In this document: positions 1-64,000 of the stretch, piece after piece
How positions within the stretch are numbered: position 1 is the stretch's first letter
Layout of the letters: the number at the start of each line of letters is the position of its first letter
NCBI GenBank assembly: GCA_963727815.1
Contig: CAVSGV010000005.1
Span: 101,348-165,347, forward strand
Direction of reading: 5' to 3'
From: an uncultured bacterium
GTDB lineage: Bacteria > Margulisbacteria > WOR-1 > CAVSGV01
DNA length: 64,000 nt
Notes under the pieces: generated by a model
The model's input: the letters and a program-made list of their open reading frames with translations, nothing else
Databases searched by the model: none
Told to the model about the DNA's origin: nothing
Made by a program: the position numbers and the translations under genes

Positions 1-563
1 ACGGCGTAAGCATTGTCGGCGGCGATATCGTTTCATCGCCGAAGGCGCTGATCTTCACTCTCGCTCTTTACGGGACAGCGGGAAAAGTGGTGACTCGCGG
101 CGGCGCAAGAGTCGGCGATCAAGTTGCCGTTATCGGAAAAGTCGGAATGTCCGCTCTCGGATTGCAGGAACTAAAGAGCAAAGGCAGGCGCGGGAAGAAT
201 GTAAAAGCGCACTTGATGCCGCAACCGATGATGAGAGAGGGAATGAACGCGGCAAAGTACGCGACATCCATGATCGACAACAGCGACGGTCTTGCAAGAT
301 GTTTGATCGAGATCTGCAAGTCGAGCGGGGTCGGAGCGAAGATCGATATTGCGAGGATCCCGCTGGCAAAAGGGGCGACCCTTCATCAGGGCCTGGACGG
401 AGGAGAAGATTACAACCTGGTCTTGACCGCGCCGAAAGATCGGATCGGGAAGATCAAGGGCGCGAAGGTCATAGGCGAGATAATCCGGGAGAAGGACATC
501 GTGATGATCGGCGGAAACGGCAGAGCGAAATTATTGCAAGACAAAGGATTTGAACACTTTTGA
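1..563 (+). CDS. thiL: Thiamine-monophosphate kinase, 5' truncated by window edge
   Basis: Frame open from the window start (GVSIVGGDIV...). Contains AIRS-family ThiL motifs TRGGA.VGD, MIDNSDGL, GGEDYNLV. Confidence 0.9.
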   Translation, partial: GVSIVGGDIVSSPKALIFTLALYGTAGKVVTRGGARVGDQVAVIGKVGMSALGLQELKSKGRRGKNVKAHLMPQPMMREGMNAAKYATSMIDNSDGLARCLIEICKSSGVGAKIDIARIPLAKGATLHQGLDGGEDYNLVLTAPKDRIGKIKGAKVIGEIIREKDIVMIGGNGRAKLLQDKGFEHF

Positions 564-570
564 TGCAAAC

Positions 571-641
571 CAGGAAGCCTGAGACTAAACGTCTCGGCTT
601 CCTGATAAATAGGAAACCGCGAAGTTTATTCGCAGGTTTCC
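571..641. repeat. Two-hairpin palindromic element, copy 1
   Basis: caggaagcc-t-gagac-taaac-gtctc-ggcttcctg (571-604), then ggaaacc-gcgaa-gttta-ttcgc-a-ggtttcc (612-641). Second copy at 45088-45166. Confidence 0.9.
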
Positions 642-653
642 GTGGAGAAATAA

Positions 654-1784
654 ATGATAAATAAGCGGCGATTACTTCAAACTTTTATCAAATACGTAAA
701 GGTCAGCAGCCCTTCAAAGAAGGAATCGGGATTTCTAAGGCTGCTCAAAAAGGAATTGTCATCGCTCGGGCTGAAAACCATCGAAGACAACGCCGGCAAA
801 CACATCGGCGGCGACAGCGGCAATATCTATTCTTTTTTGAAAGGTAACGTCAAGGGAGCGCCGCGGATACTTCTTAATGCGCACATCGATACCGTTACGC
901 ATCAGGGAAATATAAAACCCAGAGTAAGGAATGGCATCGTGTACAGCGACGGGACCACGATACTCGGGGCTGACAACAAGGCGGGCGTCGCGGTCATCAT
1001 CGAAGTATTGAGATCGATAAGGTCGGACAAACTGCCTCACGGGGACATCGACATAATTTTCACTGTTGCGGAAGAGATAGGATTGTGCGGCTCGAAATTC
1101 ATCGAGAAAAAATTCCTGAGATCTGATTACGGATTTGTTCTCGACGGCGGCGACGTGGACGAGATCATTTATAAAGCGCCGTCGCAGGATTCGGTCGAAG
1201 CGAAGATCGTCGGAAGGGCCGCTCACGCCGGAGTCCATCCCGAAGACGGGATAAACGCCATCAAGGTGGCATCGGCCGCGATCGCAAAGATGAAACTGGG
1301 CAGGATCGATTTTGAAACGACGGCGAACATCGGTCTGATCGAAGGTGGTGTAGCGACCAACATCGTTCCCGAGACCGTAATTTTAAAAGGCGAGGCCAGG
1401 AGCCACGACCGCGACAAACTGAGGCGGCAGATAGTCCACATGGGACACGTCCTTTACGCGGCCTGCAGGAAATACGAGGCCAAACTTTTCTTCAACGTGA
1501 AACCCGCCTATCGATCTTTCGAAATACCGCAGCGTCACAAAGCTCTCGCAATCGCCAGGAAAGCCGCTCTGGATTCCGGACTGAAACCCAAGATAAAAGC
1601 CACCGGCGGAGGCAGCGACGCGAATTTCTTCGCGGCTTTCGGAATGCCGTGCCTCATTCTCGGCGTGGGCGCCGACAAGGTCCACACGAACAAGGAGAAC
1701 GTTTCTGTCAATGAAATGGCAAAGGGCGCGGAGCTCGTCATCAACATCATAAAGGAGAGCGTGAAATGCGCGAACGAACGGTAA
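654..1784 (+). CDS. M20 family peptidase (peptidase T-like/YqjE-like)
   Basis: AHIDTV, GADNKAG, EEIG, GGGSDAN, HT.KE metal-binding motifs. Confidence 0.9.
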   Translation: MINKRRLLQTFIKYVKVSSPSKKESGFLRLLKKELSSLGLKTIEDNAGKHIGGDSGNIYSFLKGNVKGAPRILLNAHIDTVTHQGNIKPRVRNGIVYSDGTTILGADNKAGVAVIIEVLRSIRSDKLPHGDIDIIFTVAEEIGLCGSKFIEKKFLRSDYGFVLDGGDVDEIIYKAPSQDSVEAKIVGRAAHAGVHPEDGINAIKVASAAIAKMKLGRIDFETTANIGLIEGGVATNIVPETVILKGEARSHDRDKLRRQIVHMGHVLYAACRKYEAKLFFNVKPAYRSFEIPQRHKALAIARKAALDSGLKPKIKATGGGSDANFFAAFGMPCLILGVGADKVHTNKENVSVNEMAKGAELVINIIKESVKCANER

Positions 1785-2296
1785 GATCGAAAATAATGCA
1801 CAAGGGCAGGATGCTGACGCTGAAGGACGTGACGGTAAAACTTTCGAACGGCGTGATATCAAAAAGGGAGATAGTTGAGCATCCCGGCGCAGTGGCTGTC
1901 ATCGCGGTGACCAAAGACAAAAAGATGATATTGATAAAACAATTCCGTAAATCCGCCGAAAAGGTGATGATCGAAATACCCGCCGGCCTAGTTCATAAAG
2001 GCGAGCGTGACATCGACGGGGCGAGGCGGGAGCTCATCGAAGAAACGGGATACACAGCCGGAAAGATCAAAAAAATATTCTGGGGATTCTCATCTCCCGG
2101 TTACAGCACGGAGATCCTCAAGTTCTTCCTGGCGACCGGACTGAAAAGATCTAACAAGCACGCCGCCGATTTCGACGAGATGATCACCACGGATTTCTAT
2201 CCGATCAGGAAATGTCTCCGGATGCTCAAGCAAGGAAAGATAAAGGATAACAAGACAGCGATCGGCATCCTTCTGGCGAATTTATGGATACATTAA
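1766..2296 (+). CDS. nudF: NUDIX hydrolase, ADP-ribose pyrophosphatase-like
   Basis: REIVEHPGAVAV, QFR, EIPAGL..GE....GARRELIEETG Nudix box. Confidence 0.85.
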   Translation: MRERTVRSKIMHKGRMLTLKDVTVKLSNGVISKREIVEHPGAVAVIAVTKDKKMILIKQFRKSAEKVMIEIPAGLVHKGERDIDGARRELIEETGYTAGKIKKIFWGFSSPGYSTEILKFFLATGLKRSNKHAADFDEMITTDFYPIRKCLRMLKQGKIKDNKTAIGILLANLWIH

Positions 2297-3144
2297 TAGA
2301 AGAGTTCCTTAATTTCCTGAAGTTCGAGCGCGGATACAGCGAGAATACTATCTCCGCGTACAAAAGGGACCTTCTTCATTTCCACGACCATCTCAAGAAG
2401 ATGAGGATCAGCTCCATCGAAACCGTTACAAGGACCATCGTCAGTTCTTTTGTCACGTCGCTGGTCGCGATGGGGCTTGAGGCGTCCAGCGTGGAGAGGC
2501 ACGTTGCCGCGGTGAAATCGTTCTTTGCATATCTGATAAGGGAGGGGAAGATAAAAGCCAACCCGACCTCCGACATCCGCCTGCCAAAAAAAAGCAAGAA
2601 ACTTCCCAAGGCGCTTTCAATGAACGAGGCCAAGATACTGGTCGAGACCCCGAAATCATCGCGCGACAAAGCCATCATGGAATTATTGTATGCGACAGGT
2701 CTCAGAGCGTCGGAGCTTATAGCTCTTTCTTTGAACGACGTGAACATGGACGTGGGTTTTGTCAAATGTTTCGGCAAGGGCGGGAAGGAAAGGATAGTTC
2801 CGGTTGGCGCTGCAGCAGTGGCCGCGCTCAAGGATTACATCGGCAAGGACAGGCCGAAGATCGAAGCTGATGTTCTTTTCCTCGACAACCACGGCAAACA
2901 TCTTACCAGACAGGGATTATGGTTTATCGTGAAAAAATATGTTAAATTGTCCGGAGTAAGAGGCAGCGCGACGACGCACACTCTGAGGCATTCGTTCGCG
3001 ACGCACCTGCTTGAGAAAGGCGCCGACCTGCGTTCCGTCCAGGAAATGCTGGGCCACAGCGACATTTCCACGACCCAGATATACACCAGCGTCAGCAGGG
3101 AGAGGCTGAAGAAAATATATCATTCGGCCCATCCGAGGGGATAA
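2284..3144 (+). CDS. xerD: Site-specific tyrosine recombinase XerD
   Basis: SENTISAYKRDL, LYATGLRASEL, GKGGKERIVP, HTLRHSFATHLL..GADLRSVQEMLGHSDISTTQIYT. Typical nudF-xerD context. Confidence 0.9.
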   Translation: MDTLIEEFLNFLKFERGYSENTISAYKRDLLHFHDHLKKMRISSIETVTRTIVSSFVTSLVAMGLEASSVERHVAAVKSFFAYLIREGKIKANPTSDIRLPKKSKKLPKALSMNEAKILVETPKSSRDKAIMELLYATGLRASELIALSLNDVNMDVGFVKCFGKGGKERIVPVGAAAVAALKDYIGKDRPKIEADVLFLDNHGKHLTRQGLWFIVKKYVKLSGVRGSATTHTLRHSFATHLLEKGADLRSVQEMLGHSDISTTQIYTSVSRERLKKIYHSAHPRG

Positions 3145-3145
3145 T

Positions 3146-3739
3146 ATGAGCTTAATGGGTTTTATATCGTTGCTTGTTCTTGTCGCGATAATCCTTGTCG
3201 TGATAACGGTGCATGAGTTCTCTCACGCGCTGGTGGCGGTCATGCTTGGCGACCCGACGCCCAGACTTGCGGGCCGACTGACGCTGAATCCGATAAAGCA
3301 CATCGATCCCATCGGCTTCCTCTGCCTGCTTCTGATAAGGTTCGGCTGGGCAAAGCCCGTGCCCATCAACCCGTATAATTTCAGCAATCCCGCGAGAGGA
3401 GAGATGCTGGTCTCATTTGCCGGGCCGCTCTCAAATTTTCTTCTGGCCTGGATAGCGGCGGTCGCTCTGAGATTCCTGCCGCCTCAGCTCGTCTTGAACG
3501 GCTACATGGTCTTCATTATGTCAAATTTCATATATATCAATCTGGCGCTGGCCGTTTTCAATCTTTTACCGATACCGCCGCTTGACGGGTCGCACATACT
3601 TGAGCCGTTCCTGCCGTACGAGGTGCGGAGGGTCTTTGAGCAGTATGGTTTCTTCATTTTGATATTCATATTGATATTTCCCCCGACATCCTATTTCCTG
3701 ATGGACTTCATCAGTTTCCTGTTCAAGCTGATCACATAA
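3146..3739 (+). CDS. Site-2 protease (M50 family)
   Basis: HEFSH, AGPLSN, FNLLPIPPLDG; multiple TM segments. Confidence 0.92.
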   Translation: MSLMGFISLLVLVAIILVVITVHEFSHALVAVMLGDPTPRLAGRLTLNPIKHIDPIGFLCLLLIRFGWAKPVPINPYNFSNPARGEMLVSFAGPLSNFLLAWIAAVALRFLPPQLVLNGYMVFIMSNFIYINLALAVFNLLPIPPLDGSHILEPFLPYEVRRVFEQYGFFILIFILIFPPTSYFLMDFISFLFKLIT

Positions 3740-4915
3740 ATGAAATACGCGAGCGCCATCAAATATCTTGAGAGCTTCCAGAAGCGGGGCATGAGGCTCG
3801 GTCTTGAAAGGACCGAGAACATTCTCTTTCAACTGGGTGATCCGCAGGACCGGTTTATTTCCGTCCACGTTGCCGGCACGAACGGGAAAGGCTCTGTAGC
3901 GGCGATGTTATCAGCGATCCTCACAAAAGCCGGATACAAAACAGGCCTCTACACTTCGCCTCATCTCGTCGATTACACCGAAAGGATAAGAGTTAACGAA
4001 AAGGACGTTTCCAGAGCGAAATTCGCGGGAGCGGTCAAAGAAGTAAAAAAAGCGATCGACAAACTTTCCCACAACGATCTGACCGAATTTGAAGTCCTGA
4101 CGGCGGCGGCATTCCTTCTGATGGCGAACGAAAAAGTTGATATCGCCATTATCGAGGTCGGGCTTGGCGGACGGCTTGATGCGACGAACGTCATCACGCC
4201 GATATTATCGGTCATCACCAACATCGATTACGACCACATGGACGTCCTGGGCAATTCGATATCCTCGATAGCAAAAGAAAAAGCCGGAATAATCAAGAGC
4301 GGCGTTCCGGTGGTCGTCGGCCCGACGAAAGGTCTCGATGTCATCAGGAAGATCGCAAAAGAAAAGAGATCGAAATTTATATCTGCCAAAACAGGAAGAT
4401 CGATCAAATCTCCACTCGAGGGGAAACATCAGATAATAAATACATCGATAGCATTGGCGGCGATCGATGAACTCCGTAAGAACGGATATGATATTAATCA
4501 TCGAGCTGTTGTTAATGGATTGGATTCGGTCCGATGGCCGGGACGATTACAAGTTGTCAGCCGTAAGCCGTTGATCATTCTCGACGGCGCCCACAACCCC
4601 GCCGGAGCAAAGGCTCTGGTATCATATCTTTCAAGTTATCATAAAAAGTTCACTTTCATCATCGGGATGCAGCGGAATAAGGATATCAAGGGATATATCA
4701 AGGTCATCAAGAATATCGCGGAGCGATTCTATGTTGTGAGGTCGACCAATCCCGGAGCTGTCGAAAAAGAAGAATTGGCAAAATTGATAGGACCAAAAGC
4801 TGTAATTGAAAAGGACATCAGGTCTGCTTTGAAAGCTGCTAAAGCTCAAAAGTCTCCGATATGTATCACCGGCTCGTTGTACCTTGTGGGGGATTATCTT
4901 AGCTCACGCATCTGA
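3740..4915 (+). CDS. folC: Folylpolyglutamate synthase/dihydrofolate synthase
   Basis: HVAGTNGKGS, YTSPHL...ERI, EVGLGGRLDATN, DGAHNP, ITGSLYLVG. Confidence 0.95.
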   Translation: MKYASAIKYLESFQKRGMRLGLERTENILFQLGDPQDRFISVHVAGTNGKGSVAAMLSAILTKAGYKTGLYTSPHLVDYTERIRVNEKDVSRAKFAGAVKEVKKAIDKLSHNDLTEFEVLTAAAFLLMANEKVDIAIIEVGLGGRLDATNVITPILSVITNIDYDHMDVLGNSISSIAKEKAGIIKSGVPVVVGPTKGLDVIRKIAKEKRSKFISAKTGRSIKSPLEGKHQIINTSIALAAIDELRKNGYDINHRAVVNGLDSVRWPGRLQVVSRKPLIILDGAHNPAGAKALVSYLSSYHKKFTFIIGMQRNKDIKGYIKVIKNIAERFYVVRSTNPGAVEKEELAKLIGPKAVIEKDIRSALKAAKAQKSPICITGSLYLVGDYLSSRI

Positions 4916-5018
4916 ATCCTGGCCCTCCTTTCCAAATTCCGGAAAAACTGAAATTCCCCAGTAGATGTGACGATAATCTAATGTTGCGTTGAACGGAGAT
5001 TATGAGGAGGAACGAAAA

Positions 5019-5624
5019 ATGATTGAAGCTAGCAAAGGGATATTAATGGTAAGCGCTGACGGCATGGCGATGGGCGGCATAGGGGAGAGCCGGATATGTT
5101 CTTTGCTGCAAGCCCTGGATAAACTGACGATAAAGACCTACCATTCGGGGATCTTTGATAACAGACTTCTTGCCGAAATGGACCTGCCGATGAGCGACGG
5201 CTCTTACAGAAAACATGCGGCTTTTCTTTTCAATTTTGTACTGGAGCGACAAACTTTGAATGACCATGGTTCGGTGCTGGTCCTTGGCGCCCAGCTGCAT
5301 TTGCAGCCCGGCAAGGGACATAATAGGATGACTGGAGCCGCTGATGCACTCCTGGTCCGAAAGGCGATATTTAATGGGGACAATGGATTTATCGCGAGGC
5401 TTGCTAAAGAGGTTCCCGGGCTTGTTTTTGGCGTCAGCAGGACAGTGCAGATAGAAAATAACTCTTCCGAATATTTGCTGAAATACGACGTGAGTCTTGG
5501 CGAAGATGCGCATGAACAGGTAAAAAAACCCACTGGCGGCAAACGTCTGCTGTTGTATAAGTTCACGCAGGAACACGACCTGGATTTCGCGTGCATCATC
5601 AAACCCAGGAAAGCATATAATTAA
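5019..5624 (+). CDS. Hypothetical soluble protein (ORFan-like)
   Basis: Open frame with SD gaggagg before ATG 5019; no recognisable motif. Confidence 0.65.
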   Translation: MIEASKGILMVSADGMAMGGIGESRICSLLQALDKLTIKTYHSGIFDNRLLAEMDLPMSDGSYRKHAAFLFNFVLERQTLNDHGSVLVLGAQLHLQPGKGHNRMTGAADALLVRKAIFNGDNGFIARLAKEVPGLVFGVSRTVQIENNSSEYLLKYDVSLGEDAHEQVKKPTGGKRLLLYKFTQEHDLDFACIIKPRKAYN

Positions 5625-5677
5625 AAAACAGGATCGTTTCACATAGGATCAAATGGTACAGTGCCTGTTTTTATATC

Positions 5678-5706
5678 TTGACGTAAACCCCGTTTTTCCG
5701 TATAAT
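5678..5706 (+). promoter_or_regulatory. Sigma70-type promoter for SPOR gene / mre operon
   Basis: TTGACG-17 nt-TATAAT; ATG only 10 nt after the -10. Confidence 0.85.
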
Positions 5707-5716
5707 TCCCCTTGAA

Positions 5717-6442
5717 ATGGGTGAAAGAAAAGATCTAAGGGACTTGCTCAGGGATACCGACTTCGCGCAAAAACGGATAATCGACGACCTGGCCAATTCA
5801 GACAACGAACCTTCTTATAATGAAAGGGGCGTTGCCGGCGATATCCGCAAATCCGAAGGAGGAGATTTCGTGAAGAACATTTTTGTGGGACTTCTCCTTG
5901 TCGCGATAGTTGTCGGAAGTTTCTGGATCTCTTTCCTCATCGGCAAAAAAGTGCTGGTCCCGCCGGTGAAGAACCTCCCAACGGCCGAGATGCCACTGCA
6001 GGCGCCCAGGCCCATATCCACTGCCGAACTTGAGAAAGCGACGCCCGTGAATGAAGAACCCCTTAACGAAGAGCCGGTCATCGCCCCGAAAGCAAAAGAG
6101 ATAAAGGCCATTGAAAAAAAGAACGGACTTCCCAGGCCGGTGGCCGCAAAGAAAGTGGCGGCAGCCAAAAAGCTCAAGAGCATCCGCAAATCACCCGTGA
6201 TAAAGACCGCAGGGTCAAAGGGCGCAAGATTCTACAAGATCATAGTCGGCAATTACAGGACGCCTACCGAAGCAAGCCAGCTTGTCTCCCAGCTTAAGAA
6301 AAGCGGGTTCGCTTCCTACGTAAGGAAGATAGGTTCAGATTATAGGGTGCAGGCCGGGGCATTCGCTTCTCAGGCGCAGGCTTCGCCAATTGTTTTAAAA
6401 TTGAAGAATAAGGGTTTTACCTCTGAAGTGATAGTAGAGTAA
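5717..6442 (+). CDS. SPOR-domain membrane-anchored protein
   Basis: Single TM, Pro/Lys-rich linker, C-terminal SPOR-like repeats (YKIIVGNY...EA...V.QLKKSGF; YRVQAGAF). Confidence 0.85.
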   Translation: MGERKDLRDLLRDTDFAQKRIIDDLANSDNEPSYNERGVAGDIRKSEGGDFVKNIFVGLLLVAIVVGSFWISFLIGKKVLVPPVKNLPTAEMPLQAPRPISTAELEKATPVNEEPLNEEPVIAPKAKEIKAIEKKNGLPRPVAAKKVAAAKKLKSIRKSPVIKTAGSKGARFYKIIVGNYRTPTEASQLVSQLKKSGFASYVRKIGSDYRVQAGAFASQAQASPIVLKLKNKGFTSEVIVE

Positions 6443-6469
6443 CTCCCTCAGAATATTCATTTCCCATAA

Positions 6470-7536
<1,067 letters not shown>

Positions 7537-7551
7537 CGCTGATAGGAAACC

Positions 7552-8373
7552 ATGTATTATCATGACGATGGAAGAAGGAAAAGCATTTATTTTTGGATAG
7601 TTGTCTTTTTCATCGTCATAGTCGCCCTTAATACTCCGGCCGCAAAAAAGTTCAGGCTTCTCCATGCGGCAAAGATCATTGCCAACGACGTCATTTTTCC
7701 TTTCAAGTATGCCGGCAACGCGGTATACAGCGGGACCACTTCGGGCGTTTACAATTTTTTCCGCCTGAAAGGCATCCAGAAGGAGAACGATATCCTGAAA
7801 GCCGAGATAGCTGAATACAGGGCGAAAGAAGTGCTTGTTGAGGATACCGCCCGGGAGAACGAAAGACTGAGGGACGCGCTTAATTTCCGGTCGAGAAGCT
7901 ACATTCCCGGACTCATCGCCGCAGAAATAATCGGGCGCAGCAGCAACAACTGGTTCGAGATGGTGGAGATAAACCGGGGTTCCGCGGATCATGTCTCCGC
8001 CGACAGCGCGGTCATAAATTCAGAAGGTCTGGTGGGGCGGGTCTTCGAGGTCTCACAGTTCTCATCAAAGGTCCTTCTGATAACGGACCCCACTTCCGCG
8101 ATATCGGTCATCGATTCTGAAACGGGGGACATGGGGATAGCGTCCGGAAATTCCATCGGTCCGGTGAAGATCAAATACATGTCGGCGACCGCGGCGCTGA
8201 AGATAGGCGACAAGATAATAACGTCGGGCATGAGCGACATATTCCCGAAAGGCATCCTGGTGGGTTACGTGCAGTCCGTCAACAAAAAGGATTACGACAT
8301 ATTCCAGAAAGTGGATGTCGGTCCGTCGGTAAACTTCTCCAGGCTCGACAAGATCTTCGTAGTAGCCAGGTAA
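7552..8373 (+). CDS. mreC: Rod shape-determining protein MreC
   Basis: N-terminal TM, coiled coil, GLVGRV, GDKIITSG..IFPKGI.VG; synteny. Confidence 0.93.
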   Translation: MYYHDDGRRKSIYFWIVVFFIVIVALNTPAAKKFRLLHAAKIIANDVIFPFKYAGNAVYSGTTSGVYNFFRLKGIQKENDILKAEIAEYRAKEVLVEDTARENERLRDALNFRSRSYIPGLIAAEIIGRSSNNWFEMVEINRGSADHVSADSAVINSEGLVGRVFEVSQFSSKVLLITDPTSAISVIDSETGDMGIASGNSIGPVKIKYMSATAALKIGDKIITSGMSDIFPKGILVGYVQSVNKKDYDIFQKVDVGPSVNFSRLDKIFVVAR

Positions 8374-8374
8374 T

Positions 8375-8860
8375 ATGAAAGCGCTAAAACTCATTCTAAT
8401 GCTGATCGGGGTATATCTTCTGCAGGTGATAGTCATATCCAGATTCACCGTTTTCGGCGTCAGGGCCGACCTGCCGCTCATCGTCACTACGCTTTTCGCC
8501 GTGACTTACGGGGCGGAACAGGGTTTCACGGCCGGATTCCTTTTCGGTTTCATCCAGGACATACTCGGCGGAGTTCTCTATATCAGCACGTTTTCCAGAG
8601 CGATCCTCGGGTTCCTTGTGGGGACTTTCAAGGAGAGCGTGCTCGGGACGGAAGAGACCATTGCCGTCTCCGCTGTCTTCGTCGCAACCGTCACGAACTT
8701 CCTTCTTGAGCTTGTCATACTTTTCTTCTTTTTTGGAAAGCCGCTTGCATCGCCGTTCGTTCTTATCGTCACGCTCATAATATCCTGCGTCTTCAACAGC
8801 GTGCTTGCTCCTCTGCTTTTCCCGGTCGTCAGAGCCGCCTCAAGAGCGGTGACAGACTAA
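8375..8860 (+). CDS. mreD: Rod shape-determining protein MreD
   Basis: Hydrophobic 161 aa, GFLFGFIQDIL; between mreC and pbp2. Confidence 0.88.
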   Translation: MKALKLILMLIGVYLLQVIVISRFTVFGVRADLPLIVTTLFAVTYGAEQGFTAGFLFGFIQDILGGVLYISTFSRAILGFLVGTFKESVLGTEETIAVSAVFVATVTNFLLELVILFFFFGKPLASPFVLIVTLIISCVFNSVLAPLLFPVVRAASRAVTD

Positions 8861-8861
8861 C

Positions 8862-10628
8862 ATGGACAGGGAAAAGCAGTCGCGTCTTTTTATTGCGGCG
8901 CTGTTCGTCGTCTTTGTTGTCCTTTTCGGCAGGCTGTGGCAGCTTCAAATACTCGAACATTCCACCTACTCGACGCTTTCAAAAGAGAATACTACCAGGA
9001 CCATCCCCATGCTCGCGCCCAGAGGGATAATATACGACAGGAACGGCAGGGTCATCGTGGCTAACAGGGCCATCTTTTCCGTTTATTTTTTCCCCAGCAG
9101 CGTCGATGATCCGGAAAAGCTTGATAACGTGCTTTCCATCGTCTCAAGGATAGTGGACATACCGAGCAGCCAGATAATGAAAAAGATCCAGGACAACCGC
9201 TCCAGGCCGTTCGAGCCCATCCTCGTTAAAGACGATCTCTCCATAAGGACCGTTACCGCGCTGGAAGAGCGCCAGCACAGTCTTACCGGCGTTGTCATCA
9301 ACGTAAGGCCGGTAAGATATTATCCTTACAAGAACCTCGCGGCCCAGGTTTTGGGCTACGTCGGCGAAATAACAAAAGAAGAGTTGAACGACCTGAGGGA
9401 CCAGGGATACAACCTTAAGGACATGATCGGCAAGGAAGGCGTGGAGGATACATACGATAAATACCTGCGCGGGACCGATGGAGGCCAGCAGCTTGAGATA
9501 GATGTCAACGGCAGGCCCGTCAGGACCGTGGGAGCGCAGGACCCGATCCCCGGAGCGGACATGAAATTGACCATCGACCTCGACCTGCAAAAACTTGTCG
9601 AAAAGAATTTGGAAGGAAAGAACGGCGCCGTCATCGTTATGGACCCGCGCAACGGGAATATCCTCGCGATGGCCAGCCACCCGAGCTACGACCCGAACAT
9701 TTTTGCCGCGCCTATGGACAACCGCGAATGGGCGCGCATGGACAAGGAAGGCCATCCTTTCCTTAACAGGGCGCTTTCAACTTATCCGCCGGGTTCAACT
9801 TTCAAGGCGATAAATCTTTCCGCCACTCTTCAGGAGGGCACCGCCACGCTTGACGACATCTTCGACTGCAAAGGTTATTTCATCCTCGGCAACAGGAGAG
9901 CGGATTGCTGGAAAAAGACGGGTCACGGCAAGCTCAATATACTCGAAGGCCTTGTCCAGTCGTGCGATGTGGTGTTCTACAATCTTGGGCTTTTGAACGG
10001 GCCGGCCATCCTGTCGAAGTATTCATGCGATTACGGGCTTGGCCAGCGTACCGGCATCGACCTTCCCGGAGAACTTGCAGGCCTTGTCCCCACGGAGGAA
10101 TGGAAGAAAAGGGTCTATCACGATGTCTGGGTCAAGGGAGATTCAATAAACTTCGGGATAGGGCAGGGCTTTCTTATGGTCACACCCATCCAGATGGCCA
10201 ACGTGTACGGCACCATCGCGACATCAAAACGTTTTGTCCCGCACGTTGTTTCGGAAATTGATTCGAGGGACGGCAGGGAGCTGTTCAAATATAAAATAAA
10301 GGAAATAGGCGAGATACCGATATCGCAGAAGAACGCGGAGCTATTGAGGAACACGCTGAGGGAAGTGGTAAGGCGCGGGACGGGCATAGCCGCTGAAGTG
10401 AAAGATATGCCTGCCGCCGGAAAGACCGGCACCGCTGAGAATCCCGGCAATCCGCACGCTTGGTTCATGTGCTTCGCGCCGAACACGGATCCCCAGATAG
10501 TCATAATATCGTTTGTCGAGCACGGCGAGCACGGCGACAGGGTAACAGCTTACATCGCCAGGGAAATATTGAAATGGTACAGGGACAACGTGTATCTGGT
10601 GAAAGGGAAAAAGGTAATTAGTGGTTGA
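8862..10628 (+). CDS. mrdA: Penicillin-binding protein 2
   Basis: APRGIIYDRNG, YPPGSTFK (SxxK), SCD (SxN-like), GKTGTAE. Confidence 0.95.
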   Translation: MDREKQSRLFIAALFVVFVVLFGRLWQLQILEHSTYSTLSKENTTRTIPMLAPRGIIYDRNGRVIVANRAIFSVYFFPSSVDDPEKLDNVLSIVSRIVDIPSSQIMKKIQDNRSRPFEPILVKDDLSIRTVTALEERQHSLTGVVINVRPVRYYPYKNLAAQVLGYVGEITKEELNDLRDQGYNLKDMIGKEGVEDTYDKYLRGTDGGQQLEIDVNGRPVRTVGAQDPIPGADMKLTIDLDLQKLVEKNLEGKNGAVIVMDPRNGNILAMASHPSYDPNIFAAPMDNREWARMDKEGHPFLNRALSTYPPGSTFKAINLSATLQEGTATLDDIFDCKGYFILGNRRADCWKKTGHGKLNILEGLVQSCDVVFYNLGLLNGPAILSKYSCDYGLGQRTGIDLPGELAGLVPTEEWKKRVYHDVWVKGDSINFGIGQGFLMVTPIQMANVYGTIATSKRFVPHVVSEIDSRDGRELFKYKIKEIGEIPISQKNAELLRNTLREVVRRGTGIAAEVKDMPAAGKTGTAENPGNPHAWFMCFAPNTDPQIVIISFVEHGEHGDRVTAYIAREILKWYRDNVYLVKGKKVISG

Positions 10629-10653
10629 GTGTTTCTTCCCCGTATGATATACT
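10625..10653 (+). promoter_or_regulatory. Sigma70-type promoter for rplY
   Basis: TTGAGT-17 nt-TATACT with extended -10 TG. Confidence 0.75.
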
Positions 10654-10679
10654 TTTGACTTGTGTTTTGAGGTAACGCA

Positions 10680-11480
10680 ATGGAAAAGATAGAACTAGAA
10701 GCTAAAAAAAGAGAAAAGTCCGGAACGGCGCGTTCAAGGAATTCGCGCCTTGCCGGTTTGATCCCCGCCATCGTTTACGGCCAGGGAATGGAATCCCTTT
10801 CCGTTGAAGTTGACGCAAAGAAGTTCGCCAAGGCCATAAGCTCAAAAGCGGGCCATAACGTCATCATCAACCTGAAGGTATCGAATGACGGCAAATCGGA
10901 GATCATTCCCGTGCTGACCCACGACATCATGAGAGATTACATCCACGATTCCATTCTCCACGTGGATTTCTACAAGATCAATATGACGGCAGAGATAAAA
11001 GTGAAAGTGCCTGTTATCCTGCACGGAGAATCCACCGGCGTGAAAATGGACGGTGGCATACTTGTCCACGGAGTTAGGGAAGTGGAGATAAAATGCCTGC
11101 CTGACATCATACCGGACAAATTCGAAGCTGACGTTTCTCCGCTCAAGATCGGCCAGGGACTTCATGTGTCCGACCTGAAAGTTCCTAAAGGCGTTACGTT
11201 CGTTACCTTACCGACGGAGATAATCGTGAACATATCGGCGCCGAGCAAGGAAGAAGTTGAAGTGGCTCCGATAGTCGCTCCGGAAGTAACGGGCCAGGCT
11301 GTTCCACCTGAAGGCGGCGCGGCGGCTCCAGGCGCTGCGGCTCCCGCAGGCAAGGAAGCGGCATCCGCGAAGGGCGCTGCGGCTCCGGCCGCAAAAGGCG
11401 CTCCGGCTCCAGCTGGAAAAGGCGCAGCTCCTGCGGCAGCACCGGCAAAAGGCGCGGCTCCGGAAGCAAAGAAGAAGTAA
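10680..11480 (+). CDS. rplY: 50S ribosomal protein L25/Ctc with Ala/Pro/Lys-rich tail
   Basis: G.IPAIVYG, ILHVDFYKI, VKVPVILHGE..GVK.DGG, IGQGLHVSDL. Confidence 0.95.
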   Translation: MEKIELEAKKREKSGTARSRNSRLAGLIPAIVYGQGMESLSVEVDAKKFAKAISSKAGHNVIINLKVSNDGKSEIIPVLTHDIMRDYIHDSILHVDFYKINMTAEIKVKVPVILHGESTGVKMDGGILVHGVREVEIKCLPDIIPDKFEADVSPLKIGQGLHVSDLKVPKGVTFVTLPTEIIVNISAPSKEEVEVAPIVAPEVTGQAVPPEGGAAAPGAAAPAGKEAASAKGAAAPAAKGAPAPAGKGAAPAAAPAKGAAPEAKKK

Positions 11481-11532
11481 CAGGACATCGTATATATCCA
11501 ATAGCCATCTGCTTTATCCATAAAGGATCACT

Positions 11533-12231
11533 ATGGAAGAAGAGCAAAAAATATTAGGCTCCGAAGAAAAGCAGGAACTCCTCGCGATCTACAAGATAAC
11601 CGAAGAACGCCGCAGGCATTATGACACTCTCGCGTGGGCGGTAGGCGCGGTCGTCATCCCGCTCTCCATATATATGTTCAGGCTCGCGCTCGTGGAATTA
11701 AGGACTAGGCCTGAATATATCATTCCGGTCGGCATCATGGGGATCATCCTCTTTTTGTTCTGGCACGCGGGCTTTGACAGGCTGGGAAAGCATTCACAGA
11801 CCGCGACAGAGAGCATTTACGAAATAGAGAACCGTTTGAAGCTCACCGTAAAGCCCGGCCACCATCACGGCAGGAAAAAAGATCTGATGAATAAGATCGA
11901 TGAGTTCAGAGGGTTCGGGGATTATTTCTCTCTGTGGTCGCTTAGATGGCTTCTCTTTTCGGTCTACTCCTTCATCTGGATCATCATATGGCTGATAAAA
12001 CTGAAAGGGATGGAATTTGGCATCTGGGCTCTTTTATATCTCCTGATACCGGTTGTCGTGCTTATTTACCTTAATATCACCTCACTCTTGAAAAAGACAT
12101 TATTAAAATTGAATCCGAGATTCATTTCGGTGATCTTTACTGCCATTTGGTTCGCGATCGGGCTTGTTTATTTATTGATCGACGCGCTCCGGTCGATACC
12201 ATCATTATTCGCGCTTTTGATAACGCGGTAG
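11533..12231 (+). CDS. Hypothetical multi-TM membrane protein, N-terminal half RipA/SLATT-like
   Basis: Helix (YKITEERRRHYD), two TMs, W...IYEIENRL, then further TMs; stands alone. Confidence 0.6.
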   Translation: MEEEQKILGSEEKQELLAIYKITEERRRHYDTLAWAVGAVVIPLSIYMFRLALVELRTRPEYIIPVGIMGIILFLFWHAGFDRLGKHSQTATESIYEIENRLKLTVKPGHHHGRKKDLMNKIDEFRGFGDYFSLWSLRWLLFSVYSFIWIIIWLIKLKGMEFGIWALLYLLIPVVVLIYLNITSLLKKTLLKLNPRFISVIFTAIWFAIGLVYLLIDALRSIPSLFALLITR

Positions 12232-12267
12232 TTTTTCCTCTCTTGAAATATTCTTAAGGCATAAAGT

Positions 12268-12600
12268 ATTTTCCACTTTCTTTTGCCAGACCTGCCTGCC
12301 GGCAGGCAGGAAAGAAGTGGAGCAAAGAAAGCTGGCGTAAGGGGGGGATTCCCTTACGTATCCCCCTTTCAGCGCACAAGACTCGTGCCCTCATCAGGCT
12401 TCGGGCCTCGTTTGCGCGCAAGGAAAGAAAAAAACACAATCCGGAATGAGATAACCATGGTTACCAACAGTCATGGCGAGCCAGATCTGAAAGTGACTCC
12501 GGCAAACCAGTCAGCCAATCTGGGCGCCTTGATTTTTCTTTGCCTGCCCGCCTCTGGAGGGTCACTTTCTTTGTATCAAGACAAAGAAAGTGAGAGAAGA
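12268..12600. mobile_element. MITE-like composite element bounded by related hairpins in inverted orientation
   Basis: Left ccactttcttttgcc..aaagaagtggagcaaagaaa; right tttctttgc..tcactttctttgt-atcaag-acaaagaaagtga (perfect 13-bp stem, 12562-12593). Perfect 20-bp palindrome cctgcctgccggcaggcagg at 12291-12310. No transposase. Confidence 0.6.
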
Positions 12601-12738
12601 AAGGTCTTTTTTGATAAAAATTTTGCAATCGGTAAGTGCCGGTGACAGGGGTAGCGAGCGTAATCGAGACGGGGTGAGGTGAGCCATGCAAGTTTTCTCG
12701 TCCTGCTCACGATAAGTAGATTGGGAAGAAAAGCCGCG

Positions 12739-12767
12739 TTGACTTTTGCTCTCCCGAAGTATATTAT
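12739..12767 (+). promoter_or_regulatory. Sigma70-type promoter for fliK-like operon
   Basis: TTGACT-17 nt-TATTAT followed by SD gaggagga and ATG 12785. Confidence 0.75.
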
Positions 12768-12784
12768 TTTTTGAGGAGGATATC

Positions 12785-14035
12785 ATGGCTGATGACATGA
12801 CAACGTCGGGCGGAAGCCTGCATCCGGGAAGGCCTGTAATATGGCCTACCGGAAAACCTACCTCCACGTCACAAACACAACAGACATCGGCGCAAACACA
12901 GACCCAGGCCGCTCAACAGGCCGCGAAGGCGGCTCAATCACCGCAGGAAGTCGCGCAGATAAAAGCTGCGGCCCAGGCCATTGAAAGAGGGCAGCAGTCC
13001 AGACAGTATACGCAGGCCGACATAGCTGAACTTCTGGTCTCGCAGAACATAGCCGACACCGAAACGAACAGGAACATGGCGACGCTGATGCTGCGCTACG
13101 GGGTCGAGATATCCAGTTCCAATTTCTCCATGCTTTCTTCCATGGTTGGCGGCGACACGAGCCAGACAATGCTGGAAGCCGGAGTTCTTCTTCTCATGAA
13201 AGGCGTCGACTTTCCTGCCGCAGCCAAGACTCTGGGCAAGTTCCTGGCGGAGAATCCGCAGCTTGCTTCGCAGATCATTTCCCTGAAAGGCAACGTCACC
13301 GATCTTCTTGCGGCATTGTCCATGGGACAGAACATCATGAGCCCGCAGCTGATATCACAGCTTGCCGGCGTGCTTGCGCAGTTCAACGAGGAAATGGACG
13401 GCCTGCCGAGCAAATATAAATTTTCCGGCAAAGGTTCGGCGGGAAGAGCGGACCTCTCCAGCAATGTCAGGGCGCTAAAGGCGCTGCTGGACGGCATTCC
13501 CGAGAAAAAGAACCTGCCCGACAGCGCGGAAGGACAGATAATCGAATCCACTCTCAACGCGACATCGAACAGGCTGGACCAGGTGGAGCAGAATCTTGTC
13601 GCGCAGGCCATGCTGTCAAAACAATCATCGCGGCCCGACGTGAATTATTCCTACTATCAGATCCCGAACGCCCAGGTCAAGCCGCCCACTACAGTGGACA
13701 TGATAATCAAGAGGAGCGAAAAGGAAGGCGGAAAGAAGATCGACCCGAACGATACCACCATCATCATGTCGTTCGAGACGCTTAACATGGGACGGATAGC
13801 GGTAAAGATGACGGTAAAGGACAAGAACATCGAATTCCTTTTCAACACCAACAACGATGAGATCAAATCTCTTGTGGCATCCAACTCGAAGGACCTTGCG
13901 AAGGCGCTGTCCGATAAAGATTTCAACGCTTCAAAGATGCAGGTCACGGTCAACCCGTCCATGTGCGCGATCAAACCGTTCCTCATCCCGTTCCTCGGCA
14001 TAGAGGACCTGATGAAGATAGACGTGGACGCATGA
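12785..14035 (+). CDS. FliK-like hook/needle length-control protein
   Basis: Gln/Thr-rich N-terminus; C-terminal T3S4-like domain (IIMSFETLNMGRIAVKMTVKDKNIEFLF...LAKAL); coupled to a FlhB-C-like gene. Confidence 0.7.
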   Translation: MADDMTTSGGSLHPGRPVIWPTGKPTSTSQTQQTSAQTQTQAAQQAAKAAQSPQEVAQIKAAAQAIERGQQSRQYTQADIAELLVSQNIADTETNRNMATLMLRYGVEISSSNFSMLSSMVGGDTSQTMLEAGVLLLMKGVDFPAAAKTLGKFLAENPQLASQIISLKGNVTDLLAALSMGQNIMSPQLISQLAGVLAQFNEEMDGLPSKYKFSGKGSAGRADLSSNVRALKALLDGIPEKKNLPDSAEGQIIESTLNATSNRLDQVEQNLVAQAMLSKQSSRPDVNYSYYQIPNAQVKPPTTVDMIIKRSEKEGGKKIDPNDTTIIMSFETLNMGRIAVKMTVKDKNIEFLFNTNNDEIKSLVASNSKDLAKALSDKDFNASKMQVTVNPSMCAIKPFLIPFLGIEDLMKIDVDA

Positions 14036-14358
14036 TGGCAGAAAAAGAAAAACAACCTCAACCACGGAGGACCGCTGTCGCAGTGCGGTACGACGTGGAG
14101 ATGGACAAAGCCCCACTCATTTTGGCTTCCGGACGCGGAGCGATCGCCGACGAAATACTCCGTGTCGCGGAGGAGAACAAGATACCTCTTTACGAGAACA
14201 GAGACCTTGCCACGATGCTGGCAAAACTTGAGATCGACACGGAGATCCCCGCGCAGCTTTACGTTCTTGTCGCCGAAGTCCTCTTCTTTGTTTACAAGCT
14301 GGACAAGATGGCGGAGAAGCGCGAAAAGCTGATGAAAAGAGCTCGAGAAGAACGATAA
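14032..14358 (+). CDS. Stand-alone FlhB C-terminal-like (EscU/YscU/YlqH-type) protein
   Basis: AVAVRYD....AP.ILASGRG.IADEI...AEENKIPLYEN..LA..L.KLEID.EIP..LY..VAEVL. Confidence 0.9.
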   Translation: MMAEKEKQPQPRRTAVAVRYDVEMDKAPLILASGRGAIADEILRVAEENKIPLYENRDLATMLAKLEIDTEIPAQLYVLVAEVLFFVYKLDKMAEKREKLMKRAREER

Positions 14359-14404
14359 CACTTAACCACGATCATGTCTTTACCTTAACGATAGGATGTT
14401 TTCT

Positions 14405-14600
14405 CGCGAATAATTATTCGTATGCTTTAGTGGTTTCGCGAATTACGCGAATATCAAGAACTCGAATCCGCCAATCTGCGCGAATTTACACGAATGAACA
14501 CGAATTGATCTGAGATCGCGAAGATCAGCGTAAATTTGAGAATATTCGAGCGATCAGGGAACTGGTAATTCGAGTTATTCGAGAAGTATCAATTCGAGAG
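14405..14600. repeat. Array of short cgaat repeats facing an array of attcg repeats
   Basis: About six (c/a)(g/a)cgaat units on the left and four attcgag units on the right; palindrome cgaataattattcg at 14407-14420. Confidence 0.75.
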
Positions 14601-14611
14601 GTTAAAACCTC

Positions 14612-14640
14612 TTGATTTTTCCCGTAATTTTGCCTATAAT
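14612..14640 (+). promoter_or_regulatory. Sigma70-type promoter for flgF operon
   Basis: TTGATT-17 nt-TATAAT upstream of SD aggag and ATG 14676. Confidence 0.8.
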
Positions 14641-14675
14641 CCTTATAAAAGGTCTGTCGATTAGGAGCTGATAAA

Positions 14676-15410
14676 ATGGTTGATAAGATCCTCGAAGTCG
14701 GAGGTGCGGGGATTGAAGGAGCGGACGCAAAAGTCAAGGCTCTTATGAACAACGTTGTTAACTCCGAGACGCCTGGATACAGGAAATCAGATGTTGTCAT
14801 TAAAGCCTTTCCTACCTATTTGGAACAAGCACAGGTCAGATCCAGCACATCGGTACCCCAGATCGAAGGCGTACACTACGATCAAACTCCGGGAACTCTT
14901 CTAAGGACGGGAAACAATCTTGACGTTGCCATAGGCGGCGAAGGATTTTTTGCCGTTCAAACGCCGCAGGGCGAAAGATACACAAGGGACGGCCGATTTG
15001 TGCTGGACCAGAACGGCAGGCTCCTTTCTGTGGCGGGCGATTATCCTGTCATGGGACTTGGCGGACCGATAATGGTCCAGCCGGGAGACAAGATAGAATT
15101 CACGAACGAGGGGAAGGTTATGGTCAACGGCCAGGAAATGAACACTCTCAAGGTGGTCAATTTTAATGACACATCATCTCTTCTGCCAGTTACCGGCGCT
15201 CTTTTCAAAGCGGATGACAATGCGCAGATCGCCATCAATGACGCGCCGAGGATCGTGAGCGGATACGTGGAGGCTTCGAATTCCAACGTTATCGAAGAAA
15301 CGATGAACCTTATTTATCTTAACAGGCTGTACCAGACCAACGCAAAGGTAGTAACCAGCAGGGAAACAATGTTCACGCGCGCGCTCGACATGGGCCGGAC
15401 GGCGCAATAA
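14676..15410 (+). CDS. flgF: Flagellar rod protein FlgF
   Basis: NNVVNSETPGYRK, TGNNLDVAIGGEGFFAV, RYTRDGRF, GYVEASNSN; precedes flgG. Confidence 0.88.
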   Translation: MVDKILEVGGAGIEGADAKVKALMNNVVNSETPGYRKSDVVIKAFPTYLEQAQVRSSTSVPQIEGVHYDQTPGTLLRTGNNLDVAIGGEGFFAVQTPQGERYTRDGRFVLDQNGRLLSVAGDYPVMGLGGPIMVQPGDKIEFTNEGKVMVNGQEMNTLKVVNFNDTSSLLPVTGALFKADDNAQIAINDAPRIVSGYVEASNSNVIEETMNLIYLNRLYQTNAKVVTSRETMFTRALDMGRTAQ

Positions 15411-15426
15411 TAAAGGAGGAGTAATC

Positions 15427-16230
15427 ATGTTCGAACCGCTTTATGTAGCAGCTTCAGGACTGAACGTGCTTCAGGACGAGATGGTGGACATCACGAACAA
15501 CCTTGCCAATGCGAAAACGGTGGCTTTCAAGAAAGGCCGCACCGAAAAGGAGAGCCTCTTTACGATCGAGAAAACATTCTCTTCGGAACTGAGGGACCAG
15601 ATGGCCGCTCAGGGCGTAACGCCGCCATTCGGCGCGAATGAATACGGAACAGGCGTGCGCATAGCCGCGACCCCGAAAGATTTCTCTCAGGGGACAATGG
15701 AAATAACCAACAATCCGCTCGACCTCGCGATAGAGGGCGACGGATTTTTCCAGTTCAAGATGCCGGACGAGAGCTTTGCTTACAGCAGAGCTGGCAATCT
15801 GCACATCGACAATGAAGGCGCTCTGGTTGATCCGAACGGCAACAGGCTCGATCCCGCAATAACCATTCCGCAGGGAGCTACAAAGGTATTGATAAAACAG
15901 GACGGCACGGTCTCGGTCACTCTGAATAACAGCAGCGAAATGCAGGACGTGGGACAGATCCCAATTATCAGGTTCAATAATACGGAAGGACTGCGGAGCC
16001 TGGGCCAGAACATGTACAAGGATACTCCGTCTTCGGGCGACCCGATATACGGAACGGCCAACACGGAAGGCTTCGGGTCGATAAACCAGTACTCCCTTGA
16101 AAGCTCGAACGTGGACGTGATCTCGGAAATGATGCGCATGGTAATGGTCCAGCGTATATTCGACACGGTATCAAAAGCGGTGCAGAGCTACGATGGCATG
16201 CTCTCTTCCGTGAACAGCATGAAGCAATAG
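15427..16230 (+). CDS. flgG: Flagellar distal rod protein FlgG
   Basis: NNLANAKTVAFKK, G.GVR, TNNPLDLAIEGDGFFQ, YSRAG, LESSNVDVISEM. Confidence 0.92.
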   Translation: MFEPLYVAASGLNVLQDEMVDITNNLANAKTVAFKKGRTEKESLFTIEKTFSSELRDQMAAQGVTPPFGANEYGTGVRIAATPKDFSQGTMEITNNPLDLAIEGDGFFQFKMPDESFAYSRAGNLHIDNEGALVDPNGNRLDPAITIPQGATKVLIKQDGTVSVTLNNSSEMQDVGQIPIIRFNNTEGLRSLGQNMYKDTPSSGDPIYGTANTEGFGSINQYSLESSNVDVISEMMRMVMVQRIFDTVSKAVQSYDGMLSSVNSMKQ

Positions 16231-16253
16231 AAAGAACAGCGGAAGGATGAACG

Positions 16254-16982
16254 ATGAAGCTTAATAAACTTATAATATCCTTGATGGTGCTGGCGGCGGT
16301 CTTTTCTTCCTCCGCTTATGCCGTTACCGTCAAGAATGACATCTCCAGCAGGATAACGAGCGCGATAATCCGATATCTTGTAAGCAAGGATGCTTCTTAT
16401 GAGGGCAAGAGGATCGAAGTAGAATACAAATACGCGGACAAGACATTCAATTCCCTGAAGGGCAGGAGCGGTACCGTGACCTTCGTGGTCGCGGAGTTGT
16501 ATCCGGATTTCAAACCGATAGGCAACATAATAATCCCCATACAGGTAGTGGTGGACGGCGAACCGAAAGAAAAATTGTTCATCAGGACAAAGGTGTCGGT
16601 ATATGACAATATCGTCATAGCTACAAAGCGCCTGAAGAGAGGCGACATAATAGGCACTACGGAAGCGGCCGTGCAGGTAAGGGACATTGCCACCTTGAAT
16701 TCGCAGGCCATAAAGGACATAAATATCGTTCTCGGGAAAGAAGCAAAGACTTTCATACCGATGGACAATCCGATTTACGAATACATGATCAAGGAAAAAC
16801 CCCTGATAAAGAAGAACGATGCGGTCACCATAAAGGCTTTCAATGATGACATCTCGGTGGAGGCCGACGGCATTGCGCTGGAGGACGGCCTGATGGGAGC
16901 GCAAATAAGAGTGAGGAATTCCCGCTCGGGGAAAGAGGTCATCGCGGTCATAACGGGCACGGGCGAGGTGACGGTAAAATGA
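16254..16982 (+). CDS. flgA: P-ring formation chaperone FlgA
   Basis: Signal peptide, SAF-like domain, G.ALEDG.MG.QIRVRNS.SGK.V.A. Confidence 0.88.
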
Positions 16983-17320
16983 TGAGGACAATGCTGAAGT
17001 CGAAACTTCACCGGCTGACGGTCACCGATACGAACGTGGACTACGCCGGCAGCATAACCATAGACAGGGCGCTTATCAAGGCGGCGGACATCCTGCCTGG
17101 CGAAAAGGTCCAGGTGGTGGACGTCAATAACGGCGCCAGGTTCGAGACATATGTGATAGAAGGCCGCGGAGGGGAAGTTTGCGTGAACGGCGCCGCGGCA
17201 AGACTGGCGAACAAGGGCGACAAGGTCATCGTGATAGCTTATGCGTTAGTCGACGACAAAGAAGCAAAAAAGCTGAAACCGAAGATCGTTCTCGTCAACG
17301 AAAGGAACAAGAAAAGATGA
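16979..17320 (+). CDS. panD: Aspartate 1-decarboxylase
   Basis: [38 protein letters not shown]...GDKVIV. Confidence 0.95.
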
Positions 17321-17950
17321 AGGCAAAATGTAAAATGAAAAGTGCAAATATGTTGTGCGCTACACGCGTCATAATAATGTTCCTCCTTATTTTTTCATTT
17401 TTCATTTTAAATTTTTCATTTGCTTTTGCGGATTCCATCTGGACCAGACTCAAGCACGTCGCCTTATTCGGTAAGCAAGTCTTTCAAAGTGGGGGATGTC
17501 GTTACGGTCCTGATAAATGAATCCACTTCAGCTGTGACGAAAGGCGAGACGGACACGAACGCGAACGATTCACTGGGGCTTGCTTTCAGTTCAAGCCTGG
17601 CTTCTTTTTATCATCCCAGCAAGAACGTTACCGGATCTGGCGGAAGCACTTATAAAGGCTCTGGCTCCACGACCAGGAGCAACAGCGTTACGGCAAAGGT
17701 TGCGTCCGTCGTCATAAAGGTGATGGCCAACGGGAATCTTTACATCGAGGGCGATCACAAAGTGGAAGTTAACGGCGAAACTCAGACGATATCGATATCC
17801 GGCATCATAAGACCGAAGGACGTAAGCCTTCAGAACACGATATTCTCTTATCAGGTGGCTGACGCGCAGGTTTCGGTGAAGGGGAAGGGAGTGGTCGGGG
17901 ACGCGGAAAATCCGGGATGGTTCACCCGCTTCTTCAACTGGATATTCTAA
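17317..17950 (+). CDS. flgH: Flagellar L-ring protein FlgH (frameshift near 17446; SPase I-type signal, no lipobox)
   Basis: AFA-DSIW then [57 protein letters not shown]. Confidence 0.9.
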
Positions 17951-18990
17951 TGGGAAATTTTAAATTTAAAATGAAAAGTGCAAAGTTGATGAGCGCTTCG
18001 CGCGTCATTATAATGTCTTTCCTTATTTTTTCATTTTTCCTTTTTAACTTTGCATTTGCCGCATCGCCGGCAGTAAGGCTTAAGGACATAGCGCACGTTC
18101 TGGAAGCCAGGGACAACCAGCTTATGGGATTCGGGCTCGTGGTGGGACTTAAGAACACGGGCGACACCATCCAGACCGGATTCACCAGGCAGGCGTTGAC
18201 AAATCTTCTCTCCAGAATGGGCATCGCTCCGCAGGACCAGGAATTCAAATCCCGCAACGTCGCGGCCGTAATGGTCACCGCGAAACTGCCTCCTTATGTT
18301 AGGGCAGGACAGAAGATCGATGTTACTGTATCTTCTCTCGGCGACGCGACATCGCTGATGGGAGGAACTCTCCTCATGACGCCGCTTCAGGGACCCGATG
18401 ACAACGTTTACGCTGTTGCGCAGGGGCCGGTCGCGCTGGGTATTTCGACAAGCGACATGGACGTTTCCGTCGTGGTGGAGAAAAGACAGACCGACGTCGG
18501 CCGCATAACAGGCGGCGGCATAGTTGAAAAAGACGTTCCTGTTTCCGTCGGCGACAATTTTATTTCCATAGTGCTGGATAATCCCGATTACACGACCGCA
18601 ACAAGGATCGTGAGCGCGATGAACGATGCCGGGATCTCCGCGAGGGCGAGGGACGCGGCAACCATCGTCGCGTCCATGGATTCTTCGGGAGACCAGGTGG
18701 CTTTCATTGCACGGGTCGAGAACCTCAGCATTGTTCCGGATACTGTGGCGAAGATCGTTATAAACGAACAGACAGGGGTCATCGTGATGGGAGAGAACGT
18801 GAGGATAGCCCCCGTGGCAGTTTCTCTTAGCGGCACAAATGTCACCGTCTCCACAATTGCGGGGGGCGCGACAATGTCTGATCTGGTCTCTTCGCTTAAC
18901 GCGATAGGCGTAAAGCCAGCCGACCTTGTGGCGATAATCCAGGCAATAAAATCTTCGGGCGCAATATCGGCAGACATAGAGGTGATGTGA
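17950..18990 (+). CDS. flgI: Flagellar P-ring protein FlgI
   Basis: RLKDIA...RDNQL.GFGLVVGL..TGD, NVAAVMVTA.LP, VSSLGDATSL.GG.LLMTPL.GPD..VYA.AQG. Confidence 0.93.
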   Translation: MGNFKFKMKSAKLMSASRVIIMSFLIFSFFLFNFAFAASPAVRLKDIAHVLEARDNQLMGFGLVVGLKNTGDTIQTGFTRQALTNLLSRMGIAPQDQEFKSRNVAAVMVTAKLPPYVRAGQKIDVTVSSLGDATSLMGGTLLMTPLQGPDDNVYAVAQGPVALGISTSDMDVSVVVEKRQTDVGRITGGGIVEKDVPVSVGDNFISIVLDNPDYTTATRIVSAMNDAGISARARDAATIVASMDSSGDQVAFIARVENLSIVPDTVAKIVINEQTGVIVMGENVRIAPVAVSLSGTNVTVSTIAGGATMSDLVSSLNAIGVKPADLVAIIQAIKSSGAISADIEVM

Positions 18991-19271
18991 TGGAACAGAT
19001 AACAGGAATAGATCCGCTTTACGCTATCGGCTCCAACATAAGCGTCAACAATAATGTGCGCACAAAGGCTGACGCGCAAAAGGAATTCGCGTCGGTTTTC
19101 GTGGCCCAGATATTGAAAGAGGTCTACAAGGGGCAGAGCGAGATGTTCGGCGAGGAAGGAAGCCTGGGGCTTTTTTCCGACAACCTTTATAACGATATCA
19201 TGATGTCCAAGATATCCAGCGAGATAGCTGGCGACAAATCGTTCGGATTTGAGAAATTGTTGATGCAATGA
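18987..19271 (+). CDS. Small FlgJ N-terminal (rod-binding)-like protein
   Basis: KEFASVFVAQILKEV..LFSDNLYND..SKISSE, GFEKLL; directly after flgI; no muramidase domain. Confidence 0.7.
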   Translation: MMEQITGIDPLYAIGSNISVNNNVRTKADAQKEFASVFVAQILKEVYKGQSEMFGEEGSLGLFSDNLYNDIMMSKISSEIAGDKSFGFEKLLMQ

Positions 19272-20013
19272 TGGCATTAAAGAAAAAAACAATGAAACCG
19301 ATAAAGACCGAAGAGGACATGCCGATAAAGATGGCGGAAATGTACATGCCCCTGGTGCATTCCATCGCGTCCATCGTTTCCAGCAAGGGTCTTCCTCCCA
19401 GCATAGATTACAACGACCTAGTGGCCGACGGCACCGTGGGGCTGATGAAGGCGTGGAAAAGTTTTGATAAGAACAGAGGAGTGAAGTTCGAGACGTACGC
19501 TTCTTACAGGATAAGGGGGGAGATACTCGACGGCCTGAAGAATTACAACCCGGTCCCTTACAGGGTCCAGGTAATGATAAGGGATGTTGCCAAGAACGGC
19601 TATTCCGCTCTCACAAAAAAAGGAGCAAAGGGAAAGGAAGAAGAGAGAAGTCATACGAAAAGAAAGAGATATCCGAAGAAGATTTCAAGAAAGCCGTAAC
19701 AAAGATAAGGAAGATAGTCTCCGCCTCCGCGCTCATGTATCTCATGTCGCTTGAATCCGCGCAGGATTCCGGCATGGAAATAAACGTGTCCGCCGAAAAA
19801 ACTCCCGCCGAAGAATTGGAATTCTCGGAACTGAGGTCCAGGCTCAAGAAGTCGCTGTCCGATCTTCCCGATACGGACCAGAGGGTCATAAGCCTTTTCT
19901 TTGACCAGGACCTTAGCCAGAAGGAGATCGCGTCCAAGCTGAAACTTTCCAGGAGCAAGGTCAACAGGATAATCGGCAAGACGGTGGTGTTCTTAAGGGA
20001 GAAGCTGAAGTAG
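19268..20013 (+). CDS. fliA: FliA/WhiG-like sigma factor (frameshift near 19650)
   Basis: Region 2 DLVADGTVGL.KAW..FD..RGVKFETYASYRIRGEILD; region 4 L..L....QRVISLFF..DLSQKEIA.KL.LSRSKV. Frames join as ...EEKKSYEKKEISEEDFKKAV... Confidence 0.8.
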
Positions 20014-20015
20014 CC

Positions 20016-20330
20016 ATGAGCGAACAACAGGTGCAAAGGGTCCAGCTTTTCGACGACACGTTCAATCATCTGAACGACGCGCTGGACCAGTCGACAAAGA
20101 TACAGGCCGTCATCGCGCAGAACATCGCGAACGCGAAAACGCCAGGGTATGAAGCGCTTGAATTCGACAAGGTCCTGAACAAAGCGGTGAAGAGGGCGAA
20201 CAAGAACGTCGTGTTCGAAGAAGAAATGGACTCGCTTTCAAGGAACGCCATAGAGCATGCCGCATACGTGAAGCTGATAGCGGAGAAGATAGCGGTCATA
20301 AGGACAGTAGTGACGCAGGGAAGGAAGTGA
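20016..20330 (+). CDS. flgB: Flagellar proximal rod protein FlgB (short)
   Basis: IAQNIANAKTPGY, EEEM..L..NAI; first gene of the flgB-flgC-fliE block. Confidence 0.85.
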   Translation: MSEQQVQRVQLFDDTFNHLNDALDQSTKIQAVIAQNIANAKTPGYEALEFDKVLNKAVKRANKNVVFEEEMDSLSRNAIEHAAYVKLIAEKIAVIRTVVTQGRK

Positions 20331-20335
20331 TCTGA

Positions 20336-20761
20336 ATGGGACTTAACGACGCATTGGACATAAGCGTTGACGGGATCAACGCGAACCGGATATTCATGGA
20401 GGTCATCGCCAGCAATCTTGCGAACATAAACACGACCAGGACCGTTCAGGGAGGCCCGTACCGCAGGAAGATACCAGTACTTGCGGAAAAACCGATGGAA
20501 TTTTCGGAGGTGCTGAGCAACGCGCAGAAGTCGGCGGGCGGCGTCCAGGTCGCGGAGATAAAGGACGACGACTCTCCGTTCCAGATGGTGTTCAATCCCG
20601 GACATCCTGACGCGGACAAGAACGGCTATGTTAAGCTGCCGAACGTGTCGATGGCCAAGGAAATGGTGGACATGGTCGAAGTGTCCAAACTGTACGAAGC
20701 GAACATCGTTGCCTATAACGCCACAAGAAAAATGGCGCAGGACGTGCTTACGATCCAGTAG
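20336..20761 (+). CDS. flgC: Flagellar proximal rod protein FlgC
   Basis: IASNLANINTTR...GGPYRRK, PGHPDAD.NGYV.LPNV, YEAN. Confidence 0.95.
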   Translation: MGLNDALDISVDGINANRIFMEVIASNLANINTTRTVQGGPYRRKIPVLAEKPMEFSEVLSNAQKSAGGVQVAEIKDDDSPFQMVFNPGHPDADKNGYVKLPNVSMAKEMVDMVEVSKLYEANIVAYNATRKMAQDVLTIQ

Positions 20762-20796
20762 GAAGTTCCAAAAATGATCAGGGAGGGAAATGAACA

Positions 20797-21123
20797 ATGG
20801 TGAATCCGCCGATCCAGCCGATATTACTATCAGCGGTGGAAGATGTTGCCGCGCCGAAAGCAGCTCCGGCTCCCGTTTCAACCACGGACCCGTCGGGGAA
20901 CGTTTTTGATCAGGTGCTGGGCAAAGCGATCGACGCGCTTAACGGGGTCTCACAAACGGAATTCACGGCTGACAAGCTGATGGATGATTACATCGCGGGC
21001 AAAGCTGAACTCTCTGACGTCATGATCGCGACATCAAAAATGACCATCGCGGTCAACCTGGCCGTATCAACGATAACTTCGGCCGTAAGCTCGTTCAAAG
21101 AAATTACGTCAATGTCAATATAG
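20797..21123 (+). CDS. fliE: Hook-basal body protein FliE
   Basis: F..VLGKAID.LN.V, G...LSDVMIA.SK; synteny. Confidence 0.8.
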   Translation: MVNPPIQPILLSAVEDVAAPKAAPAPVSTTDPSGNVFDQVLGKAIDALNGVSQTEFTADKLMDDYIAGKAELSDVMIATSKMTIAVNLAVSTITSAVSSFKEITSMSI

Positions 21124-21147
21124 GCGCTCTAGAAGGAAAGGAATAAA

Positions 21148-22528
21148 GTGGCAGAACCAACACCACAGCCCCAGGGAAGACAAATAGCGATTATAGCGAC
21201 CGTTGCCATGGTCATTTTTTTCACTTTATTCCTTGTCGGGCTCAGATCATGTTCATCTTCTTCCGATAAAGGTCCGACAGGCGAGAAGCTTCCGGCCGAT
21301 GTCGCCATATATTCCAACCTGGATCTGAAGGATTCCGCGATGGTTATCACCCGCCTAAAGGAACTGAAGATCCCTTATCAGATAAAGGACGAGGGCCGCA
21401 CGGTAGCGGTGCCGAGGGGAAGGGCCGACGAAGCGCGGCTGGGGCTCGCGGAAAAGAACCTTCCGGCGGGCGGGACCGTTGGCTGGGAGATATTCGACCA
21501 GTCAAAACTGGGAGCGACAGATTTTGACAGAAGGATCCAGTTCATCCGCGCCATTTCCGGCGAGCTTTCAAGGACCATAGACAGGATAAGCTCGGTGGAA
21601 GACGCGCGCGTACAGATAGTCATTCCCGAAACCCAGCTTTTCCAGGCGACCACCGCTCCGGTGACGGCATCAGTGCTCCTCAAGCTGAAAACCGGGGAGA
21701 CGCTGTCTCAGGGCCAGGTGAACGGCATAGTCTATCTGGTCGCGAACAGCGTTGAGAACCTGAAGCCGGCGAACGTGACCATCATCGACACGAACGGCAC
21801 GATTCTTACGGGAGCGGAAACCCCGCAAAAAGAGATCGTCCAGGCGCCGCCCGAGAACCGGCTCGTAGAACAACCTGAAGAACAGGTGGTCGTGAAACCG
21901 GAAGAAAAATCTGTCCTGGAAGTCCAGACAAAACTGGAGCTGGAGGACAAACTCACAAATAAAGTACAGTCGCTTCTCAATAAGCTCTATCCTCCGAACA
22001 TAACTATCGCTAGGGTCAACGTCGAACTCGCTGAACGGCAAAAAGATAACCGTCGTTATCCTGCTTGATAACAACTTCAGGCTGACCAACGCGCTCAAGA
22101 GGTCCACTTTCGATACGGTATCCGCCGCCATAGGATACGACAAGGACAGAGGGGATAAGATAATATTAAAGAGCGTCAAGTTCCGCTCCGCGGGAACCGC
22201 GCAGACCTATGCGAAGACTGGGATGGCGCAGAGCATATTCACGATCCAGAATCTCAAGATAATTTACAGGAAAATGGGCAGACATTCCGCATATGTCATC
22301 GCGGCGATAGTTGTCATCTTCTTCTTCATGCTCATTTCAATGTTCAGGGGAGGCAGGAAGGAAACTCCATTGGAGGCAGCCGGCGAGCCCGAAACGCCTG
22401 AAGAGGTGATGGAGACCAGCACAGGAGAAGTACCGATCGTCTCTGAAATGAAGACCCTTGCGGCGCAAAACCCGCAGCAGGTGGCGAACCTCATAAAGGA
22501 CTGGGTCGAAGAAGGAGGGGGCTCTTGA
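21148..22528 (+). CDS. fliF: MS-ring protein FliF, collarless form (frameshift near 22030)
   Basis: TM1; RBM1-2 (GWEIFDQSKLGATDF, ALSGELSRTI-like, ARV.IVIP..LF, ASV.LKL); compact RBM3 (..VSAAIGYDKDRGDKI); TM2; C-terminal NPQQVANLIKDWV. Confidence 0.88.
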
Positions 22529-23025
22529 ACGGGATAGAAAAATCGGCGGCCATCCTCTCTCTGCTCGGTGACGAGCTGTCGCACAAGATACTCGGCTACC
22601 TTCCGGAATCCGACGCTATCTCCATAATAAACGCTTCGGAGAACCTGAAGACGCCCACAAGGGAAACTCTTCTTGAGATCGTGTCGGAGTTCAACAATTA
22701 CATGTCCAATCCCGAGAACATGCCGTCCGAAGCAGCGACTTCCGGCGAGGGCGAAGAAGCATCCGCTCTGCCAGCGAACACGCCTCTGGAGATGATCACA
22801 GCGGCTTCACCGGAGAACCTGACAAAAGCTCTTCAGGAGGAGAGGCCGGAGATCGCCGCTTACGTTCTGTCCCATCTTCCCGTGGAAAAAATATATGAAG
22901 TGCTGCAGATGCTCGGCGACATGAGGGGCGCCGTAGAATCCAGGCTGATATCCATAAAAGACGTGCCAATGGCGAAGGAGCTTGAGGAAAAAGTGCTCAA
23001 CACGATATCCGCGAGGCTTTCCTGA
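22525..23025 (+). CDS. fliG: Truncated FliG (N and middle domains only)
   Basis: EKSAAILSLLG.E, EIVSEF, L.EERPEIAAYVLSHLP, RL..I..V. Stop overlaps the fliH start (TGATG). Confidence 0.82.
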   Translation: MNGIEKSAAILSLLGDELSHKILGYLPESDAISIINASENLKTPTRETLLEIVSEFNNYMSNPENMPSEAATSGEGEEASALPANTPLEMITAASPENLTKALQEERPEIAAYVLSHLPVEKIYEVLQMLGDMRGAVESRLISIKDVPMAKELEEKVLNTISARLS

Positions 23026-23759
23026 TGGGATTGATCAAAAAAGGAAGTTTCATCGACAAAGGCATACTTCTTCTCAAAGAAGAAGCCCGGGCCGTCGAGA
23101 TAAAGCCGGAAGTCATCGAAGAACCCGCCAAAGAAGACATAATACCCGAGGAGTTCCTGGAAGCGCACGCCGGTGAAGGCAAGGAAGAGCTCGTAGGGTA
23201 CGCGAAGAACGAGGCTGAGGACATAATCCGCAAGGCGATGAATGAAGCGAACTCAATAAGAGAGCAGGCAAAAGAATCCGGACTTGAGGAAGCCCGCGCG
23301 TTCGCGGAGGAGAACGCCTCCGACAAAGTAAAGGAAGCGCTGCAGACGCTCAACGAGGCGGTCATTGAGAGGAAAAAGATCATCAAGGACGCGGAAGCCG
23401 AAATATTGAGGCTCTCGCTGAAGGTCGCGGAACAGGTCATAAAATCCGAGGTCTCTCTTCACAGGGACGTAACGCTCAACATAGTTTCGGACGCCATAAG
23501 CCGCGTAAGCGACCGCGAACAGGTCATAATACGCGTCAACAGGGATGACGTCGACAACGTTAAGAAATACAAGGACAGGATAGGCAGCGTTGTTGACGGC
23601 ATCAAGAGCCTCTCCATCGTCGAGGATGCCAGCGTCGAACCCGGCGGCTGCGTCATAGAGACGAACCTCGGATACGTTGACGCGAGGATCTCCACCAAGC
23701 TGACCGCCATTGAAGAAGCCTTCCGAAAGGTCACCGCCGGCGGCGGCGCGAGCAAGTAA
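23025..23759 (+). CDS. fliH: FliH/SctL-type ATPase stator
   Basis: GLIKK N-terminus, A...G repeats, IRVN..D, VEPGGCVIETNLGYVDARI.T.L. Confidence 0.9.
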   Translation: MGLIKKGSFIDKGILLLKEEARAVEIKPEVIEEPAKEDIIPEEFLEAHAGEGKEELVGYAKNEAEDIIRKAMNEANSIREQAKESGLEEARAFAEENASDKVKEALQTLNEAVIERKKIIKDAEAEILRLSLKVAEQVIKSEVSLHRDVTLNIVSDAISRVSDREQVIIRVNRDDVDNVKKYKDRIGSVVDGIKSLSIVEDASVEPGGCVIETNLGYVDARISTKLTAIEEAFRKVTAGGGASK

Positions 23760-25073
23760 ATGTCCGAGCTCGATCTTGAAAAATACAGCCGCGCTATAGA
23801 GCATGTCGACCTGGTCAAGGTCATCGGCAAGGTCATACAGGTAGTGGGGCTCATCATAGAAGCCCAGGTCCAGGGGGTAAGCATAGGCGATCTCTGCTCC
23901 ATAAGACTGGGAAAAGAGGAGCACGAAACATTTGCGGAGGTCGTGGGTTTCCGCGAAGGAAGGGTGCTTCTCATGCCTCTCGGAACTACTTCTGGAATTT
24001 CTCCGGGCAGCCAGGTGACAGCGGCGGGACATCCTTTAAAAGTAAAAGTGGGTCCCAGGCTTTTGGGACGCGTCCTTGGCGGTCTCGGCGAGCCCATAGA
24101 TGACAAAGGCCCGATAATATTCGACACCGAAAATTCTCTTGATGCTGACCCGCCCGATCCCGTGAAAAGACCCAGGGTCACCGAAGTTCTGCGCGTCGGG
24201 ATACGCGCCATCGACGGGCTTCTTACCTGCGGCAGGGGACAGCGCATCGGTATATTTGCCGGGTCCGGCGTGGGCAAGAGCACCCTCATGGGTATGATCG
24301 CGAGGAACGCGGAAGCGGATGTTAACGTTATATCGCTGATAGGTGAGCGCGGAAGGGAAGTGCGCGACTTCATCGAGGAATCTCTCGGCGATGAGGGACT
24401 GAAAAAATCCGTCGTAGTCGTCGCCACCAGCGACCAGCCGCCGCTCATACGTCTCAAAGGCGCTTTCGTCGGCACGTCAATCGCCGAATATTTCAGGAAC
24501 AAGGGTCTGAAGGTGATATTGATGATGGATTCAGTTACGAGGTTCGCCATGGCGCAGAGAGAGATCGGGCTTGCCACCGGAGAGCCGCCTACCACTAGAG
24601 GCTACACGCCGTCGGTCTTTGCTCTGCTTCCCAAACTGATGGAAAGATCGGGAACTGCTGAAGTGGGTTCGATCACCGCTTTTTATACGATCCTTGTCGA
24701 AGGCGACGACTTCAACGAGCCGATAGCCGACCAATCACGGTCAATTCTTGACGGGCACATAATACTTTCCAGGGACCTCGCGGCAAAGAACCATTATCCA
24801 GCCATAAATGTTCCGCAGAGCGTAAGCAGGTTGATGACCAACTTGGTTTCCGACGAGCACAAGGAAGCTGCGGCGAAACTCAGAGAAGTTTTAGCCAGAT
24901 ATTCGGAAGCTGAAGATCTCATCAATATCGGCGCTTACGTCAAGGGCAGCAACCCGAAGATCGATTACGCCATAAGCAAGATAGATGAAGTGAATGAATT
25001 CCTGAAACAGGGAACGTTCGAGCAGACCGATTACGAGGAAACGGTCGAGCGTCTTCTAAGTATATTTTATTAA
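23760..25073 (+). CDS. fliI: Type III export ATPase FliI
   Basis: GQRIGIFAGSGVGKS, IGERGREV, MDSVTRFAMAQREIGL, SILDGHIILSR. Confidence 0.96.
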   Translation: MSELDLEKYSRAIEHVDLVKVIGKVIQVVGLIIEAQVQGVSIGDLCSIRLGKEEHETFAEVVGFREGRVLLMPLGTTSGISPGSQVTAAGHPLKVKVGPRLLGRVLGGLGEPIDDKGPIIFDTENSLDADPPDPVKRPRVTEVLRVGIRAIDGLLTCGRGQRIGIFAGSGVGKSTLMGMIARNAEADVNVISLIGERGREVRDFIEESLGDEGLKKSVVVVATSDQPPLIRLKGAFVGTSIAEYFRNKGLKVILMMDSVTRFAMAQREIGLATGEPPTTRGYTPSVFALLPKLMERSGTAEVGSITAFYTILVEGDDFNEPIADQSRSILDGHIILSRDLAAKNHYPAINVPQSVSRLMTNLVSDEHKEAAAKLREVLARYSEAEDLINIGAYVKGSNPKIDYAISKIDEVNEFLKQGTFEQTDYEETVERLLSIFY

Positions 25074-25089
25074 AAGGAGTTAAGCGAGA

Positions 25090-25557
25090 ATGCCAAGAGA
25101 ACAGAAACCGGGAAAATTCCAGTATCCTCTTGAGGCGGTCCTGAAGGTGAGGGCTATAAAAGAAAAAAAGGAGAGGGAGAGGTTCGCCGACAAGCAGAAA
25201 GCCTACATGACCGAGAAGGAAAAAGAAGAACAGATGGAAGAGGACAAAAGAGAAAAGGAAGGCGAGCTAAAGAGCATCATCAAGAAGGGCCCCATAACTC
25301 AGTTCGAAAAAGTTCTTAGGCGCCACGCGCATCTTGGCGTCCTCAAAAAAGACATCGACAATCAGATAGAAAAGGTAATAGACGCGTCAAAAAAACTCGA
25401 GGACCAGAGGGCGAAACTTGTGGAGTCCATGAAGGACCGCAAGATAATCGAAAAGAACAAGGAACACAAGCTGGATGAATACGATAAAATGATGAAAGAT
25501 CTTGAGATAAAATTCCTTGACGAGATCGCCACGGAGAGATTTAAGCGGGGGCTTTAG
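25090..25557 (+). CDS. fliJ: FliJ-type export chaperone/stalk
   Basis: [12 protein letters not shown], coiled coil, LDEIA; follows fliI. Confidence 0.8.
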
Positions 25558-25753
25558 CTATCTTTACGGGGGCTTTAGTGATCTTCCCCGCCTTCAGACA
25601 TTTTGTGCAGACGTACACCCTCATTACTTTACCCGCAACAAGGACCCTTACGCGCTGAAGGTTCGGCAGCCATCTCCTTTTTGATTTCCTGTTGGAGTGA
25701 CTTACCTTATTTCCTGTCGATGGTTTCTTTCCGCAAACTGAACACTGTCTCAT
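25541..25753 (-). CDS. rpmB: 50S ribosomal protein L28 (Zn-binding type)
   Basis: [36 protein letters not shown]. Confidence 0.96.
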
Positions 25754-25762
25754 GATCTGAAG

Positions 25763-25791
25763 AGTATATCACAGAGCGAGAATAAGCGCAA
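25763..25791 (-). promoter_or_regulatory. Sigma70-type promoter for rpmB
   Basis: Minus strand TTGCGC-17 nt-TATACT; ATG 9 nt downstream. Confidence 0.7.
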
Positions 25792-25867
25792 TAGGGCTTA
25801 ATACGGCTTTAAAAGCGCAAGAAGGCTTAATAAGAAGAAAAAGAGGAATAAGTGCAATAAGTGGGAA

Positions 25868-25917
25868 AAGCTGTTCACTCTTTCGCCATAAATGAAAGGC
25901 GAATGAGTGAACAGCTT
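25868..25917. repeat. Long imperfect inverted repeat between divergent promoters
   Basis: aagctgttcactc-t-ttcgcc ... ggcgaa-t-gagtgaacagctt. Confidence 0.85.
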
Positions 25918-25950
25918 ATCCGCCTTTTTGTTTTTATTGACCCATCGTCA

Positions 25951-25959
25951 TGCTAAAAT
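25951..25959 (+). promoter_or_regulatory. Extended -10 promoter, probably leaderless recG
   Basis: TGcTAAAAT; ATG 6 nt downstream; no SD. Confidence 0.55.
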
Positions 25960-25965
25960 GTTCCC

Positions 25966-27978
25966 ATGCCATCCCCAGAGATCCGTTACCAGAAAGGCGT
26001 CGGGCCTAAAATAGCCTCGATACTCGCTAATCTCGGCATCGAAACGGTCGACGACCTCATCCATTATTTTCCGAGGGAATATCAGGACAGGAGCGCGCCG
26101 ATACCTGTCGCCAATCTTACGCCCGGAATGGATGCACTCATCAAAGTCGAGATCGTCAAAGTATCAGCTTCCCGCACGAAAAGGAATTTCTCGATAGTAA
26201 AGACGAAGGTCAAGGATGACTCCGGTGCAATCAATATCATCTGGTTCAACCAGCCGTTCCTGATCAGAGTTTTCAAGCCGGGGATAAAGCTTTTCGTTTC
26301 CGGCAAGTTCGACCGCGATCAATATTCTGGCGAAATGTCATTCACGCCCCGTGATTACGATATTATCAGCGAATCGAATCTTAAGGACCTCATTGTTCCG
26401 ATCTATCCTCTTACCGAAGGAATGACACAGAAAATGCTCAGAAGGATAATCAAACCAGTCCTTGCTCAGAAGCTTGATGCGATCGAGGATCCGATGCCTG
26501 ATTTCCTGAAAGAAATATTCAAGCTCGCCGATCTTAAAACTTCGATAATGAACCTGCATTTTCCATCTGATATGAGCGTTATCATGGACGCGAGACATCG
26601 ATTAGCCTTCGATGAACTCCTCAGCTTCCAGCTTGGGCTCATGTATAACCGCAAAAGGATCGACGAAAGCTCCGGGATAGCCTTCAATATCGATGGTGGA
26701 CTGATCGAACGATTCAAGGCATCACTTCCATTCAAATTCACCGGAGCTCAATCGAAAGTGCTCGACGAAATACTTTCGGATATGAAGTCGAGGAAAGTTA
26801 TGAATCGGCTGCTTCAGGGAGATGTCGGCTGCGGAAAGACGATAGTCGCTCTTTACGCGATGGTCGTTGCCGTTCAGAACGGATATCAGGCGTCGATAAT
26901 GGCGCCGACAGAAATATTGGCCAACCAGCATTACAAGAAAATATCGGATCTTGTCAGCGGACTTGGCATCGACGTCCATATTCTGACAGGGAACGCGAAG
27001 AAGAACAGGAAAGAACTCATCGATAAACTTGCGAATGGAGATCCGCTAATCATCATCGGCACCCACGCTTTGATAGAAGGGGACGTCAAATTCGGGAAGC
27101 TCGGCCTGGTGGTCATCGATGAACAGCACCGGTTCGGCGTCGAGCAGAGACTTAAACTGAGAAAGAAGGGCGCGAACATCGACCTTCTGGTGATGACCGC
27201 CACGCCTATACCCAGAACGCTGGCCCTTACATTATATGGTGATCTTGACAGGTCGGTCATCGACGAAATGCCTCCCGGAAGGACGAAGATAATAACAAGA
27301 TATGTAAGGGAATCCGACCGGTCCCAGCTTTATTCTTTCATCAGAGCGCAGATAGCCGCGGGACGTCAGGCGTACATCGTATGCCCGCTCGTCGAGGAAT
27401 CGGAAAAGCTCGATCTCAAAGCCGCTCAGGAAGAGGTCAAGCTGATCGAAGGCGTTTTCCCCGAATTCAAAGTGGGGCTTATACACGGAAGGATGAGATC
27501 GGACCTGAAGGATAAGACGATGTCCGATTTCCTTGCGGGAAAGATCAACATCCTGGTATCGACAACGGTCATCGAAGTTGGCATCGACGTCCCTAACTCC
27601 ACGATTATGATCATCGAACATGCCCAGAGGTTCGGGCTTTCCCAGCTCCATCAGTTAAGAGGCAGGATAGGAAGGGGGCAGGAACAATCATACTGTTTCC
27701 TGATGGGGCAGGCAGCCGGGGGGACCGCCAAAGCAAGGATCGATGCGATGCTTAAGACCACGGATGGGTTCAAAATTGCCGAAGCCGACCTCAAATTACG
27801 CGGTCCCGGCGAGTTCTTCGGCACCGTCCAGTGGGGTTTGCCAAACTTTCGCGTGGCTGATATAATCAGGGACGAAGAGATCATTCGGGAAGCAAGGGAA
27901 GCGGCCGATCTGCTTCTTCAAAAAGGATATGATCTTAAGAATTTCAATATAAGATTCTGGGGGAGTAAGCTCGAGTGA
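25966..27978 (+). CDS. recG: ATP-dependent DNA helicase RecG
   Basis: RLLQGDVGCGKT, DEQHRFGV.QR, MTATPIPRTL, QLHQLRGRIGRG, DLKLRGPGE. Confidence 0.97.
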   Translation: MPSPEIRYQKGVGPKIASILANLGIETVDDLIHYFPREYQDRSAPIPVANLTPGMDALIKVEIVKVSASRTKRNFSIVKTKVKDDSGAINIIWFNQPFLIRVFKPGIKLFVSGKFDRDQYSGEMSFTPRDYDIISESNLKDLIVPIYPLTEGMTQKMLRRIIKPVLAQKLDAIEDPMPDFLKEIFKLADLKTSIMNLHFPSDMSVIMDARHRLAFDELLSFQLGLMYNRKRIDESSGIAFNIDGGLIERFKASLPFKFTGAQSKVLDEILSDMKSRKVMNRLLQGDVGCGKTIVALYAMVVAVQNGYQASIMAPTEILANQHYKKISDLVSGLGIDVHILTGNAKKNRKELIDKLANGDPLIIIGTHALIEGDVKFGKLGLVVIDEQHRFGVEQRLKLRKKGANIDLLVMTATPIPRTLALTLYGDLDRSVIDEMPPGRTKIITRYVRESDRSQLYSFIRAQIAAGRQAYIVCPLVEESEKLDLKAAQEEVKLIEGVFPEFKVGLIHGRMRSDLKDKTMSDFLAGKINILVSTTVIEVGIDVPNSTIMIIEHAQRFGLSQLHQLRGRIGRGQEQSYCFLMGQAAGGTAKARIDAMLKTTDGFKIAEADLKLRGPGEFFGTVQWGLPNFRVADIIRDEEIIREAREAADLLLQKGYDLKNFNIRFWGSKLE

Positions 27979-28538
27979 AAGTCATCGCGGGCACGGCAAA
28001 AGGAAGGGAATTGAAGTATCCCAAGCTTCCTGAAAGCAAGAGACTGCGCCCGCTTACCGGACAGGCGAAGGAAGCTCTTTTCAACATCCTGGTACGGGAA
28101 AATCCAGAAGCGAGGTTCCTTGACCTGTTCGCCGGCACCGGCTCCGTCGGCATAGAAGCGTTATCACGCGGGGCAAAGCTGGCGATATTCGTCGAACACG
28201 ACAGGAAGATAGTCGAGACACTGCGTGAGAACCTGGAGCTTACCGGTTTTACGGATCGTTCAGAGGTCTATTGCCTTGACGTGATAAAGGCGCTGAAGGT
28301 CCTTGACCGGGAAAAGTGCAGGTTCGACATAGTTTTTATCGGGGCGCCGTACGGCAGCCCGTTGCTTGAAGAGGCGCTCAAGGAAATATCGGAAATCGAT
28401 ATACTGGACAAGGGCGGCGTCATCGTCGCGGAACACAGCACGAGGGACAAAGTATCGGATTCATACGGGAAATTCGTGAAGTCCAGGGATGCAAAGTACG
28501 GAGATACGGTCCTTTCTTTTTATTTGATCGGAGGATAA
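27975..28538 (+). CDS. rsmD: 16S rRNA m2G966 methyltransferase
   Basis: MKVIAG..KGR, LRP, KEALFNIL, LDLFAGTGSVGIEALSRGA. Confidence 0.93.
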   Translation: MKVIAGTAKGRELKYPKLPESKRLRPLTGQAKEALFNILVRENPEARFLDLFAGTGSVGIEALSRGAKLAIFVEHDRKIVETLRENLELTGFTDRSEVYCLDVIKALKVLDREKCRFDIVFIGAPYGSPLLEEALKEISEIDILDKGGVIVAEHSTRDKVSDSYGKFVKSRDAKYGDTVLSFYLIGG

Positions 28539-29039
28539 ATGAAGATCGCGGTATACCCCGGCAGTTTTGACCCTGTCACCAACGGGCACGTGGACATCGT
28601 GGAGAGGGCAGCAAAGATATTCGACCTCGTGTACGTTGCCATCATCGTGAACCCTGAGAAGATACCTTATTTTGATCTTAAAGAACGCGAAGATATGCTC
28701 AAGTCGGCGGTCAAACACGTCAAAAAAGCCCGAGTGGAAAGTTTTCACGGGCTTCTTGTGGATTACGCCAGGGCAAAAAAAGCCCACGCGATAGTGAGAG
28801 GATTGAGAGCCGTCTCCGATTTTGATTTCGAGTTCCAGATGGCGCTGACCAACCTGCGCATGTGCCCGGAGATCGAAACTGTCTTTATAATGACCGATTA
28901 CAAATATTCGTATCTAAGCTCGAGCCTTGTTAAACAGATCGCTTCCCTCGGGGGAAAGATAACCGGCCTCGTCCCCAAGATAGTGGAAACCAAACTCAAG
29001 AAAAGGAGGACATCCCATGGAAATTCTCGGACTGCTTGA
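28539..29039 (+). CDS. coaD: Phosphopantetheine adenylyltransferase
   Basis: YPGSFDPVTNGH, RGLRAVSDF.FE, SSS.VK. Confidence 0.97.
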   Translation: MKIAVYPGSFDPVTNGHVDIVERAAKIFDLVYVAIIVNPEKIPYFDLKEREDMLKSAVKHVKKARVESFHGLLVDYARAKKAHAIVRGLRAVSDFDFEFQMALTNLRMCPEIETVFIMTDYKYSYLSSSLVKQIASLGGKITGLVPKIVETKLKKRRTSHGNSRTA

Positions 29040-29490
29040 TACTCTGGAGTCCATGATACTGGAAGGGTTCAGGATCCCTTTATCCAAGAAGACCATCATC
29101 AACGAAGAAAAAGTCCTCCAGGTGTTGGACAAGATAAGGCTGGTGTCGCAGGGCGGCGGCGATCTCGTGAAAAAAGCCCTAGACAAGCGCACCCCCGCGG
29201 TAAAACAGGAGACCATTGAGTTCGCCGAGGCCAGGAAAGAGCTTGAAAAGGTGAAAGAGAACATGCACGCCATGTCCGGCGGCGATGAAAAAGCCACGGA
29301 GATCATAGAGAACGCGTACAAAATATCAAAAGAGGTGCGTATGGGGGCGGATAAATACGCCGATGAGGTGCTTTCCAGCCTTGAAGCTTCCGCCAGCCGC
29401 ATATTGAGAGCTGTAAAAGCGGGCAGGGCAAGGCTGGGCAGATACGTTTCTGGGGTGACAACGCAGGAATCCAAGCCGGACAGGCTGTAA
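29017..29490 (+). CDS. Conserved coiled-coil protein typically following coaD (DivIVA/ATPase-subunit-like)
   Basis: [31 protein letters not shown]. Confidence 0.75.
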
Positions 29491-29494
29491 AGGT

Positions 29495-30232
29495 ATGGTG
29501 ACGAATAAGGTGACGAATAGGATAGACGGCCGAAAGGCTGATGAATTAAGGAAAGTAACGATAACCAGGAATTACCTGAAATATCCCGACGGTTCGGTGC
29601 TTATCGAGTGCGGCGATACCAAGGTGATATGTACAGCTATAATTGAAGATGGCGTTCCCAACCACAGGAAGGGTTCCGGAGCCGGATGGATATCCGCTGA
29701 ATACTCCATGATACCCGGATCCACAGCCGAGAGGGCCCAGAGGGAAGCTTACCACGGCAGGCCGAAGGGCAGGTCGCTTGAGATACAGCGTCTCGTGGGC
29801 AGGTCGCTAAGGACGATCGTCGATATGGAAGCCATGGGCGAGAGGACGGTGCTTATCGACGCGGACGTGATCCAGGCTGACGGCGGGACAAGGACGGCCT
29901 CGATAACCGGTTCTTTTGTCGCTCTTTATGACGCTTTCACAAAGCTTAAGAAAGAGGGAAAGATCGAAAAGCTCCCGATAAAGGAATTCCTTGCCGCGAC
30001 TTCCGTGGGCGTCCTGGGAGACGCAAAACTGCTGGACATCAAATACGAGGAAGATTCGCAGGCGGACGTTGACATGAACGTGGTAATGACGGAGTCCGGA
30101 AAACTTGTGGAAGTGCAGGGGACCGCGGAACAAGAGCCTTTCTCAAAAAAGACCCTGGACGAGCTGCTCGACCTGGGCGCGAAAGGCATAAGAGAGCTGA
30201 TAGTGCTGCAGCATAAAGTGTTAGGGGTGTAA
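29495..30232 (+). CDS. rph: Ribonuclease PH
   Basis: R.DGR...[46 protein letters not shown]. Confidence 0.96.
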
Positions 30233-30236
30233 TAAA

Positions 30237-31547
30237 ATGAAAATATGCGTAATAGGGACAGGATACGTTGGACTGGTGACGGGAGCTTGCCTGTCGAACC
30301 TGGGCAACGAAGTTGTCTGCGTAGACAAGGACGTAACAAGGATATCCAGCCTTAAAAAATCGGTGATCCCTTTTTACGAGCCGGGATTGAAGGAGATGGT
30401 CCTTAAGAATTTCAGGTCCGGAAGGCTTTCTTTCACGACCAGCATACTTGAAGGCGTGAAAAAAGGCGAAGTGATATTCATTGCCGTTGGGACGCCGCCC
30501 ATGGAAAGCGGACAAGCCGACATTTCGGCGGTCATTAACGTCGCGAAACAGATAGCAGGGGCTCTAAAGTCTGACGGCAAAATGGACAAGAAATTCAAGG
30601 TTATAGTCAACAAGAGCACCGTCCCGGTGGGAATGGGCGACATAGTGACCAAGATACTTATCGAGAGAGGCGTTCCCGAAAAAAGCTTCGCTGTGGTTTC
30701 GAACCCGGAATTCCTTAGAGAGGGGACCGCCGTTGGCGATTTCATGTCGCCGGACAGGATCGTCATCGGCGCGCCGAACAGCAAGGCGTTCAACGTCATA
30801 ACGGAACTTTACAGGCCGCTCAACGCTCACATCATTTTTACGACCGTGAAAAGCGCTGAACTCATCAAATACGCTTCCAACTCTTTCCTCGCGACGAAAA
30901 TATCCTTCATAAACGAGATCGCCAACATCTGCGAAAGGGTAGGAAGCGACGTCGTCGAAGTGGCTTACGCGATGGGCCTGGACAAGAGGATCGGCAGGGA
31001 ATTCCTAAATGCAGGGATCGGATACGGAGGATCATGCCTGCCGAAGGACGTCTCCGCGCTCATCCATCTTGCGAAATCGGGCGGATACGATCCGCAGATA
31101 CTGAGGGCGGTCAACGACACGAACGACGAACAGAGAGCCAGAATTGTGGAAAAGATCGAAAGCATCCTCAAGGCATTGAAGGGTAAAACCATCGGCGTGC
31201 TTGGGCTTTCGTTCAAGCCCGAGACCGACGACCTCCGTGACGCGCCGTCCATCGACATTGCGAAGGAGCTCATGAAAAGGGGAGCGAAAGTTAAAGCGTA
31301 CGATCCGGTAGCGCAGGAAAAGGCAAAGAAAATATTGAAAGGCGTTGTGTTCTGCAAGACTGCCTACGAATCGCTCAAAAGCGTGGACGCGGCGGTGGTA
31401 ATGGCGGAATGGGGCGAATTCAGGGAGCTGGACATGGAGAAGGTGCGCAAGCTGATGAAGAAGCCGGTGATATTCGACGGGCGCAACATCTACAACCCGA
31501 AGAGAATGAAGGAACTGGGCTTCAAATATTTTGGAGTGGGGAGATAA
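30237..31547 (+). CDS. ugd: UDP-glucose 6-dehydrogenase
   Basis: GTGYVG, NKSTVP, SNPEFLREG, GYGGSCLPKD. Confidence 0.93.
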   Translation: MKICVIGTGYVGLVTGACLSNLGNEVVCVDKDVTRISSLKKSVIPFYEPGLKEMVLKNFRSGRLSFTTSILEGVKKGEVIFIAVGTPPMESGQADISAVINVAKQIAGALKSDGKMDKKFKVIVNKSTVPVGMGDIVTKILIERGVPEKSFAVVSNPEFLREGTAVGDFMSPDRIVIGAPNSKAFNVITELYRPLNAHIIFTTVKSAELIKYASNSFLATKISFINEIANICERVGSDVVEVAYAMGLDKRIGREFLNAGIGYGGSCLPKDVSALIHLAKSGGYDPQILRAVNDTNDEQRARIVEKIESILKALKGKTIGVLGLSFKPETDDLRDAPSIDIAKELMKRGAKVKAYDPVAQEKAKKILKGVVFCKTAYESLKSVDAAVVMAEWGEFRELDMEKVRKLMKKPVIFDGRNIYNPKRMKELGFKYFGVGR

Positions 31548-32471
31548 TTGAAAATACTCGTGACCGGCGGGGCCGGTTTCATAGGCTCTCACTTATGCGA
31601 CCTCCTTCTGGAGAAGGGCCATTTCGTGGTTTGCGTGGACAACCTTCTCACCGGCGACATCAAGAACATCCGTCATAATCTCCAGAACAAGAGATTCACT
31701 TTCATAAAGCACGACATCGTTAAGCCGCTCAAGATAGCCGGGCGGATAGATCAGATACTCAACTTCGCTTCTCCGGCAAGCCCGGTCGACTACATGAACT
31801 ATCCGCTTGAGACTCTCGACGTGGGCTCGACGGGGACGAAGAACCTGCTCGAGCTGGCGAAAAAGAAAAAAGCCAAATTCCTTCTTGCTTCGACGTCGGA
31901 AGTTTACGGCGACCCGAAAATATCCCCGCAGAAAGAAGATTATTTCGGCAACGTGAATTCCGTGGGTCCGCGGTCGGTCTATGATGAAGCGAAGAGGTTC
32001 GCGGAAGCAGTCACGACGGCCTACTCCCGCGAAAAGCTGGCTGACACGAAAATAATCAGGATATTCAACACATACGGACCCAGGATGGGGCTTGATGACG
32101 GACGGATAGTGCCGAACTTCGTCAAGCAGGCGCTTACAGGACAGGCGCTCACCGTTTACGGCGACGGATCCCAGACACGGAGTTTCTGTTACGTTTCGGA
32201 CCTCATCGACGGCGTCTACAAAATGATGTACGCGAAGGTCGACGGCCCGGTGAACCTGGGAAATCCGAACGAGATGAAGGTCATCGATTTTGCCGGCAAG
32301 ATAATCCGGCTGACCGGCAGCCGTTCGAAGATAGTCCACAAGCCTCTCCCGCAGGACGACCCGAAGCAAAGGTGTCCCGACATCTCAAAGGCGAAAAAAG
32401 AACTCGGGTGGGCGCCGAAAGTGGACCTGGATGAGGGGCTGAAAAAGACAATCGAATGGTTCTCTTCCTGA
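31548..32471 (+). CDS. UDP-glucuronate decarboxylase (UDP-xylose synthase)-like SDR
   Basis: [57 protein letters not shown]. Confidence 0.88.
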
Positions 32472-32481
32472 CGCGGATATA

Positions 32482-33642
32482 ATGAACAATCTACTTCAAA
32501 AATTAAAAAGCAAGATATCGCGAAGGACAAGTCTTGTTCTTCTCCCTATCATTGCCGCGATCAAATATCACAACGACAAAAATTATGATCTTGCGCTTGT
32601 CGACAAGGGCTTTGCCAGCAGGATGAAATCTGCGGACGCGGAAGAACATAAGATCGTCGAACGGATAATCAGGGCCTATAATAAAGCGAAAGCAGCGCAG
32701 AAAAACCTAAGCGAAATATTCCAGGTTAGCAACGAGTGGCTTCCCATTTATAATCGATACATGGGAAATATCATTGACGCGCTGACAAAAGAGAACGCCG
32801 CGAAAGTGTCGGAGATATACGGGAATTTCATGCGGGACGACTGCAGCACGGGGCTGCAAGGCCTTCCGCTGGACATGAAGAAATGTTTTTTCAGCGGAAA
32901 GATAAGCCGCATGCACAAGATGCTTTTTCTCGCTGACGTACTTCACAGGCATGACTTATGGAAGAAGTTTCTCGGCGGGAAATATACCGACGATGCTCTC
33001 TCTTCTTCCGACATCGGCAATCCCTATGGCTACTATATCGACGGAAAATTCATCCGGACAGGCGCGGAGACCTTTCATTATTTTGCCGCGCGCATCAGCG
33101 GCCTTCTGAAAGACGTTCGTGGCAGGAAGATGGTTGCGGAGATCGGCGGCGGATACGGCGGGATGGCTTATTTCCTTCTCCGGGATAACGCGGACGTCAC
33201 ATACGCAGATTTCGATCTTCCCGAGAACATGGCTCTTACCTCCTATTATCTGCTTAACTCGTTCCCGAAAAAAAAGGCCCTGCTTTACGGCGAGGGGAAG
33301 CTGGACGCGCGGTCGCTGGCGGAGAACGAAATCATCATAATGCCGAATTTCGAGTTCGCGGAACTTCCGTCCGGCGCAGCGGACCTGGTCTACAATTCAT
33401 ATTCCCTGGCGGAGATGTCGCGCGGGACCATTGATCACTATGTTAGCGAAACGGCTAGGATATCCAAAAGATATTTCCTTCACGTGAACCATACAAGGCA
33501 CAGCGCCGTGGTGGCCGATGACTTCGGGGTCGACAGGAATAGTTTCGACCTGGCAAGCAAACAACCCGCCCGATGGAGCGACATGATAAGCCTTTACACG
33601 GAGTACTACGAATATTTATATAAGAAAAAAGATATTCCATGA
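32482..33642 (+). CDS. Putative sugar O-methyltransferase
   Basis: EIGGGYGG, DFDLPE, NSYSLAEM....HY; glycan-locus context. Confidence 0.75.
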   Translation: MNNLLQKLKSKISRRTSLVLLPIIAAIKYHNDKNYDLALVDKGFASRMKSADAEEHKIVERIIRAYNKAKAAQKNLSEIFQVSNEWLPIYNRYMGNIIDALTKENAAKVSEIYGNFMRDDCSTGLQGLPLDMKKCFFSGKISRMHKMLFLADVLHRHDLWKKFLGGKYTDDALSSSDIGNPYGYYIDGKFIRTGAETFHYFAARISGLLKDVRGRKMVAEIGGGYGGMAYFLLRDNADVTYADFDLPENMALTSYYLLNSFPKKKALLYGEGKLDARSLAENEIIIMPNFEFAELPSGAADLVYNSYSLAEMSRGTIDHYVSETARISKRYFLHVNHTRHSAVVADDFGVDRNSFDLASKQPARWSDMISLYTEYYEYLYKKKDIP

Positions 33643-35294
33643 AAAAAATGCGCCTGTTAATAGTTATTCCGAGATTTTATAAAGATGGGGTCAATTTCAT
33701 CTATTCTTTCCCGCTGGGAATACCGTACATCTCGGCGGTCCTGAAGCAGGCCGGGCATACCGTAGATTGCCTCAACATGAACCATTGTGAGGGGACCGCG
33801 CGCGAACTTATAGACAAATACCTGCGATCGGATAATAAATACGACTTTGTCCTTTCCGGCGGGATATCAAACGACTACAACAGGATAAAAGAGCTTGTGG
33901 ATGCCGTGCACGCATCCGATCCCGCATGCGGCGTCATAATGGGGGGCGCGATAATATCGAGCGAGCCGGAACTGATGTTCAACGCGCTGAACCTGGATTA
34001 CGCGGTAATAGGGGAGGGCGAGGAAACGATACGGGAACTTATGGAATGCCTGAAAAACCACGGGGATGTAAGCGAGGTGGACGGGATAGCGTACCGCGAC
34101 GCGCAGGGGAAATTCGCCGCCACAAAAGCGCGCGAGAACATAAAGGACATCGACAGCATTCCTCTTCCCGACCTGGAAAGCTTTGAATACGGGAAGGTTT
34201 TAGATCACCTTCACCCCAGCGACGACTATGTCTACGATCTGTTCGACCATCCCAGGCCGTACCCCGTCATCTGCAGCCGTTCATGCCCGTTCAAGTGCAC
34301 TTTTTGCTTCCACCCTCTGGGCAACAGATACAGGCAGAGGTCGGTCGACTTCGTCATTCAGGAGCTTTCCGTAATGGTCAAACGCTACAGGATAAACATC
34401 ATCACGATCTATGACGATCTTTTCACCAACGACCGCGAATGGCTCGCTGAATTCTGCAGCCGCATCAAAACTCTTTTTAAGGAGCTTCCCTGGGAATGCA
34501 AATGGGGCTGTCAGATGCGGGTCATTGACGTGGATGACGGAATATTAAATACCATGAAAGACGCCGGCTGCTTCATGGTGAGCTACGGTCTTGAGAGCTA
34601 CAGCCCCGCCGTTCTGAAAAGCATGAAAAAACACATAACTCCCGCTCAGATAGATAACGCGGTCCAGACCACCTTGAAGCACAATTTGAGCGTCCAGGGC
34701 AACTTCATTTTCGGTGACGTGGCTGAAACCCCGCGAACGGTAAAAGAGACCCTGGATTATTACAGGAAGAACGCGGCGTCAGGCATCAACCTGGGGCTGA
34801 TAATACCCTATCCGGGCTCCGAGATATATGACAGCTGCGTTGAACGGGGGTTGATAAAAGACCGGATGGCGTTCATAGCCGGCGGGATCCATGAGAACAC
34901 GTTCAACATGACGGAAAAAATGACGGCAAAAGAATACAGGAACATGTGGTTCGATATTTTCAAGGCCAGGTCGCTGTACAGGGCCAGAACAAGGAAATGG
35001 TCGCTGAAGAAAATGCCGGATGGAACGTTCAATGTCCGCGTCAAATGTCCGCATTGCGGGAAGGAGAGCGAGTACGGGAATTACCTGCTTCCTTCGCGTT
35101 ATATTTTCAATAAAATGATGTACTGCCGTTCGTGCCGGTACCGGTTCCATCTTGTTTCCGGCATTTATAATTTCCTGGAAAGGACTTTGGTGATAATGGG
35201 CATCGTCCTGCCTGGGAGCGTATATTTCCTCAGGATGACGGTGCTTCCGTCCGCGAAAGCGCTCATCCGAAAATTGAAACGGGTAAAAAAATGA
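33639..35294 (+). CDS. B12-binding radical SAM enzyme with C-terminal Zn-ribbon
   Basis: N-terminal cobalamin domain (PLGIPYISAVLKQAGH), SRSCPFKCTFC, YGLES, CPHC..CRSC. Confidence 0.9.
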   Translation: MKKMRLLIVIPRFYKDGVNFIYSFPLGIPYISAVLKQAGHTVDCLNMNHCEGTARELIDKYLRSDNKYDFVLSGGISNDYNRIKELVDAVHASDPACGVIMGGAIISSEPELMFNALNLDYAVIGEGEETIRELMECLKNHGDVSEVDGIAYRDAQGKFAATKARENIKDIDSIPLPDLESFEYGKVLDHLHPSDDYVYDLFDHPRPYPVICSRSCPFKCTFCFHPLGNRYRQRSVDFVIQELSVMVKRYRINIITIYDDLFTNDREWLAEFCSRIKTLFKELPWECKWGCQMRVIDVDDGILNTMKDAGCFMVSYGLESYSPAVLKSMKKHITPAQIDNAVQTTLKHNLSVQGNFIFGDVAETPRTVKETLDYYRKNAASGINLGLIIPYPGSEIYDSCVERGLIKDRMAFIAGGIHENTFNMTEKMTAKEYRNMWFDIFKARSLYRARTRKWSLKKMPDGTFNVRVKCPHCGKESEYGNYLLPSRYIFNKMMYCRSCRYRFHLVSGIYNFLERTLVIMGIVLPGSVYFLRMTVLPSAKALIRKLKRVKK

Positions 35295-36700
35295 ATGCTT
35301 TTATTAAGAAAATATCGATAACAAAACTTATCGGGTCGGCACTGAGAATGCAGTGGCTTTCGCAGGACCTGGTCTTCACGGGGTTGAACCAGCTGTGGAG
35401 AATAGTGTCCGGACCGACCACTTTGCTGCTTATTCCGCTTTTTCTTTCGCCGCAGGTCCAGGGATACTGGTTCACAATAATCGGTCTTTCCTTCCTTATG
35501 ATCTTCGCGGACCTCGGTTTTTCGAACATCACGCTGCAGTTCGCCGCGCATGAATTTGCTTACCTGCGTTTTGGCCGGGACAGGCGCATCGGCGGCGACA
35601 AAGAACATCTGACAAAACTTTCATCGTTCTTCGTTTTTTCGCTGAAATGGGCTGTCTTTGTCGTCGTTGTAGCCGTTCCCGTCATTTCGGGGATCAGTTT
35701 CCTGCTCCTGACGAGAAGGTCGACCGATATCCGCTGGTTCCTTCCCTGGCTCATTTACCTCATCGCTTCGGTCGTCGTTTTCTTCAACAACGTGGTGATG
35801 TACTTTTTTGAAGGATGCGATTCGGTCGCCCTGGCGCAGAGGATAAGGCTGGCGATAGCCGTGGTGCTTTCGCTGATCATGTGGGCGGGGCTGGTGCGGG
35901 GCGCGGGACTGTACGCTCTTGCTTTTTCTCTCCTGGCCAGCGCGATAGCCGGAAGCGCGCTGATATTTTTTGTTTTCAGGGAGACGATCGCGGGGCTTAT
36001 GGATAACGCTAAGGCCTCTTCATATGCCTGGGGAGGCGAGTTCTTCCCTCTGCTTTGGCGTTACGCGATAAGCTGGGCGAGCGGCTATTTCATATTCCAG
36101 ATATATACTCCGCTAATGTTCTACTATCACGGCGCAGTGGAGGCGGGAAGGATAGGTATAACCATTGCCCTGTGGACTGCGATAATCAACATCTCGCTGG
36201 TATGGATATCTTCCGTGACGCCGCGGATAAACATACACGTATCGCGGAAGGAATGGCACCAGCTTGATAAGCTGTTCTTTAAAAGGATGGCGCTGACAAT
36301 GCTGACGTTCGTGCTGGGCGCGGGCGCGTTCTTCGCGCTTTATTTCACTCTGAGACTGAAGCTTAACATTTTGAACAGGTTCTCCGACCTGAACACCCTC
36401 ATTTTACTGGCGTTCGTATGGTTCCTGCAGACGATAATCAATTCGCTTGCCGTGTATCTCCGGTCGCATAAACAAGAACCGCTCGTTCTTCCTTCTTTTG
36501 TTGCCGCAGTCTATATTACCGTAACTACGTTATTGTGCGCCAAATATCTTCCTGCCGATTATTTTTTCTTGGGGTTCTTCTCGTCATATTTCTGGACGCT
36601 GCCGTGGGTCATCATCATCTATTTCAGGAAGAGAAAGGAACTGGAATTGAAGCACGAAGTATCGGAAGGAGGGGCAGATGAATTCATTAAATATGTTTAG
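35291..36700 (+). CDS. Wzx-like polysaccharide flippase
   Basis: Many TM segments; QGYWFT...L.IFADLGF; Y.RSHK.EP. Confidence 0.75.
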   Translation: MNAFIKKISITKLIGSALRMQWLSQDLVFTGLNQLWRIVSGPTTLLLIPLFLSPQVQGYWFTIIGLSFLMIFADLGFSNITLQFAAHEFAYLRFGRDRRIGGDKEHLTKLSSFFVFSLKWAVFVVVVAVPVISGISFLLLTRRSTDIRWFLPWLIYLIASVVVFFNNVVMYFFEGCDSVALAQRIRLAIAVVLSLIMWAGLVRGAGLYALAFSLLASAIAGSALIFFVFRETIAGLMDNAKASSYAWGGEFFPLLWRYAISWASGYFIFQIYTPLMFYYHGAVEAGRIGITIALWTAIINISLVWISSVTPRINIHVSRKEWHQLDKLFFKRMALTMLTFVLGAGAFFALYFTLRLKLNILNRFSDLNTLILLAFVWFLQTIINSLAVYLRSHKQEPLVLPSFVAAVYITVTTLLCAKYLPADYFFLGFFSSYFWTLPWVIIIYFRKRKELELKHEVSEGGADEFIKYV

Positions 36701-37334
36701 GGAGGATGGGGTTTTCATTTTTGCCGTGGAGGTTTGCCGCAAACTGCATCGGAAGCTCTACAATTTTTTCCTTTCGCTCAAACTGAAGAACGGCGGCGGG
36801 CTTGATATTGCGCCGTCATCTTTCATTCGAGGCGTTTCTCATATCCTAGTCGGAAAGAATTTCCGCTCGCGGGAGCATTTAAGGCTGGAGGCGGTGACAG
36901 CGCATAAAGGCATAAGCTACGATCCGCGCATCGTCATAAAGGACAACGTTGAGGTGAACGACTATGTCCACATCGGCGCGGCGGAAAAAGTTGAGATCGG
37001 CAATAATGTCCTCATCGCCAGCAAGGTCTATATTTCCGACCACAACCACGGCGGCTATTCCGGAAGTGTTCATACCGATCCTTCCATCGCTCCGATAGAC
37101 CGTCCTCTTACAAAAGGCAAAGGAGTTATCATTGGCGACAACGTCTGGATAGGCGAATCGGTCTCCGTCCTTCCCGGCGTAAAGATAGGAGAGGGAAGCG
37201 TCATCGGCGCGAACTCGGTGGTAAACCGCGACATTCCGCCTTTCTCGATCGCGGTCGGCTCGCCGGCGGTTGTTATAAAGAAGTTCGATAAAGCTTCGAA
37301 GAAATGGATATCCTTTAACGAGGGCGGCAGATAA
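36678..37334 (+). CDS. Hexapeptide-repeat O-acetyltransferase
   Basis: IGNNVLIAS.VYISDHNHG, IGDNVWIGE, IGANSVV, G.PA.VIK. Confidence 0.9.
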   Translation: MNSLNMFREDGVFIFAVEVCRKLHRKLYNFFLSLKLKNGGGLDIAPSSFIRGVSHILVGKNFRSREHLRLEAVTAHKGISYDPRIVIKDNVEVNDYVHIGAAEKVEIGNNVLIASKVYISDHNHGGYSGSVHTDPSIAPIDRPLTKGKGVIIGDNVWIGESVSVLPGVKIGEGSVIGANSVVNRDIPPFSIAVGSPAVVIKKFDKASKKWISFNEGGR

Positions 37335-38386
37335 TGGCTCCGATCCTTACTATCGCGATCCCCACTTATAACAGGAGCAAACTCCTGGAGGTCTGCCTTT
37401 CGCAGATTTTCCGTCAGGCCTTTCCGGGACTGGATGAGATCGAGGTCATCGTATCTGACAACCACTCGATGGATGGAACGCAGAGCGTCGTTCAAAAGTT
37501 CATCTCCGAAGGGCATAAGATCAATTACCTGCGCAACGACGAGAACATCGGCTCCGACAGGAACATTTATCAATGTTTCAAAGCCGCCTCCGGTAAATAC
37601 GTCCTCATATTCGGCGATGACGACGTCCTCATTGACGGCTCCATCGAAAAGCTCCTGAAGATATTGAGGTCGGGGGAATACGGCGTCGTGAACCTGGCAA
37701 GCTACAGCTACAAGGAAGATTTCCGCTCTGAGATGCCGAAGAGGAAGACATTTTTCAGGCTTGTAGAATACCGCGATGCTGGATCGTTCTTGGAAAGGGT
37801 CAACTGCATGATCACTTTCATTTCCGGCAACGTCATCAACAAGTCGCTCGTCTCAAAGGACATCGACTTTGACAGCTTCCTGAAATGCCAGCTGATGCAG
37901 ACCATCTGGGCGCTCTCGGCACTTTTCAATTCATCGAAGAACCTTGTCGTGGACGAACTGATGGTGGCCGCGAAAGAAGCGAACACCGGAGGTTATGCTC
38001 TGGCAAATATCTTTGCCGTCAATCAGAAAATGGTTTTTGATCTTTTTGTCTCAAGAGGGATATCACCCAAAGTATTCAGGCGGTACAATTCAAAAGTGCT
38101 CATCGGATTTTTCCCATATTTCATCTACCTCCTCAGAAAGACCGGCGACAAGAGCACTTTCATAAAGGAGGATTTTTTCGCGGTCATGCGGCCGCTCTAT
38201 TCGTCATATCCGAACTTCTGGATGTTCACGGTCCCGATAATAAAATTGCCCCTGAAGCTTGCTTATGTTTGGCTCCAGGCGGCGACGCTCATCAGCAGGG
38301 GACTTAAGGTCCTGGGGAAGGCGTGGATCATAGCTGTGAATTTTCTGCGCGGCAATATTTCGGGGACGCTGACGGTCGGAAGATGA
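37334..38386 (+). CDS. GT2 glycosyltransferase
   Basis: IAIPTYNRS, SDNHS.DGT, N.G.DRN, FGDDD. Confidence 0.9.
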   Translation: MAPILTIAIPTYNRSKLLEVCLSQIFRQAFPGLDEIEVIVSDNHSMDGTQSVVQKFISEGHKINYLRNDENIGSDRNIYQCFKAASGKYVLIFGDDDVLIDGSIEKLLKILRSGEYGVVNLASYSYKEDFRSEMPKRKTFFRLVEYRDAGSFLERVNCMITFISGNVINKSLVSKDIDFDSFLKCQLMQTIWALSALFNSSKNLVVDELMVAAKEANTGGYALANIFAVNQKMVFDLFVSRGISPKVFRRYNSKVLIGFFPYFIYLLRKTGDKSTFIKEDFFAVMRPLYSSYPNFWMFTVPIIKLPLKLAYVWLQAATLISRGLKVLGKAWIIAVNFLRGNISGTLTVGR

Positions 38387-39375
38387 ACAAGACCCTTTCC
38401 ATTTGCATACCGACATATAACCGGGTGCAGCTTCTTAGCGGATGCCTTGATCACCTTATTCCCCAGGCAAGAAAACACGGGATCGCCATTTACGTTTCCG
38501 ACAACGCTTCGACGGATGCAACATCAAAGGTCGTCTCGGCGGCGAAGAAAAAGTACCGCAACATCTTTTATCGCAGGAATGTCCGCAACATCGGTCCCGA
38601 TCTCAACGAAATGTCCGTCCTAAAGATGTCAAAAAGCCGTTATGCCTGGCTGCTGGGCGATAAATACAGAATATCACATGGCCGTATCGATGACGTCCTT
38701 GCGATACTGGAGGAAAATAGACCAGACCTTTTGATCGTGAACACCGGCGACAAGGCAAGAGACAAGAACGAACTCGTCAATGCGCGGGTCAAAGACATCG
38801 ATGGCGACAGGATCTACAGGAACAGGAACGAGCTTCTGGAGGATCTGGGCTGGCACATGACCTTGATATCAAGTCTCATCTTCGGACGGGACATCATCAG
38901 AAAAGGAAGGTTCTCAAAATACGCCGGCACGAATTTTATCCACGTCGGCGTGATCTTCGACTATCTGGCCCGCAGGGATTTCACAGCATACTGGTATTCA
39001 AGGCCTTCTGTTTTCAGCGCGGGGTGGTTCGATTGGGCGGACAGGATATTCGAGATATGCGCTGAGAAATGGCCCCGTCTCATTTTTTCGCTTCCCGATG
39101 CGTACAGTGCGGAGGCAAAAGCAAAGTGCATCAAGGACCACGGCATCAAGAGCACAGTCTTCACGTTCAGTGTGCTTGTTAAGCTGAGGGGGCTGGGCTT
39201 TTTCGACCTTGAGAAATTCAGACGGTATAAGAAATGTTTTCCCGCCGTCACTAACGTGCCCGTTATCATCATGTATCTGATATCCATAACGCCGGTACCG
39301 CGGCCAATGATCGATCTTCTGAGGAGGATCAAGGCGAGGATGGATGAGAGAGAATATCTTGATGCGAAAAGATAA
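38383..39375 (+). CDS. GT2 glycosyltransferase
   Basis: ICIPTYNR, SDNASTD, NIGPD.N; paralog-like to the upstream GT2. Confidence 0.88.
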   Translation: MNKTLSICIPTYNRVQLLSGCLDHLIPQARKHGIAIYVSDNASTDATSKVVSAAKKKYRNIFYRRNVRNIGPDLNEMSVLKMSKSRYAWLLGDKYRISHGRIDDVLAILEENRPDLLIVNTGDKARDKNELVNARVKDIDGDRIYRNRNELLEDLGWHMTLISSLIFGRDIIRKGRFSKYAGTNFIHVGVIFDYLARRDFTAYWYSRPSVFSAGWFDWADRIFEICAEKWPRLIFSLPDAYSAEAKAKCIKDHGIKSTVFTFSVLVKLRGLGFFDLEKFRRYKKCFPAVTNVPVIIMYLISITPVPRPMIDLLRRIKARMDEREYLDAKR

Positions 39376-40786
39376 CATCCTCATCGCATTGGTTGCCGCA
39401 GCAGCCTTCGCTCTGGCCGTTTTAATATTCATGGCTGGAGGGATGAGCGTTCTTATTGCAGCCGCAGCGATAGTTCTCGCGATATCGCTGCTAAAGAACG
39501 AATACCTGCTTATGCTTCTTCTGTTCTTTATTCCTCTTTTTCCAAAGATCAATCTTGTAAGCATACCCGGGACGATAACCGCCATAAGGGTGGAAGATTT
39601 CTTTCTCGCGCTGGTAATATTTTTCGTCATTTTAAAGAGCCTGAACAAAAAAGAGGGGATAAAATTCGATCGCTTCACGGCGGCACTGGCTCTTTTCGTC
39701 GGCATATCTTTCGTTTCCCTCTTGATGGGGCTCTTCCAGGGAACGATCGAAGCGAATTCAATGTCTCTTCTTTATTTCGTAAGACGCATCGAATATGTCA
39801 TGCTTTTCTTCGTAGGTTTTTCAATAGCTGACAGCGTAAGCATCGGTACTGTGAAAAAAGCGTTCGTGCCGGTCTTCCTCATTGTCGCGGCTTTCGGGCT
39901 GCTGCAGGCGGCTCAAATAACTGGAGGTTTTTTCCTCGGGCAGTATATTGAGGGCGCGGGGGGAAGGATATTTTCCACGTTCGGCGTGCCGGGAGAACTG
40001 GCCGCTTTCATTGCCATAATATTCACGTTATCCGTCATGGGAATGCAGGATAGCAAAGGCTTGACGCGGTTTTTTTGGACGCTGCTCGGCGCCCTTCAGA
40101 TATTCATTCTTTTTCTCTCGCTTTCAAGGATCGAACTGCTCTCGATCCCTCTCGGCCTTGTTGCTTACGGGATACTGAAAGGCAAAGGAAGACAGATATT
40201 GGTCTTGACCGTCCTGCTTGTCATTCTTGCAGGAGCGCTTGCGCCTTCAGAGGTAAAGGACCGCTTCACGCTTCTTTTCAGCGGGAAGACCATCGAGACC
40301 ATCAGTGACATAGTATCTGGCGCGAAGGATGTGGACATTAAAAAGGCGAGGCAGACGGAGACCTATCAGAATTTGGGATATGACCTGAGTACAGTAGAGA
40401 GGCTGTATCAATGGATATCGGCTTACAACGCGTTCACGGTATATCCCGTTTTCGGGGCCGGACAATCGGCGTTCGGAGAGTTCGTCGACAATAATTATCT
40501 TAGGCTCCTTGGAGAGAACGGCATAGTCGGGTTGGCGGTATTCCTTTTTATCATCTATCATATTTGGAAGAGCTGCCTTAAAGTGTATAATGACAGCAGG
40601 ATGCCCAAAGATGTCAGGGATTACGCGGTGTTCATGATCGTCATGCTCGTGAACATGCTCGTGATAGCGCTGATGGTGGACGCTTTCGAGATGTCCAAGA
40701 TAGCGTTCCTTTTCTGGCTCCTGACCGGCGTGTTCTTCAAGATAAAAGCGATCCGTGAAAAAGAGGCGGCGGCCTTAACATCATGA
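39344..40786 (+). CDS. O-antigen ligase/polymerase (Wzy_C) family
   Basis: About 12 TMs; R..STFG.PGELA, SRI, R..QW..A, DNNYLRLLGENGIVGL. Confidence 0.8.
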   Translation: MRENILMRKDNILIALVAAAAFALAVLIFMAGGMSVLIAAAAIVLAISLLKNEYLLMLLLFFIPLFPKINLVSIPGTITAIRVEDFFLALVIFFVILKSLNKKEGIKFDRFTAALALFVGISFVSLLMGLFQGTIEANSMSLLYFVRRIEYVMLFFVGFSIADSVSIGTVKKAFVPVFLIVAAFGLLQAAQITGGFFLGQYIEGAGGRIFSTFGVPGELAAFIAIIFTLSVMGMQDSKGLTRFFWTLLGALQIFILFLSLSRIELLSIPLGLVAYGILKGKGRQILVLTVLLVILAGALAPSEVKDRFTLLFSGKTIETISDIVSGAKDVDIKKARQTETYQNLGYDLSTVERLYQWISAYNAFTVYPVFGAGQSAFGEFVDNNYLRLLGENGIVGLAVFLFIIYHIWKSCLKVYNDSRMPKDVRDYAVFMIVMLVNMLVIALMVDAFEMSKIAFLFWLLTGVFFKIKAIREKEAAALTS

Positions 40787-41751
40787 GCAATAAGATGGAT
40801 GTTACAATATCAATAGTTTCCGATGAACAGGTGCATGTCCTGGACAGGTGCCTCGGCCTCATTTATTCCGGGACGGAGCATAACATCACTTTCGAAATAT
40901 TCGTGGTGAACAACGACTGCGGGCTGGAAACCTCAAACATGCTCAGGAAAAAATATCCGCAGGTGAAGATCATCGAGAACACCTCTCGAAAAGGTTTCTC
41001 CGAGAACCACAACCAGGTCATCAAAAAAAGTTCGGGCGAATTCATCCTCGTAATGAACCCCGATATCTACGTGAAAAAAGATTTCATCACCCGCCTTCTT
41101 GCTGTCATGAGGTCCGATAATAAGATCGGCGTTTGCATGGGCAAGCTTCTGCGGTACCAGCCGGATAACGTCATAGACTCGACCGGCCACATCATATTCA
41201 GGGACAGGCGGACGCTGGACCGCGGACAGGGAGAGATAGACTCCGGCCAATATGACAGGCAGGAAGAGATATTCAGCGCGAGCGGCGCCGCGATGATGTG
41301 CCGCAGGGAAATGCTTGAAGACGTGAAGCTGCGCGGAGAATATTTCGACGGGTCGTTCAAGCTGTACAAGGAAGAGCTGGACCTGTGCTGGAGAGCGAGG
41401 CTGCGCGGCTGGAAGATCGTCTACTCGCCGGATGCCGTCGCGAACCATCTGAGAGGGTGGGGGACGGATAAACAAAGAAAAAATATTCCCGTCTGGATAA
41501 GACGTGAATCCTACAAGAACCGGTATCTGGTCCTCATCAAGGACGACCATTTCGTCAACTTCGCGAAGGACCTGCCGTTCATACTCTTCAACGAGGCTAA
41601 AGTTTTTCTCTACGTAATATTCAGAGAGCCCCGTCTCATCGCGGCCTGGTTCCAGATATTGTGGCTGCTCCCGACAACGCTCATCAAGAGACGCGAGATA
41701 ATGAAAAAAGCGCTGGTCGGTCCCGGGGAGATAAGAAAATGGTTCAAGTAA
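40783..41751 (+). CDS. GT2 glycosyltransferase
   Basis: GFSENHNQ, MNPD, ASGAAMM.RR, YKEELDLCWRA. Confidence 0.9.
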   Translation: MSNKMDVTISIVSDEQVHVLDRCLGLIYSGTEHNITFEIFVVNNDCGLETSNMLRKKYPQVKIIENTSRKGFSENHNQVIKKSSGEFILVMNPDIYVKKDFITRLLAVMRSDNKIGVCMGKLLRYQPDNVIDSTGHIIFRDRRTLDRGQGEIDSGQYDRQEEIFSASGAAMMCRREMLEDVKLRGEYFDGSFKLYKEELDLCWRARLRGWKIVYSPDAVANHLRGWGTDKQRKNIPVWIRRESYKNRYLVLIKDDHFVNFAKDLPFILFNEAKVFLYVIFREPRLIAAWFQILWLLPTTLIKRREIMKKALVGPGEIRKWFK

Positions 41752-43264
41752 AGAACAGATATGTCATCGTGGTTTTGCTGGTCCTCCTGGCTTCCGCCAT
41801 CAGGTTCTATAATCCCGTTTTCCGGAGCATCTGGGGAGATGAATCTTTCAGCGTTTATTCCGCCATGGAATTCCCGAAACACGACCTGATAACGTCATCA
41901 ATGGCCCTCGCGGGAGCCTCGCACATGCCCGTTTACTTCATCCTCCTTTCGAAATGGATCCAGATGGTCGGCCCCGGCGAATATTTCTTGCGGCTCTTTT
42001 CCATCATCTTCGGGATACTGGGGGTCATCGCTTTTTATTTTTTCGCGCTGGAATTCTTCGAAGAAGGCGCCGCGCTCTTAAGCACCTTTCTGCTGGCCAT
42101 TTCTCCCATGGCGGTCATGTATTCGCAGGAGATCCGGATGTACTCGATCATGTTCCTGCTCTCCGTGCTTTCAACGCAATTTTTGTGGAGGCTGTTGTCC
42201 AAAAAAGCGGACATCCTGAACTGCTTAAGCTATTTTGTTTTTACCGCGCTGCTCCTTTTCACCCACATATACGCGATATTGTTCGTCGCCGCGCAGGGGC
42301 TTGTCACATTATATTTTCTGTGGCGCGAGAGGAACATCAGGCTTTCGATCCTCACTTTGATACTGCAGGCGTTCGCGCTGGCGGCGGCGGCGCCGATATA
42401 TCTGTATATTTTCCGTAACGCGCTTTCCTCCCTTGCATCTGGCCCGCAGGACATACCTTTCGCGGCCTTCCCCGCTTACATAAAACCTTTCTTTTTCTTT
42501 TTTGCCCTGTCGCTGGGTGAGGCCGTGGCGCCGTGGAACTTTCTTATCGTCGTCCCCATCGGTATCCTTTTCGCTTATCTTTTTCTCAGCGTCCTGAAGC
42601 GCATATCGGACAATAGGATAGTTTTTCTTTTGATCCTGATCCTTTTCCCGACGCTGGCCGGCGCTTTCTCTCTCCCACTGTGCCGAAATATCTCATCACA
42701 TGCCTTCCTGCGTTCCTGTTACTTATCGGATATTCGCTGTCACTTCCGGAAAAGACCGACTTCCGGCCTGCCATTTTGATAGTCATCCTGGTTTGCCAGT
42801 CTCTGGCGCTGTCCAATTACTTCCTGCTGAAGGAATATCACAATTCGAACCGCATGGAGCCGTGGAGGAAAGTGACCACGATCATCGAGAGCAAGCACGA
42901 GAACGGCGATGAGATAATGACCAGCAGCTATTTCATAGCCGGCAGGATCATGAATTATTACCTGAACATTTCCGACAAAAAAGGATACCGCGTCGATTCG
43001 CTCGAAAAATTGAAAGGCGGCCAGGCCGACCCCTCGAAGATCTCCGCGAAAAGGGTCTGGCTTATCACGCAAATGCTGGACGACAGGGTCTTTCCCGCCG
43101 ACTACATAGACCGGGTCAGGAAAAAACTTAACGCGAGATATTCCATGGTGTTCGACGAATCTTTTGTCCCGTATTCGCAGACGCTCGTGTCTCAGCTTCC
43201 CATAAACAGGCACCAGAAAGGAACGGTAAGGCTGCGGCTGAGCCTATACGTGAAAAGAAAATGA
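41739..43264 (+). CDS. GT39/PMT-like GT-C membrane glycosyltransferase (frameshift near 42675)
   Basis: SIWGDESFS, H.PVYF.LL, LR..S.IFG, YSQEIRMYS. Frames join if one C is restored in ctccc(c)actgtg. Confidence 0.8.
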
Positions 43265-43282
43265 AAACCTCGCAGCGTCCCG

Positions 43283-43311
43283 TTGATTTTTGGCTACACA
43301 AGAGATAGAAT
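43283..43311 (+). promoter_or_regulatory. Sigma70-type promoter, near-leaderless rfbD
   Basis: TTGATT-17 nt-TAGAAT; ATG 8 nt downstream; no SD. Confidence 0.7.
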
Positions 43312-43319
43312 CGCTGAAC

Positions 43320-44186
43320 ATGAAAATTCTTCTTATCGGCGCGGACGGACAGCTGGGCACCGACATCCAAAAGGTAAAAAATAAAGCGGAACTTATTCCC
43401 CTGACGATCAAAGACATTGACGTCACTGACAGGGCCGGGACGGAAAAGGTCGTATCAAAACATTCTCCGGACGTTGTGATAAACACTTCCGCATTTCACA
43501 GGGTTGATGATTGCGAGGACCGCGATGACCTTGCTCTTGCGGTCAATGCGACAGGGGTCAAGAACCTTTGTCTTGCATGCGCGAAGACCGGCTCAGTCCT
43601 TGTCCACATAAGCACCGATTACGTTTTTGACGGCAAGAAACGGACGCCGTACGTGGAAGACGACTGTCCCAGGCCCGGAACGGCGTACGGCATCTCCAAG
43701 CTTGCCGGTGAATATTACGTTTGCTACATGCTCAAGAAATATTTCCTGATAAGGACCTGCGGGCTTTATGGCGTGGCCGGATGCCTGGGAAAAGGAGGCG
43801 GGAACTTCGTGGAGAACATTCTGGACGCTTCCAGGAAGAACGGCGTCCTGAAAGTGGTGGACGATCAGGTCGTCAGCCCCACGTATTCGCTGGACCTGGC
43901 GGGAAAGATAATGCAGCTCATCTCCACGGAGCATTACGGGCTTTATCACATAGCCAATAAGGAGAAATGCAGCTGGTACGAATTCGCGGCCAAGATATTT
44001 GAACTTACCGGAACAAAGGTGAAACTTGAAAAGTCGTCAACTTCCGACTATAAGGCCAAGGCGACCCGTCCGGCGTATTCGGTCCTTGATAATCAAAACC
44101 TCAGAAAGCTGGGATTGGACGACCTGCGGACCTGGGATAAGGCACTGAAAGCTTACCTCGAAGAAAAAAAACAGATCGATGCCTGA
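43320..44186 (+). CDS. rfbD: dTDP-4-dehydrorhamnose reductase
   Basis: GADGQLG, HISTDYVFDG, YGISKLAGE, VVDDQ..SPT, RPAYSVL. Confidence 0.92.
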   Translation: MKILLIGADGQLGTDIQKVKNKAELIPLTIKDIDVTDRAGTEKVVSKHSPDVVINTSAFHRVDDCEDRDDLALAVNATGVKNLCLACAKTGSVLVHISTDYVFDGKKRTPYVEDDCPRPGTAYGISKLAGEYYVCYMLKKYFLIRTCGLYGVAGCLGKGGGNFVENILDASRKNGVLKVVDDQVVSPTYSLDLAGKIMQLISTEHYGLYHIANKEKCSWYEFAAKIFELTGTKVKLEKSSTSDYKAKATRPAYSVLDNQNLRKLGLDDLRTWDKALKAYLEEKKQIDA

Positions 44187-45075
44187 CATATCGGTCGTCG
44201 TCACATCTTATGACTTCAGGGATCTAGTCGACGGATGCTTGAGCTCCATCATTCAAGGAACGAAAGACCGATCATATGAGATCATAGTTGTGGATGACGC
44301 GTCAACCGACGGGACGCCCGACATGATCCGAAAAAAATATCCTTCCGTTAAGCTTCTGATCAATCCCCAAAATCTCGGATATGTCAGATCGAACAACATT
44401 GGCGTTAGGGAATCTCTCGGGAAATACGTGTTTTCGCTGAACAACGATACCGTCGTTGCCGCAGATGCGATCAGTAAGCTTGCTAAGTTCCTCGATGAAC
44501 ATCCGGACGCGGGGGCGGTGGGTCCCAGGCTTGTGAACGGCGACGGATCCCTTCAGATGCAGTGCCGCCGCTCTTTTCCTTCCCCGCTCAATGCGATCGC
44601 GTATTTTTCCGGATTGTCAGCGCTGTTCCCGAAGAACAAGCTGCTCGGTGCATATCTTCTCACCTACCTGGACGATTCCAATCCCGAAGAAGTCGATTGT
44701 TTGTGCGGCGCTTCGATGATGGTCCGCAGGGAAGCGATAGATGAAGTGGGGCTCATGGACGAGGATTATTATATGTATGGGGATGACGTGGACTGGTGTT
44801 TCAGGATGAAAGAGTCCGGCTGGAAGATATTCTACCTTCCCTCTGCAGAGATATTGCATTTTGGCGGGATGGGTGGCAGCAGGAAGCGGAGTTTCAGGAA
44901 CATTTTTGAATTTCACAGGGCCATGGCGGTGTTTTACGGTAAGCATTATGCCGACGGTACTTTTTTCCTTCTGAACTGGCTTGTCTATCTGGGAATATGG
45001 CTCAAGTGCATCATATCTCTGGGCCTGAACCTTTTCAGAAAAGACAAGTATGTAGGGACGAAAAAGCCGTATTGA
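44179..45075 (+). CDS. GT2 glycosyltransferase (WbbL-like)
   Basis: DDASTDGT, N.GY..SNN.G, LNND, GASMMVRR, YMYGDDVDWC. Confidence 0.88.
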   Translation: MPDISVVVTSYDFRDLVDGCLSSIIQGTKDRSYEIIVVDDASTDGTPDMIRKKYPSVKLLINPQNLGYVRSNNIGVRESLGKYVFSLNNDTVVAADAISKLAKFLDEHPDAGAVGPRLVNGDGSLQMQCRRSFPSPLNAIAYFSGLSALFPKNKLLGAYLLTYLDDSNPEEVDCLCGASMMVRREAIDEVGLMDEDYYMYGDDVDWCFRMKESGWKIFYLPSAEILHFGGMGGSRKRSFRNIFEFHRAMAVFYGKHYADGTFFLLNWLVYLGIWLKCIISLGLNLFRKDKYVGTKKPY

Positions 45076-45087
45076 TGATATAATAAA

Positions 45088-45166
45088 TGGAAGCCAGCGA
45101 CTAAACGTCGCGGCTTCCAATCAAATCAATATCGGAAACCGCGAAGTTCATTCGCAGGTTTCCGAT
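45088..45166. repeat. Two-hairpin palindromic element, copy 2
   Basis: tggaagcc-a-gcgac-taaac-gtcgc-ggcttcca, then atcggaaacc-gcgaa-gttca-ttcgc-a-ggtttccgat. Confidence 0.9.
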
Positions 45167-45186
45167 GGTTTAAAACAGGAGGCCAT

Positions 45187-45906
45187 ATGAAAGGCATAAT
45201 ACTCGCGGGCGGGACCGGTTCCAGGCTTTATCCGCTGACAAAGGTCACGAACAAACATCTTCTTCGCGTCGGAAAAAAACCGATGATCTATTACCCCATC
45301 GAAAAGCTCATGGAGGCAGGAATTGATGAGATACTGATAGTCACAGGCGTTGAACACATGGGCGACGTCGTGACGCTTCTCGGTAGCGGAAAAGACCTCG
45401 GTTGCCGTTTTACTTACAAAGTTCAGGACGAGGCGGGAGGCATCGCCCAGGCGCTGGGACTTGCCGAGTATTTTTGCGGCGGCGGGAAAATGATCGCGAT
45501 ACTCGGGGACAACATCTTCGAAGATAAGCTTTCTAAACTAAAGGGAGACTTCAAAGAAAAAGGATCAGGAGCGAAGCTTATCCTTAAAGAAGTCAAGGAC
45601 CCGAACCGTTTTGGCGTTGCGGAAATTAGAGCGGGCAAGCTGGTCGGCATCGAAGAGAAGCCAAAGGACCCTAAGAGCAAACTCGCGGTCACAGGCATCT
45701 ATATGTACGATCCCAGCGTGTTCGACATCATAAGGACTCTCAAGCCGTCCAAGAGGGGAGAACTTGAGATAACCGACGTGAACAACGAATATATCAGGCG
45801 CGGCCAGGCATCTTACGAGATCATGAACGGGTGGTGGACCGATGCCGGGACCTTTGAAACCCTTGAACTCGCCTCTCTGCTGGTGGAAGGAAAAGCAAAA
45901 GCGTGA
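45187..45906 (+). CDS. rfbA: Glucose-1-phosphate thymidylyltransferase (short form)
   Basis: GIILAGGTGSRLYPLT...NKHLL, ILGDN, EEKP..PKS, RGELEITD, WTDAGT. Confidence 0.88.
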   Translation: MKGIILAGGTGSRLYPLTKVTNKHLLRVGKKPMIYYPIEKLMEAGIDEILIVTGVEHMGDVVTLLGSGKDLGCRFTYKVQDEAGGIAQALGLAEYFCGGGKMIAILGDNIFEDKLSKLKGDFKEKGSGAKLILKEVKDPNRFGVAEIRAGKLVGIEEKPKDPKSKLAVTGIYMYDPSVFDIIRTLKPSKRGELEITDVNNEYIRRGQASYEIMNGWWTDAGTFETLELASLLVEGKAKA

Positions 45907-46937
45907 AGAAGATACTCGTCACGGGAGGCTGCGGATTCATCGGCAGCAATTTTATCCGGTGCATCATCGACAAGGGATATTTCATCTGCAACCTGGACAA
46001 CCTTACTTATGCCGGCAATCTTGATAACCTGAGGGGCATCTATAAAAGGAAGAACTACAGTTTCATCAAGGGAGACATCTGCGATCCTGCCGTAGTGAAG
46101 AACGCTCTCTCAAAATTTGATATCGATACGATCGTCAATTTCGCGGCGGAATCGCACGTGGACCGCTCCATTCTCGGCCCGGAAATATTCACGAGAACGA
46201 ACATCCTCGGCACACAGGTGCTTCTGGACGTCGCGAGGAACGCCTGGTCCAAAGGATCGTTCAAGGGAAAAACTTTCCTGCAAATATCAACTGATGAGGT
46301 TTACGGCTCTCTGGGAAAGACCGGAAAATTCACCGAAAGAACTCCGCTGTCGCCGAACAGCCCATATTCCGCAAGCAAGGCATCCGCCGACCTCATAGTC
46401 AAAGCCTATCACGAGACCTACGGCTTCCCGTCGATGATCTCGCGTTGCTCCAACAACTACGGTCCGTATCAATTCCCAGAGAAACTGATACCTTTGATGA
46501 TCATTAACGCGATGCACGATAAAAAGCTGCCAGTCTACGGCGACGGGCTGAACGTGCGGGACTGGCTTTACGTGGAGGACCACTGCAGTGCGATCGAAGC
46601 AATTCTGAAAAAAGGAAAACCCGGCGAGACATACAACATCGGCGGGAACAACGAGTGGAAGAACATCGACGTCGTTAAAAAAGTCCTCTGGTATCTCGGC
46701 AAGCCCGCGTCGCTCATTTCACACGTCCGGGACAGGCTGGGCCACGACAGGAGATACGCGATCGACGCGTCAAAGATAAAACGCGAGCTCGGCTGGAAAC
46801 TCGAACACAGGTTCGAGGATGCGATAGGAGCCACGATCGACTGGTACATGGAGAACCGGGGCTGGTGGGAAAAGATAATAAGCGGAGAATACAAAGAGTA
46901 TTACAAGACACAGTACAAGGGAGGGCGGCGAAAATGA
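45903..46937 (+). CDS. rfbB: dTDP-glucose 4,6-dehydratase
   Basis: GFIGSNF, LTYAGN, FAAESHVDRSI, STDEVYG, YSASKA, DR.GHDRRYA. Confidence 0.95.
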   Translation: MKKILVTGGCGFIGSNFIRCIIDKGYFICNLDNLTYAGNLDNLRGIYKRKNYSFIKGDICDPAVVKNALSKFDIDTIVNFAAESHVDRSILGPEIFTRTNILGTQVLLDVARNAWSKGSFKGKTFLQISTDEVYGSLGKTGKFTERTPLSPNSPYSASKASADLIVKAYHETYGFPSMISRCSNNYGPYQFPEKLIPLMIINAMHDKKLPVYGDGLNVRDWLYVEDHCSAIEAILKKGKPGETYNIGGNNEWKNIDVVKKVLWYLGKPASLISHVRDRLGHDRRYAIDASKIKRELGWKLEHRFEDAIGATIDWYMENRGWWEKIISGEYKEYYKTQYKGGRRK

Positions 46938-47887
46938 AAACTCTGATAACCGGCGTCACGGGATTCGTTGGAAGCCATCTTGCCGAGTTCCTCTTGAGCA
47001 AGGGCGAGCAGGTTTCGGGGACCATCCGCTGGAGAAGCCGGATGGACAACATTGAGGGAATAAAAGACAAACTCTCTCTTCACGAGTGCGACATAAAGGA
47101 TGCCGTCGCTATAAGGGAGCTGATCGAGAAAATAAAACCGGATCACATCTATCACCTTGCGGCCCAGAGCTACGTCAAAGCTTCATGGTCGGCTCCCGCC
47201 GAAACTTTCATGACAAATGTAATAGGCGCGCTGAACCTTTTCGAGGCTATTAGGGCGGCGAAAATATCACCCAGAGTTTTGCTGGTGGGAAGCAGCGAGG
47301 AATACGGACTTGTGAAAAAGGACGAGCTGCCCATAAAGGAAACCAACCCGCTCAGGCCGCTCAGCCCGTACGCGGTCAGCAAGATATCGCAGGACATGCT
47401 GGGTTATCAATACTTCAAGAGCTACGGCATCCAGATAATCCGCACGCGTGCTTTCAACCTTACGGGGCCGAGGCGCGGGGATGTTTTTGTTGATTCGAAT
47501 TTCGCGAGACAGATAGTCATGATCGAAAAGGGCCAGAGAAAGCCTGTCATTGAAGTGGGCGATCTGAACACGTTCAGGGATTTCACGGATGTCCGGGATG
47601 TTGTCAGAGCGTACTGGCTGGCGATGAACAAGTGCGAACCGGGTGAGGTTTATAACATCTCTTCGGGAAAGACCATAAGCATAAAGGACGTGCTGAATGA
47701 CCTTATAAAGATATCCGGCGCGAAGGTGGAGGTAAAACAGGATCCGCAGAGGATGAGGCCGTCCGACGAGCCCATCATCCAGGGGGACAATTCCAAGTTC
47801 AGGGAAAAGACGGGATGGAGCCCCGAGATACCTCTCGAGAAGTCACTGAAAGACCTGCTGGATTATTGGAGAGAGACCGTTAAATGA
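46934..47887 (+). CDS. GDP-mannose 4,6-dehydratase / Rmd-like SDR
   Basis: GVTGFVGSHL, HLAAQSYV..SW, SSEEYG, SPYAVSK, RDFTDVRD. Confidence 0.8.
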   Translation: MKTLITGVTGFVGSHLAEFLLSKGEQVSGTIRWRSRMDNIEGIKDKLSLHECDIKDAVAIRELIEKIKPDHIYHLAAQSYVKASWSAPAETFMTNVIGALNLFEAIRAAKISPRVLLVGSSEEYGLVKKDELPIKETNPLRPLSPYAVSKISQDMLGYQYFKSYGIQIIRTRAFNLTGPRRGDVFVDSNFARQIVMIEKGQRKPVIEVGDLNTFRDFTDVRDVVRAYWLAMNKCEPGEVYNISSGKTISIKDVLNDLIKISGAKVEVKQDPQRMRPSDEPIIQGDNSKFREKTGWSPEIPLEKSLKDLLDYWRETVK

Positions 47888-48992
47888 AGGTCGCCCTGGC
47901 GCACGATTATCTGAACCAGTTCGGGGGAGCGGAAAGGGTCGTTGAGGTCCTGCACGAAATATTCCCGGATGCGCCGATATTCACTTCCATCTACCTTCCG
48001 GACAGCATGCCGGACAGTTTCAGGAAAATGGACATCCGCACCTCTTTCATGCAGAAGCTCCCTTTCCTCAAGAAGCATTTCAAGAAATATCTGCTTTTAT
48101 ATCCCGCGGCCTTTGCCAGTTTCGATCTCTCCGGCTACGACATGATAATAAGCAGCAGCAGCGCCTTTGCCAAGGGCGTGAAGAAAAAAGAAAATGCCTG
48201 CCACATTTGTTACTGCTATTCTCCGGCGCGTTTCATCTGGAGGTACGGCGATTACATCGAGAAGGAAGACCTCAGCGCCGTCGTAAAAGCGGTCCTGCCG
48301 TTCTTTATAAGGCGGCTGCGGTCCTGGGACCTCAAGACCAACGAAGGGATCGATCATTTTGTCGCTATATCGGATTATATTGCCAAGAGGATAGAAAGAA
48401 CATATAATAGAGCGTCCGAGGTGATATATCCGCCGGTCAGCGTGTCCAGTTTCAAGCCGGCGGCCCGGTTTCCGATTATTTCCTGATAGTGTCCAGGCTG
48501 AACGCATATAAGAAGATCGACGTCGCCGTAAAGGCGTTCAACAAGCTCGGTCTTCCGCTGAAAGTGATAGGCGACGGACCTTACAGGAAAAAACTGGAAA
48601 GTATCGCCGGGAACACGGTTGAATTTTTGGGCAGAGTTCCCGACAGCGAACTCCCGGGATATTACGCGAAATGCCGCGCTTTTATTTTTCCCGGCGAAGA
48701 GGATTTTGGGATAGTTCCCGTTGAAGCGCAGGCGGCGGGACGGCCCGTCATAGCGTACGGGTCCGGCGGCGCGCTGGAAACGGTCGTCGACGGCAGAACG
48801 GGAGTGTTCTTCCGCGAGCAGAGCGAAGATTCGCTTGTTGACGCGGTGGAGCGGTTCCGCGGCATAAGTTTCGACACGGGCACGATAAGAGAGAATGCGA
48901 TGAGGTTCGACAAGGCAGTGTTCAAGAAAAAGATGATCGAATGCGTAGAAAGAAAATACAGGGAGAGCGTTGATGCCAAAAGAAATAAATAA
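47884..48992 (+). CDS. GT4 glycosyltransferase (frameshift near 48468)
   Basis: HDYLNQFGGAERV, SSSAFAKG, SRL.AYK..D, EEDFGIVPVEAQA.G.PV. Confidence 0.88.
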
Positions 48993-51360
48993 AGAATCAG
49001 TTTTCGATATCGCGATAGAGATGCTTTTCCTCGCTTTGATCTTCCTGATCGGCGTCTTTTTCGACCGGAGGATCGGGATCGTGTTTTCGCTCTCAAAAGT
49101 GACCATCATGAGGGTCGCGGTCATTGTTATCCTCACTATCTGGTCCATAAAACTCATGCTGAAGCAGGAACACCGTTTCATCCGCACGCCAATGGATTAT
49201 CCGGTGCTCGCGTATCTCTTCTCGAGCACGATAGCCATGCTGACCTCGGTCCACGTGCTCATCAGCTTCGCAGGGTTCTACGGAAGATATGAAGGGCTCT
49301 CAACGCTCTATCTTTACGGGCTTCTGTTCTGGATAACCGTCAATTTCATCAAGACCAAAGAACAAATGAAAAGGGTCATCTACACTGTCATTGCTTCCGG
49401 CGTGTGCATGTCGATCTACAGCATCCTGCAGAGAATGAGGCTCGATCCTTTCGCATGGGGAGGCGTCATCACCTGGGCAAGGGTCATAGGCACCATTGGC
49501 CAGCCGAATTTCCTGGCCGCATACGTTGACATGGCGTTCATACTCGGGCTTGCTCTGTACCTGAACGCAAGCGAGCTGAGGTGGCCGGCAAAATGGGACC
49601 TTGATGTGATGTGCGATCTCGGATCAAGACTTACGCTCTTCATCAGCCTGATATTGATCTACATTTGCATCAACTTCACTCAGAGCCGGGGCGGGTACAT
49701 GGGACTCCTCGTCGGCCTGTCGCTTTTCTTCACTACGGCGAACCGGAAGCTTGTTATCAGCAAATGGAAGGAAATATTCGCCTTGTTCCTTGTTATAGGG
49801 TGCATCACTTTTATTTCTTCCCTTAAACCTGAATACTCGCCTTTTGGGCGGGCCGCTACCGAAACTGAAAGAGTGGAGGTAGAGAAGGAATCGGCGACCA
49901 GCGAAACGGCCATCATGCAGTACAGCGCCGCGCTTTCCCGGCTTGAGACGTGGAAAAGCGGCTACAGGATAATCGTCGACAATCCTCTGTTCGGGATCGG
50001 CGAAGAAGTGCTTAAAATGGTCTTCCCGAGATATGAGACGAACAAATTCAGGTTCTATGAAGCGTTCCACGTCAAGCAGGACAGGTGTCACAACGAGGTT
50101 TGCGACATGGGAGTGACGAGGGGCGTTATCACTCTTGTTTTGTATATCTGGCTTCTGGCCACTTTCTTTTATATCGGGACAAAATGCGTCAGGGGAGATT
50201 ACGACGGAGATCATAAATTGCTTGCTGCTTCCTTTATGGGCGCGGCGTCGGCGTATTTCGTCCAAAATCAGTTCAGCTTCGGCGTGGTGGCCATAACGAG
50301 CGTTCTCTGGATCATAATGGGCATGACCGCGTCCATATTCGTCAGGGCGGAATCAAATTCTCCGGCGGTAAAGAAAGCGGACATCTCGAACATGCCGTGG
50401 CTTGTTCTCGCTATCGTTATCATCGCCGCGGCATACCTGTCGTTCATATCGGCGATACAGTATCGCGCTGACCTGCATTTCAAGAGCGGGCAGAACCTTG
50501 TGGATGTAAGGCAGATGGAGCCGGGAATGCGGGAGCTGGAAACATCCATAAAGATATTCCCTTATGAAGGCGGGACGTGGACGCACCTTGCCATCGCTTC
50601 CCTGAACGTTTCACAGATCACGAACAACAAGGATATGGTCGACAAGGCGATAGATCAATTCGCGGTGACGTACAAGCTGGATCCTTACAACGCCGACAAT
50701 TTCTATATAGCGGGCAGAGCTTACCTTATCCTTTCGCTTTCCGACAAGAACCCGCAGCTTCTTACCAACGTCGTTACAATGGAAGAAGCGGCCATAAAGA
50801 TCGATCCGTATTACGCGGAAGCTTTCCAGGCGTTGGGGTCGGTGGATGAAAGGAACGGGAACCTTAAGCACGCCGCTCAAATGTATGAAAGGACCGTGGA
50901 AATAAATCCAACGCTGGCTGATGCTATCGCAAGCCTTTCGAGCATTTACATGAGACTGGGAGATTCGAACAAGGTGATAGATATATTCAACGACTTCCTC
51001 AAGAAATACCCGAACAATCTGGTGTTCGAGGAGAACCTCGCCGGGATATATGTGGGCAAGGGGGACATAAAAAAAGCGATAAGCATTTATGAGGACATGC
51101 TCCAGACGGACCCGCAGAACGTTATCGCTCTGGTGAACCTGGGCTTCATGTCGGCCAGGATCGGCGACGTTCCCAAGGCCAAGGATTGTTTCGAGCGCGT
51201 CTTCCTTATCGATCCAAAGAACGTCAATGCTCACAACGGGCTCGGACTGGTCTATTTGCAGATGGGGCAGAAGGACAGGGCAAAGGAAGAATTCAATCTC
51301 AGCCTTCAGATGGATCCGAACAATCAATACGCCAAACAGATGCTCGGAGGGATCAAATAA
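48970..51360 (+). CDS. O-antigen ligase family protein with C-terminal TPRs
   Basis: GFYGRYEG, T.GQPNFLAAY, SRGGY.G, SRLETW..G, CHNE, followed by multiple TPRs. Confidence 0.85.
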   Translation: MMPKEINKESVFDIAIEMLFLALIFLIGVFFDRRIGIVFSLSKVTIMRVAVIVILTIWSIKLMLKQEHRFIRTPMDYPVLAYLFSSTIAMLTSVHVLISFAGFYGRYEGLSTLYLYGLLFWITVNFIKTKEQMKRVIYTVIASGVCMSIYSILQRMRLDPFAWGGVITWARVIGTIGQPNFLAAYVDMAFILGLALYLNASELRWPAKWDLDVMCDLGSRLTLFISLILIYICINFTQSRGGYMGLLVGLSLFFTTANRKLVISKWKEIFALFLVIGCITFISSLKPEYSPFGRAATETERVEVEKESATSETAIMQYSAALSRLETWKSGYRIIVDNPLFGIGEEVLKMVFPRYETNKFRFYEAFHVKQDRCHNEVCDMGVTRGVITLVLYIWLLATFFYIGTKCVRGDYDGDHKLLAASFMGAASAYFVQNQFSFGVVAITSVLWIIMGMTASIFVRAESNSPAVKKADISNMPWLVLAIVIIAAAYLSFISAIQYRADLHFKSGQNLVDVRQMEPGMRELETSIKIFPYEGGTWTHLAIASLNVSQITNNKDMVDKAIDQFAVTYKLDPYNADNFYIAGRAYLILSLSDKNPQLLTNVVTMEEAAIKIDPYYAEAFQALGSVDERNGNLKHAAQMYERTVEINPTLADAIASLSSIYMRLGDSNKVIDIFNDFLKKYPNNLVFEENLAGIYVGKGDIKKAISIYEDMLQTDPQNVIALVNLGFMSARIGDVPKAKDCFERVFLIDPKNVNAHNGLGLVYLQMGQKDRAKEEFNLSLQMDPNNQYAKQMLGGIK

Positions 51361-52782
51361 TTGCTTAAGAGGACCGCGAAATTTCCCCAGATCCTGCTTC
51401 TTCTGATCGATGCTCTCATAATCAGCATTTCTTTCGTGCTCGCGTATTACCTTAGGTTCGAATGGTTCCTGGGAAAGGCGCCAGCGCTCATCCCCCAGCT
51501 GAGCAAATTCTACGGCACCTTGGTATTCGTAACTTTTCTCTGGCTTGCTCTCTTCAAGCTGCTCGGTCTCTATGACAAGGTCGATATAACATCGACTTCC
51601 GACGAGGCTTCATCCATTTTCGGGGCGACCATAGTCGGGACGCTGACGCTCCTGGCGCTTCTTTTCCTTTACAGGGGATTCTGGTTCTCAAGGGGGCTCC
51701 TGCTTTATTCAATGCTCATGTGCTCCGCGCTGATGATATTCTCCAGGTATCTTCTCAATGCTTTTCAGAGAGAAATGTACAGGAGAGGCATGGGCGTCAG
51801 GCGGACGCTGATAGTGGGCGCGGGGGAACTGGGTCAGGGGCTTGCCTACAAGATGTTCTCGGAAAAGGAAGTGGGATACAAGGCAATAGGCTTCCTGGAT
51901 GACGATCCGGAAAAACTGCACAAAGATTTCCACGGCGTGCCGGTCATCGGCTCAACGATCAACTTAAAAAATAAGATAAGGGAAATGAACATCGACGAAG
52001 TGATCCTGGCGACGGGAAGGCTTCATCAGCAGAAGGTCCTGGACATCATAATGGAGTGCGAATCCGAAGGCGTGGCTTTCAAACTGGTCCCGGGGATATT
52101 GGAGCTTATCGCATCGCGCATTTCTACGGACGAGATCGGCGGCATTCCGCTGCTGACAGTGAAGGAGATAAGGCTCCAGGGGATGAACGCTTTCCTGAAA
52201 AGGTTCGTTGATATCGTGATAAGCCTGACTGTCATTGTCGTCCTTTCTCCTTTGATGCTGCTCATTGCGGCCGCGATCAAGCTCGAATCCAGAGGTCCCG
52301 TGTTCTTTACGCAGAAAAGAGTGGGCAAGGACGGGCGGACCTTCGATCTTTATAAGTTCAGGTCCATGATCGTGAACGCGGAATCCATGTTCGAGACGAT
52401 CGTTGCTCAGAAAGGCGGGGACATAATGCGGTTCAAGGCAAAGGATGACCCGCGCGTGACCAGGATCGGCAGGATAATAAGGAAACTGAGCATTGATGAG
52501 CTTCCCCAACTTTTCAACGTTCTTATAGGCGACATGAGCCTGGTCGGGCCCAGGCCGCCAATTCCTATCGAGGTGGAAAAATATTCGTCTTGGCACATGA
52601 AGCGTCTCAGGATACGTCCGGGCATAACCGGTTTATGGCAGGTGTCGGGAAGGAGCGAGCTTCCTTTCGAGGATATGGTAAGACTGGACATATATTACAT
52701 AGAGAACTGGTCCCTCTGGATGGATTTCAGGATAATTCTCAGAACGGTGCCCACCGTACTGTTCGGCTCCGGGGCATATTAA
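51361..52782 (+). CDS. Undecaprenyl-phosphate glycosylphosphotransferase (WcaJ-like priming enzyme)
   Basis: LKRFVDI, KFRSM, DPRVTRIG..IRK.SIDELPQLFNVL.GDMSLVGPRP, PGITGLWQV.GR. Confidence 0.93.
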   Translation: MLKRTAKFPQILLLLIDALIISISFVLAYYLRFEWFLGKAPALIPQLSKFYGTLVFVTFLWLALFKLLGLYDKVDITSTSDEASSIFGATIVGTLTLLALLFLYRGFWFSRGLLLYSMLMCSALMIFSRYLLNAFQREMYRRGMGVRRTLIVGAGELGQGLAYKMFSEKEVGYKAIGFLDDDPEKLHKDFHGVPVIGSTINLKNKIREMNIDEVILATGRLHQQKVLDIIMECESEGVAFKLVPGILELIASRISTDEIGGIPLLTVKEIRLQGMNAFLKRFVDIVISLTVIVVLSPLMLLIAAAIKLESRGPVFFTQKRVGKDGRTFDLYKFRSMIVNAESMFETIVAQKGGDIMRFKAKDDPRVTRIGRIIRKLSIDELPQLFNVLIGDMSLVGPRPPIPIEVEKYSSWHMKRLRIRPGITGLWQVSGRSELPFEDMVRLDIYYIENWSLWMDFRIILRTVPTVLFGSGAY

Positions 52783-52789
52783 CGCTCCC

Positions 52790-53599
52790 ATGCTCACAAG
52801 CCCTCACGACCCGAAAGCAAAATATTTTGTTTCGCTTAAGACAAGGAAAAGCAGGAAGCCCGACGGGAAATTCATTGTGGAAGGCATCCATCTTGCGGAC
52901 GAAGCCCACAAGGCGGGACTTCTCGACAAGGTCATTTACAGCGATCGCGTATTAAGGACGGAAGAAGGAAGGGACCTTGTAGGCAGGCTGATCGCATCCG
53001 ATATCCAGATAGAACAGGCCAGTGATAAAATAATCAATTTTTTGTCCGATGTGGAGACGCCGCAGGGTATCATCGCTTCCGCAAGACCGAAGACCGCCGA
53101 CATCGGAGCACTTTTTGAAGTGAACGATCCGCTCATAGTGGTCGCATGCGGTATACAGGACCCCGGGAACCTGGGGACGATCATCCGCACGGCGGACGCC
53201 GCCGGATGCGCGGGTGTAGTCGTTTCAAAAGGAAGCGTGGATCCTTATAACGACAAGGTCGTTCGATCGTCGGCCGGTTCGATATTCCATTTAAACATAG
53301 TAAAATATGATGATATAATCGAACTTGTTTCCGCTCTAAAAAGAAGAGGCATCCGTGTCATATCAAGCGTCGTCGGGGCGGAGCGGTCCCATTACGAGGC
53401 GGATTTCAGGAAAGCGTCGGCGATACTCATTGGCAGCGAATCACAGGGGCTTCCCGCCGATGTGAGGGATGTCTCTGACGAGTCCATCTCCATTCCGATG
53501 CCGGGAGCTGCCGAATCCCTGAACGCGGCGGTATCTTGCGCCGTGATACTGTACGAAGCGTTGCGACAAAGGAGATCCGATGCAGGAAAAACTGGTTAA
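52790..53599 (+). CDS. TrmH/SpoU family RNA methyltransferase
   Basis: IQDPGNLGTIIRTA, IGSESQG, IPM.G.AESLN.AV. Confidence 0.92.
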   Translation: MLTSPHDPKAKYFVSLKTRKSRKPDGKFIVEGIHLADEAHKAGLLDKVIYSDRVLRTEEGRDLVGRLIASDIQIEQASDKIINFLSDVETPQGIIASARPKTADIGALFEVNDPLIVVACGIQDPGNLGTIIRTADAAGCAGVVVSKGSVDPYNDKVVRSSAGSIFHLNIVKYDDIIELVSALKRRGIRVISSVVGAERSHYEADFRKASAILIGSESQGLPADVRDVSDESISIPMPGAAESLNAAVSCAVILYEALRQRRSDAGKTG

Positions 53600-54614
53600 A
53601 CTTGAGGAGGAAGCGAAAGCGGCGCTTGGCTGCGCGTCTTCCCTGAAAGAGCTCGAGGACCTGAAGATAAAATATCTCGGCAGGAAAGGCGAACTGCAGG
53701 AGATATTGAAACTTCTTCCCAGCCTTCCGCAGGACGAACGGCCGCTTACCGGCAAGCTCGCCAATGAGATAAAGAACAATCTTACGTCGCTTATCGACCA
53801 GAGGATATCCGAGATATCAAGAAGAGAGTCGGACATAAAGCTGAAAAAAGACGCCATCGACACATCCCTTCCAGGCACCGGCATCGTCAGGGGAAGGCTT
53901 CATCCCATCACCAAAACGTTCGAAGAGCTGAAGAGCATATTCACCAGGATCGGTTATTCGATAGCTGAGGGCCCTGATATCGAGACGAACTGGAACAATT
54001 TCGAAGCGCTGAATTTTCCGGCGGAACATCCCGCGATGGACATGCAGGCCACTTTCTTTGTCGAAGCCCCGCCGGTGGCGGGGCAGGGCGTCCTGCTTCG
54101 GACCCACACTTCGCCGGTGCAGATAAGGGTCATGGAAAAAACTCCTCCGCCGGTTTCCATCATAATGCCCGGAAGGGTTTACCGATGCGACGCGGACGTG
54201 ACGCACTCGCCGGTCTTCCATCAGCTTGAAGGGCTCACTGTCGATACGGACATAACTTTCGCCGACCTCAAAGGCACTCTCACTTATTTCGCCCACGAGA
54301 TGTTCGGGAAAGAAAGAAAGGTAAGGTTCAGGCCTTCGTTCTTCCCGTTCACGGAGCCGTCCGCGGAGATGGACGTGGAATGCATTATCTGCAACGGCGT
54401 CGGCTGCAGATTGTGCAAGAACACCGGCTGGATCGAGATACTCGGCGCCGGAATGGTGGACCCGAACGTTTTCAAGAACGTGGGATACGATCCCGAAAAA
54501 GTGAGCGGGTTCGCTTTCGGCATGGGAATAGAGCGGATCGCGATGCTAAAATATGGAATTTCGGACATCAGATTGTTCTATGAGAACGATATAAGATTTT
54601 TGAGGCAGTTCTGA
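53580..54614 (+). CDS. pheS: Phenylalanine-tRNA ligase alpha subunit
   Basis: HPA.DMQ.TF, LRTHTSPVQ, THSPVFHQ.EG, FFPFTEPS, GFAFGMG.ER. Confidence 0.97.
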   Translation: MQEKLVKLEEEAKAALGCASSLKELEDLKIKYLGRKGELQEILKLLPSLPQDERPLTGKLANEIKNNLTSLIDQRISEISRRESDIKLKKDAIDTSLPGTGIVRGRLHPITKTFEELKSIFTRIGYSIAEGPDIETNWNNFEALNFPAEHPAMDMQATFFVEAPPVAGQGVLLRTHTSPVQIRVMEKTPPPVSIIMPGRVYRCDADVTHSPVFHQLEGLTVDTDITFADLKGTLTYFAHEMFGKERKVRFRPSFFPFTEPSAEMDVECIICNGVGCRLCKNTGWIEILGAGMVDPNVFKNVGYDPEKVSGFAFGMGIERIAMLKYGISDIRLFYENDIRFLRQF

Positions 54615-54637
54615 TTTATGGTGAACGGAGCTGAACC

Positions 54638-57003
54638 ATGAAGATACCTCTGCAGTGGCTCAAGGATTACATAAAGATAGACATGCCGCCGGAAAAACTG
54701 GCGGACAGGCTCACCATGTCCGGACTGGAAGTCGGAGCTATCGAATATCACGGCAAGAACATTTCCGACGTGATAGTCGGAAAAATAAAAAATATCGAAA
54801 GACACGCGACCAGATCGGACGTCCTCATCTGCCAGGTGGACACCGGCATAAAGATACTCCAGATAGTGACGAAAGCGCAGAACCTGAAAGTTGGCGACAA
54901 GGTCCCGGTGGCGCTTCACGGCGCGACGCTTCCATCAGGAATAAAGATACAGAACAGGGAGCTTCATGGCGTCGAATCTTTCGGAATGCTTTGTTCCCAG
55001 ATCGAGCTGGGGTTGGCCGATGAGGCAGAAGGCATTTACATACTTGATAAGGATACCGCGGTCGGGGAGGACATAAGGAAAGTGCTCGGCATAGGCGGGC
55101 CCGTGCTTGACATAGACATCCTTCCGAACAGGATCGACGTTCTCTCCGTGATAGGCGTCGCCAGGGAATTCGGCGCGATACTGAACAGGAAGATCAAGCT
55201 GCCCATCGTTAAGATCAAGGCGTCTTCTACAAGATCTTCCGGCGAGGTCAAAATATCCGTGAAGGATAAATCACTGTGTCCCCGATACACCGCGCGCGTC
55301 ATAAAGAACGTCAAGATCAAACCTTCTCCCGAATGGATGCAGGAAAGACTTCTCGCGTGCGGAATGAGGCCCATCAACAACATCGTGGACATCACCAACT
55401 ACGTTCTGCTTGAGATGGGCCAGCCGCTCCATGCTTTCGATCTTAACCAGCTTTCCGAGAAGACCATCATCGTAAGGAAAGCGGAAAAGGGCGAAAAGAT
55501 AATTACGATAGACGGCGAAAAAAGAGAAACACCCGGATGCCTTGTTATTGCAGATGCGAAAAGGCCTGTTGCCATTGCCGGAGTGATGGGCGGTCTTGAT
55601 ACCGAGGTAACCGGCTCGACAAAAGATATTCTCCTGGAATCGGCGTATTTCGATCCGAAGTCGATCCACAGGACGGAGAAAGAGCTGAAACTGAGGACCG
55701 AAGCATCCATGCGTTTCGACAGGGGAGTTGATTGGGGCTGCATCGTGACGGCGCTGGACCGGGCTGCTTCGCTCATGGCGGAGTTTGCCGGCGGCGAAAT
55801 TTTGTCAGGGATCATCGACGTCAAAGAAAAAGAAAGAAAACCGAGAACGGTGAAGCTCAGGCTGGCCAGGGTCAACAAGATACTCGGGACAAAACTCAAA
55901 CTTCCCGAAGTGAAAGCGATCCTTGGAAGGCTTGGGTTCACGCTCAAGGGATCGACGGTCGCCGTTCCGCTTTTCAGGGCGGGGGACATCGAGCGCGAGA
56001 TCGATATTATAGAAGAGATAGCCAGGATATACGGCTACGATAGGATACCCAGCACGTTGCCCGCATCGAAAATAGTCAGCGTGACGGGACAGTCCGACAG
56101 GCAGATATTCCGTATCAAACAGATGCTCATCGACGAAGGGCTTAACGAAGCCGTCACATATTCAATGATGCCAACAGAGCAGAAGATCCGCATCGGCAAT
56201 GAGCCGGGTTCGCAGATAAGGATATTGAACCCGATATCCGAGGACCTTTCGGTCATGAGAGCGAACCTCCTTCCCAGTCTGGCGAACGTCCTTACGCACA
56301 ACATCAACCGCCAGATCGAGGACGTGAACGTATTCGAGATAGGCAAGATATTTTTCAGGGACGATAAAAAGCATAACGTAGAGCGACTGGAGCTGGCCGG
56401 GCTGCTTTTCGGCCGCAGGTCATACGGATACACGGGGAAAAGGGATGCCGCGGACTTCTTCCAGGTGAAAAAGCTTGTGAAAGACGTCCTGGATTACCTC
56501 GGCGCATCTTATGAATTGAAGGAAGCCGGCGGTCCCGGCTTTCATCCGGGCAGGTCCGCCGCCGTCCATAAGGGAGATAAATTCATTGGAGCGTTCGGCG
56601 AAGTTCATCCGGATGTCAGCTTGAAGATGGGCACCGACAAGCCGGTCCTTGCTTTCTATCTGGACCTGGATGACCTGCTCGACATCAAGAAACTTCCTCC
56701 CAAATACAAGGATATACCACAGTATCCCGCCGTAAAACGCGACATCGCCATGATAGTGCCTAACGGGGTAAGGAACGAGTTCTAATGAAAGAGATCAGGG
56801 CCGTGGGCGGTTCTATTATCGAGGATGTCGTTCTTTTCGATAAATATGAAGGTGGGCAGATAGAAAAAGGCTATTACAGCCTCGCTTATTCCATTACATA
56901 CAGGGATCCCGCAAAAACCCTTACTGATGCGGAAGTGAACGCGAAGCATTCGGAAATTTCCGACAATCTGGCGAATAAACTGGGCGTCAAGGTAAGAAAA
57001 TAG
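54638..57003 (+). CDS. pheT: Phenylalanine-tRNA ligase beta subunit (frameshift near 56780)
   Basis: tRNA-binding domain, NNIVDITNYVLLE.GQPLHAFD, DIIEEIARIYGY, YPAVKRDIA. The B8 domain continues in 56785-57003 (LFDKYEG..SLAYSITY..TLTD.EV). Confidence 0.95.
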
Positions 57004-57006
57004 GAG

Positions 57007-57073
57007 GCCTGCCCGCCGAAGCGTGCCGTCGCCAAAGGGCTATGTCACGTCGGAGACTTTCGGCGAAGGCGGG
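57007..57073. repeat. Nested REP-like palindrome between pheT and mutS
   Basis: cgccgaa/ttcggcg and cccgcc/ggcggg outer arms; inner cgtgccgtcgcc-aaag-ggctatgtcacg imperfect stem. Shares gcctgcccgcc with 12542-12552. Confidence 0.7.
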
Positions 57074-57088
57074 GTGACGATTAAGGTT

Positions 57089-59578
57089 ATGAATAATTCT
57101 GAAGCCATAACGCCCATGGTCAAACAGTACCTGGACATAAAATCCCAATACAAAGACGCGATCCTGATGTTCCGCCTCGGCGATTTCTACGAAATGTTCA
57201 ATGACGACGCAAAGACTGCTTCCCGCGAGCTTGACCTTACCCTGACGGGCAGGGGATCGGGCGACGGACGCATGCCCATGTGCGGCGTTCCATATCACGC
57301 GGTTGATAATTACATCGCAAAACTCATCGACAGGGGATACAAGGTGGCAATATGCGACCAGGTTGAGGACCCGAAGCTTGCCAAGGGCGTGGTGAAGAGG
57401 GAAGTGGTCAAGCTCATCACCCCCGGGACCGTGCAGGAGACCAAGATGCTTGATGAAAAGTCCAGCAATTATCTTGCGGCGCTTTGTTTCCAGAAAAATG
57501 AATTCGGCATCGCTTATATCGATGCCTCGACGGGGGAGTTCAGGATCACAAAAATGGATACCGCAAAAGGGATCGAAGGTCTTGTTGAAGAGATCAACCG
57601 TATCCATCCGTCAGAGATACTCATGCCGGACATCATCCCGGAAAATATCACGGATATTTCCGATAAGTTAAAGTCTTCTGGATATCCATTAACGACGTTC
57701 AAGGACACGTACGACCCTGACATCGCCCGGAAAAAGCTGAAAGAGCAGTTCCAGGTTGTTTCCCTGGACAGTTTCGGCCTGGCGGGATTTGAAGCCGCGT
57801 TCGGGGCGGCGGCGGCGATACTCGATTACCTGACGCAGACGCAGAAGGGCGGCCTCCAGTACATCAACCGCATCCAGCCGTACCGGCCCGGCGATTTCAT
57901 GTTCCTGGACCACTCGACGCGCAGGAACCTGGAGATACTGGATACGGCGAGGGACAGGTCGTCGAAAGGCAGTCTTCTCTGGGTGATCGATTCAACTTCA
58001 ACGCCGATGGGCGGAAGGCTCCTGAAAAAATGGCTTGTCCAGCCGCTGATGAACATGAAAGAGATCGGACTGCGGCATGATGCCGTGGAAGAACTTTCTA
58101 AAGAGCTGATATTAAGGCAGGACCTTTCGCAGGCGCTCCGCTCGATATCAGATATCGAACGGTTGATAGGGAAGATCGCCTCTGGAGCGTGCAACGGCCG
58201 CGACATGATCGCGCTCAGGGATTCCCTTGCGAACATCCCGTCGATAAAACATGTATTGAAAGGAAGATCGTCCGCAAAGATCAAGAGCGTCCTGGAGATG
58301 GATGAAGCGAAAAACGCATCGGATATAATCGCAAAAGCTATCACGGATGACCCGCCGCACACCATCAAGGAGGGCGGGCTCATCAGGAAAGGATTCAACG
58401 AAGAGCTGGACAAGATAAAGAATATGACGCAGGGGAACAAGGAATGGATAACCCAGCTTGAGATAAAGGAGAGGCAGAGATCGGGCATCAAATCCCTGAA
58501 GGTCGGCTACACGTCGGTCTTCGGTTATTACATCGAGGTTTCAAAGTCGAACCTCGCGTCCATCCCGCAGGATTACATCCGCAAGCAGACGCTGGTCAAC
58601 TGCGAGAGGTTCATCACACCGGAGCTGAAGGACCGTGAAGCGCTGATATTGAACGCCGAGGAGAAGATGTGCGCGATGGAATATGAGATATTCCAGGAAG
58701 TTCGCGGCAAGCTCGCGGCTTATACGAAAAATATCCAGGAAATATCGGACCGGCTGGCGGAACTGGACGTTCTTCTTTCTTTCGCGTCCACCGCGGCGGA
58801 GCGGAAATATTGCCGGCCGAAATTCAACGACGGAAGAGGGATACACATAAAGAACGGCAGGCATCCCGTTGTGGAGGCAACCATCGGCGAAAATGTTTTT
58901 GTTCCGAACGATACCGACATGCACGCCAAAGAGAGCCGCTTCCTTCTCATCACAGGGCCGAACATGGCCGGCAAATCCACTTTCATGCGCCAGACGGCGG
59001 ACATCTGCATTCTCGCGCAGACAGGATCGTTCGTTCCCGCTTCATCGGCAGAACTGCCGATCATCGACCGCATCTTCACAAGGATAGGCGCGATGGACGA
59101 CATTTACGCCGGACAATCCACCTTCATGGTGGAAATGACCGAGACCGCGAACATAATGAACAACGCCACTTCAAAAAGCCTCGTTATACTGGACGAGATA
59201 GGCCGGGGAACTTCCACTTTTGATGGAATGTCTATCGCGGCGGCGGTGTCGGAGTACATCCACGAAAAAATAAAAGCGTTCACCCTTTTTGCGACACACT
59301 ATCACGAAATAACGAAGCTCGCGGAAAAACACCCGGGAATGAAGAACTACAATACTCTTGTGAAGAAAGAAGGGGACAGGGTCGTGTTCCTTCACAAGAT
59401 AGTCGAAGGAGCGGCAGATCAATCGTACGGCATCGAAGTCGCGAAGCTTGCGGGACTTCCAGAAGCTGTTATCATTAGAGCGAAAGAGGTATATAATACT
59501 CTGGCAATGGTGGAGAATGTCGTGGCGTCGGACAAGAAAAAACGCGCCGGCTCGCGCGACCAGACCAGTCTTTTTTAG
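57089..59578 (+). CDS. mutS: DNA mismatch repair protein MutS
   Basis: TPMVKQY, FRLGDFYEMF, MCGVPYH, TGPNMAGKST, STFMVEM, DEIGRGTST. Confidence 0.97.
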   Translation: MNNSEAITPMVKQYLDIKSQYKDAILMFRLGDFYEMFNDDAKTASRELDLTLTGRGSGDGRMPMCGVPYHAVDNYIAKLIDRGYKVAICDQVEDPKLAKGVVKREVVKLITPGTVQETKMLDEKSSNYLAALCFQKNEFGIAYIDASTGEFRITKMDTAKGIEGLVEEINRIHPSEILMPDIIPENITDISDKLKSSGYPLTTFKDTYDPDIARKKLKEQFQVVSLDSFGLAGFEAAFGAAAAILDYLTQTQKGGLQYINRIQPYRPGDFMFLDHSTRRNLEILDTARDRSSKGSLLWVIDSTSTPMGGRLLKKWLVQPLMNMKEIGLRHDAVEELSKELILRQDLSQALRSISDIERLIGKIASGACNGRDMIALRDSLANIPSIKHVLKGRSSAKIKSVLEMDEAKNASDIIAKAITDDPPHTIKEGGLIRKGFNEELDKIKNMTQGNKEWITQLEIKERQRSGIKSLKVGYTSVFGYYIEVSKSNLASIPQDYIRKQTLVNCERFITPELKDREALILNAEEKMCAMEYEIFQEVRGKLAAYTKNIQEISDRLAELDVLLSFASTAAERKYCRPKFNDGRGIHIKNGRHPVVEATIGENVFVPNDTDMHAKESRFLLITGPNMAGKSTFMRQTADICILAQTGSFVPASSAELPIIDRIFTRIGAMDDIYAGQSTFMVEMTETANIMNNATSKSLVILDEIGRGTSTFDGMSIAAAVSEYIHEKIKAFTLFATHYHEITKLAEKHPGMKNYNTLVKKEGDRVVFLHKIVEGAADQSYGIEVAKLAGLPEAVIIRAKEVYNTLAMVENVVASDKKKRAGSRDQTSLF

Positions 59579-59590
59579 GGGAACATCAAA

Positions 59591-60781
59591 ATGAGAGAAA
59601 CAAAAGGCAATCTTCTGATAACGTTCATCCTGCTGATAGCTCTTGCAGCCGCTGTCATCGCGTTCATTTCTTTTGTAACGGTACAGATAACCGAGACCGG
59701 TTCAAAGATAACGACAGAGAACGCGTTCTATTACGCAGATGCGGGATTGAACAAGGCGGTTTGGCTCCTTGCCAATCTTCCCGCGTCCGGAGGGGTTGGT
59801 TCCACATACAGGGTCCAGGGCAGCATGGAATCCATCGGAAAGGGAGATTACCGTTATTCCATTATTAACACGACAGATTCATACGAGGTCCTGGTGGTGT
59901 CGACCGGCGAGATATCCGGCATAAAAAAAACGATCCAGCAAATGGTAAATATCGGCGGTTATCCGACAGCTTTCAAGTACGCGCTATACACGGGTATCAG
60001 CGCGACAATGAACGGCGCTGTTAATGTCGTCGGAGATACATATATCAACGGCAATACGACCATGACCGGCGCCGCTGTTCTTACCGGCAAACTATATCAT
60101 CCGGCGGGAACCACGATCAATCCAGGTTCTCAAGCGACATATACCGATGGCGGTCCGGTTAGCCCTCCGCCTGCGGACCCGATATTGGACACAACGTATT
60201 ATGATTCTTACATAGCCACTGCCAAGACCAAAACGGCGGGTGGAGTTGATTATAACTCTCCCGGAACGGTGAATTTGAACGGAGGCATAATATACGTCAA
60301 CGGCGATATCCATGTCAATGATGTGACCACGTTCAATGGCCCCGGAAAAGTGGTGGCTTCGGGGGCTATCGTATTCAATAAGACAACTACATGCAACGGC
60401 GCGCTTGAATTCATTTCTTCCACCAGCATGTACCTCAACGATATGGTAACAGCGACAAAGACCAATTTTTATTCGAACGGCGATATCACGATAAACGCCA
60501 ATACGAGATTGGATATCGGATCGTTCATCTCCGACGGGAACGTCACGTTCACGAACTCTGCTACAGTGACCGGGCTTGTCTACGCCAACAAGTCCATTCT
60601 TCTTCAGGGGAACCCCCTGATAACCGGGGTTGTGGTAGCGACCAATGCGTCGGGAGGGGCGAACAATTTCAACGGACCGGTCAAGATAGTGTACGACCAA
60701 AAAGAACTTCCGACCGACACGCCGCATGGAATTACGGGCCTGACCGTTCAAAAGGTACCCGGGACATGGATATCGTTCTGA
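59591..60781 (+). CDS. PilX-like minor pilin/pseudopilin with beta-rich body, paralog A
   Basis: KG|NLLITFILL hydrophobic helix, AFYYADAGLNKA (PilX-N motif), Gly/Asn/Thr-rich repeats. Confidence 0.75.
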   Translation: MRETKGNLLITFILLIALAAAVIAFISFVTVQITETGSKITTENAFYYADAGLNKAVWLLANLPASGGVGSTYRVQGSMESIGKGDYRYSIINTTDSYEVLVVSTGEISGIKKTIQQMVNIGGYPTAFKYALYTGISATMNGAVNVVGDTYINGNTTMTGAAVLTGKLYHPAGTTINPGSQATYTDGGPVSPPPADPILDTTYYDSYIATAKTKTAGGVDYNSPGTVNLNGGIIYVNGDIHVNDVTTFNGPGKVVASGAIVFNKTTTCNGALEFISSTSMYLNDMVTATKTNFYSNGDITINANTRLDIGSFISDGNVTFTNSATVTGLVYANKSILLQGNPLITGVVVATNASGGANNFNGPVKIVYDQKELPTDTPHGITGLTVQKVPGTWISF

Positions 60782-60813
60782 TGGATCCGATCGTTCAAAT
60801 GGAGGGGGAGTCA

Positions 60814-62004
60814 ATGAAGGCCTCAAAAGGCAATATTCTGATAACGTTCATTTTGCTGATGGCGCTTGCCGCAGCCGTTGTCGTTTTGCTCTCTTTTGTT
60901 GCCACAAAAATATCCGAGACCGGTTCCAAAATTTGGGGTCAGAACGCTTTCTATTACGCCGACGCTGGATTGAACAAGGCGGTTTGGCTACTTGCCACTC
61001 TTCCCGCTTCCGGAGGGAAGGGTTCCACATACAGGGTACAGGGCAGCATGGAATCCATTGGAAAAGGCGATTACCGTTTTTCCATATTGAACACGACGGA
61101 TTCTTACGAAGTCCTTGTTGTATCAACGGGCGAGATATACAGCCTAAAAAAAACGGTCCAGCAGATGGTCAATATCGGCGGTTATCCGGCAGCTTTCAAA
61201 TACGCTCTGTATACGGGGATAGGAGCTACAGTGAACGGCGCTGTTGATGTTGTTGGAGACTGATATATAAATGGAGATATGACCATGACCGGCGCCGCTG
61301 TGTTTTCCGGCAAGATATATCATCCGACTGGGACCGGCATTTATCCGGGTTCTCAGGCGGTATATACCGATGGCGGTGCAGTTGCTCCTGCTCCAGCAGA
61401 TCCGGGACTGGATACATCGTATTATAACTATTACATAGCTGCGGCCAAGACGCAAATTCCCGGTGAAGTGGACTATAACTCACCTCAAACGATCAATTTG
61501 GACGGCGGCATCATATATATCAATGGCGATCTGCACATCAACAGCGTTACCACGTTCAACGGTCCCGGAAAGGTGGTTGCTTCCGGCGCGATCGTATTCA
61601 ATCAGACCACGACCTGCAGCGGCGCGATCGAATTCATATCCAACACGCAGATGTCCTTCAACAATACGCTTACGGCGACCGATACGAATTTTTATTCGAA
61701 CGGCGACATCACGGTCAATGCCAATACTCGATTGGCTATCGGATCATTCATTTCTGACGGGAACATAACGTTCACGAACGCGGCGACTGTGACCGGGCTC
61801 GTATACGCGAATAAATCCGTTCTTCTTCAGAACAACCCCCAGATAACAGGCGTTGTGGTAGCCACGAACGCTTTGGGAGGAACGAACACTATCAACGGTC
61901 CGGCCAAAATAGTGTACGATGAAAAAGACCTTCCTACCGATACGCCGCACGGCATTACAGGCCTGACCGTTCAAAAGGTGCCCGGGACATGGATATCGTT
62001 CTGA
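60814..62004 (+). pseudogene. PilX-like paralog B, interrupted by one in-frame TGA (61261-61263)
   Basis: Same 1191-bp length as paralog A. ORFs 60766-61263 and 61279-62004 are in the same frame; GD*YINGD aligns to GDTYINGN in A. Confidence 0.65.
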
Positions 62005-62035
62005 TGGATACGAATATGCAACTGGAGGGAAGCCG

Positions 62036-63215
62036 ATGAAAAGTTCAAAAAGCAATCTGCTGGTAACGTTCATTTTGCTTATAGGATTGAGCGTAGCTGT
62101 CGTCGCCTTCCTTTCTTTCGTGGCCGTAAAGATAGCTGAAACGGGCATAAAATATTCTGACGAGAACGCTTTCTATTACGCCGACGCTGGGATGAACAAG
62201 GCATACTGGCTGCTTGCCACCACCGTCGGGAACGGAGGCCGGGGCACAAATTATAGGATTACCGGCAGCTACGAAGCCATCGGCAAGGGTGACTACCGCT
62301 ATTCCATCATTACCGTTTCTTCATACGAGGTCAAGATCGTCTGTACCGGTGAAACAGGCGTCTCTAAGAAAATGATCTCGCAGCACGTCAGCATCGGAGG
62401 ATACCCGCAGGCGTTCAAGTACGCTCTGTACGGCGGAGCCAATACCACATTAGTGAACAACGTTGCAGTCACAGGGAACGTTTACATAAACGGGAACCTG
62501 ACCAACGGGACCGGAGCGCTGCAGAACGTCTATCATCCTGCAGGCACGACGATATCAGGCGGCGGATCTTGGATCGAACTTAGGGGAAGCGAGTCCTGTC
62601 CCCGCCGATCCAATATTTGACAACACATATTATCAGAACCTTATCAACACGGCCGCGTCATCAGGAGGATCGGATCCGAAATACTCCGGGACGTATAACC
62701 TGAACGGACAGACAATATACGTACTAGGGGATTGTAATATAAGCGGCAACACTACCTTCACCGGTTCGGGCAGAATAGTTGCTTCCGGCGCGATACTTAT
62801 GAATAGCAACACCGTCACGGCCGCCGGCACCGTGGAGTTCATATCGAACAGTTCTACGTCCATCAACGCGCTTTTCGACTGCGGGCTTTCCACTTTTTAT
62901 AGTAACGACTGCATCACGACCAACTATTCGGGAAGGATCGACATCGGAGCCTTCATCGCGAACCATGATCTGACTTTAAGCGGTCCAAGCGGGTGTTCAA
63001 TATACGGCCTTTGCTATAGTAACAGGACCTTGACCTTCAACGGCAACCAGGCCATAGACGGCGTGGTCGTGTGCACGGACGTCGCGGCGTCAAGCAACAC
63101 TTTGAACGGTCCCGCGACCATTACTTACGATCCGAAGGAATTGCCCGCCAAATGTCCGCTTGGAGTGACCGGTCTTGTTTGCAGCAAGATACCGGGTACC
63201 TGGGAGGAGTATTAA
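62036..63215 (+). CDS. PilX-like paralog C (frameshift near 62582)
   Basis: Same N-terminal motif. Shifted frame gives SPVPADPIFDNTYY aligning to A/B; ends KIPGTWEEY. Confidence 0.7.
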
Positions 63216-63219
63216 TAGA

Positions 63220-64000
63220 TTGTCCAGCCAGCCACTTTATGTAGCTTTCGTCTGGCACATGCATCAGCCTTTCTACAAGGACCTTGTGACAGGCGAGTAC
63301 GTTCTTCCGTGGGTCCGGCTCCACGCGATAAAGGATTATTATGACATGGCCGCCATCCTCGACGATTTTCCGGACATCAAGCAGACGTTCAATCTTGTTC
63401 CCTCTCTGCTGGAACAGATAGAGGATTACGTAAAGGGAGGCGCGGCGGACAAGCACCTTTTGCTATCAAAAAAAGACCCGTCGGACCTTTCATTTGAGGA
63501 CAAGGTGTTCATGCTCCAGAATTTCTTCATGGCCAACTGGGACACGATGGTGAACCCGTACAAGAGATACCTGGAACTGCTCCTAAAAAGGGGAAGGTTC
63601 GTCTCTCTTGATGACCTGAAGAGCGTGGCGAAACGGTTTTCCGACCAGGAGCTGATGGACCTCCAGGTATGGTTCACTCTTACCTGGTTCGGCCATATTT
63701 ACAAGACAAAAGACGCGGTGATAAAAGATCTCATCGCAAAAGGCAGGGATTTCTCTCCGGAAGACAAAGCGGCCCTGTTCGCCAAACAGAACGAACTTAT
63801 GGCGAACGTCATTCCCAAGTACAAGGAACTCCAGCAAAAAAAACAGATCGAGCTTTCCGTCACGCCGTATTACCATCCCATACTTCCTCTTGTCATCGAC
63901 ACCAACACCGCCAAGGAGGCTTTGCCGGGCATCGCTCTGCCGCAGCAGAGGTTCCGTCATCCCGAAGATGCCCAGTTCCAGGTCCGCGAAGCGGTCAAAT
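63220..64000 (+). CDS. Glycoside hydrolase family 57 protein, 3' truncated
   Basis: TTG start after SD ggagg; WHMHQPFY, LPWVRLHA.KDY, FNLVPSLLEQI, PYYHPILPL. Confidence 0.9.
   Translation, partial: MSSQPLYVAFVWHMHQPFYKDLVTGEYVLPWVRLHAIKDYYDMAAILDDFPDIKQTFNLVPSLLEQIEDYVKGGAADKHLLLSKKDPSDLSFEDKVFMLQNFFMANWDTMVNPYKRYLELLLKRGRFVSLDDLKSVAKRFSDQELMDLQVWFTLTWFGHIYKTKDAVIKDLIAKGRDFSPEDKAALFAKQNELMANVIPKYKELQQKKQIELSVTPYYHPILPLVIDTNTAKEALPGIALPQQRFRHPEDAQFQVREAVK

Follow-up and report, generated by a model that had tools for sequence, protein, structure and literature searches.

The paired hairpins at positions 571-641 (copy A) and 45088-45166 (copy B) of the window, i.e., the whole 64,000-nucleotide stretch of DNA that was analysed, are very probably non-autonomous mobile DNA of the REPIN/BIME type, which derives from a unit-tnpA-unit element and which, as we infer, is moved in trans by an IS200-type Y1 transposase. 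Each copy is an inverted doublet of one palindromic unit of approximately 30 nt. The family to which these units belong is polar, structured, dispersed and polymorphic by insertion/deletion, and it is tied both physically and phylogenetically to one type of Y1/HUH gene. As selfish DNA it is of a kind already known, here in a new lineage, and it has the organisation of a REPtron but differs in the class of the enzyme and in the foot of the hairpin. The first of the two readings offered by the original prediction, a minimal non-autonomous element, is supported by the covariance model, by the flanked tnpA gene, by the empty sites and by the negative result from Rfam.

The hairpin unit and its family

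Copy A opens with a T-bulged hairpin on the + strand (571..604; CAGGAAGCC-T-GAGAC-TAAAC-GTCTC-GGCTTCCTG), which has the loop TAAAC and the inner stem GAGAC/GTCTC and scores 50.5 bits with the covariance model R1. After a spacer of 7 nt follows hairpin 2 (612..641; GGAAACC-GCGAA-GTTTA-TTCGC-A-GGTTTCC), which on the - strand reads GGAAACC-T-GCGAA-TAAAC-TTCGC-GGTTTCC and is of the same unit type (52.1 bits). In copy B, hairpin 1 (45088..45119, + strand; TGGAAGCC-A-GCGAC-TAAAC-GTCGC-GGCTTCCA) is an A-bulged variant with the TAAAC loop and the inner stem GCGAC/GTCGC (50.9 bits), and a spacer of 11 nt separates it from hairpin 2 on the - strand (45131..45166; ATCGGAAACC-GCGAA-GTTCA-TTCGC-A-GGTTTCCGAT), the loop of which is TGAAC (50.1 bits). 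The pattern GGAARCC-N-GNGAN-TAAAC-NTCNC-GGYTTCC has four matches in the window, two on each strand, where 0.00 would be expected, and these are all four hairpins of the two copies. The RNA fold energies are -42.1 kcal/mol for copy A and -45.7 kcal/mol for copy B (z = -8.4 and -9.5, respectively, against shuffles, on either strand), and no shuffled sequence folded as stably as either; folding with DNA parameters gave the identical two hairpins for each copy.

The two-hairpin observation is thus confirmed as the original prediction had described it. The compensatory change in the inner stem, GAGAC/GTCTC versus GCGAC/GTCGC (an A-T against a C-G pair), is real and can be seen in the sequence, the outer closing pairs do differ between the copies, hairpin 2 is identical at 29 of 30 positions, and both copies are located upstream of a start codon at a gene junction, each between co-directional genes. 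The two copies do not stand alone; they belong to a family of approximately 36-40 units genome-wide. It had also been overlooked that both hairpins are of one unit type, which hairpin 2 has in inverted orientation.

The source assembly comprises 1.68 Mb in six contigs and is 70% complete. A strict structural search of this genome identified 36 units, from which R1 was built, and the search with R1 recovered those 36 along with about four diverged ones, bringing the number to approximately 40. The scan by covariance model that had been proposed for the element therefore recovers a family, both genome-wide and across the class. The unit consensus is GGAARCC-T-GCGAC-TAAAC-GTCGC-GGYTTCC, a near-palindrome of approximately 30 nt with an inner stem of 5 bp, a one-base bulge, an outer stem of 6-10 bp and a loop of 5 nt; the bulged base is T in nearly all copies. 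Loop subtypes are TAAAC, TGAAC or a 6-nt A(A/G)TATC, and those of the inner stem are GCGAC, GCGAA, GAGAC and GAGGC. The comparison with Rfam, likewise proposed, yielded no matching family: at the gathering thresholds there were no matches in the window, and with permissive E-values nothing meaningful appeared around copy A, the chance matches below threshold including rli61 (23.5 bits versus 50) and PsrR1 (20.2 versus 42). Searches of viral contigs for the unit core gave no matches.

In the alignment of the units, 97.6% of the stem cells are paired and double-sided changes occur at 6 of the 12 pairs, a level of pairing approached by none of 500 shuffles nor by any slid register, the statistic being partly circular since the units had been collected by perfect pairing of the inner stem and, in addition to the fixed CC/GG, of two further pairs in the outer stem. 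The outer-stem pair 5/31, which lies outside these selection criteria, is A-U in 20 units, G-C in 15 and unpaired in none.

The units are mostly joined in inverted pairs. In the source genome, 30 of them form 15 doublets, and all 15 adjacent pairs have the polarity '+ then -' (binomial p = 6e-5), as do 65 of the 70 adjacent pairs among 108 loci from other genomes (binomial p = 3e-17). The gene-less copies of the element in the source genome number about 18. The gaps from core to core in adjacent pairs are mostly 10-39 nt, and usually two different subtypes are joined in one doublet. On either DNA strand, a doublet consists of 5'-T-bulged hairpin, spacer and complementary hairpin-3'.

A search at the foot of the hairpin, where the columns of the unit alignment A2 are variable, gave no conserved tetranucleotide for cleavage or targeting, and no shared 4- or 5-mer was enriched in the outer flanks across the source genome and the relatives together. 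The insert at the thiL-pepT junction follows TTGAT, the target of ISDra2, and TGAT recurs at the right end of the insert. TTGAT lies 5' of 6 of the 36 units of the source genome, and of 9 of the 134 TAAAC-loop units overall, the source genome included. As a general target rule it was rejected, not being enriched in 182 units of the relatives. There is no obvious target-site duplication.

The IS200-type transposase gene

A Pfam Y1_Tnp search identified only two Y1 genes in the source genome. The product of one of them, P0001 (C6:203.2-203.7 kb), is an IS200-type Y1/HUH TnpA of 130 residues, encoded in a single copy, a number that is a lower bound given the 70% completeness of the genome. It scores 71.5 bits with PF01797 and 70.6 bits with the IS200/IS605 model NF033573 (cut-off 55), and does not reach the cut-off of 80 for the REP-associated tyrosine transposases (NF047646; 39.3 bits). 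The sequence includes an intact HVH (HUH) motif, the motif YIDHQ and the W motif WS/WG. The best match in the PDB is the TnpA of ISDra2 (2XM3; E = 6e-13), with which both the HUH motif and the catalytic Tyr are aligned. In ten of the homologues, the HuH, W and Y motifs are conserved together with a C-terminal G-x-DKR.

The original prediction had pointed to a TnpA/RAYT gene flanked by the same hairpins as the partner to be looked for, and a Y1/HUH tnpA so flanked is present in the source genome and in relatives. To the left of P0001 lies a unit with the TAAAC loop on the + strand (C6:203243-203272), and to the right a unit with the AGTATC loop on the - strand (C6:203674-203710). Seven gene-less doublets pair TAAAC with A(A/G)TATC as this locus does. 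Given the same inverted layout and the same pair of subtypes, doublets look like the unit-tnpA-unit element minus its gene. In G004, the site orthologous to this locus, ahead of the same secretin gene, has a gene-less doublet, and what is left of tnpA in its 48-nt spacer is the leader with the ATG and, next to the downstream unit, the last codons. The tnpA frame of the source genome has no stop and reads through the downstream unit (WKPRRLVAGFL) into the secretin gene; given this frame, its TnpA may not be made in the normal form. In G004 and G001, the unit-derived LVAGFL forms part of the lipoprotein signal peptide of the secretin, and the secretin of G005 and G003 has an ordinary signal peptide.

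Twelve tnpA loci were surveyed for flanking units, those of the source genome and of 11 relatives. Strong units on both sides within approximately 100 nt, '+' to the left and '-' to the right, were found in the source genome, G007, G006, G019 and G004. At most of the remaining loci the matches are weaker or on one side only, and the locus of G014 has none. In a WOR-1 MAG, tnpA is located between tandem units and doublets. A CRISPR-like array of three units with a period of 51 nt (L034) was also considered and rejected, since its spacers are identical, as results from a tandem duplication beside tnpA.

R1 units occur in 51 of the 65 genomes of the class, with up to 104 per genome, and in none of 81 genomes from other classes of the phylum. 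The exact 20-nt core (CCTGCGACTAAACGTCGCGG) was found in at least 108 DNA stretches from many Saganbacteria/Margulisiibacteriota MAGs, and the record titles of the exact-core matches are almost exclusively Candidatus Saganbacteria, Margulisiibacteriota or WOR-1. The homologues of P0001 share 39-57% amino acid identity and number 1-3 per genome. In a subset of 41 genomes, tnpA is present in 17 of the 28 unit-bearing genomes versus 0 of the 13 unit-free ones (Fisher p = 1.5e-4), a test that ignores the phylogenetic non-independence arising from shared ancestry. Six unit-bearing genomes are without a detectable Y1 gene, i.e., G022 (52 units), G033 (62 units), G034, G003, G005 and G028. The cause may be a loss of the gene, a gap in these MAGs or a way for the units to persist that does not need it.

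Occupied and empty sites

Copy A is situated 7 nt past the stop of thiL (thiamine-phosphate kinase; 3' part at 3..563, + strand) and 12 nt ahead of the ATG of a gene for a PepT-like M20 peptidase (654..1784, + strand), the whole insert around it extending over about 90 nt (564..653). The synteny of thiL and pepT is kept in 11 relatives, and at a twelfth locus (G008) another gene lies upstream of pepT. In ten relatives the stop of thiL overlaps or abuts the start of pepT, with a gap of about 0-26 nt (e.g. cacttTTGATAAAC) that is free of hairpins; the junction is thus empty in 10 of 12 genomes. A doublet is present at this junction only in the source genome and in G007, which belongs to a different family, and the two doublets differ in sequence. 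The pepT start of the source genome is an ATG behind GGAG, and the same-family relatives G001, G002, G004 and G005 have TTG.

Copy B is situated 12 nt past the stop of a family-2 glycosyltransferase gene (44179..45075, + strand) and 20 nt ahead of the ATG of rfbA (glucose-1-phosphate thymidylyltransferase; 45187..45906, + strand). Between the glycosyltransferase stop and the doublet lies the box TGATATAAT (45076..45084, + strand). The glycosyltransferase-rfbA synteny is found in four same-family relatives, and G001, G003, G004 and G005 all keep a box of the form TG(G/A)TATAAT, either TGGTATAAT or TGATATAAT, behind the glycosyltransferase stop; a box of the same type lies upstream of rfbA in G002. 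As judged from this conservation, TGATATAAT may be an extended -10 box, and copy B would then be part of the 5' UTR of rfbA; a scan at the box for the sigma-70 consensus called no promoter. In G001, the short rfbA leader that follows the box aligns with both flanks of the doublet and represents an empty site. The rfbA leader of G002 is also empty, with a different gene upstream, and G003, G004 and G005 have unrelated hairpin pairs at this spot. Empty orthologous sites, which the original prediction had named as a sign of mobility, were accordingly found for both window copies. A look-up of the exact RfbA protein for near-identical strains returned no record.

A precise difference comes from the congeneric G012 and G016, the flanks of which are about 90% identical: G016 has a stretch of 39 nt that G012 lacks, and this stretch is exactly one unit plus 3-5 nt at each end. 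These genomes differ also by further units upstream of their tnpA. Together with an occupancy that differs between genera at every examined locus and so indicates continued turnover, this difference argues against an explanation which we regard as improbable, namely that the transposase spread the units in the past and that they are now immobile DNA structures maintained by the host, e.g., sites for a nucleoid or topology protein as proposed for BIMEs, with the identity of the 20-nt core across the class being due to selection by the host instead of continuing transposition. Such a role would be consistent with the exactness of the 20-nt core beside a transposase so much more diverged, with the dozens of consensus-quality units in Y1-free genomes and with the fusion of tnpA to the secretin gene in the source genome. 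However, no host binding protein was identified, and because repeat-flanked genes are commonly lost from MAGs, the absence of tnpA is weak evidence.

Most copies in the source genome lie within -17 to +12 nt of the 3' end of a gene, and every orientation of units relative to nearby genes was found. Three doublets are located in frame inside coding sequences, i.e., pcrA, a rimO-like gene and an mtaB-like gene, and such in-gene inserts of repeats add about 23-50 residues. In pcrA/uvrD, the doublet encodes 26 residues in place of 3 residues (3 codons) in four same-family relatives, and in the comparison with Geobacillus PcrA these residues coincide with a stretch that has gaps and aligns poorly. 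The rimO-like insert is situated in the linker that joins the N-terminal domain to the radical-SAM domain. The mtaB/miaB-like insert, of 50 residues, is composite: an R1 doublet whose spacer itself contains a repeat of another family.

The second reading of the original prediction, an undescribed cis-regulatory or processing RNA motif, is unneeded in view of these results and fits poorly with copies in both orientations, with in-gene copies and with the insertion/deletion polymorphism. In its fuller form, that the doublet is a cis-acting RNA selected for its effect on the flanking genes (as a stabiliser, processing site, attenuator or translation uncoupler), we hold it to be very unlikely. The element is strand-symmetric, it lacks an Rfam family, conservation at orthologous positions across genera was not seen, the same units bracket a transposase gene, and the junctions of ten relatives work unit-free with overlapping stop and start. 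An intrinsic terminator was rejected, a sense-strand T-run being present in neither copy. These points stand against the very stable RNA folds of both copies, their location at co-directional junctions just before a start codon, the probable placement of copy B in the rfbA 5' UTR downstream of the conserved box, the concentration of copies at gene 3' ends and the survival of units in genomes without a Y1 gene; moreover, REPs of E. coli do affect mRNA stability and termination (PMC2817692, PMC3333891).

Least probable of all is mobilisation of the units by another enzyme: the class-2 RAYT encoded 1 kb away (C6:201689-202252), which scores 110 bits on NF047646 and adjoins the secretin/tnpA locus, was rejected as the cognate enzyme on account of unit-free flanks at its own locus and at nine homologous loci in relatives and of a distribution unrelated to unit content (8 of 41 genomes only, being absent from most unit-rich ones and present in the unit-free G038), and the hairpin repeat linked to small GIY-YIG nucleases is a different family, with an arm including gtcaccctgagc. 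Neither the palindromes that flank the class-2 RAYT gene nor its tandem repeat of 18 nt are found dispersed across the source genome.

Proposed mechanism and known systems

In the proposed mechanism for a REPIN/BIME-type element moved by the Y1 enzyme, the doublet would have arisen as a gene-less derivative of the unit-tnpA-unit element. By analogy with known HUH Y1 enzymes, TnpA would bind the folded hairpin on single-stranded DNA and would recognise it by the T bulge, the loop TAAAC and the inner stem GCGAC/GTCGC. We propose that selection for a foldable hairpin recognised by TnpA is the reason that the stems covary while bulge, loop and inner stem are fixed. TnpA would then cut and rejoin DNA near the foot of the hairpin, thereby moving units or doublets in trans, and since the two strands of a doublet look alike, either strand could be processed. 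New copies would land mainly at gene ends and be retained where harmless, with in-frame copies tolerated within protein loops. Effects on the thiL-pepT and rfbA transcripts, such as the uncoupling of overlapping genes, a new ribosome-binding site or a structured 5' UTR, would be a by-product; of these secondary effects on mRNA, two are plausible, namely a structured leader of rfbA and the uncoupling of thiL from pepT. Because the flanking hairpins are inverted, unlike the ends of IS200/IS605, the strand-transfer geometry of IS608 and ISDra2 is not simply transferable. The model enzymes behind this mechanism are those of IS608 and ISDra2 and the TnpA_REP of E. coli (PMC3333891, PMC3479197, PMC6006769).

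More tentatively, and with some doubt, we speculate that a class-1 Y1 enzyme and its own end hairpins came, independently of the RAYTs, to form a low-copy partnership of the RAYT kind. This partnership, perhaps largely vertical, might have persisted since near the origin of Saganbacteria, its core frozen while the enzyme fell to about 40% identity, and the host might have put the units to use as loop inserts in PcrA and RimO, as part of the signal peptide of the secretin and as structures in leaders and junctions. If true, such co-option would explain the survival of units in Y1-free genomes.

No new type of mechanism is implied by these results. The REPIN-RAYT system is the textbook case of a transposase which no longer copies itself and instead maintains a population of short hairpins. 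To our knowledge, it has been described almost entirely from Proteobacteria, where it uses the class-2 TnpA_REP. The Saganbacteria family would represent a second evolutionary route to this organisation, with a class-1 IS200-type enzyme, in an uncultivated sister lineage of Cyanobacteria. Moreover, an enzyme of 130 aa and a hairpin of 30 nt would make a compact pair for the study of hairpin recognition by HUH enzymes. For annotation, the family explains several oddities of Saganbacteria MAGs, i.e., open reading frames in which tnpA and secretin are fused, inserts of 23-50 residues in housekeeping proteins and breaks in assemblies, as well as the lineage-specific loss of overlapping stop/start coupling at thiL-pepT.

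With the insertion sequences of the IS200/IS605 type (IS608, ISDra2), the system shares the transposase family (HuH and Y-x-x-x-Q), subterminal imperfect hairpins and the lack of an obvious target-site duplication. The end hairpins of IS608 carry an extrahelical T that is recognised by TnpA. In IS200/IS605, however, the end hairpins are on the same strand, whereas here the strand with the T-bulged form changes from one end to the other. Furthermore, those elements are present as several near-identical full-length copies, in contrast to the single gene copy and about 18 gene-less derivatives of the source genome, in which tnpB is also lacking.

The likeness to REP, BIME and REPIN-RAYT systems of E. 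coli and Pseudomonas (PMC2817692, PMC3116915, PMC3333891, PMC5581495) is closer in organisation. Both consist of short palindromic units in tens to a hundred copies, and both are mainly extragenic and located at gene ends (here 36-40 units, with three doublets in genes). BIMEs are likewise inverted pairs with a short spacer in which two subtypes are paired (cf. the Y and Z REPs), and a REPtron likewise has a low-copy Y1/HUH gene bracketed by inverted units and a family that is long persistent within one lineage. The enzymes differ, the RAYTs being of class 2 with YIxxNP and the TnpA described here of class 1, IS200-type, with DHVH and Y-x-x-x-Q (motif table in PMC6006769). The hairpin foot of REPs is GT[AG]G or CGTC (PMC6006769), a tag that the present units do not have, and unlike a REP, each single unit is palindromic almost throughout, with one bulged T. 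REPs occur also inside some tnpA_REP genes (PMC6006769). The host, too, is unlike that of known REPtrons, being a member of Saganbacteria (Margulisiibacteriota), and the literature searched contained no account of such elements from Saganbacteria.

Non-duplicated IS200-like or atypical Y1 genes with abundant flanking repeats or atypical hairpins have been reported as 'IS200 Group 3' (PMC5581495) and as subclasses 1.2, 2.6 and 3 (PMC6006769). These groups, which were compared by description, resemble the present system and are not reported from Margulisiibacteriota. Bertels et al. (2017) noted that one IS200 group was without duplicates and had abundant flanking 16-mers (PMC5581495), which may be the same phenomenon as the Saganbacteria units. 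Finally, the Rickettsia RPEs and other MITEs (PMC10969869) are also palindromic repeats that are found in frame in housekeeping genes, at loops and linkers. The residues derived from the repeat that serve in the secretin signal peptide are RPE-like in this respect; no sequence relationship is known and, unlike the RPEs, the unit family described here has an identifiable Y1 transposase.

Hairpin pairs at the thiL-pepT and rfbA junctions

The junction of thiL and pepT, where one R1 doublet (an inverted pair of ~30-nt bulged palindromic hairpin units) lies at 571-641, was compared over window positions 553-660 with stretches L135-L144 from relatives. The two genes overlap in most relatives. The shared stretch reads cacttTTGATAAAC in the same-family relatives G001, G002 and G005, where the TTG start codon and the TGA stop codon have bases in common. 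In the own genome, i.e., the Saganbacteria assembly that includes the window, thiL and pepT are held apart by the doublet, and pepT has an ATG start preceded by GGAG just past the right-hand hairpin. The insertion seems to have put an independent ribosome-binding site in place of thiL-pepT translational coupling.

The 5' regions of rfbA were compared in G005 (L175), G004 (L177) and G003 (L179). A short leader separates a conserved TG(G/A)TATAAT box from the rfbA ribosome-binding site, and the hairpin pair within it differs genus by genus (for example, cccttctcctgtaaacaggagaaggg). With a different pair in each genus, this leader is a hotspot at which hairpins of several families insert.

In-frame and nested insertions, and tandem units

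Within the own genome, R1 doublets also lie in frame in pcrA/uvrD (C6:406502-406574), a rimO-like gene (C6:423555-423629) and a mtaB/miaB-like gene (C3:525842-525988), adding ~23-50 residues at loops or linkers of these housekeeping proteins. The pcrA genes of four same-family relatives are without the insert.

A second palindromic repeat family, unrelated to R1 (gtcaccctgagc.../gtcattctgagcgaagcgaagaatc...), was also observed in the own genome. Its repeats sit within the spacers of R1 doublets or adjoin the doublets (C1:42752-42829, C3:525870-525936 and C6:134880-134955), an arrangement of nested insertions. Separately, C3:503285-507580 and C6:266891-271447 have two stretches in common in inverted orientation, of 2.2 kb (96% identity) and 1.1 kb (99% identity).

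At the tnpA homologue of WOR-1 RIFOXYB2_FULL_48_7 (L034:6590-7312), one side carries three R1 units at a 51-nt period, with no difference among the units or among their 21-nt spacers, and the other carries repeated doublets. At this transposase locus the units have been amplified in tandem.

The transposase-secretin locus

The frame of the IS200-type TnpA in the own genome has no stop; it crosses an R1 unit, translated as WKPRRLVAGFL, and enters a type II/IV secretin, giving an ORF of 484 aa (minus strand of L003:3761-5215, equal to C6:202260-203714). A canonical in-frame start is absent between the unit and the hydrophobic segment of the secretin. The secretin lipoprotein signal peptides of G004 (L167) and G001 (L169) include LVAGFL from the same unit; in G005 and G003 the secretin's signal peptide is of the ordinary kind.

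Directly downstream of the secretin gene is a class-2 RAYT (L003:3187-3753, minus strand; NF047646, 110 bits) with the motifs DHIH, WQ and YILNNP. Beside it an 18-nt repeat, GTCGGGTACGGAGCCAGC, occurs five times in tandem (L003:3062-3180). Since neither the palindromes flanking the RAYT gene nor the 18-nt tandem unit is dispersed in the own genome, this gene looks like an orphan RAYT.

Follow-up and report, generated by a model that had tools for sequence, protein, structure and literature searches.

The window, i.e., the whole stretch of 64,000 nucleotides analyzed here, comes from an uncultivated Saganbacteria (WOR-1) genome, and probably holds one locus of a conserved flagellum-type type III export apparatus ("System A") whose genes are divided between two loci. 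The apparatus would be non-rotary and span the cell envelope, and it is found throughout the Margulisiibacteriota. The encoded machine comprises a collarless FliF MS ring, a FliOPQR-FlhB-FlhA gate, a FliH/I/J ATPase complex, and a reduced cytoplasmic ring, in which FliM and FliN accompany a FliG consisting of just the N and M domains, together with a rod (FliE and FlgB/C/F/G) and the P and L rings (FlgI and FlgH) with their FlgA chaperone. The distal end is encoded as a hook-like protein and a FlgD-like partner, and FliA-like sigma factors, two FliK rulers, and an additional switch protein of the FlhB-C type complete the set. Given that no filament, stator, or torque-receiving part is present, this would therefore probably be a non-rotating export machine rather than a propeller.

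The genes of the cluster, which all lie on the + strand, were identified by Pfam and NCBIfam profile searches, and these bore out the coherent set of flagellum-type genes described in the initial annotation, with most of the junctions either overlapping by 1–4 nt or separated by gaps of <36 nt. The cluster opens with the first of the two FliK-like hook/rod-length control proteins of the genome (12785..14035; Flg_hook, E=2e-8; 70% identity in the relative G004; dN/dS 0.06), followed by a stand-alone FlhB C-terminal-domain protein (14032..14358; FlhX/YlqH-like), which starts after the NPTH cleavage site, matches Bac_export_2 at HMM positions 258–335 only, and is conserved beside fliK in the relatives. 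The proximal rod protein FlgF (14676..15410; LlgE_F_G_D1 and Flg_bbr_C), the distal rod protein FlgG (15427..16230; Flg_bb_rod, D1, and Flg_bbr_C), and the P-ring assembly chaperone FlgA (16254..16982; ChapFlgA, E=1e-28) precede the L-ring protein FlgH (17317..17950; FlgH, E=2e-47), which lacks the lipobox Cys, and the P-ring protein FlgI (17917..18990; FlgI, E=2e-98).

A conserved 94-aa ORF at the position of flgJ (18987..19271; 73% identity in G004; dN/dS 0.10) has no Pfam or NCBIfam match, which leaves its earlier "FlgJ-like" designation without HMM support. It is followed by the gene for a FliA/WhiG-like sigma factor (19268..20013), which is read as two ORFs, one with Sigma70_r2 and the other with r4, the orthologue in G004 being a single ORF of 245 aa. 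The proximal rod proteins FlgB (20016..20330; Flg_bb_rod) and FlgC (20336..20761; Flg_bb_rod and Flg_bbr_C), FliE (20797..21123; FliE, E=3e-12), FliF (21148..22528; YscJ_FliF), and a short FliG (22525..23025; FliG_N and FliG_M) lead to the ATPase regulator FliH (23025..23759; FliH, E=2e-20), the export ATPase FliI (23760..25073), and FliJ (25090..25557; FliJ, E=5e-7). FliI, with 92% identity in G004 and a dN/dS of 0.03, scores 670.6 bits against TIGR03497 (FliI_clade2; cut-off 629.8) and is thus a bona fide flagellar FliI, in agreement with the intact ATPase signature noted previously.

One non-structural gene, panD (aspartate decarboxylase; 16979..17320; Asp_decarbox, E=9e-49), is embedded in the operon, and has the identical placement in G004, G123, G134, and one Logan contig. 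Both panD and the FliA-like sigma factor had been omitted from the initial annotation.

The genes for the hook, junction, flagellin, FliM/N, MotAB, and the gate are indeed lacking from the window, although the absence of the gate, FliM/N, and hook genes is a property of the window only, as these are present elsewhere in the genome, at a second locus (C3:~364.9-375.0 kb). This locus contains the export gate (FliOPQR, FlhB, and FlhA), FliM, FliN, a short hook-like distal axial protein of 280 aa without the D2 domain, a FlgD-like protein, and the second FliK. Only five axial proteins are encoded in the genome, which has two FliK-type rulers and more than one FliA-like sigma factor, one of them adjoined by a conserved small ORF.

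The short FliG, of 166 aa, has the FliF-binding N domain and the FliM-binding M domain (with the EERPE motif), and lacks the C-terminal torque domain, just as had been proposed, with a clean boundary that is conserved class-wide. It aligns to residues 5–151 of a 333-aa FliG (hhalign), and its AF2 model (pLDDT 84) has structural matches to FliG_N and FliG_M, with the N domain superposing on the FliG_N of the FliF_C:FliG_N complex (5tdy_D, rmsd 1.5) and the M domain on the FliG_M of FliM complexes (4qrm_D, rmsd 1.6). An assembly artefact was ruled out, given that the short form is present in 60 of the 65 Saganbacteria genomes, with fliH invariably the next gene. As the surfaces that bind FliF and FliM are kept, the protein would therefore be an export sorting-platform adaptor and not a rotor, retaining just what may be needed to hang FliM/FliN, and hence FliH/I, beneath the FliF ring.

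The fliF gene is a single gene whose frame is broken at a CAAAAAG run near 22035, and it is read as 306 aa plus a downstream ORF of 101 aa, which carries TM2 and the FliG-binding C-terminus. The domain order is TM1, RBM1, RBM2, linker, RBM3 without a beta-collar, TM2, and the FliG-binding C-terminus. As approximately 30 of the 36 loci in relatives have an intact single ORF of 471–548 aa, the truncated 306-aa protein was rejected as a real form, and of the short, collarless FliF of the initial annotation, only the lack of the collar stands, the collar being absent or vestigial even in the intact orthologues. The span from beta1 to beta2 of RBM3 is 25–54 aa in the class (AF2 model and alignment), in comparison with roughly 125 in Salmonella, a value estimated here from alignment and the published RBM3/collar boundaries.

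The split fliF, flgH, sigma factor, fliR, flhB, and flhA genes of this assembly might also be taken for the pseudogenes of a decaying, non-functional relic of an ancestral flagellum, all the more so since the genome is small, which may indicate that reduction is under way, and since the gate locus has 8 frame changes where 1.4 are expected from the genome background (P about 9e-5). In flgH, the signal peptide lies in a different frame (frameshift near 17425, by frame comparison with G004), and the sigma factor gene is frameshifted near 19640–19700. On the other hand, frame changes occur genome-wide at ~0.13 per kb of conserved coding sequence (0.134 in random orthologues), with 13 of about 150 orthologues, housekeeping ones among them, also frameshifted, and FlhA has 82–87% identity to G004 over the main aligned blocks, with stretches at 100%. 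Because of this background rate and the high identity of FlhA, the splits in FliF, FlgH, the sigma factor, FlhA, FlhB, and FliR are most likely sequencing errors rather than decay. Judged from substitution patterns (dN 0.06–0.35 with saturated dS; dN/dS ≤0.12 where computable, far under 1), the genes of the cluster are under purifying selection. Together with the 92% identity of FliI, the intact ORFs of the relatives (FliF at ~30/36 loci, FliG in 60/65 genomes, and FlgI in 136 of the 146 Margulisiibacteriota genomes), and the retention of the system alongside a working flagellum in other classes, this makes a relic highly improbable here, and the idea is largely refuted at the class level.

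A genome-wide check for full-length fliG, motAB, and flagellin found none, and on these points the initial annotation is not refuted. Six-frame searches detected neither FliG_C nor the MotB plug in this genome, nor in two complete relatives assembled as single contigs (G004 and G012), and both are absent from the whole family of this genome and from 61 of the 65 Saganbacteria, all of the genomes compared being MAGs or SAGs. Flagellin was likewise not found in this genome, G004, or G012, and no FlgK/L-type axial protein was found in this genome.

The machine could still be a rotary motility organelle if its filament and its torque and stator parts were too divergent to be recognized, or if FliG_C were supplied in trans. 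The hook-like, FlgD-like, and FliK genes, like the bushings formed by the L/P rings, typically belong to a flagellum that rotates, and a membrane-anchored FliF-RBM3::FliG_M-C protein, together with MotA and MotB, is found in four Saganbacteria (G014, G017, G026, and G032) and in some 55 further Margulisiibacteriota genomes, lying in G014 inside the second (gate) locus of System A. In view of this fusion protein and its placement in G014, the ancestral machine may have been rotary, with FliG_C provided in trans. However, the fusion, MotA, and MotB of G014 have no tblastn match in the present genome, where neither a sixth axial protein nor a flagellin-like protein was found, and given also the six-frame results, rotation is quite unlikely here.

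The non-rotating export apparatus preferred here is not a lineage-specific conversion, as had been suggested, and this part of the initial annotation is rejected in favor of a phylum-wide paralogous system, which one clade has in addition to a canonical flagellum. In this clade, System A and the canonical flagellum lie side by side, with two FlgI and two FlhA, and the flagellated Margulisbacteria G123 and G134 each have their basal-body and gate genes in two paralogous sets. System A retains an unchanged synteny, a collarless FliF, and a FliG of 181 aa in these genomes, and System B has a FliG of 333 aa and a flagellin. The presence of both suggests that System A is independent of swimming. 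A published supplementary note describing other Margulisbacteria as "motile by polar flagella" (PMC6349859) counts against the reading of System A as a non-rotary machine.

System A would be assembled in the manner of a flagellar hook-basal body that a flagellar stator could not turn, with the L and P rings providing the passage through the outer membrane and peptidoglycan. The product would probably be an export conduit that spans the envelope without rotating and terminates at the surface in a short stub; after the FliK/FlhB switch, this conduit would export putative cargo. We infer this conduit from which parts have been kept and which have been lost. The non-rotary, flagellum-derived nature proposed in the initial annotation is upheld by the searches for FliG_C, MotB, and flagellin, and its role in secretion or contact stays putative, with no cargo identified. 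The hook gene, the FlgD-like gene, and the two FliK rulers are odd in a pure secretion pore, and count against this reading.

A structural or signaling envelope complex (such as an anchor, a point of contact between cells, or a sensor of envelope integrity), exporting only for its own assembly and without a secreted cargo, is a minor possibility. No effector-like or chaperone genes were recognized in either locus, and the dedicated sigma factors and the conserved small ORF beside one of them are suggestive of an assembly-coupled regulatory checkpoint, but a full ATPase complex, two rulers, and a substrate-switch paralogue would be costly for self-assembly alone, and a contact or sensing role has no positive support.

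System A, understood as a candidate export conduit, shares its families and part order with the canonical flagellum (the hook-basal body of Salmonella/E. coli), including FliF/G/M/N, FliOPQR, FlhA/B, FliH/I/J, FliE, FlgB/C/F/G, FlgA/H/I, FliK, a FliA-like sigma factor, and a FliI of flagellar clade 2. It differs in having neither flagellin, FlgK/L, MotAB, the FliG C domain, nor the FliF beta-collar, in its 280-aa hook protein without D2, and in being a paralogue of the true flagellum in related classes. The filament-less basal bodies of Buchnera aphidicola reportedly keep the flagellar T3SS, rod, and rings without flagellin, and are said to have been proposed for protein export. The Buchnera set is a recent reduction of the sole, canonical flagellum of an endosymbiont, with a full-length FliG apparently kept, whereas System A is ancient and phylum-wide, with a remodeled FliG and FliF, and runs parallel to a canonical flagellum in some relatives. 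In the known dual flagellar systems (the polar and lateral flagella of Vibrio/Aeromonas, Flag-2, and the fla1/fla2 of Rhodobacter), both sets build rotating, filament-bearing flagella. G123 and G134 similarly have two complete paralogous basal-body and gate sets per genome, but one set lacks a filament, a stator, and a torque domain.

"Half motors" appear in genome surveys (Mapping the loss of flagellar motility, ISME J 2025; PMC12199754). In the table of Matheus Carnevali et al. 2019 (Supplementary Data 2; PMC6349859), most of the genome columns, taken here as Saganbacteria, list FlhA, FlhB, FliF, FlgI, and FlgG as present and FliG, FliM, FliC, and FlgL as absent. Neither source reports the coexistence with a canonical flagellum, the second locus, or the short form of FliG and the missing collar of FliF, and neither reads the set as a distinct machine.

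Finally, the injectisome (NF-T3SS) is also a flagellum-derived export machine that has given up rotation, with the cytoplasmic ring acting as a sorting platform (Abby and Rocha 2012, PMC3459982), and it has a secretin in place of the L/P rings, a lost FliG, an MS ring split into SctJ/SctD, and a needle and translocon (PMC3459982). System A, by contrast, keeps the L/P rings, the rod proteins, and the FliG adaptor, and its ATPase scores best as FliI.

The block at window:12785-25557 was found, through the listing of its open reading frames (ORFs) and searches with Pfam and NCBIfam models, to be a tightly packed and co-directional set of genes. FliK-like, FlhB C-domain-only, FlgF, FlgG, FlgA, PanD, FlgH and FlgI proteins are followed by a 94-aa ORF, a FliA-like sigma factor, and FlgB, FlgC, FliE, FliF, FliG, FliH, FliI and FliJ, with junctions that are mainly overlaps of 1-4 nt or gaps of fewer than 36 nt. 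The block has housekeeping neighbours, PBP2 and L25 upstream and RecG downstream, in a Saganbacteria genome of 1.68 Mb in 6 contigs, in which the window takes up C5:101348-165347, and it encodes the rod and the MS, P and L rings (FliE, FlgB, FlgC, FlgF, FlgG, FliF, FlgI, FlgH and FlgA). The ATPase FliI was placed relative to the flagellar and injectisome types by its NCBIfam equivalog scores, and reached 670.6 bits against a cut-off of 629.8 for flagellar FliI clade 2 (TIGR03497), with a SctN score below that of clade 2. The 94-aa ORF matches no family, and no HMM was found to back it as the FlgJ rod cap. Strict matches to the sigma-28 consensus promoter number five genome-wide, one of them within the sigma gene itself and none of them informative on late substrates.

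Some genes of this region present features of their own. The panD gene (aspartate decarboxylase) lies between flgA and flgH at window:16979-17320, and is found in the same place at loci L022, L119, L121 and L123 and in System A of distant members of the phylum, and is absent from it in several other Saganbacteria families (L061, L067 and L076). The signal peptide of FlgH is of the ordinary kind (…FA(F/Y)A|DSIW), without a lipobox cysteine (window:17317-17440 and L022:10400-10560), and this L-ring protein is probably not a lipoprotein. The Pfam model of FlgI (window:17917-18990) is matched as two segments, 1-265 and 300-343, throughout its own family (G000-G004), which implies that about 35 model positions were deleted in this family specifically. 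Just upstream of fliK, at window:12268-12645, there is a 120-aa ORF with no family match.

The initial annotation had described the export gate, FliM/FliN and the hook as absent from the window, which is true of the window only, given that a second locus of the same genome, L020 (contig C3:~364.9-375.0 kb), supplies the gate and FliM/FliN genes and a hook-like one, and the proposal that the gate genes are absent was therefore rejected. This locus opens with a second FliK and continues with a FlgD-like protein, a hook-like protein of 280 aa, FliM, FliN, FliO, FliP, FliQ, FliR, FlhB, FlhA and two small conserved ORFs, and it closes with a second FliA/ECF-like sigma factor. By Pfam, FliPQR, FlhA, FlhB and FliH/I/J of the flagellar type are all encoded, at L020 or in the window, the FliK domain is clear, and FliM (393 aa) carries a FliMN_C domain. 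The hook-like protein belongs to the FlgE/F/G subfamily and falls under every equivalog cut-off, the FlgD-like protein is a weak match (E=1e-3 only), and no HMM support as FlgM or chaperones was found for the small ORFs 3' of flhA. The window cluster and L020 are referred to together here as System A.

The FliG of the window ends cleanly at residue 166, where its TGA overlaps the ATG of fliH, and consists of the Pfam FliG_N and FliG_M domains; in hhalign it covers positions 5-151 of a FliG of 333 aa that is encoded elsewhere in the phylum. The C-terminal domain with the charged torque helix is absent, as had been proposed, and the same short form, a frame of 150-215 aa directly abutting fliH, is present in 60 of the 65 Saganbacteria genomes. 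In the AlphaFold2 (AF2) model (pLDDT 84), a disordered linker joins an N domain of four helices to an ARM-like M domain. The N domain superposes on the FliG_N of a FliF_C:FliG_N complex (5tdy_D) with an rmsd of 1.5 over 61 columns, and the M domain on the FliG_M of FliM complexes (4qrm_D) with an rmsd of 1.6. The EHPQR-type FliM-binding motif takes the form EERPE here, and ERPQ in the consensus of the class. When named genomes were scanned with a short-FliG profile, 36 loci were recovered, titled Candidatus Saganbacteria, candidate division WOR-1 or Candidatus Margulisiibacteriota. Among 1.84 billion representative proteins, a profile search returned some 55-60 clusters of 150-190 aa ahead of the canonical FliGs of 325-345 aa; the sampled contexts of these short proteins share the synteny of the window. 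One ORF of 643 aa spans both FliF and the short FliG at L083:4633-6561 (also G053:C40), either as a natural fusion of the two or through the lack of a stop codon in that assembly.

FliF itself had been read as a short protein, which was not borne out. In this assembly it is split into a 306-aa ORF and a separate 101-aa ORF in a different frame, the latter with a TM helix and a C-terminus ending ...NPQQVANLIKDWV, and the frame changes at a CAAAAAG run near window position 22035. As FliF is a single ORF of 471-548 aa ending at the start of fliG in G004, a relative of the same family with a complete genome, and in the loci of about 30 complete named relatives, the short form is a frameshift, and its interpretation as a SctJ-like protein was rejected.

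The absence of the FliF beta-collar, on the other hand, was upheld, given that the span of RBM3 is short even in the intact orthologues. The AF2 model of one of these, from locus L061 (pLDDT 75), comprises TM1, RBM1, RBM2, a disordered linker, RBM3 with a short hairpin only, TM2 and C-terminal helices, and its best Foldseek matches are FliF. According to this model and the alignment, RBM1-3, the two TM helices and the FliG-binding C-terminus are all present, and the C-terminal motif EPEKVANLLKQWL, the orthologue of the NPQQVANLIKDWV of the window's FliF, lines up with the end of Salmonella FliF to which FliG binds, DNDPRVVALVIRQWM (phmmer, 6scn_A). The Pfam YscJ_FliF_C match is confined to HMM positions 76-147, and residues 338-382 of the L061 protein fall on residues 396-441 of Salmonella FliF in phmmer. 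From beta1 to beta2 of RBM3 there are 25-54 aa in 30 orthologues, with about 6 extra residues in the family of the window, against about 125 aa in Salmonella, as estimated from the phmmer alignment and the published RBM3/collar boundaries. By this estimate, a collar of about 110 aa would be missing from the FliF of System A.

Frameshifts are not confined to fliF, since FlgH is split after its signal peptide in this assembly, the sigma factor is split too, and flhA, flhB and fliR are frameshifted here and intact in G004. The background rate was obtained by comparing 148 orthologues from 20 random regions of G004 with this genome, and 22 frame changes were counted in 164.5 kb (0.134 per kb), with 13 of about 150 genes broken, a rate with which the CheckM completeness of 70% for an assembly in 6 contigs is consistent. 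In the window cluster, 1.7 frame changes would be expected and 3 are seen, a difference without significance; in L020, about 8 are seen in about 10 kb where 1.4 would be expected (P ~9e-5). This excess falls in fliR, flhB and flhA (C3:369800-374000; L020:13893-17924), the products of which are highly conserved nonetheless, and it could represent either a local weakness of the assembly or very recent decay. FlhA retains 82-87% identity with that of G004 over the main aligned blocks, with long stretches of 100%. This favours sequencing errors, or events of very recent date, over decay, and the verdict that the frameshifts are artefacts rests on this protein conservation and on the genome-wide rate.

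Six-frame family searches of this genome and of the complete relatives G004 and G012 found no FliG_C, no MotB plug and no Flagellin_N, a model that would also catch FlgL. In this genome, the N- and C-terminal segment HMMs of the axial family recovered only FlgB, FlgC, FlgF, FlgG and the hook-like protein, and there is therefore no FlgK. When the genome was queried by tblastn with the MotA, MotB and FliG_MC proteins of a relative and with a canonical FliG, only the short FliG was returned. Of the genes whose presence elsewhere in the genome had been raised, full-length fliG, motAB and flagellin were not found in these searches. FliG_C and the MotB plug are likewise missing from 61 of the 65 Saganbacteria genomes, and Flagellin_N is without a match in 131 of the 146 Margulisiibacteriota, with flagellin present in the other 15. 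The sole match in Saganbacteria (L019:1402-2160; G022:C4), 253 aa long and with an N-terminus that resembles a signal peptide, was set aside; it has no homologue in the genome of the window.

A rotor/stator module does occur in some relatives. At the gate locus of the genome G014 (L023:3096-6020; G014:C24), three extra genes are found between murD and fliK, encoding a 480-aa protein (a signal/TM segment, a FliF-RBM3-like domain, a TM helix, FliG_M and FliG_C), MotA, and a LysM-type MotB, in that order. The module is absent from the genome of the window, which has an EamA transporter at this place (L020:7823-8665), and it is present in 4 of the 65 Saganbacteria and in most of the other non-flagellated Margulisbacteria. 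Across the phylum, FliG_C is found in 64 of the 146 genomes and the MotB plug in 59, all of which also have FliG_C, often in an adjacent position. In each of the flagellated genomes G128-G134, as many as 7 ORFs contain FliG_C (some of them 500-900 aa long) and as many as 8 the MotB plug, and together they make up many paralogous rotor/stator-like modules.

System A is widely conserved, with FlgI in 136 of the 146 genomes of the phylum. Between this genome and G004, dS is saturated, dN ranges from 0.06 to 0.35, and dN/dS, where computable, is 0.12 or lower, comparable to that of RecG. Only one clade (G122-G134) has both flagellin and a canonical FliG of 333-345 aa, and each of its genomes has two FlgI and two FlhA. 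In G123 and G134, the first set is syntenic with the window (panD, sigma factor, FliF, then FliH and FliI), with a FliI 67-72% identical to that of the window, and in G134 its FliK, FlhB-C, collarless 575-aa FliF and 181-aa FliG were seen directly. The second set is a canonical flagellar cluster, which shares a contig with the flagellin genes in G123 and has a FliI that is 58% identical. Given these two sets, the system of the window is not a recently degraded flagellum, and, judged from gene content and sequence identity, System A is a putative old paralogous apparatus, kept beside the real flagellum where one exists. The flagellum-derived, non-rotary set of the initial annotation is supported in part, its scope having been widened from one lineage to a second system across the phylum; the cluster, the short FliG and the missing collar stand, the short FliF does not, and the lack of gate, FliM/N and hook genes applies to the window only.

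Such an apparatus would presumably be assembled in the order of the flagellar hook-basal body, with the short FliG as the link from the FliF ring to FliM/FliN and, by way of FliH, to the ATPase, in the manner of a sorting-platform adaptor. The gate would export the rod proteins, FlgA, FlgI and FlgH would form the passage through the peptidoglycan and the outer membrane, and the FlgD-like and hook-like proteins would make a short distal stub. FliK, FlhB and the FlhB-C paralogue may then switch the substrate class. The lost parts (FliG_C, stators, beta-collar, filament and junction) would be those needed for rotation and propulsion, and the parts that are kept those needed for export and envelope passage.

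It is possible, as a tentative reading that we hold with less than even confidence, that System A is a third and ancient type III branch beside flagella and injectisomes, that is, a non-swimming, envelope-spanning exporter or contact device in which the rod and the L/P rings are kept, FliG is an adaptor and the FliF collar is lost, and which is maintained throughout the Margulisiibacteriota to serve a purpose of its own, also in cells with a true flagellum. If the non-swimming reading holds, System A would offer a natural parallel to the origin of the injectisome, with a basal body kept for a non-swimming use, its torque parts gone and its export parts kept. The phylum throughout which it is conserved is the sister group of the Cyanobacteria. 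System A would also sort the flagellar parts into those of export and envelope passage and those of rotation only (the FliG C domain, the FliF beta-collar and the stators), and provide a concrete target for cryo-ET and secretome studies. It also cautions against calling Margulisbacteria and Saganbacteria 'flagellated and motile' on the strength of gene counts of the KEGG type.

No paper describing System A was found in the literature searched. The main text of a 2019 paper on Margulisbacteria and Saganbacteria makes no mention of flagella (PMC6349859), and most genome columns of its Supplementary Data 2 show FlhA, FlhB, FliF, FlgI and FlgG as present, and FliG, FliM, FliC and FlgL as absent (PMC6349859). 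According to a 2025 survey, which does not mention this phylum, 11% of non-motile species have rotor proteins but no filament (PMC12199754).

Among the known systems, the bacterial flagellum shares with System A the gate, the ATPase, the rod and the MS, P and L rings, but has in addition the filament, the FlgK/FlgL junction, the FliG C domain and the MotA/MotB stator. The filament-less basal body of the Buchnera type is a recent reduction of a canonical flagellum, the only one of the organism, in which FliG and FliF keep their canonical form, whereas System A is phylum-wide, has a remodelled FliG and FliF, and stands beside a canonical flagellum in G122-G134. The injectisome, finally, has the secretin SctC, SctD, the needle SctF and a translocon, with neither rod nor L/P rings, in contrast to System A, the FliI of which scores higher as flagellar clade 2 than as SctN and which keeps both the rod and the L/P rings.

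Follow-up and report, generated by a model that had tools for sequence, protein, structure and literature searches.

The window, a stretch of 64,000 nucleotides from an uncultured member of the Margulisbacteria, contains the flagellar ring protein genes flgH and flgI downstream of panD. The features of this region are listed in Table 1. The flgH start codon lies 9 nt downstream of the SD-like sequence GAAAGGAA, which is also present in the relatives. The mature FlgI N-terminus, ASPAVRLKDIAHV, is conserved class-wide. The regions encoding the two leaders have a GC content of 30-32%, compared to 51-56% for the gene bodies.

Table 1. Features of the panD-flgH-flgI region (positions are those of the window).
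Feature	Position	Strand	Remarks
panD (aspartate 1-decarboxylase)	16979..17320	+	directly upstream of flgH; gene order kept in relatives
flgH leader, 38 codons	17317..17430	+	start ATG overlaps panD stop codon (ATGA)
flgH element, A-rich heptad arm	17320..17351	+	codes Lys-rich n-region
Direct repeat, copy 1, 98 nt	17326..17423	+	
flgH element, GC-rich core mini-hairpin (gtgcgctacacgcgtc)	17355..17370	+	codes CATRV
flgH element, T-rich heptad arm, TTTTCAT units	17383..17423	+	
flgH frame break, ACCAGACTC	17441..17449	+	
FlgH mature body, frame 2	17450..17950	+	PF02107 (E-value: 1.7e-47); nearest homologue 77% identical
flgI leader, 37 codons	17950..18060	+	start ATG overlaps flgH stop codon (TAATG)
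flgI element, A-rich heptad arm	17951..17987	+	
Direct repeat, copy 2, 98 nt	17962..18059	+	85% identical to copy 1
flgI element, GC-rich core (gagcgcttcgcgcgtc)	17991..18006	+	
flgI element, T-rich heptad arm	18019..18059	+	
FlgI mature protein	18061..18990	+	PF02119 (E-value: 1.4e-98)

The 5' ends of flgH and flgI form an ungapped direct repeat (E-value: 2.4e-15), which is the only full-length pair found by BLAST in the whole 1.68-Mb genome. A duplication introduced by assembly was rejected on account of 15 differing positions between the copies. A preliminary description of this DNA held that FlgH and FlgI share a near-identical signal peptide. The leader sequences that it gave agree with the translation and the sharing is real, but "near-identical" is too strong for peptides that match at 20 of 30 residues (67%). 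Each copy is, as had also been proposed, an imperfect inverted repeat. The hairpin that it makes up consists of an A-rich and a T-rich arm on either side of a small GC core, which reads gcgct(a/t)c(a/g)cgcgtc in both copies; the inverted repeats are 32 nt and 81% complementary (I2) and 29 nt and 72% complementary (I5). This complementarity exceeds that of a null in which codons were permuted inside each half, keeping the order Lys-rich first and Phe-rich second (flgH z = 5.1, 0 of 1000 shuffles; flgI z = 3.1, 11 of 1000 shuffles). The arms have a period of 7 nt, with a lag-7 identity of 0.63-0.69. Lag 3 ranks among the lowest (0.12-0.41), and the arms lack a lag-3 coding signal. RNA-fold z-scores are modest (flgH -3.3, flgI -1.2), and a fold of -18.7 kcal/mol is already reached by the flgI leader after dinucleotide shuffling. 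Positions 16800-18600 have no Rfam match except for a chance RNase_P fragment (E-value: 0.32). A role of the elements as bidirectional terminators was dropped after a terminator scan found no intrinsic-terminator match at either one.

The division of labour between the arms is as first described, with the left arm encoding a Lys-rich n-region and the right arm a Phe/Ile/Ser h-region; in flgH, the T-rich arm encodes a Phe/Ile/Leu/Ser h-region and the beginning of the AFA cleavage motif. Both leaders have a net charge of +5. Their h-regions are uninterrupted (an 18-residue stretch in flgH and VIIMSFLIFSFFLFNF in flgI) and average 2.6 and 2.4, respectively, on the Kyte-Doolittle scale. Small residues are present at positions -3 and -1 (A-F-A↓DSIW in FlgH and A-F-A↓ASPAV in FlgI, with the arrow marking cleavage), in a register that matches the mature N-termini of the orthologues (xAxA↓DSIW and xxA↓(A)SPxVRxKD). 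Based on the n/h/c rules and these conserved mature N-termini, the leaders are predicted to be Sec-type signal peptides processed by signal peptidase I, and they are presumably translated, active in export and cleaved. FlgH has no L-x-x-C lipobox: the junction between leader and mature protein lacks a Cys both here and in the 30 nearest homologues. The absence therefore characterises the clade, all homologues reading AxA↓DSIW, and was not brought about by the element.

The hairpin belongs to a family of approximately 15-18 copies in this genome. An iterated nhmmer search recovered 18 loci and a sequence-only covariance model about 14. The latter was built without structure because RNAalifold, applied to an alignment of 10 family members, returned neither consensus pairs nor covariation support; it finds no common structure because the heptads slip in register. 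The palindromic consensus of the family is nonetheless clear (AAATTCAAAATGTAAAATGAAAAGTGCAAAA...TTATTTTTTCATTTTTCATTTTAAATTTTGAATTT), and the inverted complementarity of every copy exceeds that of arm-preserving shuffles (z = 2.7-7.2). Dispersed copies with terminal inverted repeats (consensus ends AAATTCAAAA...TTTTGAATTT) are characteristic of MITEs. A scan for heptads that is independent of any sequence model detected 133 arrays at 85 loci at a threshold of 19/28, compared to 0 in shuffled sequence, and these include both arms of flgH and of flgI; a stricter threshold of 18/21 gave only 13 arrays and no pairs. Of 41 related genomes, 30 have matches to model R1 and the remaining 11 have none, so the model does not merely detect signal peptides. 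Roughly half of the copies are intergenic (at dnaG/dGTPase, at prs/miaB and upstream of ribF) and the rest encode the signal peptides of exported proteins that are unrelated to one another: an Amidase_3 protein with an AMIN domain, a deacetylase (Polysacc_deac_1), a Wza-like exporter (Poly_export/SLBB), a solute-binding protein (SBP_bac_5) and lipoproteins. With the flagellar P- and L-ring proteins included, at least eight known exported protein families have hairpin leaders.

Similar inverted repeats beside four-helix-bundle genes had been suggested for other bacteria in the preliminary description, and such a link exists here. PF05635 is the "23S rRNA IVS protein" family, first found in the intervening sequences of 23S rRNA. 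Inverted heptad arrays flank all nine PF05635 loci of this genome. The arms of one of these cassettes (C3:125775) match gene-less signal peptide hairpins over 33 nt (94% identity) and 24 nt (96% identity), making it the gene-bearing form for a sister subfamily of the flgH and flgI copies. In the related genome G002, a PF05635 gene (G002:C99; E-value: 1.2e-19) is enclosed by arms whose identity to the flgI hairpin of that same genome is 89-92%. No PF05635 gene is present between the flgH or flgI arms, and as their centre is only approximately 30 nt long, these copies are gene-less derivatives. This genome, which is 70% complete, contains no PF05635 cassette with exactly the TTTTCAT-type arms of flgH and flgI. 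The transposase-encoding autonomous partner of a MITE was not found, PF05635 being the sole gene found within such arms, and it is not known to be a transposase.

Among orthologues, FlgH has a conventional leader of 20-25 aa both in five related genera (G002-G006) and in its 30 nearest homologues from a database of 5.8 billion proteins, so the flgH copy is specific to this lineage. Most of the class has conventional FlgI leaders with no hairpin at that site, which carries three different hairpin types in related genera. G003 has no hairpin at either the panD/flgH or the flgH/flgI junction. As the N-termini are not conserved among relatives, an ancient signal peptide common to both proteins was rejected. 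Other genes show similar changes. The leader of the Wza-like protein is conventional in G003 and G004, and in G001 it is a heptad hairpin of another kind. AmiC has hairpins of different heptads in four genera (in G004, built of TTGGTCA units) and a conventional leader in G003. The hairpin replaces the old leader rather than simply interrupting it. Orthologues with and without the hairpin exist, and neither a target-site duplication nor a precise empty site was recognised, so it is only the patchy distribution that points to mobility of the element.

Taken together, the family copies, the leaders of the relatives and the link to PF05635 make it likely that the flgH and flgI leaders are copies of a dispersed hairpin element acting as Sec-type signals; this supports the co-option of a repeat suggested in the preliminary description, and a ready-made secretion signal thus seems to have been taken from selfish repeat DNA. 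The proposed course of events is as follows. In both flgH and flgI, the first ~110 nt would be one copy of the element, in which a short and variable centre, here a GC mini-hairpin, separates an A-rich array of 7-nt units from its T-rich reverse complement. This would be the gene-less form of cassettes whose like arms enclose a PF05635 gene. Read in the sense direction, the A arm would supply ATG and Lys, Asn and Ser codons as the n-region, the GC core one Arg, and the T arm Phe, Ile, Leu and Ser codons as an h-region of 16-18 residues. The end of the element (GCATTTGCC in flgI, GCTTTTGCG in flgH) would provide the A-F-A site for signal peptidase I, with the conserved mature N-termini (DSIW in FlgH, ASPAVRLKD in FlgI) directly adjoining. 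The flgI hairpin is probably old in this bacterial family, with two or more replacements or re-acquisitions having probably taken place at this site. The flgH hairpin probably arose in this lineage only, displacing a conventional leader, and its source may have been the flgI copy or the same active subfamily. More tentatively, gene-less heptad hairpins derived from IVS-type PF05635 cassettes may be a recurrent and systematic source of signal peptides in the Margulisbacteria, and probably in other phyla, reaching even the core proteins of the flagellar rings. The hairpin at a given gene start would then follow the cassette arms of its own genome, with three types at flgI and different heptads at amiC and wza. 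If this is true, they would spread by an active copy-and-replace process, through hairpin-targeted insertion or gene conversion, that is possibly guided by a four-helix-bundle protein binding 7-nt arrays.

The two leaders could instead be the product of local copying only, with the flgI leader overwriting that of flgH by gene conversion or illegitimate recombination over 636 bp, anchored by the microhomologies ATGAAAA... and ...TTTGC(T/C) and involving no mobility of the element. We regard this as a serious possibility, with chances a little short of even. The flgH and flgI copies are each other's closest relatives (Smith-Waterman score of 121, compared to 54-66 to other copies) and only they share the centre GCGCT.C.CGCGTCAT.ATAATGT; moreover, the native end of the flgH leader in relatives (TTTAGTTTTGCTTAT, SFSFAY) resembles the end of the element. 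However, copies of the same core type are also found at remote loci (C3:592382, with an E-value of 5e-20 to the model, and C3:140130), the flgH and flgI copies differ at 15% of positions, and other genes for exported proteins acquired hairpins independently.

The join between leader and mature protein, a point absent from the preliminary description, is in frame in FlgI and has one extra base in FlgH. Frame 1 (17317-17520) contains the flgH leader, and the body follows in frame 2. The spacing from TGG to AAGCAC is 9 nt here (ACCAGACTC) and 8 nt in G002. The extra base is probably an assembly error. If it is real, FlgH would not be exported through this leader. Programmed +1 frameshifting at ACC AGA CUC A was judged unlikely because neither a slippery nor a stop-codon context is present. 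It is rather doubtful that flgH is a recent pseudogene, broken by a 1-nt frameshift during the element or recombination event or by a later mutation, in a decaying flagellar regulon. The break lies 10-18 nt past the predicted cleavage site, and fliA, 1.7 kb downstream, is likewise split by a frameshift. Conversely, the 167-codon FlgH body is free of stop codons and close to its nearest homologue, and the reading frame of the leader is undamaged throughout. A cluster of single-base breaks over a few kb is more suggestive of indel errors in a long-read MAG, and the same kind of problem occurs in an A-run of a relative's flgI.

An RNA function may be the primary one, such that the two hairpins are kept for a role in the mRNA (translational coupling via buried start codons, or processing by RNase III like that of 23S rRNA IVS) and leader coding is secondary. 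Both hairpins start exactly at the overlapping stop and start codons and have internal ATGs in the stem, the stems of a like kind of element in the Coxiella IVS are RNase III substrates (PMC4990558), and hairpin architecture at the flgI site persists between genera even though the sequence differs. This explanation is nevertheless improbable: G003 and most of the class do without hairpins at both junctions, a cut inside the leader would destroy the message, and there is neither an Rfam match nor covariation support. Convergent composition, by which two ordinary signal peptides would look alike through Lys (AAA) and Phe (TTT) codons with no repeat element, is effectively refuted: a Lys-rich n-region followed by a Phe-rich h-region always gives some A/T complementarity, as the folding of the shuffled flgI leader illustrates, but 98 nt of 85% nucleotide identity, periodicity at lag 7 rather than 3, complementarity above the codon-shuffle null, equally good intergenic copies, the failure of other leaders here to match (such as the 23 residues of FlgA) and the 11 related genomes lacking any match all stand against it.

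Recruitment of the dispersed element would provide a concrete case, backed by orthologues, of selfish repeat DNA supplying a Sec signal peptide module ready-made. An A-rich/T-rich palindrome encodes "Lys-rich then Phe-rich" on either strand. The element also brings together the unexplained PF05635 family, bacterial heptanucleotide arrays and the evolution of leader peptides. In practical terms, hairpin leaders, being homopolymer-rich and of 30% GC, attract frameshift errors in long-read MAGs, mislead start-codon calling and produce spurious DNA-level similarity among unrelated genes.

The element resembles several known systems. Cyanobacteria, of which the Margulisbacteria are a sister group, have STRR sequences, which are tandem heptanucleotide repeats such as TTGGTCA. 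The arms of the present element likewise consist of tandem 7-nt units, and the same TTGGTCA composes the AmiC leader of G004; STRRs are described as tandem arrays with no assigned function, however, and no description of them as paired inverted arms or as coding for signal peptides was found. ORF-bearing 23S rRNA IVS are known from Coxiella burnetii and Leptospira, with the encoded protein, S23p, being PF05635. The Coxiella IVS has heptameric tandem repeats (GACAGAT units) and a 28-bp stem processed by RNase III, beside a PF05635 ORF (PMC4990558). Apart from that paper and reviews on MITEs, literature searches on heptamer arms with four-helix-bundle genes and on Margulisbacteria repeats gave no account of such elements. 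The IVS shares with the present family a hairpin of terminal inverted repeats, and PF05635 genes here lie within inverted heptad arrays. The flgH and flgI copies differ from it in that they have no ORF of their own, are located in the coding sequence of mRNA rather than in rRNA helix 45, and would be translated into the host protein. Excision by RNase III would be harmful in the flgH and flgI copies.

Rickettsia palindromic elements (RPEs) add surface loops to cytoplasmic proteins. They are small palindromic repeats found both in intergenic regions and in frame within conserved protein genes, where the peptide is tolerated (PMC2229807). The family described here is also small, palindromic and both intergenic and in frame within genes. 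Unlike the RPEs, it replaces a functional module (the signal peptide), has arms that are 7-nt arrays and is tied to a gene-carrying cassette. Another similar case is the Yersinia palindromic sequence/RU-2 MITE fused to YPO1552, the translation of which partly constitutes a predicted signal peptide (Delihas 2007, reviewed in PMC2229807). It is a published precedent for a MITE-coded predicted signal peptide of an exported protein. YPO1552 is a single orphan ORF with no function assigned, whereas the hairpin leaders described here belong to at least eight known exported families and have orthologues that show the states before and after acquisition.

The flgH and flgI genes each carry at their 5' end one copy of a 98-nt direct repeat, which a repeat search aligned without gaps at 85% identity (see table). 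BLAST of the whole genome returns this pair as the only full-length match (E=2.4e-15), and the leader peptides of the two flagellar ring proteins are identical at 20 of 30 aligned residues. Both copies contain an internal inverted repeat with arms of 29-32 nt (72-81% complementary). Because Lys-rich coding sequence ahead of Phe-rich coding sequence brings some A/T complementarity of its own, codons were shuffled within each half as a control; the inverted complementarity exceeds this null in flgH (z=5.1, 0/1000 shuffles) and flgI (z=3.1, 11/1000). The shared inverted-repeat leader reported in the preliminary description is therefore real. Both copies are predicted to fold as RNA into a single long hairpin tipped by a small GC hairpin (flgH -27.3 kcal/mol, z=-3.3; flgI -22.7 kcal/mol, z=-1.2). 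All four arms have a 7-nt period (lag-7 identity 0.63-0.69), with lag 3, the usual coding signal, among the lowest lags. The GC content of the leaders is 30-32%, versus 51-56% for the gene bodies.

The studied genome is a MAG of 1.68 Mb in six contigs (approximately 70% complete), and its contig C5 contains the window. Titles of FlgI relatives include Candidatus Margulisiibacteriota, Saganbacteria and WOR-1. The gene order is flgA, panD, flgH, flgI, a small ORF and fliA; the order panD-flgH-flgI is also present in the related genera G002-G005. A GAAAGGAA motif lies 9 nt before the flgH ATG, and relatives have the same spacing to their own flgH start. A sigma-70-type promoter match (TTGATG-17-TATAAT, 10/12, 17986-18014) is found inside the flgI element; this is no more than a match to the consensus, which the AT-rich repeat probably produces incidentally.

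Genes at the locus (window coordinates) and copies of the hairpin family in the studied genome (C1, C3 and C6 are contigs)
Feature	Position	Context
flgA	16254-16982	
panD	16979-17320	aspartate 1-decarboxylase; between flgA and flgH, overlapping both
flgH	start ATG 17317	start overlaps panD stop codon (ATGA)
flgI	17950-18990	start ATG 17950 overlaps flgH stop codon (TAATG)
Leader copies	17326-17423; 17962-18059	flgH; flgI
Leader copy	C3:592385	311-aa protein without Pfam match; MMENSKDKMQSVKIMCASLLSARYFKILLLTFAFFIFTFESVYA/G
Leader copy	C3:574335	lipoprotein, ...LLILLCGC
Leader copy	C6:171378	Wza-like Poly_export/SLBB protein
Leader copy	C6:90033	SBP_bac_5 protein
Leader copy	C3:264981	polysaccharide deacetylase
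Leader copy	C1:153372	Amidase_3+AMIN amidase
Leader half copy	C6:74343	Big_5 lipoprotein
Intergenic copy	C6:480907	between dnaG and dGTPase gene
Intergenic copy	C1:123495	between prs and miaB-like gene
Intergenic copy	C3:140131	upstream of ribF
Intergenic copies	C3:291535, C3:38517, C3:335364	

The flgH and flgI hairpins belong to a repeat family and are not private to these two genes. An nhmmer search seeded with both copies and iterated on the studied genome converges at 18 loci, about half of them intergenic and about half at the leaders of exported proteins, which are mutually unrelated. About half of the copies thus lie within the signal-peptide-coding fraction, estimated at 1-2% of the genome. 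Ten full-length copies give the palindromic consensus nAAATTCAAAATGTAAAATGAAAAGTGCAAAA-[variable centre]-TTATTTTTTCATTTTTCATTTTAAATTTTGAATTT, in which the centre is often a GC mini-hairpin; a second subfamily has GTCATTT units. Many loci are matched on both strands, as palindromes predict, and inverted complementarity is above that of arm-preserving shuffles in 18/18 (z 2.7-7.2). A sequence-blind scan for a 7-nt period recovers both arms of flgH and flgI among 133 arrays in 85 loci, versus 0 in locally shuffled sequence. R1, a sequence-only covariance model built from the copies, leaves 11 of 41 related genomes without a match, each of which is bound to have numerous signal peptides, and does not match the FlgA leader of the window either; it is thus not merely detecting signal peptides. 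The same hairpin family adjoins tRNA genes in two related genomes (loci L124, L130 and L132 of G006 and G017); in G006, a tRNA-like stretch is flanked by two tandem copies.

Comparison of 5' ends among relatives confines the flgH hairpin to the studied lineage. FlgH leaders are ordinary (20-25 residues, e.g. MKKMRVLFAILIATSLLTGTFSIAFA/DSIW) in G002, G003, G004, G005 and G006 and in the nearest 30 homologues from a collection of 5.8 billion proteins (best identity 77%), which indicates that the hairpin leader is lineage-specific. In most of the class, FlgI has a short conventional leader followed by the conserved (A)SPxVRxKDIAH, and its hairpin types differ among genera. Within the family, one type is common to G001, G002 and G005 (pairwise scores 109-141) and a third type, centred on CTGCCTGCCGGCAGGCA, occurs in G004; G003 lacks a hairpin. 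The studied flgI copy scores 121 against its own flgH copy, 54-59 against other copies in the same genome and 23-36 against flgI hairpins of other genera. For the Wza-like protein, the hairpin is of the TTTTCAT type here and of the CTTAACT type in G001, and the leaders of G003 and G004 are conventional. For AmiC, the units are TTTGTCA (here and in G001), TTGGTCA (G004, locus L113) and TTTGGGA (G002), and the G003 leader is conventional. Exported-protein gene starts are thus sites at which these hairpins recurrently land or are retained. TTGGTCA is a classical cyanobacterial STRR heptamer, and Cyanobacteria are the sister group to Margulisbacteria.

A connection to four-helix-bundle genes, raised in the preliminary description, holds in this genome. 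PF05635 (23S rRNA IVS protein, S23p) has ten matches in nine loci, each enclosed by inverted arrays of a 7-nt unit that varies by locus (CAGTTGC, GAGATGN, ACAGTGA, AGGTTAC, AATGACA and others). In the cassette at C3:72246-72723, which has ACAGTGA-type arms, the downstream arm (C3:72337 locus) contributes the hydrophobic core to the leader of the following gene (MIKRFVFCLLLFTVNCSLFTCSYA/DGQGG). The arms of a decayed cassette (C3:125775-126091) match gene-less hairpins over 33 nt at 94% and 24 nt at 96%, and these hairpins form or precede the N-termini of the deacetylase, AmiC and PBP1A. G002 has a 128-codon PF05635 ORF (1.2e-19) between two R1 half-matches, with arms similar to the G002 flgI hairpin (38 nt at 89%, E=3e-9; 26 nt at 92%). 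These shared arms argue that the leader hairpins are the gene-less counterpart of PF05635 cassettes, related to them as a MITE is to its autonomous element. A gene-bearing copy of the TTTTCAT subfamily (the flgH/flgI type) was not found in the studied, incomplete genome. A similar GC palindrome, CTGCCT(A/G)CCGGCAGGCAGG, lies within the heptad arms of a PF05635 cassette (C3:205329 flanks) and in the G004 flgI hairpin centre (L002 1470-1500), and may be a nested small repeat.

The dispersed family, the orthologues before and after acquisition and the cassette link support the earlier proposal that a repeat was co-opted as an export signal. Judged from the sequence, the flgH and flgI leaders would be translated, exported and cleaved as follows. 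The A arm would supply ATG and Lys/Asn/Ser codons for an n-region of net charge +5, the GC core Ala-Thr/Ser-Arg, and the T arm Phe/Ile/Leu/Ser for an h-region 16-18 residues long with a mean hydropathy of 2.4-2.6. A-F-A would be encoded by the end of the element (GCATTTGCC in flgI, GCTTTTGCG in flgH), and cleavage after A-F-A would give mature N-termini exactly as in orthologues. As this palindromic element reads 'basic then hydrophobic' in either orientation, its co-option would be unusually easy. Copies may survive in leaders because these, unlike nearly all other coding positions, tolerate such sequence. At the flgH 3' boundary, the sequence that ends the native leader in relatives (TTTAGTTTTGCTTAT) is already similar to the element end; microhomology-mediated replacement from flgI and fresh insertion are equally plausible origins of the flgH copy.

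The repeat at both gene starts is confirmed, but the flgH leader (frame 1, 17317 to a stop at 17520) is out of frame with the FlgH body. The body is in frame 2 (from 17450), as placed by Pfam FlgH (1.7e-47) and by a tblastn alignment with the nearest homologue. In relatives, DSIW-x-x-x-S-(S/T)-SPYSVSK is continuous in one frame. The gap from TGG to AAGCAC is 9 nt here (ACCAGACTC, 17441-17449) versus 8 nt in G002; the extra base directly follows the DSIW codons, and removal of one base gives a 22-letter protein reading. Assembly indels are the likeliest cause of this break, and a real, very recent frameshift is less likely. The sigma-28-type gene fliA (19268-20013), 1.7 kb downstream, is also split between frames (break at 19624-19663) into a region-2 ORF and a region-4 ORF within an A/G-rich stretch; in G001, one ORF of 248 aa encodes the orthologue. 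At the G001 flgI 5' end (L004 2440-2548), the sole ATG of the A arm is out of frame with FlgI, which points to a homopolymer indel in the G001 assembly as well.

Repeat-derived leaders on two core flagellar ring proteins are surprising, and at this locus the states before and after acquisition can be compared cleanly; as a broader phenomenon, such leaders are suggested by sequence comparison. A literature search found no paper that ties PF05635 cassettes with heptamer arms to hairpins lacking a gene or to signal peptides. According to PMC2229807, in-frame palindromic repeats (RPE) occur in Rickettsia, and one orphan protein of Yersinia is reported to have a predicted signal peptide formed in part by a MITE (Delihas 2007, reviewed there). 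The Coxiella 23S rRNA IVS forms a hairpin with a 28-bp stem that is cut by RNase III, and tandem GACAGAT heptamers precede its S23p (PF05635) ORF (PMC4990558). In-frame palindromic elements and IVS-type cassettes are thus already known, and the flgH and flgI leader hairpins are a variant of these.

Follow-up and report, generated by a model that had tools for sequence, protein, structure and literature searches.

FliG is the single protein that joins the export/assembly and torque functions of the flagellum. Its C-terminal domain bears the charged torque helix, through which it touches MotA. In canonical C rings, adjacent FliG subunits are joined by stacking of ARM_M on ARM_C, and C-terminal truncations of E. 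coli FliG reportedly permit flagellar assembly but not rotation. In the injectisome, SctK (OrgA/MxiK/PscK) forms the connection between the inner-membrane ring and the SctQ pods. Buchnera has kept a full-length FliG, and its reduction is recent and host-restricted. The reduced basal bodies of Buchnera type found in non-motile endosymbionts have been proposed to be protein exporters (Maezawa 2006; Toft & Fares 2008, as cited in PMC3459982). The 'intermediate' non-flagellar type III secretion systems (T3SS) of Myxococcales are without motility-essential elements and have been described as a stage at which the flagellum was being exapted for translocation (Abby & Rocha 2012, PMC3459982).

We analysed a stretch of 64,000 nucleotides (the window) from an uncultured bacterium of the phylum Margulisbacteria. 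It carries a fliG gene in the same operon place as canonical fliG, between fliF and fliH, and the product has N and M armadillo domains homologous to those of canonical FliG (Salmonella/E. coli, T. maritima, Aquifex aeolicus; 8umd, 3hjl, 5tdy, 4qrm). It is only half as long, and lacks the last FliG_N helices, helix NM, helix MC, ARM_C, the Gly-Gly linker and the torque domain. The genes of the locus are as follows.

12746..14358, forward strand: FliK-like ruler (429 aa; Pfam Flg_hook, 34.3 bits) and stand-alone paralogue of the FlhB C-terminal domain (131 aa; Bac_export_2 positions 258-335, 72.5 bits)
14676..18990, forward strand: flgF, flgG, flgA, panD, flgH and flgI, for distal rod and L/P rings (Pfam)
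19268..20013, forward strand: sigma-28-like factor, split in the assembly (19268-19699 and 19735-20013), with Sigma70_r2 and Sigma70_r4 on separate ORFs; the orthologue is intact (245-254 aa)
20016..21123, forward strand: flgB, flgC and fliE, for proximal rod and adaptor (Pfam Flg_bb_rod, Flg_bbr_C, FliE)
21148..22528, forward strand: fliF, about 459 aa, read here as two pieces (21148-22068 and 22223-22528), the frame changing close to an A5 run at about 22035-22045 (Pfam YscJ_FliF, 202 bits)
22448..22513, forward strand: FliF C-terminal peptide MKTLAAQNPQQVANLIKDWVEE, presumed FliG_N-binding helix (conservation)
22525..23025, forward strand: short form of fliG, 166 aa plus stop, with FliG_N, a linker and FliG_M but no FliG_C (ORF, Pfam, TIGR00207, PDB profile, AF2 model, Foldseek)
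23025..23759, forward strand: fliH, 244 aa (Pfam FliH, 73.5 bits)
23760..25073, forward strand: fliI, T3SS ATPase, 437 aa (Pfam ATP-synt_ab, 301.6 bits; T3SS_ATPase_C, 97.2 bits)
25090..25557, forward strand: fliJ, 155 aa, YscO-like (Pfam FliJ, 30.3 bits)

The short fliG gene and its product

The fliG reading frame starts at a TTG, which shares bases with the TGA closing the upstream ORF (ctcTTGAac) and is preceded by the Shine-Dalgarno sequence GAAGGAGG. It ends at a TGA (23023-23025) that has one base in common with the fliH ATG (23025). A Logan contig assembled from the public run ERR11594402, which may itself have fed the window's assembly, was 100% identical over 22380-24569 (2190 bp) and encoded the same 166-aa product. 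At the corresponding loci of 13 relatives, the fliG stop and the fliH start overlapped or were separated by no more than about 4 nt in every case. The identical contig and the shared junction thus uphold the original prediction of a clean boundary between the two genes, without a frameshift. The overlap itself is ordinary, because a locus of the phylum with full-length FliG (L059) shows it too. Judged from the alignment of the proteins, the unusual feature is the 135-150 missing residues: canonical FliGs run 134-153 residues past the end of the short form.

The domains of the protein were assigned as follows.

22525..22722, forward strand: FliG_N (ARM_N), residues 1-66, presumed FliF-C-binding part (Pfam; fold match to 5tdy_D)
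22723..22782, forward strand: linker, residues about 67-86, disordered, acidic and Pro/Ser/Ala-rich, replacing the last FliG_N helices and helix NM (pLDDT below 50 at 67-83; no Pfam model aligned)
22783..23022, forward strand: FliG_M (ARM_M), residues about 87-166; the protein stops where ARM_M stops (Pfam; fold match)
22840..22851, forward strand: E106-R107-P108-E109 within LQEERPEIAAY, counterpart of EHPQ in the EHPQR FliM-binding motif (sequence; alignment)

The original prediction was of a protein consisting of FliG-N and FliG-M without a C domain, and Pfam, fold matches and alignment agree with it. FliG_N matched residues 1-66 at 42.3 bits (model positions 2-67 of 104) and FliG_M matched residues 96-149 at 40.5 bits, both against a cut-off of 25, and no match to FliG_C was obtained in the 166-aa protein even at E<=1. 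An AlphaFold model (pLDDT 75.5) contained two helical domains, at residues 3-61 and 87-165, with the disordered stretch 67-83 between them. Foldseek searches of the PDB with this model returned FliG almost exclusively, with weak matches to the MgtE N-domain lower down. The FliG_M domain superposed on T. maritima 4qrm_D with a TM score of 0.81 and an rmsd of 1.5 Å (0.78-0.82 and 1.5-1.6 Å for superpositions on 4qrm_D and 4fq0_C), and the FliG_N domain on T. maritima 5tdy_D, from the FliF_C:FliG_N complex, with a TM score of 0.68 and an rmsd of 1.3 Å. In a PDB profile search the match was confined to residues 3-170 of Salmonella FliG. By the usual marks of FliG, the N armadillo domain and the position between fliF and fliH are present, and the torque domain is absent. 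Stacking of ARM_M on ARM_C between neighbouring subunits is impossible for this protein, because it has no ARM_C.

Six signature residues of FliG_N (G3, A7, L11, S12, L14 and G15) were invariant or nearly so in an alignment of 42 short FliGs. In the middle domain, E106 was invariant in the family and R107 at least 90% conserved. The EHPQ motif had been predicted to be changed, and it does read ERPE in the window; ERPE is shared by close relatives and most other short forms have ERPQ.

The partners expected of these two domains are encoded as well. The FliF C-terminal peptide (..DPE.FA.iLrrWLsE..) is kept throughout the class and in the lineages of the phylum that have canonical FliG, as it is in canonical systems. 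Both 5tdy and 5wuj, structures of FliF_C bound to FliG_N, were among the Foldseek matches of the short FliG. The Pfam and fold matches and the conserved peptide lead us to presume that the N domain binds the FliF C terminus. FliM and FliN occur in all but one of the 41 genomes of the class (40 of 41). FliM begins with a class-specific GDWTTYKP in place of LSQxEIDxLL, so that the CheY-binding peptide is absent, and the counterpart of its GGPG motif is LGFQ or LGSxD. Both faces of the canonical FliG_M-FliM interface are therefore altered, and that FliG_M holds FliM is an assumption.

Distribution of the short form and its gene complement

A short FliG was found in 39 of the 41 class genomes. The order fliF-fliG-fliH-fliI was unbroken, with intact frames and a FliG of about 155-195 aa, at all 13 of the relatives' loci inspected; none carried a full-length FliG, so that the truncation and the close junction with fliH are conserved together, as the original prediction required. 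In a library of 1.8 billion proteins, about 35 clusters (at 50% identity) contained FliGs of 155-185 aa, and full-length FliG was matched only at E>1e-8. A phylogenetic tree placed all 32 sampled short FliGs on one side of a branch and full-length FliG on the other, with moderate support (SH-aLRT 92). Pairwise identity among the short FliGs is only 25-35%, yet the open frame, the signature residues and the translational coupling are kept in the 39 genomes. The 166-aa FliG is most likely a functional, ancient and lineage-wide two-domain form, which on these sequence comparisons would have lost helix MC, ARM_C and the six-helix torque domain. One candidate for a short FliG outside the phylum (L018, Bacteriovoracaceae) was rejected, its FliG being full-length.

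We found no description of this form in the literature on truncated FliG, on the flagella of Margulisbacteria and Omnitrophota, or on Termititenax. Certain columns of a published gene table are, by their genome codes, presumably those of Saganbacteria. In these presumed Saganbacteria columns (PMC6349859, Supplementary Data 2), basal-body and export genes are scored as present and FliG, FlgK, FlgL, FliD, FlgM and FlgN as not found; the table is our only source for the absence of FlgK.

The window's assembly consists of six contigs, is estimated to be 70% complete and contains indel errors, and the absences reported for this genome lean partly on relatives, among them a closed, 95%-complete genome of the same family (G004) with intact flagellar clusters. 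No FliG_C was found anywhere in the window's genome at E<=10, and Pfam and tblastn searches gave no support to the idea that a FliG_C domain lies concealed in the N terminus of FliH or at another place in the genome, and it was rejected. A separate gene for FliG-C, which would have contradicted the original prediction, was likewise missing from the window's genome and its family, although 4 of the 41 class genomes do have a protein with FliG_M and FliG_C. The window's genome gave no match to the MotA/ExbB family (PF01618; also none in 36 of 41 class genomes), to Flagellin_N, which covers both FliC and FlgL (none in 40 of 41), or to CheW (none in 36 of 41). When it was searched by tblastn with relatives' MotA, MotB and FliG_MC fusion proteins, only noise was obtained. 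The closed genome is also without FliG_C, MotA, flagellin and CheW. Thus no stator, no filament or FlgL, and no switch input (CheY peptide or CheW) was found. Across the phylum, all 13 genomes with a canonical FliG of 335-344 aa encode flagellin, as against 2 of the 133 others.

What is retained is the export gate and ATPase complex (FliPQR, FlhA, FlhB, FliHIJ) and the basal parts FlgBCFGHI, FliE and FliF. Also kept are FlgD, a short FlgE-like (hook-like) protein, two FliK-like rulers and two sigma-28-like factors, in or beside two clusters. That the rulers, FlgD, the FlgE-like protein and the sigma factors are all kept indicates that some length-controlled external structure is still made. 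The gene panD, for aspartate decarboxylase, is embedded in the flgF-flgI row in the same order in L029 and in the closed genome.

This complement resembles that of Buchnera-type basal bodies: in both, filament and motor genes (FliC, MotAB) are lost and the export gate is retained together with the ATPase, the rod, the rings and parts at the level of the hook, and for both a role in secretion has been proposed. It differs in that the loss reaches FliG itself, extends across an entire class of environmental bacteria, and is accompanied by a remodelled FliM, with its new N-terminal motif, and FliF. The Myxococcales loci belong to the NF-T3SS branch and have no rod, L/P-ring or outer-membrane parts, whereas the window's system is clearly flagellar (FliE, FlgB/C/F/G/H/I) and keeps a FliG remnant. 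Compared with the injectisome, it has L/P rings and flagellar rod proteins instead of a secretin and needle.

A proposed role in export, and alternatives

We consider it fairly probable that the short FliG is a static adaptor, which docks a platform of FliM, FliN, FliH and FliI on the MS ring of an export apparatus that has neither filament nor stator. The N domain would hold the conserved FliF C-terminal peptide and the M domain would hold FliM. The FliM/FliN ring would in this way be docked under the MS ring and the export gate, and FliN would bring in the FliH-FliI-FliJ ATPase complex, giving a likely chain FliF-FliG(NM)-FliM/FliN-FliH-FliI. A machine lacking stator, torque surface, junction proteins, filament and chemotaxis input would not rotate. 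Most likely it would span the envelope and serve for type III export or secretion, or would build a short surface structure.

The original prediction saw this FliG as an adaptor between FliF and FliH/FliI, not as a rotor. The second half of that statement has held up, FliG_C, MotA/MotB, flagellin and CheW being absent in a class-wide pattern. The first half needs revision: nothing in the analysis points to a FliG-FliH contact, and a direct bridge from FliF to FliH/FliI is unlikely, given that what is left of FliG is its N domain for FliF and its M domain for FliM, and that the class as a whole has kept FliM and FliN. Coupling of fliG to fliH is found in canonical operons too. In its proposed place and job the short FliG would be comparable to SctK: a small helical protein with no part in torque, by which a non-rotating T3SS joins its membrane ring to a sorting platform of FliM/FliN type. 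The likeness appears to be functional only; homology was rejected, as no SctK was among the Foldseek or PDB-profile matches.

If the adaptor role is correct, a natural, ancient, class-wide FliG cut to its FliF- and FliM-binding halves would show which part evolution keeps once rotation is given up, and could be used as a minimal adaptor in structural and genetic studies on the anchoring of C rings and sorting platforms.

The basal body might instead be kept for a purpose other than export, as an envelope-spanning structural or signalling scaffold that the short FliG only completes; it could act as a checkpoint through which assembly controls sigma-28-type transcription, serve for attachment or tether the outer membrane. 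The two sigma-28-like factors lie in or beside both clusters, L/P rings and rod are retained with no filament to carry, and a signalling checkpoint in Campylobacter needs the MS ring and FliG (PMC3760246). We regard this explanation as unlikely, since FliPQR, FlhA, FlhB, FliHIJ, the FliK rulers and the extra FlhB-C paralogue exceed the needs of a passive scaffold. Retention of the full gate, the ATPase complex, the rulers and the paralogue indicates export that is continued and switchable.

A short FliG alone is no proof of non-rotation in every lineage, because a module combining FliG_MC with motAB exists. In 4 of the 41 class genomes, a protein of 480-512 aa composed of YscJ_FliF_C (RBM3), a membrane helix, FliG_M and FliG_C is encoded directly before motA-motB. 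In G014 the gene for the fusion lies within the flagellar operon, with murF on one side and fliK on the other, and elsewhere in the phylum many genomes with a short FliG also carry the module beside motA (e.g. G094). These FliG_MC paralogues (about 480-550 aa across the phylum, with soluble forms of about 350 aa) share FliG_M with the short FliG and co-occur with it; unlike the window's FliG they have FliG_C and no FliG_N, and adjoin motAB instead of fliF and fliH. In lineages that combine the two, the apparatus might still be driven. The short FliG would then be the inner half of a split rotor whose torque has moved to another protein, and the weak, partial YscJ_FliF_C match of FliF in the window's family concerns the very part that the fusion protein carries in full. 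For the window's genome such rotation seems quite improbable. Neither FliG_C nor a MotA/ExbB-family protein nor any homologue of the fusion is encoded in the genome or in the rest of its family, the closed member included; flagellin, FlgL and CheW are missing as well, and a novel stator and torque surface, in the form of an unrecognised analogue, would have to be postulated with no candidate gene. The non-rotary case for this genome accordingly depends on the absence of the FliG_MC module as well as on the short FliG.

Taken together with the export role favoured above, the two kinds of protein allow a tentative scheme, possible but on balance doubtful, for the phylum as a whole. The rotor may have been split into an export module (FliF with a reduced RBM3, and FliG(N+M)) and a torque module (RBM3-TM-FliG(M+C) with MotAB). 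The window's class would have dropped the torque module, and would be left with a free-standing type III secretion machine of flagellar origin that does not rotate and passes the outer membrane by way of L/P rings and not a secretin. This would be an exaptation independent of the injectisome, with the short FliG in the role of SctK.

Frame changes break fliF, the sigma factor, fliN, flhB, flhA and one fliK-like gene in the window's assembly, and filament and motor genes are lost. The cluster could on this account be a decaying relic, and the short FliG a functionless leftover of a gene deprived of its 3′ half, but we find this very hard to credit. The housekeeping gene mreB is frame-broken too, completeness is low for six contigs, and orthologues of all the broken genes are intact in the closed genome and in L029, so the frame changes are most likely indels introduced in assembly. 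For fliF, a three-frame reading restored the continuation ...KKITVVILLDNNF..., tblastn gave two collinear pieces, orthologues are intact (420-493 aa), and the exact 306-aa fragment had no record elsewhere. The conservation of fliG at such low identity is also unlike that of a pseudogene. That the short FliG itself is an artefact of assembly or gene calling, by a premature stop or lost frame of the kind that the indel errors elsewhere might produce, is refuted by the identical Logan contig, by the 13 relatives with the same FliG length and fliH junction, and by the lack of FliG_C-like sequence downstream in any frame or elsewhere in the genome.

The broader Margulisbacteria are called "motile by polar flagella" in one published supplement. 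A large environmental group whose genomes have been read as flagellated probably uses a flagellum-derived secretion or surface apparatus, which bears on the prediction of traits from metagenomes and on the exaptation of type III secretion systems from flagella. It also bears on annotation. The short FliG scored 36.7 bits against TIGR00207, the NCBIfam FliG equivalog (cut-off 226.7), and 43 bits against NF004260 (cut-off 550), where a canonical FliG of the same phylum reached an equivalog score of 379 bits. Failing these cut-offs, such proteins are labelled "hypothetical" or their gene is scored as absent.

A two-domain FliG between fliF and fliH

The fliG gene of the window belongs to a flagellar cluster with the following features.

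22525-23025, + strand: fliG, short form, ORF of 166 aa
Immediately upstream of fliG: 101-aa ORF, C-terminal part of fliF, with the second membrane helix and the tail ...NPQQVANLIKDWVEE
21148-22528: fliF, broken in two in the assembly where the frame changes close to an A5 run at about 22040
Directly downstream of fliG: fliH, fliI and fliJ (Pfam)
Upstream of fliG: fliE, flgC, flgB, sigma-28-like factor, flgI, flgH, panD, flgA, flgG, flgF, FlhB-C paralogue and FliK-like gene

A ribosome-binding site, GAAGGAGG, precedes the TTG start of fliG, which overlaps the upstream ORF's TGA; at the other end, the TGA of fliG and the ATG of fliH have one base in common. Pfam searches (cut-off 25 bits for both models) matched FliG_N at residues 1-66 (42.3 bits, model positions 2-67 of 104) and FliG_M at residues 96-149 (40.5 bits), and reported no FliG_C in the 166-aa protein even at E ≤ 1. 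In an alignment with full-length FliGs the window protein ends with ARM_M, and canonical FliGs run 134-153 residues further. Pfam, ORF and junction sequence agree with the original prediction of a FliG made up of the N and M domains only. Short FliGs carry the label hypothetical because they score far under the cut-off of the NCBIfam FliG equivalog (36.7 bits for the window protein, cut-off 226.7).

A profile of 42 short FliGs matched only FliG in the PDB, covering residues 3-170 of Salmonella FliG (331 aa). The AlphaFold model of the window protein (pLDDT 75.5) has helical bundles at 3-61 and 87-165 separated by a disordered linker. Foldseek matches to this model were almost exclusively FliG chains; the FliG_N half was superposed on Thermotoga maritima 5tdy_D (TM 0.68, rmsd 1.3 Å) and the FliG_M half on 4qrm_D (TM 0.81, rmsd 1.5 Å). 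Neither SctK nor any other adaptor appeared among the Foldseek matches.

Short FliG is present in 39 of the 41 genomes of the class. About 35 clusters of FliGs of 155-185 aa came out of an exhaustive search through 1.8 billion representative proteins, in which full-length FliGs gave weak matches only (E > 1e-8). One relative, whose locus is fully syntenic, carries the NCBI label "Candidatus Margulisiibacteriota". Among 146 genomes sampled from the phylum, canonical fliF-fliG-fliH-fliI with a FliG of 333-344 aa was found in four families (f44-f47), and many other lineages have short FliG. The N+M region was used for a maximum-likelihood tree (quick search), in which a branch with SH-aLRT 92 has all 32 short forms to one side of it. 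This placement is compatible with a single ancient truncation.

Contacts of the short FliG and the accompanying genes

The C-terminal peptide of FliF is conserved throughout the class and matches its counterpart in canonical-FliG lineages, so the contact between FliF and FliG_N has very probably been retained. FliM, encoded in a second cluster, keeps its middle and C-terminal domains.

C3:367056-368237 of the same genome, outside the window: fliM
C3, cluster intact in G004 (a closed genome of the same family): second FliK-like gene, FlgD-like gene, short 280-aa FlgE-like gene
C3, further genes of this cluster: fliM, fliN, fliO, fliP, fliQ, fliR, flhB, flhA and another sigma factor

The change noted in the FliM-binding EHPQ motif was confirmed: its counterpart is ERPE in the window FliG and ERPQ in the majority of short FliGs, with E106 invariant and R107 nearly so. 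The GGPG motif of FliM, counterpart of EHPQR, reads LGFQ in the window's genome and LGSxD in most relatives, and is reduced to one conserved G in the class. A FliG_M-FliM contact is thus plausible, although it would be remodelled on both sides. Where canonical FliM has its CheY-binding peptide, the class has a conserved N-terminal motif, ..LPPAIGDWTTYKP.. (in full (K/S)LxLxPA(I/L)GDWTTYKP; own genome and relatives' loci L032-L049).

FliG_C is the established stator-contacting domain (e.g. PMC6663468). No FliG_C was detected anywhere in the window's genome at E ≤ 10, and no MotA/ExbB-family protein, Flagellin_N or CheW was found there; relatives' MotA, MotB and FliG_MC fusion gave no match as tblastn queries. 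FliG_C, MotA, flagellin and CheW are likewise absent from G004 (95% complete), in which the flagellar genes are all intact. The earlier view that FliG is not kept as a rotor is well supported by these absences. Within the class, FliM and FliN each occur in 40/41 genomes, MotA and CheW each in 5, FliG_C in 4 and flagellin in 1. In the phylum sample flagellin was present in 13/13 genomes with canonical FliG versus 2/133 others; short FliG and filament loss therefore coincide. Flagellin-domain matches beyond the canonical-FliG families were confined to G022:C4:62270-62632 (L025), where the open frame is just 253 aa, and contig C64 of G047; they might stem from contamination or horizontal transfer, or represent a remnant.

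The domain content of the short FliG, its conservation and the gene complement are established here. We propose that the protein probably acts as a static adaptor in a chain FliF-FliG(NM)-FliM/FliN-FliH/FliI, and that its host machine is probably a non-rotating export apparatus without a filament. A direct link from FliG to FliH/FliI, as originally envisaged, found no support; the fliG-fliH overlap occurs with full-length FliG too (L059). Two FliK-like ruler genes, one in each cluster (window 12746-14358 and C3:364875-365673), and a 131-aa paralogue that consists of the FlhB C-terminal domain alone, and overlaps the end of the window's FliK-like gene, suggest that substrate-specificity switching has been retained, though late substrates are not recognisable. 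A scaffold or signalling role with no export we consider unlikely.

A published table scores flagellar genes; in columns that we take, from their genome codes, to be Saganbacteria, FliG, FlgK, FlgL, FliD, FlgM and FlgN are not found and basal-body genes are present. This table, Supplementary Data 2 of PMC6349859, whose text nowhere contains the word "flagell", was the only relevant public record found for the phylum. Flagellar T3SSs were exapted repeatedly according to Abby and Rocha (PMC3459982), and the same article cites the reduced, filament-less basal bodies already known from Buchnera, proposed to be exporters. The two-domain FliG is apparently undescribed, no account of it having been found in the literature.

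A FliG_MC fusion beside motAB

In 4/41 genomes of the class, a protein of 480-512 aa combines a signal/RBM3 region (Pfam YscJ_FliF_C), a membrane helix, FliG_M and FliG_C, and is encoded immediately 5′ of motA and motB.

L013, 364-1833, relative in the phylum: FliG_MC fusion
L043, 3096-6020, relative in the phylum: FliG_MC fusion
L050-L057, relatives in the phylum: FliG_MC fusion

In the relative G014 the gene is part of the flagellar operon, flanked by murF and fliK. Phylum-wide the fusion is about 480-550 aa and motAB-adjacent in many genomes, some with short FliG; it is often distant from fliF/fliH, and in some cases a further FliG_MC-only paralogue comes after it. A C domain is also present in soluble FliG paralogues of about 350 aa (L065-L067, from G061, G090 and G048), which likewise adjoin motA/motB, not fliF/fliH, including in genomes with short FliG, and form a separate clade in the N+M tree (SH-aLRT 100).

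In the window's family FliF is short, at about 459-477 aa. Its match to YscJ_FliF_C, the RBM3 model, is weak and partial (23.0 bits in G004, under the cut-off); FliF of canonical-FliG lineages matches fully. The weak RBM3 match and the missing FliG_C therefore indicate that the lost parts of FliF and FliG are those on the fusion protein. This suggests that the rotor was divided into one module for export and one for torque, and that most of the window's class subsequently lost the latter. The fusion may form the outer half of a split rotor, or it may be a stator-driven machine of its own. The window's genome lacks it, and there a torque system that is split or of unrecognised kind seems distinctly improbable.

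Interrupted genes and the neighbourhood of fliG

The broken flagellar genes of the window's assembly might be read as a decaying relic.

6500-7536: frame change, mreB
19699-19735: frame change, sigma-28-like gene
About 22040: frame change, fliF
C3:368200-373900 of the same genome: frame changes, fliN, flhB, flhA and one fliK-like gene

However, orthologues of the interrupted genes are intact in relatives including G004, so the assembly probably contains many indel errors. Because the housekeeping gene mreB is broken too, and a completeness estimate of 70%, low for only 6 contigs, is consistent with this, the interruptions are taken as assembly artefacts. The broken flagellar genes thus probably reflect indel errors, and decay is very unlikely.

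An artefactual FliG truncation can be dismissed: a Logan contig from run ERR11594402 (possibly also the source of the assembly) shows 100% identity across 2190 bp and specifies the same FliG of 166 aa, with fliH behind it. In the loci of 13 relatives, an intact fliF (420-493 aa) is followed without interruption by short fliG (154-195 aa), fliH and fliI, and the stop of fliG overlaps the start of fliH or lies no more than about 4 nt from it. The boundary is clean, as predicted, with no frameshift.

The panD gene (aspartate 1-decarboxylase, window 16979-17320) lies between flgA and flgH within the flagellar operon; its position is identical in L029 and G004, a conserved association. A 94-aa ORF (window 18987-19271) between flgI and the sigma factor occupies the site expected for a FlgJ-type rod-cap protein. 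It has no match in Pfam, and L029 carries a 110-aa orthologue at the same position.
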